Counted from the stretch's first letter, positions 1 to 16,704 are shown. The stretch: 16,704 nt of DNA from a bacterium (GCA_041739675.1 JBGSNL010000004.1:1-16704); one strand, 5' to 3'. Translations and numbers: made by a program. The notes: generated by a model from the sequence alone, not told the origin.

Positions 1-477
1 GAGATAATGGCGGGACAAAATTCTCTTCGTGTACGCGTCGATCACGAAAACAGGCTTTTCAAGGGCGTAAAGGAGGATCGAATCTGCGGTTTCAGGGCCG
101 ATGCCGTTGACTGAGAGAAGTTTCTCGCGCATCGCATCCGCCGCTTCAGATTTCATGCCGGCAATGCGCCCGCCGTAATCATTGCAGAAGAAATTGAGAA
201 AATTTTTCAGCCGCTTCGTCTTGACGCGGAAATATCCCGCCGGGCGGATGAGATTCGCAAGTCTTGCGGGGGAAATTTCGGAAAGTTTTTTGGCAGACAA
301 AAGGCCATCGCGTTTCAGATTCGCGATGGCCCTCTCTACGTTCTTCCAATTTGTATTCTGCGTTAAGATTGCGCCGACTATCACTTCAAAGGGCGTATCG
401 CCCGGCCACCATTTTTGCGGACCGAAAAAACCATACAGGCGGCCGTACGCATCATTCAAAAGCTTTGTCTTACGCAT
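1..477 (-). CDS. Endonuclease III-related HhH-GPD DNA glycosylase family protein; 3' end lies beyond the left edge of the window
   Basis: Not in the ORF track. My translation from ATG at 477 gives MRKTKLLNDAYGRLYGFFGPQKWWPGDTPFEVIVGAILTQNTNWKNVERAI...LIRPAGYFRVKTKRLK...LLSVNGIGPETADSILLYALEKPVFVIDAYTKRILSRHYL. It carries the WWP, GAILTQNT, HhH (GIGPETAD) and V(I/V)DAYT motifs, and the frame stays open to position 1. Confidence 0.93.
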   Translation of the reverse strand, partial: MRKTKLLNDAYGRLYGFFGPQKWWPGDTPFEVIVGAILTQNTNWKNVERAIANLKRDGLLSAKKLSEISPARLANLIRPAGYFRVKTKRLKNFLNFFCNDYGGRIAGMKSEAADAMREKLLSVNGIGPETADSILLYALEKPVFVIDAYTKRILSRHYL

Positions 478-814
478 TTGCCGCAGGTTCTGTCTTCGGC
501 GCGGCCGGTTTTGCCTCTGCTGCCGGGGCCGCCACTGCGGGCGCTGCTGCCACCGGGGCTGCCGCCGCTTCAGGCGCCGCGGTCACTCCCGCCACTCCCG
601 CCTTCTTTGATGCGGACCATGCCTGATAATGCTGTTCGCAGTATCCCTTCTTGAATAGCGGCTTCTTGCATTTCTCTTCTTTGCAGATCTTGTAACGCGG
701 AGTTTCGTCCAGCTCGCCTCTGCGCCATTTACGGAAATGGACATTGCAGTATCCCTTTGAGCGGTACGGGCGTTTGCACCCTTCCATCTTGCACTTCATT
801 CCCTCTTTCGGCAT
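470..814 (-). CDS. Small basic protein with two C-x4-C-x9-C-x2-H motifs and an Ala/Pro-rich tail (VegA-like putative zinc-binding protein)
   Basis: Motifs CKMEGCKRPYRSKGYCNVH and CKEEKCKKPLFKKGYCEQH. Start placed at ATG 814 because AAGGAGG lies just upstream. The resemblance to the Cys/His motif of Myxococcus VegA is from recall. Confidence 0.75.
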   Translation of the reverse strand: MPKEGMKCKMEGCKRPYRSKGYCNVHFRKWRRGELDETPRYKICKEEKCKKPLFKKGYCEQHYQAWSASKKAGVAGVTAAPEAAAAPVAAAPAVAAPAAEAKPAAPKTEPAANA

Positions 815-834
815 CACTTCCTCCTTGCCCACTT

Positions 835-876
835 GCCCGCCGACGTTTTGTGGCGGGACGGTGCCTTGTGGCGGGC
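835..876. repeat. Short GC-rich intergenic palindromic element bounded by GCCCGCC...GGCGGGC
   Basis: GCCCGCC at 835-841 is the reverse complement of GGCGGGC at 870-876. TTGTGGCGGG occurs twice (848-857 and 866-875). Confidence 0.55.
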
Positions 877-1226
877 TATTTCTTCACCGGTGGTGTTGTT
901 GGCGTTGTTGGTGCGGGTGCTGCCGGTTGCGGCGCACCAGATTGCGGCGCTCCCGCTTGCGGCGCCTGCATCTCCTGCTTTATAACGTTTTCAAGTTCCT
1001 TCTTCTCATCTGTTGTAGGCTCGGGCGAAACCGCTTCCCCTACCGCTTTTATCCCCTCGCCGACGAGAGATCTCATATCCTTCACGCCTTCATCGTAGGT
1101 CTTGGCTCCGACGATCCCTCTTGCGTAATCGGCCATCGTCTTCCCACGGATCTTCGTACCCGTTACCCAGAGGACAATGATCGCCACAATTGCGATTATA
1201 ATGAGCCACTTGATCAATTTAAACAT
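876..1226 (-). CDS. Hypothetical protein with an N-terminal membrane anchor and a Pro-rich C-terminus
   Basis: 116-aa ORF. The hydrophobic N-terminus is MFKLIKWLIIIAIVAIIVLWV, a GGGGAG SD precedes the ATG, and the tail has APQAG/APQSG repeats. Confidence 0.8.
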   Translation of the reverse strand: MFKLIKWLIIIAIVAIIVLWVTGTKIRGKTMADYARGIVGAKTYDEGVKDMRSLVGEGIKAVGEAVSPEPTTDEKKELENVIKQEMQAPQAGAPQSGAPQPAAPAPTTPTTPPVKK

Positions 1227-1246
1227 ACGCTCCCCCTTTGGCGGGA

Positions 1247-1275
1247 GGTGTAGCTAATGCGGGGCGTCCGGTCAA
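1247..1275 (-). promoter_or_regulatory. Possible sigma70-type promoter for the 876-1226 gene
   Basis: Minus strand TTGACC-N17-TACACC; the -10 match is weak. Confidence 0.4.
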
Positions 1276-1289
1276 CTGTTTTTGGGATA

Positions 1290-1318
1290 TGGACAGCATT
1301 CCCCCGCTCTGCTATTAT
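1290..1318 (+). promoter_or_regulatory. Sigma70-type promoter for the HD-GYP gene
   Basis: TGGACA (1290-1295)-N17-TATTAT (1313-1318) with an extended TG. ATG 1328 follows 9 nt later with no SD. Confidence 0.6.
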
Positions 1319-1327
1319 GCGTTACCC

Positions 1328-2284
1328 ATGGAAAAGAAACCGAAAATCCTCATCGTCGATGACAACAAAGTGAACGTTGAACTCTTAAGATCCCAGCTAA
1401 AGCCCTATCAGTACAACATGGAGGTCTCATACGACGGGGAGGAGGCGCTGGGGAAGATCGCCGCCGCGCCGCCCGATCTGGTCCTTTTGGACCTTATGAT
1501 GCCTAAGATATCGGGGTTCGAGATCTGCCGCTCGATCAAGCAGAACAAGGATACGCAGTTCATCCCGGTCATCGTCATCACCGCCCTTCAGGAGCTGGAC
1601 GACAAGCTGAAAGCCATCGAGCTGGTCGCGGACGATTTTCTGGTGAAGCCCATCAACCGGCTGGAGCTCACGACGCGCATCAAATCGCTTCTCCACATGA
1701 AATCCCTGCACGACGATCTGGACACGAGCGAATCGATCCTCATCTCTCTTGCGGAGGCGCTCGAAGCCAAGGACTTTTACACCCGCGGCCATTCGGAGCG
1801 GGTCGCCGAGATAGTCGTCCTTCTTGGAAGGCAGATGGGAATAAGCGAGCACGATCTGGATTATGTGCGCAAGGGGAGCCTTCTTCATGACATCGGCAAG
1901 ATCGGTATCAAGGAATCGATTCTCCTTAAGCCGGGAAAGCTCACCGAAGAGGAGATGGCGCACATCCGTTCCCATCCCGCGCGCGGCTATGATATTTGCG
2001 CGCCTCTGAAATCGCTTGAGCCGTGTCTCGCGATCATCCGGTCGCATCACGAACGCATGGACGGTGAAGGATACCCGGACGGCCTCAAGGCAGACGAGAT
2101 CCCGCTTCCGGCGAAAATCACGGCCGTAGCGGACGCCTTTGACGCAATGACCACCGACCGCCCCTACCGCAAGGGCATGAGCAAAGAGACGGCGCTCAAA
2201 ATTTTTGAAAACGAGATGGAGAGCGGCCAGTGGGACCCGGCAGTCGTCAAGTCGCTCCTGGAAATTATGCATAAGCATCACTGA
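1328..2284 (+). CDS. Response regulator with HD-GYP domain (RpfG-like putative cyclic dinucleotide phosphodiesterase)
   Basis: REC domain: ILIVDD, DLVLLDLMMP, IVITA, KP. HD-GYP domain: YTRGHSERV, LLHDIGKI, HHERMDGEGYPDGL, VADAFDAMTTDRPYR. Start moved from 1238 to MEKKPK at 1328. Confidence 0.95.
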   Translation: MEKKPKILIVDDNKVNVELLRSQLKPYQYNMEVSYDGEEALGKIAAAPPDLVLLDLMMPKISGFEICRSIKQNKDTQFIPVIVITALQELDDKLKAIELVADDFLVKPINRLELTTRIKSLLHMKSLHDDLDTSESILISLAEALEAKDFYTRGHSERVAEIVVLLGRQMGISEHDLDYVRKGSLLHDIGKIGIKESILLKPGKLTEEEMAHIRSHPARGYDICAPLKSLEPCLAIIRSHHERMDGEGYPDGLKADEIPLPAKITAVADAFDAMTTDRPYRKGMSKETALKIFENEMESGQWDPAVVKSLLEIMHKHH

Positions 2285-2289
2285 TCGTC

Positions 2290-3042
2290 ATGGACGAATT
2301 AATCACCACAATTCTTCACCGGCCGTATGTCTTTGCGTTCCTTCTGGCCTATCTTTTTCTCTCCGTAAAGCGGTGGGGATGGAAAACATCTCTTTTATGG
2401 CTCGCTTCGGGCTATATCATCGCATGGATCTCGGAATATGCCTCAATTCACGTCAATTTCCCCTACGGCGAGTATCATTATATATATGAAAACCTGCAGG
2501 GGGAACTCCTTGTCGGCGGGGTCCCCTTTTTCGACTCCCTTTCATATCCCTTCCTGATCTTTGCCGGATACACGACGGCGGAATTCATTACGCGCCGCAC
2601 GTCGTACGCCGTTTTTCTGGGCGCCCTTCTCACGATGCTCTTAGACGTCATCATCGATCCCATCGCAACGATGGGCGACAGATGGTTCCTCGGAAAGATC
2701 CATTTCTACGCCCACCCGGGCTGGTATTTCGGCGTGCCACTGACGAATTTCGGCGGCTGGTTTCTGGTACCGCTGGCGGTAATTGCTTTCAATGTGTTTT
2801 TATCTTCAAGGCTCGCTGACACTCACTCGAAGAATACGAAAACGGGCACGATTCACGGTCCAGCATACGAATGGTTGTATCCCGCCTTTTATATCAGCAT
2901 CGCCCTCTTCAACATCGCGGTCACATTCTGGGTGGGTGAATGGAAGCTGGGAACTTCAAGCTCGGTGATTTTGTGCGCGATAACTGCCGCGATTATGCTC
3001 GCGTCTCGGAGTGCTCCTGCCCGTCGTATGACAGGATCTTAG
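2290..3042 (+). CDS. CruF/DUF422-like integral membrane protein ('carotenoid biosynthesis protein' family)
   Basis: Multiple hydrophobic segments plus family-typical motifs FPYGEYHY, GGVP, LDVIIDP and YFGVPLTNFGGWF. Confidence 0.8.
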   Translation: MDELITTILHRPYVFAFLLAYLFLSVKRWGWKTSLLWLASGYIIAWISEYASIHVNFPYGEYHYIYENLQGELLVGGVPFFDSLSYPFLIFAGYTTAEFITRRTSYAVFLGALLTMLLDVIIDPIATMGDRWFLGKIHFYAHPGWYFGVPLTNFGGWFLVPLAVIAFNVFLSSRLADTHSKNTKTGTIHGPAYEWLYPAFYISIALFNIAVTFWVGEWKLGTSSSVILCAITAAIMLASRSAPARRMTGS

Positions 3043-4504
3043 GGATACCTTCGACAATCGTTTTGATATGCACGGGCCTTCGCCAGAGGGCGAAAAGGTT
3101 CTTCAAAGTTTCATGGGCGTAATCCAGCCGGAGATCGATGCCCTCGTGTGTGTGCTCCAGAAGCATCTCCGCCCTGTTCTTGTAGTTGGCGTCCACAAGG
3201 TTGATGGTCGGATGGCCAAAGTTGGTGAGATGAAACAAGAGCTTCTGTTTGATCGAGCCGAACTCCCTGCTCGCTATCTCGAACTCCTTTGAGGTCAGAT
3301 CGTAGGCGTAAACGAAAAGTCTGTGCTCCTGGCAAAACTCCGGGGTCAAAAACGTGTCGATGAAGGTTATATCATTATATAAGCGCCTCACCTCGAAGAT
3401 CTTCTTGCGGCCGAGCCCCAGTTTTTTATCCCAAAGTTTTTTGGTCACCATGTCGTCGCAGTCTTCGTACTCTTTTCCGAATTTGCCCTTGTTCCAGCGG
3501 TCTTCGATATCGCGGAAGAGCTCCAAACCTATCTTGTAAGGATTCAATCTTCCGGGGCTCGTCGCAACCGTGCCGGAGTGATGATCCGCATAGTCGATTA
3601 TTTCGCTGTCCTTCAAGGCCTTCTCCGTCATGATCTTGGAATGCCAATATGAGGCCCATCCTTCATTCATGATCTTCGTCTGTCCTTGAGGTGTGAAGTA
3701 ATAACCCTCTTCGCGGATGATGCCCAAGACGTCGCGCTCCCATCTTTCAAGCGGCGCATTTTCAAGCAGGAAGAGAAGCACGTCTCTTTCAGGATGCTCA
3801 GGGAAACGTTTTTCCTTTTTCGCCTCGTCCTCCAGCCACCTCTGCTGCGCGATGATGAAATCGTCCGGGTTTATGTAATCTTCGAGATAGGGGCGCGAAA
3901 CTCTGAGCCTTCTCACGACGCGGTCGTCGCCCGTCACGTCTTCGTGCGGCGCTCGACGCCTTCTTATGGCCGGGGCATGGTAATCGATGAGCGAATCAAG
4001 GGAGAGACAGGCGTCTATGAAATCTTCGACGATGTCCCTGCCGTATCTGTCTATGTAGCGGAGGATGCGCGTCTTGTGGTTGGCCATCTCGTCCATCATC
4101 TTGCGGTTCGTGTGCGCAAAATAAACGTTGTTCTTGAAAAAATCGCAGTGCGCGTAGACGTGGGCCATCACGAGCTTCTGATCCACCATACCGTTGGAGT
4201 AGAGAAGATAGGCGTAGCAGGGGTCGGTGTTGACGACCATCTCGTAAATCTTCGAAAGGCCGTAGGAGTAGCTCTTCGAGAGCTGCTCGTATTCCATGCC
4301 GAAGCGCCAGTGCGGATAACGGTTGGGAAAGCCGCCGTACGCGGCCACCTCGTTCAACTGGTTCCAGTCCAGCACCTCGAAGATAACGTCGTAATAATCG
4401 AGCCCGTATGCCTTGGCGTAACCTTCGATCTCCTTTTTGAGCTTGTGGAGCTCAGGGGGCAGAGAGGTCATGTACTTTCCGGAGCTTGTGGGTTTGGATT
4501 TCAT
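2993..4504 (-). CDS. spoVR: SpoVR family protein
   Basis: Motifs [50 protein letters not shown] and NPYKIG. It sits in the canonical position after yeaG-yeaH. Confidence 0.96.
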
Positions 4505-5597
4505 TTACCTTTTTCCAAAAACGTTTTTATCGAATCGATTATCGCGTCGCGGTTGGGTATCTTCGACGTGATGATCCTCTCGTCGCTCGGGAACTTCTCC
4601 TCAAGATCTTTCAAGAACTGCCCGCTTCCGTATTCGCTCTCCACCTGCCCGTAGCAAAAGACGTTCGCGAAAGTTAATATCCTGTCGGTCAAAAGCTTCA
4701 TGCACTCGTCGGTGTCGTTTCCCGACCAATTGTCGCCGTCTGAAAACTGGAAGGGATAGATGTTCCAGTCCGCTACCGGATAATTCTCTTCCACCATCTT
4801 GATGAGAAGCTTGTAGGCGGACGAGATGATCGTTCCGCCGCTCTCGCGCGTGTGGAAAAACGTATCACGGTCCACCTCGCGCGCAACCGCGTCGTGTATG
4901 ATGTAGCGCACCTCGACGTTCTGATAATTGGACCGGATCCACGTGTCGATCCAGAACGACTCAAGGCGCACGATCTCTTTCTGCTCCGAGCCCATCGAGC
5001 CCGATACATCCAGAATGTAGATGATCACCGCCTTGGCCTGCGGGCGCTTCACTTCTTTCCACGTGCGGTAGACGCGGTCCTCGTGCGTGGGGATGACGAG
5101 CGGCGCGCGCGGATCGTACGTGCCCATCATGATCTGGCGCTTGAGCGCCTTGCGGTATGTCCTCTTGAAATGGCGGAGCGATTCCGGACCCACCGGCGCA
5201 ATACCGGTGTATTTGTGGCCACGGCTCTCCAGATCCTGCTGCCCCTTGGGAACGATGCGCGGGAGCTCCAGCTCTTCTCCCAGCATCCGGGCGAGCTCCT
5301 CGAAGGTGATCTCCACCTCCATCAGATGTTCGCCGGGAAGATTTCCCGCCTTCGACTGCCCGTCGCCGGGGCCCACAGGCTGGCCCTGATCGCCGTCGCC
5401 TTCGCCCACGCCTCCCGCCTGCTCTTCGGAATGTACAAAACGCGGGATGTCGATGCGGGGAATGGGGATGGAAATGAGGTCCTTTCCCTTTTTGCCTATG
5501 AGTTCACCCGTGGCGACGAATTTGCGGAGCTCCTTTTTAATCTTGCCCCTTATTATCGCCTTGAAACGGGCAACATCCTGATCGATCTTCTGCGCCA

Positions 5598-5598
<1 letters not shown>
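4501..5598 (-). CDS. yeaH: YeaH/YhbH (DUF444) family protein with a vWA-like domain
   Basis: Gly-rich GVGEGDGD segment, [23 protein letters not shown] and FSDGDNW. It overlaps spoVR by 4 nt and prkA by 1 nt. Confidence 0.95.
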
Positions 5599-7694
<2,096 letters not shown>

Positions 7695-7721
7695 AAATCC
7701 TCCTTATTGATGACAAAAGAG

Positions 7722-7751
7722 ATGATACCACGCGGTTCATTCCGATTTCAA
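7722..7751 (-). promoter_or_regulatory. Possible internal promoter for prkA-yeaH-spoVR, overlapping the 3' end of mlaD
   Basis: Minus strand TTGAAA-N18-TATCAT with an extended TG (TGG TATCAT), 27 nt upstream of the prkA ATG. Confidence 0.5.
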
Positions 7752-8591
7752 CACTTCTCCCTCATTTTCCCGGAGCGTCGCGCGCACGACGGCCTTCATC
7801 AGCACGTTTCGGTTCGCGCGCCCGAGAAGCGTCCTCAAATCATTATACAGGCCGGGATCGCGGATAAGCATGCCCAGCGTACCTTCGCCCCTTCTGACGG
7901 AACCCAGAATCTCTTTCAGGTCCGCAGACGCCGTTTTCATCGACGACAGCATGTTTTTCAGCTCTTCCGCGCCTTTCTGATCGTATATCAGCGTATGGAG
8001 CGTACCCTGCCCTTTTTCAACCTGCTCCAGCGTGCGGCGGATTGATTTGATGGATGCCTTAAGATCCCCCTCTTTCTCACCCTCAAATGTCTTGAGAAGG
8101 TCATTTACCGTCTGCGCAGCCTCTCCGATGTTGTCCATGATCGCGCCGGCCTTGTCTGCGAGGGCAAAAATGGACGTCGTTTCCTTCGTCGGAACAAACG
8201 CGTTGGCGGGAATGACGGGCTGATCTTCGCTGCCAACGCTTATGTATATGTACTTATCGCCCAAAAGCCCCTGCGTGTTGACCATGGCAACCGAATCGAG
8301 GCGTATGCGCTCCTGGAAATGTTTGTTTATACGCAGCTTGACCGTCAACTGTTTCTCAAGGAGCTCTTCTGGAAAACGGATCTCGTCCACGTTGCCGACC
8401 GATAGTCCACCAAGCTGAACAGAGGCGCCCGCGCGAAGACCCGATATGTCCTTGAAGCTCGCATAGAGCGTGTATTGGCGCTGGAACATCTCGTTCTGGC
8501 CGCCCAGCTGAAAAAGGACGATCATGGTCAGCAAAAGACCCGCCATAACGAAAATTCCGACCCTCGCCTCAGTAAAAAACTCCCGCTTCAT
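7737..8591 (-). CDS. mlaD: MlaD/MCE family protein with a helical C-terminal extension
   Basis: N-terminal TM (EARVGIFV...), MCE motifs FKDISGLRAGASVQLGGLSVGNV and TQGLLGDKYIYI, and repeated GQGTL/GEGTLG motifs. A GGAGG SD precedes the start. Confidence 0.93.
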   Translation of the reverse strand: MKREFFTEARVGIFVMAGLLLTMIVLFQLGGQNEMFQRQYTLYASFKDISGLRAGASVQLGGLSVGNVDEIRFPEELLEKQLTVKLRINKHFQERIRLDSVAMVNTQGLLGDKYIYISVGSEDQPVIPANAFVPTKETTSIFALADKAGAIMDNIGEAAQTVNDLLKTFEGEKEGDLKASIKSIRRTLEQVEKGQGTLHTLIYDQKGAEELKNMLSSMKTASADLKEILGSVRRGEGTLGMLIRDPGLYNDLRTLLGRANRNVLMKAVVRATLRENEGEVLKSE

Positions 8592-8599
8592 AATTCCTC

Positions 8600-9349
8600 C
8601 TAGCCGTCTCCCGTTTCCATCTCGCCCGCAATGAAATTCCTGACTATCCTGTCATCCGACTTTTTCGCTTCTTCTTTCGTACCCACAAAGCTGAAGTGCT
8701 TGTCGTAGATGAGCGCGATCCTGTCGGTGACGCGGAAAGCGCTCTCCATGTCGTGCGTCACGACGATCGAAGTCACGTGGAGCTTCTGCTGGAGCTCGAC
8801 GATCATGTTGCAGATTCGTTTCGTGTTCGCAGGATCCAGCCCCGTTGTCGGCTCATCGTATAAAATCACGTCGGGATCGGTTGCGATCGCGCGCGCCAGC
8901 CCCACTCTCTTCTTCATTCCGCCCGAAAGATCTGCCGGCATCATCTCTTCGATTCCGGGAAGACCCACGAGTTGCAACTTTGTGGCAACGATCTTGGCGA
9001 TCTTGTCCTCGTCGTACTTGAAATGCTCGCGCAGCGGATACGCCACATTTTCAGCGACGGTCAGCGAATCAAAAAGGGCCGCGCCCTGAAAGAGCATCCC
9101 GATCCGGCTGCGCATTCTGATGATCTCTTTCTCCTCCATCTCGCCCAGACTTTCACCTTTGAAGAGCACATTACCCTTGTCGGGTCTCAAAACGCCGAGG
9201 AGGAGTTTTAAGAAAACGGTTTTCCCCTTACCCGAACCGCCGATGATCGTGATCGTCTCACCCTGCGCAATCGACAGGTCGGCACTCTCCAGCACCTTGT
9301 TCGCGCCGAACGATTTTGAAACCTTTTGAAATTCGATGACAGGTGCCAT
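8600..9349 (-). CDS. mlaF: MlaF/Mkl-type ABC transporter ATP-binding protein
   Basis: Walker A GGSGKGKT, LFQGAALFDSLTV, signature LSGGMKKRVGLARA, Walker B ILYDEPTTGLDP and VTHD. Start set at ATG 9349, 1 nt after the mlaE stop. Confidence 0.95.
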   Translation of the reverse strand: MAPVIEFQKVSKSFGANKVLESADLSIAQGETITIIGGSGKGKTVFLKLLLGVLRPDKGNVLFKGESLGEMEEKEIIRMRSRIGMLFQGAALFDSLTVAENVAYPLREHFKYDEDKIAKIVATKLQLVGLPGIEEMMPADLSGGMKKRVGLARAIATDPDVILYDEPTTGLDPANTKRICNMIVELQQKLHVTSIVVTHDMESAFRVTDRIALIYDKHFSFVGTKEEAKKSDDRIVRNFIAGEMETGDG

Positions 9350-9350
9350 T

Positions 9351-10163
9351 TTATAAAAATACAATCAACTTCGTTAAGAAAAAGTCCGAAATAAAAATTA
9401 CGATCGACGAGAAAACCACCGCGCGCGTGGTCGCGCGGCCCACGCCTTCCGTTCCGCCTATCGTGCCCAGACCCTCGTAGCATGAAATGATTGCTATCGC
9501 GAAACCGAAGAAAATCGCCTTGTAAACGCCGCTCGTGAAATCTTCTATCAAAACTGTCCTTCGAATCTGGTCGAGATAGAAATTAGCCGAGACGCCCGCT
9601 TCCCGAACTGTAATGATCATGCCGCCGAAAGATCCTATCACGTCGGCGATCACCGTGAGAATGGGACAGGCGATGACGGTCGCCAGAACCCTCGGCACAA
9701 CCAGCTTTGCAACCGGATTTGCGCCCATCGCCTCGATCGCCAGAACCTGCTCCGTCACGACCATGGAGCCCAGCTCCGCAGCGATGCCGCTGCCCACTCT
9801 TGCTGCCACCATGAGACATGTGAGCACGGGGCCCAGCTCGCGGAAGATCGCAAGGCCGACAATCTGGCCCACGTTCTGCTTCAGCCCGTATCTGCCGAGA
9901 CCTATGCAGAGCTGAAGGGCGATCACCATTCCGGTGAAGAGTGCGATCAAAACAACGATCATCAAGGAACGATTTCCAATGGCGGCGAATTGTCTTACGA
10001 GTTCCTCCACATCCAACCGGTATCTGAAAAGCCCCCTGAACGTGCGCGCCGCAAGGTATGATACGCCGCCGATGTGGTCGCATAAATTACAAAAACGCCT
10101 TCCCATGGACGCCATGAAAGCGCGGAAATTGAAAACGGAAGGCGTGATGGCCAAGTGGTCCAT
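9351..10163 (-). CDS. mlaE: MlaE family lipid ABC transporter permease
   Basis: Motifs FTGMVIALQ, RELGPVLT, RVGSGIAAELGSM.VTEQ, LVVPRV and GGTEGVGRATTRAVV. Confidence 0.96.
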   Translation of the reverse strand: MDHLAITPSVFNFRAFMASMGRRFCNLCDHIGGVSYLAARTFRGLFRYRLDVEELVRQFAAIGNRSLMIVVLIALFTGMVIALQLCIGLGRYGLKQNVGQIVGLAIFRELGPVLTCLMVAARVGSGIAAELGSMVVTEQVLAIEAMGANPVAKLVVPRVLATVIACPILTVIADVIGSFGGMIITVREAGVSANFYLDQIRRTVLIEDFTSGVYKAIFFGFAIAIISCYEGLGTIGGTEGVGRATTRAVVFSSIVIFISDFFLTKLIVFL

Positions 10164-10165
10164 AC

Positions 10166-10189
10166 GTAGCCGCAGGCTTTAGCCTGCGG
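10166..10189 (+). repeat. GTAG-type REP-like hairpin
   Basis: GTAG followed by the perfect hairpin CCGCAGGC-TTTA-GCCTGCGG, filling most of the 31-nt gap between the lipoprotein gene and mlaE. Confidence 0.65.
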
Positions 10190-10194
10190 TCTCT

Positions 10195-10731
10195 CTAGTA
10201 GTGAAACCCTTTGAAAAATTCTTCAAAATCGCTTGTGACATCGTAGGGCGCATCGGGCGGCATCACCGCGTAAAAATCAAAGTTGCAGCCGTCTTTTTTG
10301 ACGACCACAATGTCCATATTCACTGCCACGCCGTCCAAAGTTCCCGCTACCGCAAGGCGAAGCGCTCCTCTCCCGTCCAGCGTCATATCCTTTGCCGACG
10401 TGGTTTTGCGGTCGTTTGAGAGCGCACTTGCCAGCTCGCCTCCGAGTGTATCGAGTGGGCGGTCCGAAAAACTCTTTCCGCAGAAGGCGTCAGTTGAAAT
10501 GGATGCTTTATAATTCTCGTTGTACCACGTGATCGCGCGCGCGTCCGAATCGAGGCGCCGCCATCCGCCGGGAAGCTCTCCCACGCGGTAATATCCTCCA
10601 TACTGCAGAAAAACTTTGCCATGTCTGTACGACATGACTCCCCTGTGTTTCGGCGATTTGAAGATGCAACTTCCGGAGATAAAAAGGACGATAAAAACGG
10701 ATATCAACGCAATTTTGTATTTTGCCCCCAT
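10195..10731 (-). CDS. Hypothetical exported protein, probable lipoprotein; first gene of the mla block
   Basis: Signal peptide MGAKYKIALISVFIVLFISGS-C with a lipobox-like Cys. Two further Cys are present. It is co-oriented with mlaE and 31 nt from it. Confidence 0.75.
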   Translation of the reverse strand: MGAKYKIALISVFIVLFISGSCIFKSPKHRGVMSYRHGKVFLQYGGYYRVGELPGGWRRLDSDARAITWYNENYKASISTDAFCGKSFSDRPLDTLGGELASALSNDRKTTSAKDMTLDGRGALRLAVAGTLDGVAVNMDIVVVKKDGCNFDFYAVMPPDAPYDVTSDFEEFFKGFHY

Positions 10732-10740
10732 AGTGGAGGG

Positions 10741-10769
10741 AATATAGCGGGAAATGATAGTGTTGACAA
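10741..10769 (-). promoter_or_regulatory. Sigma70-type promoter for the lipoprotein-mla operon
   Basis: Minus strand TTGTCA-N17-TATATT, then 9 nt to ATG 10731 with no SD. Confidence 0.6.
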
Positions 10770-10777
10770 GTACTTAC

Positions 10778-10895
10778 GGCAAAGCTCGGACGCTTTCGGC
10801 AAACTCTTCTCGTCTCTCTCCAACGCCCATAATCTGGCGAACTTCAGCCAAGCCGAGAGACTGCGAAGAGTTTCCCTACGCCTCCGAGCTTTGCC
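10778..10895. repeat. Long imperfect inverted repeat (candidate structured ncRNA or MITE-like relic)
   Basis: Three nested perfect stems: 10778-10790/10883-10895 (13 bp), 10801-10809/10865-10873 (9 bp) and 10812-10818/10855-10861 (7 bp). Confidence 0.8.
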
Positions 10896-10951
10896 AATTG
10901 CAATAATATCGCCGCCGATTTCGCATACCAGTCTCGTAGGGATTGAACTTC

Positions 10952-11009
10952 TAGCTTGCGCGCCGCACACGCATACGCTAAGCCCTCGCGTGGGGTTGAG
11001 GAGGAAACC
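10952..11009 (+). promoter_or_regulatory. Upstream region of array gene 1, homologous to the upstream region of array gene 2
   Basis: GCTTGC-N10-CGCATACGCTAAGC..CGCG.GGGG.TTG followed by a GAGGAGG SD. It aligns with 12322-12368. Confidence 0.55.
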
Positions 11010-12302
11010 ATGCTAGCAGCGGGAGACGAAGCAGGCAGGATTGGAAGAAGTTCACATCAAACTTCGGCACGGACAATGTCTGCGTCGGCACGCGACGATA
11101 CCGGTAGGCGCATGCCAGACCATTATAGGCGAGTCGTGAAAGATGTCGTCTCCTACCTACGCCGTTACGGTGCGACTAGTTCAACGTTTCCACCCAATCC
11201 CCTTGTGCAACTGCCTCCTACACACTTTTTTGATCAATTCTACAAATCGAGTTATAGGAAAATCGAAGCTGAAAGCGGCGCCGTGCTTCGCCTCAACAAA
11301 GGGACAAACAGTGTAGTGGTTATGGGAAATCTTTACGATGTGGCCGGCCTTATTCAAATGCCTTACGAAGAGGATTGGAACGATTTCAAGGTTCCCGTAT
11401 TCGGCTCATCTGTAGGCGCCGTCGCTTCGTTAATTGAATATCATGCTCTTACCGACGAGCTCGCGCGGCGATTTGGAGGACCAAATTTTCTTTTTCAGTC
11501 GGCCCACTATAGATCAGCCGACTATAGATCACGTAGTGTATGGGCCGTTGAAATTACCGAGCGAAGTTCACCAAGAAAACCGCCCGACATGGAGCGCTTC
11601 ATCGAACGGTTCAGGTCAAGTCCTCAGCGACTTATCGAACTTAAAACGGAAGAACCAATCGGAGCGTTAACTCATCTCCTCAAGACAGAAGGCGGTAAAA
11701 ATGCCACCCATATTATGCACCTGCTTAGGGAACCGCCGCGCGGGTATTTGGCCAATCAATATACTGATAATGATAACCGATCTGTGTGGGACAGCGCCGG
11801 CTTCTTGCTTAACAGCAACGGTGACGTGACATCTGTCGTGCTCCGTTTTTCTGAGGGCGCACGGAGTGGCCATCAGTTCATAATTACCAGGGAGGTCGCT
11901 CTCTTCGGAGAAGTGAGCGGCGGAAAAATAATCTGGAGCGCGCCGAACATTGGTTCCGATGTCGATGGAAAGGCGTTATTCGAAAGCTACCGCGCCACCA
12001 TTACCAGAATTTTTGCCGGCAATGTCCGTCATTCCTTTGAAGAGTCTCCTCCCTCCGAACCGTCTTCAGGAGCGGCTCAAGGTTCGAGTGTGACCGGACT
12101 CGCTGAAGATACCGGCGAAACAATCGGCGGCGCGAATGTCATGGGTGCTGCAGATGTACATCGCGCGACGCGCGGCACCGCGGGAAGAACCCAAAGAAGA
12201 TTCGGACACACGCAGCTCGCCGGCGCCAGAGCGGCAATCCGCACACCCACACTCCGCCCGGTGGCGTCTCCTATCGCAGGACGAACGACCGTAGTGCGTT
12301 AA
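11010..12302 (+). CDS. Array gene 1: hypothetical protein (430 aa) with the shared C-terminal module
   Basis: GAGGAGG SD before ATG 11010 (MLAAGDE...). No recognisable domain or signal peptide. Tail SSVTGLAEDTGETIGGAN...TVVR at 12084-12302. Confidence 0.88.
   Translation: MLAAGDEAGRIGRSSHQTSARTMSASARDDTGRRMPDHYRRVVKDVVSYLRRYGATSSTFPPNPLVQLPPTHFFDQFYKSSYRKIEAESGAVLRLNKGTNSVVVMGNLYDVAGLIQMPYEEDWNDFKVPVFGSSVGAVASLIEYHALTDELARRFGGPNFLFQSAHYRSADYRSRSVWAVEITERSSPRKPPDMERFIERFRSSPQRLIELKTEEPIGALTHLLKTEGGKNATHIMHLLREPPRGYLANQYTDNDNRSVWDSAGFLLNSNGDVTSVVLRFSEGARSGHQFIITREVALFGEVSGGKIIWSAPNIGSDVDGKALFESYRATITRIFAGNVRHSFEESPPSEPSSGAAQGSSVTGLAEDTGETIGGANVMGAADVHRATRGTAGRTQRRFGHTQLAGARAAIRTPTLRPVASPIAGRTTVVR
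12084..12302 (+). repeat. Shared C-terminal module, copy 1
   Basis: Aligns with 13176-13397, 15073-15291 and 16674-16704. Confidence 0.92.
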
Positions 12303-12319
12303 AGGCCGCTCTCTGATTT

Positions 12320-12347
12320 TTGCTTGCCCTGAAACCGCGCATATACT
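12320..12347 (+). promoter_or_regulatory. Possible sigma70-type promoter of array gene 2
   Basis: TTGCTT-N16-TATACT. The equivalent position upstream of gene 1 reads TAGCTT-N16-TACGCT. Confidence 0.5.
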
Positions 12348-12374
12348 AAGCATCCGCGCGGGGGATTGGGCCCA

Positions 12375-12412
12375 GCCCGCCACGCGAGCCTCGCTCGCGA
12401 GGCGAGGCGGGC
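12375..12412. repeat. 38-nt palindromic element in the leader of array gene 2
   Basis: An outer GCCCGCC...GGCGGGC stem encloses GCCTCGC-TC-GCGAGGC or, alternatively, CGCGAGC-CTC-GCTCGCG. The element is absent from the homologous leader of gene 1. Confidence 0.7.
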
Positions 12413-12425
12413 GGGGAGGAAGATT

Positions 12426-13397
12426 ATGATAGCAGCGGGAGAGGGACCGAACGGGATAGGAAACGGTTTACCGCCACACGGTCAGTTTGAGCCGCTCGAC
12501 TTCGGTGAAGAGATTGTACCAACAAGACAATTCATTGACAGCGAAGGAAGGACATTGTCGCCTGCCCGGCTTCAAAACCCGGGTCTTGATAGAAATTTGC
12601 ATTCCGAAGTCTCCATGGCTCGGCGTATAGTATACAGAGTCAGGACCGTTCTGGCCGGATGGCGCAGATTTGATACAAACGATTTCCTGCCGGTCCGTTC
12701 CGCCGGCGGTTCGAATATTGAATACAGGATTCAACTCCACAGGCCCGATACGGAAAGCGAGGCGATGCGCATTGTTGTCAGGGGCAATTTCGACGATGCT
12801 TCCTTATTTCTTCAGTTACTGACACGCAGAGCCAATGTTGCAAGATGGGGGCGCGAAGAAATACGGGCGGACCTTGCCGAGCTCATTCGCAACGGAGAAT
12901 GGCTGGCGATGAGGGTGGCCGATTCAAAGCTGCATTTTTTCTTATTTCCGACCATTGATGAGAACGGCAGAAAATACGCGTTTTCAATCTGGTGGGATAC
13001 AGCCGATGGTTATCCTGTAACGTCGTCCACCGGTAAAGGTAAAATCCGCGGCGATTTCATAGAACGCACTGTCGGGCCGCGATCGCAAATGGATGACACC
13101 GCGTTCCAGCTTGCATTGAGAGACTTTCGCTCAGACATAACTCCTGCGCGCGGCACACCCTCTCCGGTTGCCAGTCCCAGTGTGACAGGTCTCGTCGGTG
13201 ACACCGGCGAGACGAGCGGCGGCGCAAATCTCGCAGGTGCAGCGCACGTACATCCAGCCACGCGCAGCACAGCGGGAAGAACCCAAAGACGCTACGGCCA
13301 TACTCAGCTCGCCGGCGCCTGTAGGGCGATACAGATCGGACAAGCAAGAACAACGATAGCATCCCCGGCCGCACGGCCAACAATGCCAGTTCGCTGA
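12426..13397 (+). CDS. Array gene 2: hypothetical protein (323 aa), diverged paralogue of gene 1, with the shared C-terminal module
   Basis: GGGAGG SD before ATG 12426 (MIAAGEG...). Tail PSVTGLVGDTGETSGGAN...MPVR. Confidence 0.88.
   Translation: MIAAGEGPNGIGNGLPPHGQFEPLDFGEEIVPTRQFIDSEGRTLSPARLQNPGLDRNLHSEVSMARRIVYRVRTVLAGWRRFDTNDFLPVRSAGGSNIEYRIQLHRPDTESEAMRIVVRGNFDDASLFLQLLTRRANVARWGREEIRADLAELIRNGEWLAMRVADSKLHFFLFPTIDENGRKYAFSIWWDTADGYPVTSSTGKGKIRGDFIERTVGPRSQMDDTAFQLALRDFRSDITPARGTPSPVASPSVTGLVGDTGETSGGANLAGAAHVHPATRSTAGRTQRRYGHTQLAGACRAIQIGQARTTIASPAARPTMPVR
13176..13397 (+). repeat. Shared C-terminal module, copy 2
   Basis: 38/47 aa identical to copy 1 from SVTG to QLAGA (manual count). 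Confidence 0.92.
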
Positions 13398-13590
13398 AAA
13401 TTAGGCAACGCGATCTCCGCAATAACTCGATATCTGCCGGCAACAACCGCTGATGCCGCTGTTATAATATTTTGCCATTCCCGCCATCGTAGAAACATCT
13501 AAACATCGCTACTTGCCACATGTTTGCCGTTGACGGCACAGCTCTCATAATATATAGCGCGACGAAATTACAAAAAAAAGGAGACAGACC

Positions 13591-15291
13591 ATGGGTGATC
13601 CACGTTTGGAATTGGCCAGGGCAATCGACCTCGACTCCCCTATATGGGAATACACGACTGCGGCGGATGCGGTGGATTTACTTCATTCGGCGTACGTCGA
13701 ATATGCTTATGATGTAAATGGAAGCGATCGCTTCCTCGGCACCATCCGGAAGTTGGAGGAAGATTTGGAAATGGACCCGCTTCCCCCAAGCCTCAGTGAT
13801 GCGGGCTCGCGCCGGCCGGAGGTGCTCGCCCGATACAACGAACTTCTTTTGCGCTCTTTGCCTCCTGCCGGTTCTCCTCGCAGAATGTTCATCGACTCGC
13901 TTGCGCAAAATTACCGGCACATGAGAACTGATCTTGCGGTACTCGACAGAGAGGCGCCGATATTCGGGTCAGCGCGCACAATCGTTTCCCATATCCTCGA
14001 CGCCAGATTGCAATCGGTGCACAGTGCAAACGAGGAACTGGATTTGCTGACAATGGCTCAGGGCTGGGACGGTCAGTTTGAGGTTAACTCACGGATGCTG
14101 TGGGCAGGCCTTCTGAGTTTATTGGAACATGGAAAGGAAGTTCTCATTCCTGCTGATGTGGAAAGACTGATACACGGAGTGTCACGTTTTGCTGGTATCG
14201 ATGCGTGGACGTCTTACATCGATGATACGCGAAATAGAACGGGACTTGAACTTGACGAGCAGGACGATCATGCGGAAAGATCCGAAGCCATAAGAATGTG
14301 GCTCGACAACTTTGTGGGCAACGCGAACTGGGAGAGCACCGGACATCAGGCTGCGAGAAACTCTTTGTATGTGATGCTCAAAGAGGGCCGCGCAGAAGCC
14401 GCGCGGTTGTATCTTCAGCTCGAACGGGAAGGGCTTGGCAGTAGCCGTCTGTGGGCGACCGTTCACATGGCAGCCTCCAATTACCGCCTCCTTGACGATA
14501 CATTGTTGTCCATTTTTGAGCTTATGAGACAAGACGCCCACTCCTCATTGGGATATGAGATGCAGGAATATCTGGACGTAAGTATCGCACTCTTCAACAC
14601 GCCCGCCCTCCTCGCGGCAATACAAAAATATCTGATACCGATAAATCAAAAACTTGCCGACAGGTCCTCGTCACGGGACCTCTGGCTGCGCGAAACTGAG
14701 GGTCTGGAATTCCTGACCGATTTTTATCAGAGGCTTCTCATCCAGAACGGCAAGCAAGGAGTCGACGAAAGACTCTTACGCATTTTTGCAACACAGGATA
14801 TCAACGACATCCGCGCGCGCCTTATACGGGACGTGATCAGCCTGGATGAAGCGGATCGTGATTCAAACAGCAAGGCGCTGGCGACGTTGGAGAATGAAAG
14901 CTTTGCCGAGATGCTGGACACCGAAGACCCGGCAACGTTCCCCTTTGAAAGATATACGGGGCTCATAAGCAGAAGGAGCCTGCCGCCAACGACGAACGGT
15001 GCTGCAGGCGCGAATGGAGCGACAAACGGGTCGACCCCTCCGCCCCCCTTTGCCGCAAGAAACGCGAGGGCCTCCACCGTGACCGGCCTCATTGAAAACA
15101 CGGGCGAGACAATCGGTGCAAATTTAGGAGTCGCCGCGCCATTATACCCGGGCACCCATCGTATCGCGCAACAAAGAGCGCATGGAGCCGGCCGCACACA
15201 GATCGCCGGCGCCCGTGCGGCAATCCAGACCAGACTGGCAAGGCCGGTCATAGCCACAACCGTGAGACCGGCGCAGATCGTAGTGCGTTGA
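13591..15291 (+). CDS. Array gene 3: hypothetical protein (566 aa, probably largely helical) with the shared C-terminal module
   Basis: AAGGAG SD and a long ORF. Linker LPPTTNGAAGANGATNGSTPPPP. Tail STVTGLIENTGETIGAN...IVVR. Confidence 0.9.
   Translation: MGDPRLELARAIDLDSPIWEYTTAADAVDLLHSAYVEYAYDVNGSDRFLGTIRKLEEDLEMDPLPPSLSDAGSRRPEVLARYNELLLRSLPPAGSPRRMFIDSLAQNYRHMRTDLAVLDREAPIFGSARTIVSHILDARLQSVHSANEELDLLTMAQGWDGQFEVNSRMLWAGLLSLLEHGKEVLIPADVERLIHGVSRFAGIDAWTSYIDDTRNRTGLELDEQDDHAERSEAIRMWLDNFVGNANWESTGHQAARNSLYVMLKEGRAEAARLYLQLEREGLGSSRLWATVHMAASNYRLLDDTLLSIFELMRQDAHSSLGYEMQEYLDVSIALFNTPALLAAIQKYLIPINQKLADRSSSRDLWLRETEGLEFLTDFYQRLLIQNGKQGVDERLLRIFATQDINDIRARLIRDVISLDEADRDSNSKALATLENESFAEMLDTEDPATFPFERYTGLISRRSLPPTTNGAAGANGATNGSTPPPPFAARNARASTVTGLIENTGETIGANLGVAAPLYPGTHRIAQQRAHGAGRTQIAGARAAIQTRLARPVIATTVRPAQIVVR
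15073..15291 (+). repeat. Shared C-terminal module, copy 3
   Basis: VTGL, TGETIG, AN, GRTQIAGARAAI and the terminal VVR are conserved relative to copy 1. Confidence 0.88.
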
Positions 15292-15313
15292 TCCAAGCCG
15301 TTTAATCCATAAT

Positions 15314-15342
15314 AAACGGGCCCCAAAGGGGCCCGTTTTTTT
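15314..15342 (+). terminator. Rho-independent terminator after array gene 3
   Basis: AAACGGGCCCC-AAA-GGGGCCCGTTT stem running into a T7 tract. Confidence 0.9.
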
Positions 15343-15395
15343 ATAGCAACTTTTTAAGAGCCGCGGCGATAAAGTGTCGAATACAAGGAGCACAC

Positions 15396-16704
15396 ATGTC
15401 CATTGCAGCGCTGGCTCGCCTGTTCAACATGACGCTTGACGTGGGCGACTACAGAGCGGAACTCGCCGCCAAATCCGGAAGAGTAGCAATGCCGGGCAGC
15501 GAAGAGGAACGAGAGCTCAACGCGCTCATCTCGCACTACGCCCTGAGTCTTTCCCAGGACCAAATTACGGAGCTCGCTAGAAACCCTTCCGCGCTTCCTT
15601 CTGCGCTTCGCGCCGGCTTCGGACGTTTCCTTTCGGATCCCGCAAACTATCCCACCGCGTCGTCAACACATGCGCTCGTTCTCATGCGGTCTCTGATCGC
15701 TGAGTACGAAAGACTCGCCGATTTCATTCAGACAAAAATTGTCTCGCGGAGCGGACGCGCAACCGCGGCACAAAAACGCGAACTTTTGGCCTTCAAGTCC
15801 GCCGCGCTGGCCATCGTGAAATCCGTATCGACCGTCGAACTCCAAAATCCGGAGCTCAACACGCTCTCCAATATAGCGAAACTCGCCTTTTCCGATGATT
15901 TCAGCCGGATCGGACTTGGAATGATGCTCATGATCTCGAACCCGGACGGTTTGAACCCCGGATTTCAACGTTACCTTGCGGGGCTTCCCGCGGAGGTAAG
16001 GTCGTTCGATCATGCCGAGTGGAGAAGAGGTCTCAAGAAGCTGGAAAGAATCGCGCGGAAGGCCGGCGACATGCCACGCTTTCATGATATCTGGGCTGCA
16101 ACCTTCTCGCTGCTCCCGAAGACAAGGATGAAACCTGAAAATTTCCGGTTGATACTGCGCGGCCCGCCAACGCCTGAAATGTTGATAAACGGCAGTCCTC
16201 AGGAATTAGACGCGAGCGACGCGAGGAGAAGATCGATCATCGTCGTTTTGGGCGACGGCGAGCACGAGCTAGCCACGCGCTTCATGACCTACATGGCTGC
16301 GCGACGGGCTGGGCTGGGCCTTCTGGACGGAATCATCCACGCTGCAGCCAGTAGACCGCTCAAGAACGTGAGCCGTGAACTTGTTTTGAAAGCAATGGCG
16401 GAGCTGGAAGATCTGACAAATTTCAGAAGGGCCGACTTGAGGAACGCGCTCTTTCTATCCGCCAGACGCATATGGCATTTCATAAGACCGCTGCTCGACA
16501 AAGGCGAAGCAATGGCAATGACATCGGCCCCTTCCGCCGACGCATATCTCACGGACTATTATAATAGGAAGGGGGAAAAAGGCGGGAACCGCGGCGGGGC
16601 TGCTTCGCCCGCAGGATCGCGCGGGCCTTCGAGTCCGGCCCCCCGCTCCTCATCCGGGTCCGCGGGCGCGCAAAGCTCCGTCACCGGGGTGTTCGACACG
16701 GGCG
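15396..16704 (+). CDS. Array gene 4: hypothetical protein (>436 aa), truncated by the window edge at the start of the shared C-terminal module
   Basis: Not in the ORF track. AAGGAG SD and ATG at 15396 (MSIAALARLFNMTLDVGDYRAELAAK...). My translation finds no stop and ends ...GGAASPAGSRGPSSPAPRSSSGSAGAQSSVTGVFDTG. Confidence 0.88.
   Translation, partial: MSIAALARLFNMTLDVGDYRAELAAKSGRVAMPGSEEERELNALISHYALSLSQDQITELARNPSALPSALRAGFGRFLSDPANYPTASSTHALVLMRSLIAEYERLADFIQTKIVSRSGRATAAQKRELLAFKSAALAIVKSVSTVELQNPELNTLSNIAKLAFSDDFSRIGLGMMLMISNPDGLNPGFQRYLAGLPAEVRSFDHAEWRRGLKKLERIARKAGDMPRFHDIWAATFSLLPKTRMKPENFRLILRGPPTPEMLINGSPQELDASDARRRSIIVVLGDGEHELATRFMTYMAARRAGLGLLDGIIHAAASRPLKNVSRELVLKAMAELEDLTNFRRADLRNALFLSARRIWHFIRPLLDKGEAMAMTSAPSADAYLTDYYNRKGEKGGNRGGAASPAGSRGPSSPAPRSSSGSAGAQSSVTGVFDTG

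Follow-up and report, generated by a model that had tools for sequence, protein, structure and literature searches.

The window, a 16,704-nucleotide stretch of DNA, is a single contig (C54) of a 1.91-Mb genome (G000) assembled in 88 contigs and 94.6% complete. Its source is a small uncultured bacterium of a deltaproteobacteria-like or myxobacteria-like lineage, which may belong to the phylum UBA10199; the closest PrkA matches are 83 to 86% identical and carry the depositor labels Deltaproteobacteria, Pseudobdellovibrionaceae, or Pseudomonadota. Four consecutive genes on the + strand fill the 3' end of the window (Table 1). The first-pass annotation had described them as an array of unrelated proteins that share a C-terminal module, and both the coordinates and the module lengths of the three complete genes (72, 73, and 72 aa, all ending in Val-Arg) were confirmed. 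As it had also noted, each gene has its own Shine-Dalgarno-like site, with 5 or 6 positions of AGGAGG matched upstream of genes 1 to 3 and AAGGAG upstream of gene 4, and no immunity-type genes are visible, the intergenic gaps of 104 to 193 bp leaving no room for them. One terminator-like hairpin follows gene 3, in a region where the total count of terminator-like sites is not above that of shuffled sequence.

Table 1. Positions of the tagged genes, their tags, and flanking features in the window
Feature	Position	Strand	Description
Conserved lipoprotein-like flanking gene	10195..10731	-	Divergent neighbor of yggS in relatives G006 and G008
Tagged gene 1	11010..12302	+	430 aa, orphan alpha/beta body, start M-L-A-A-G
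Tag of gene 1	12084..12299	+	72 aa, the motif followed by a basic tail with few acidic residues
Tagged gene 2	12426..13397	+	323 aa, orphan body, start M-I-A-A-G
Tag of gene 2	13176..13394	+	73 aa
Tagged gene 3	13591..15291	+	566 aa, orphan body, predicted all-helical
Tag of gene 3	15073..15288	+	72 aa, preceded by Asn/Gly/Pro linker
Intrinsic-terminator-like hairpin 3' of gene 3	15314..15338	+	11 pairs, T run
Tagged gene 4	15396..16704	+	436 aa, open, cut by contig end
Tag of gene 4, first ten residues	16674..16704	+	

Similarity among these proteins is a property of their ends. BLAST alignments between genes 1, 2, and 3 were limited to the last 72 to 86 aa (E values of 1e-10 to 1e-22), and no pair of bodies in the window gave a significant match (best E, 0.085). 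This bears out the earlier reading that the bodies of genes 3 and 4 are unlike those of genes 1 and 2, and the bodies of genes 1 and 2 are likewise unrelated to each other. Scans against Pfam and NCBIfam returned a match for none of the four.

The same tag recurs throughout the genome. A hidden Markov model (HMM) built from the three complete tails and iterated converged on 27 open reading frames (E < 0.001), every one of them matched at its C terminus, while the best reversed decoy scored an E of 1.1. The motif S(T/S)VTG(L)..(G)E(T)SG lies 64 to 75 aa before the stop codon (standard deviation, 3) in 39 complete proteins, comprising 38 with the following Glu, one of which was added by hand, and one HMM match. 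Among called genes the strict motif was found 36 times at 60 to 80 aa from the C-terminal end, where 0.44 would be expected, and 7 times elsewhere; a looser scan gave 82 matches, of which 39 were 60 to 79 aa from a stop. A profile search of the genome found 40 places, and two more variants recognized by composition, together with gene 4, bring the set to about 42. As the first-pass annotation had anticipated, the tail gave many matches, always C-terminal and fused to unrelated bodies, and belongs to no recognized family, with no Pfam or NCBIfam match to the tags and none for the tag profile among PDB sequences. The idea of a shared module of about 72 aa is correct for the window and needs narrowing for the genome, where only the motif, roughly the first 15 residues, is conserved in sequence and the later tail is alike by composition. 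The Val-Arg ending, general in the three complete window genes, occurs in only 10 of the 39 members. Upstream of the motif is a Gly/Pro/Ser linker.

Tail composition is extreme. The last 50 aa contain on average 7.9 Arg, 0.14 Lys, and 0.54 Asp plus Glu in 37 members, compared to 2.9, 3.7, and 6.1 in 1,206 other genes, giving a stretch that is rich in Arg, Ala, and Val, nearly free of Asp, Glu, and Lys, and hydrophobic at its end. These three residues are rarer than in shuffled tail DNA, and the helical hydrophobic moment is slightly raised (0.50 versus 0.45; standard deviation, 0.016). Codons for the motif include all four for Val, all four for Gly, and both classes for Ser; because synonymous codons are mixed in this way, selection must act on the protein, and a DNA-level element can be ruled out by the mixing at invariant positions. 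The same observation bears on whether the shared ends could be a functionless by-product of recombination between gene ends in arrays. Tails within one array are indeed more alike than tails from different arrays (score of 18 versus −2 with the C36/C37 array excluded; P = 0.036), and DNA likeness ends at the stop codon. A by-product would hardly keep its spacing fixed while its synonymous codons became fully mixed at invariant residues, nor would it produce a charge bias beyond that of shuffled DNA, solitary tagged genes at many loci, and a genome in which no tail copies lacking a gene body were found. This explanation is highly improbable.

The bodies that carry the tag are diverse. Thirty-eight of them fall into 31 groups, and the corresponding proteins occupy 4.1% of the genome. 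Only 3 of 35 bodies scanned passed a Pfam cutoff (HATPase_c, SNF2 helicase, and HD_4), and none of them passed an NCBIfam cutoff. The HD member has alarmone hydrolase structures as its best match (E, 1e-28), and the recognizable domains are all enzymes of prokaryotic type. No ankyrin, F-box, or LRR families appeared in the 35 + 29 proteins scanned, so we lean toward a prokaryotic target. The bodies are poor in Cys (0.22% versus 1.19%) and Lys (3.4% versus 6.2%) relative to other genes. Predicted structures added little: AlphaFold models of genes 1 and 3 had mean pLDDT values of 44 and 41, the low-confidence model of gene 1 left linker and tail without structure, and searches for similar folds returned nothing meaningful (best Z, 5.4; no E below 0.001).

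The N termini of tagged proteins also differ from those of the rest of the genome. By a hydropathy proxy, as opposed to a dedicated predictor, a signal peptide was called in 1 of 35 tagged proteins and 370 of 1,165 others, in line with the earlier statement that the window proteins have none. Residues 2 to 20 contain 6.7 Ser, Thr, Pro, or Gly in tagged proteins versus 4.3 in others, a composition that agrees with a T3SS signal but is not diagnostic of one. A start of the form M-x-(S/A/V)-(G/A)-(G/A), or similar, was present in 12 of 35 tagged proteins versus 11 of 1,165 others, the first count being inflated by paralogues. The suggestion of an effector-like repertoire therefore holds insofar as one tag is found on many unrelated proteins without signal peptides; their export, which we consider probable, is inferred.

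Outside its own genome the tag changes quickly. Its profile found nothing in 21 other genomes of the order, and among 1.84 billion representative sequences it gave 32 matches, of which 31 mapped to reading frames of G000 and the last, P0021 (576 aa), fits a G000 member by length only. In G001, a member of the same genus, 702 kb of sequence contained 15 proteins whose tag has drifted to V-x-G-L-(L/M)-x-S-G-E, located at 53 to 67 aa (the list had 16 entries, one a false membrane protein). Tagged bodies are 21 to 34% identical between the two genomes, compared to a median of 75% for 418 best matches, and orthologous bodies in G001 bear the G001 version of the motif. For example, the G001 homologue of gene 1 (25% identity over 335 aa) has a G001-type tag; a search for gene 1 in a large sequence collection returned only gene 1 itself. 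A leave-one-out matrix placed motifs with the correct species in 38 of 38 and 15 of 16 cases, a partly circular result given that both sets were picked by pattern, and the two tag profiles aligned over 19 columns with 50% probability. Recognition of the tag by FHA domains through phosphothreonine was rejected, no Thr being invariant across both species.

A joint profile of both versions gave 39 matches in G000 and 19 in G001; of the 91 other genomes of the class, 5 showed weak matches, never more than two each, so that the tag is present in 2 of 93. No comparable arrays were found in 460 kb of G002 or 460 kb of G007, the latter having a lone linker-plus-tail protein that is not repeated there. 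Genes 3 and 4 have one homologue each (P0033 and P0034, both 46% identical), and these end in a linker and a motif-like segment at 64 to 67 aa followed by a tail that is not Arg-rich. Taken with the G001 motif, these ends suggest that the architecture moves along with the cargo, whereas each species words it in its own way. Between sister species the drift is already too large for an HMM to detect the tag, and other uncultured genomes may therefore hide similar repertoires. Metagenome scans found nothing, the ESM Atlas gave no usable match, and a search for an RNA holder of the sequence found none.

Drift also affects the idea that the tail is a proteostasis device, in which a degron, cleavage site, or clamp would hold potentially harmful cargo in an inactive state inside the producer or shorten its life there. 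A flexible linker, an unstructured tail with a hydrophobic end, and array gaps too small for immunity genes would suit such a role, and candidate partners are available in the ClpX, Lon, FtsH, HslU, and ClpB-like ATPases that were read by eye in the genome. Yet housekeeping proteases are conserved while the motif drifts between sister species, and degrons are not generally known to require that their motif keep a set spacing to the C-terminal end, here 64 to 75 aa, which makes a proteostasis device distinctly unlikely.

The layout of variable cargo followed by a common C-terminal signal had led the first-pass annotation to compare the array with T4SS substrates and with T9SS proteins. T9SS C-terminal domains (CTDs) are folded addresses of about 70 aa that are common to diverse cargo and paired with a Sec signal; that signal is missing here by the proxy above, and the analogy is not supported. 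Membership in a T4SS fails, because its hallmark components were not found in a genome of this completeness: VirD4 (PF02534) gave no match in G000, TrwB (PF10412) occurred in 1 of 22 genomes of the order and in neither G000 nor G001, and VirB4 (PF19044) was found in none of five genomes. As to VirB11, the PF00437 ATPases above cutoff in G000 are of the GspE/PilB/PilT type by context. The tag is real and selected, and it falls outside the signal families of both the T4SS and the T9SS. Contractile injection loci were likewise looked for and not found (sheath and T6SS marker VipB, PF04984 and PF05943, 0 of 5 genomes). Other searches found no T1SS HlyD-type adaptor (TIGR01843) above cutoff in three genomes, no family 1 encapsulin shell gene (PF04454) in five, and, in G000, neither a Tad/Kil ATPase nor an ATP/ADP translocase, the latter with weak matches in 10 of 22 genomes.

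These results make it quite improbable that the proteins leave by some other export route, such as a T4SS encoded in sequence missing from the assembly, the T2SS or type IV pilus, or an unknown machine. The layout of motifs followed by a low-complexity tail does resemble that described for XVIPCD effectors in the available text of PMC8740702, a few percent of the genome is unaccounted for, and a T2SS and a type IV pilus are both present in G000. However, beyond the missing T4SS components, no large unexplained export ATPase was seen among 116 P-loop matches read by eye, and the T2SS requires of its cargo a Sec or Tat signal that these proteins lack.

Of the systems named in the proposed co-occurrence check, a T3SS is present, with a non-flagellar export apparatus and ATPase in G000. 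All 22 of the 22 order genomes have both sctR and sctU, and one of them, which is not G000, has flagellin. SctV, SctR, SctS, and SctN score above NCBIfam cutoffs (SctN also passes the FliI model), SctJ and a FliK-like ruler are present, and the genes are spread over at least three loci. Two SycD-like chaperones, whose scores (taken from the G002 copies) fall below the curated cutoff, lie beside translocator-like genes that were assigned by this position. No dedicated secretin was found, the two secretins of the genome sitting in T2SS and pilMNOPQ-like operons, and no needle gene was identified. Among 40 small acidic proteins there was no clear candidate for a class I chaperone, and PF05932 matched in none of five genomes, in a search where no control rang. 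The cluster's own translocator-like and ruler proteins are without the tag. The tag is confined to one genus, whereas the T3SS is order-wide.

Two tagged arrays lie close to T3SS genes. In relatives G006 and G008 the gene order is sctR, sctT, translocator-like, sycD, sycD, kinase, hypothetical, yggS, lipoprotein, mla, and prkA. In G000 the start of contig C14 encodes, in frame, the missing portion of a tag, followed by two tagged genes and then yggS, and reading frame, a 3-base overlap, and synteny indicate that gene 4 probably continues there. The array of the window would therefore probably contain six genes, and by synteny and this contig join it appears to be inserted in the yggS-lipoprotein gap beside the main T3SS cluster. 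The earlier remark that no secretion machinery was visible is correct within the window, and the cluster is likely to be about six genes away. A second array, of eight genes on C36/C37, lies between a kinase and sctU and ends about 50 bp before sctU. These two genes are adjacent in most relatives read, and in G001 they have no array between them, so the linkage is not conserved. Other tagged arrays sit elsewhere in the genome. By a rough post hoc estimate, two of about 19 loci this close to T3SS genes has a chance of about 5%, which is suggestive only.

Our preferred reading, to which we assign a probability of about 0.45, is that these fast-evolving tagged proteins are a repertoire of effectors, docked to the T3SS by means of their C-terminal tag. 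The short extended motif would dock onto a chaperone or export-gate component, routing the cargo to the non-flagellar T3SS; the flexible Ser/Thr/Pro/Gly-rich N terminus would lead through the channel as usual; and effectors would be delivered into a prey or host cell, probably prokaryotic. New cargo could be recruited when a gene end is acquired from a neighbor, and the greater likeness of tails within arrays fits recruitment by such exchange. Taken separately, the T3SS as the export route is somewhat favored, as is the view that the tag acts inside the producer, ahead of export. A more specific version is doubtful, namely, that the T3SS of this lineage selects about 40 antiprokaryote effectors by their C-terminal end and that the tag and its receptor have drifted in step from one species to another, in a T4SS-like form of addressing.

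According to the accessible text of PMC10025392, T3SS substrates normally have their signals, and also the domains that bind chaperones, at the N terminus. In Tir, a C-terminal chaperone-binding region (residues 490 to 550) is required for efficient secretion, and it is termed unique in the part of PMC6114900 available. Counting against T3SS docking, besides the normality of N-terminal signals, are the mismatch between an order-wide T3SS (22 of 22 genomes) and a tag in 2 of 93, the untagged substrates of the cluster itself, and the lack of a class I chaperone candidate, secretin, or needle among the genes found. The sctU insertion missing from G001, the P0033 and P0034 tails that are not Arg-rich, and the subcutoff SycD scores point the same way.

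An alternative is that the T3SS exports these effectors by way of their N termini, and that the tail acts after delivery, in targeting or crossing a prey or host membrane. N termini that look T3SS-like, a basic tail free of acids and Lys with a slightly raised hydrophobic moment, and species-specific tails that could track host range would all be expected; with no secretin or needle identified, delivery may also stop short of its destination. But conservation is in the short motif and not in the basic stretch, P0033 and P0034 keep the motif-like segment (64 to 67 aa) and not the Arg-rich composition, and a common destination is hard to imagine for cargo whose activities differ so much. We regard postdelivery targeting as unlikely.

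If docking of a C-terminal tag onto the T3SS is correct, the rule of N-terminal addressing for T3SS substrates would be overturned, and the tag would be the first sequence handle on T3SS effectors of a myxobacteria-like lineage, which are still hypothetical in the reviews as far as their accessible text goes. Whatever the route, the tag groups about 40 orphan proteins into a single functional class, and its small size suits reporter-fusion and pull-down tests. The literature searched, largely open-access articles, contained no shared C-terminal tag on a T3SS repertoire, and the tag is apparently undescribed there.

Known systems offer partial parallels. T9SS CTD proteins have a shared address of similar length (about 70 aa), whereas the present tails are predicted to be unstructured and the proteins lack signal peptides. 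The non-flagellar T3SS* of Myxococcales, as described in the available portions of PMC3459982, PMC12075869, and PMC12428579, also has FHA proteins nearby and effectors that are hypothetical, and the first two of these describe it as without a secretin of its own. The system in G000 differs in having SycD-like chaperones, translocator-like neighbors, and a ruler, in that no Tad/Kil ATPase was found, and in its spread over at least three loci. Tir is alike in that a short motif in extended form, lying in about the last 60 aa of this T3SS effector, is needed for efficient secretion; there, in the accessible text of PMC6114900, the site is unique and secondary to an N-terminal one, whereas here the motif is common to about 40 proteins and no class I chaperone was identified. 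Closest in layout are the XVIPCD effectors of the Xanthomonadales T4SS, which share variable cargo, C-terminal motifs followed by a low-complexity tail, and the absence of a signal peptide. XVIPCDs span about 120 aa with a Gln-rich tail (PMC8740702, available text), and the present tag spans about 70 aa with about 15 conserved residues and a basic tail; unlike the XVIPCD set, this one comes without VirD4, VirB4, immunity genes between members, or a Pfam match. Most plausibly, the tag would work like the C-terminal address of a T4SS, placed on a T3SS.

Four large Cys- and Lys-poor orphans of the genome under study (G000) that show no clear motif are possible untagged or diverged members of the tagged set. 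The start of the C25 orphan resembles the family of the C36/C37 array, the eight-gene tagged array of G000, and the homologue of the C86 orphan in the same-genus sister genome, G001, carries the tag. Several members of the array (loci L008 on C36 and L009 on C37) have in common an N-terminal segment of ~60 aa that is repeated internally, and a small toxin-antitoxin-like gene pair lies within the array (C37:2219-2712).

The tagged SNF2-type protein of G001 (L229:1-1695) bears the motif twice in tandem; one copy is G000-like, the other G001-like. In an orphan on C6 of G000 (L019:13604-15523) the motif lies 125 aa before the end, and after it come a further segment and a basic tail. Three tagged DUF7790 proteins stand in tandem in G001 (L152:14091-18711). 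In G007, a related genome, a Cys-free orphan combines an acidic tail with a Pro/Gly linker (L262:17730-18788); a single search of G007 found no second protein like it.

Coordinates of features in the window and in G000
Feature	Location	Strand	Remark
prkA-DUF444-spoVR and mlaEFD operons	window 2993-10163	minus	ordinary
Small Cys/His-patterned protein	window 470-832		two repeats, Ala/Pro tail; no Pfam match over cut-off
Large Cys- and Lys-poor orphans	C25:17613-21521; C34:289-2661; C86:9058-10257; C47:12837-end		no clear motif
Non-flagellar T3SS loci	C87; C5:16273-20291; C12; C66; C31:11468-13624; C37:10367-11431

Several short, similar genes of ~110 aa, which we take to be four-helix-bundle-like, are inserted in and near operons of G000 (C31:4080-7836 and C85:33330-34078).

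The non-flagellar type III secretion system (T3SS) occurs across the order. In the G000 loci secA is followed by sctV, which faces FHA-domain genes. SycD-like chaperones, translocator-like genes, and a ruler accompany the order-wide system, and no dedicated secretin was found with it. Retaining FliO-, FliM-, FliG-, and FliJ-like genes and a sigma factor, this T3SS looks intermediate between the Myxococcales systems and full injectisomes.
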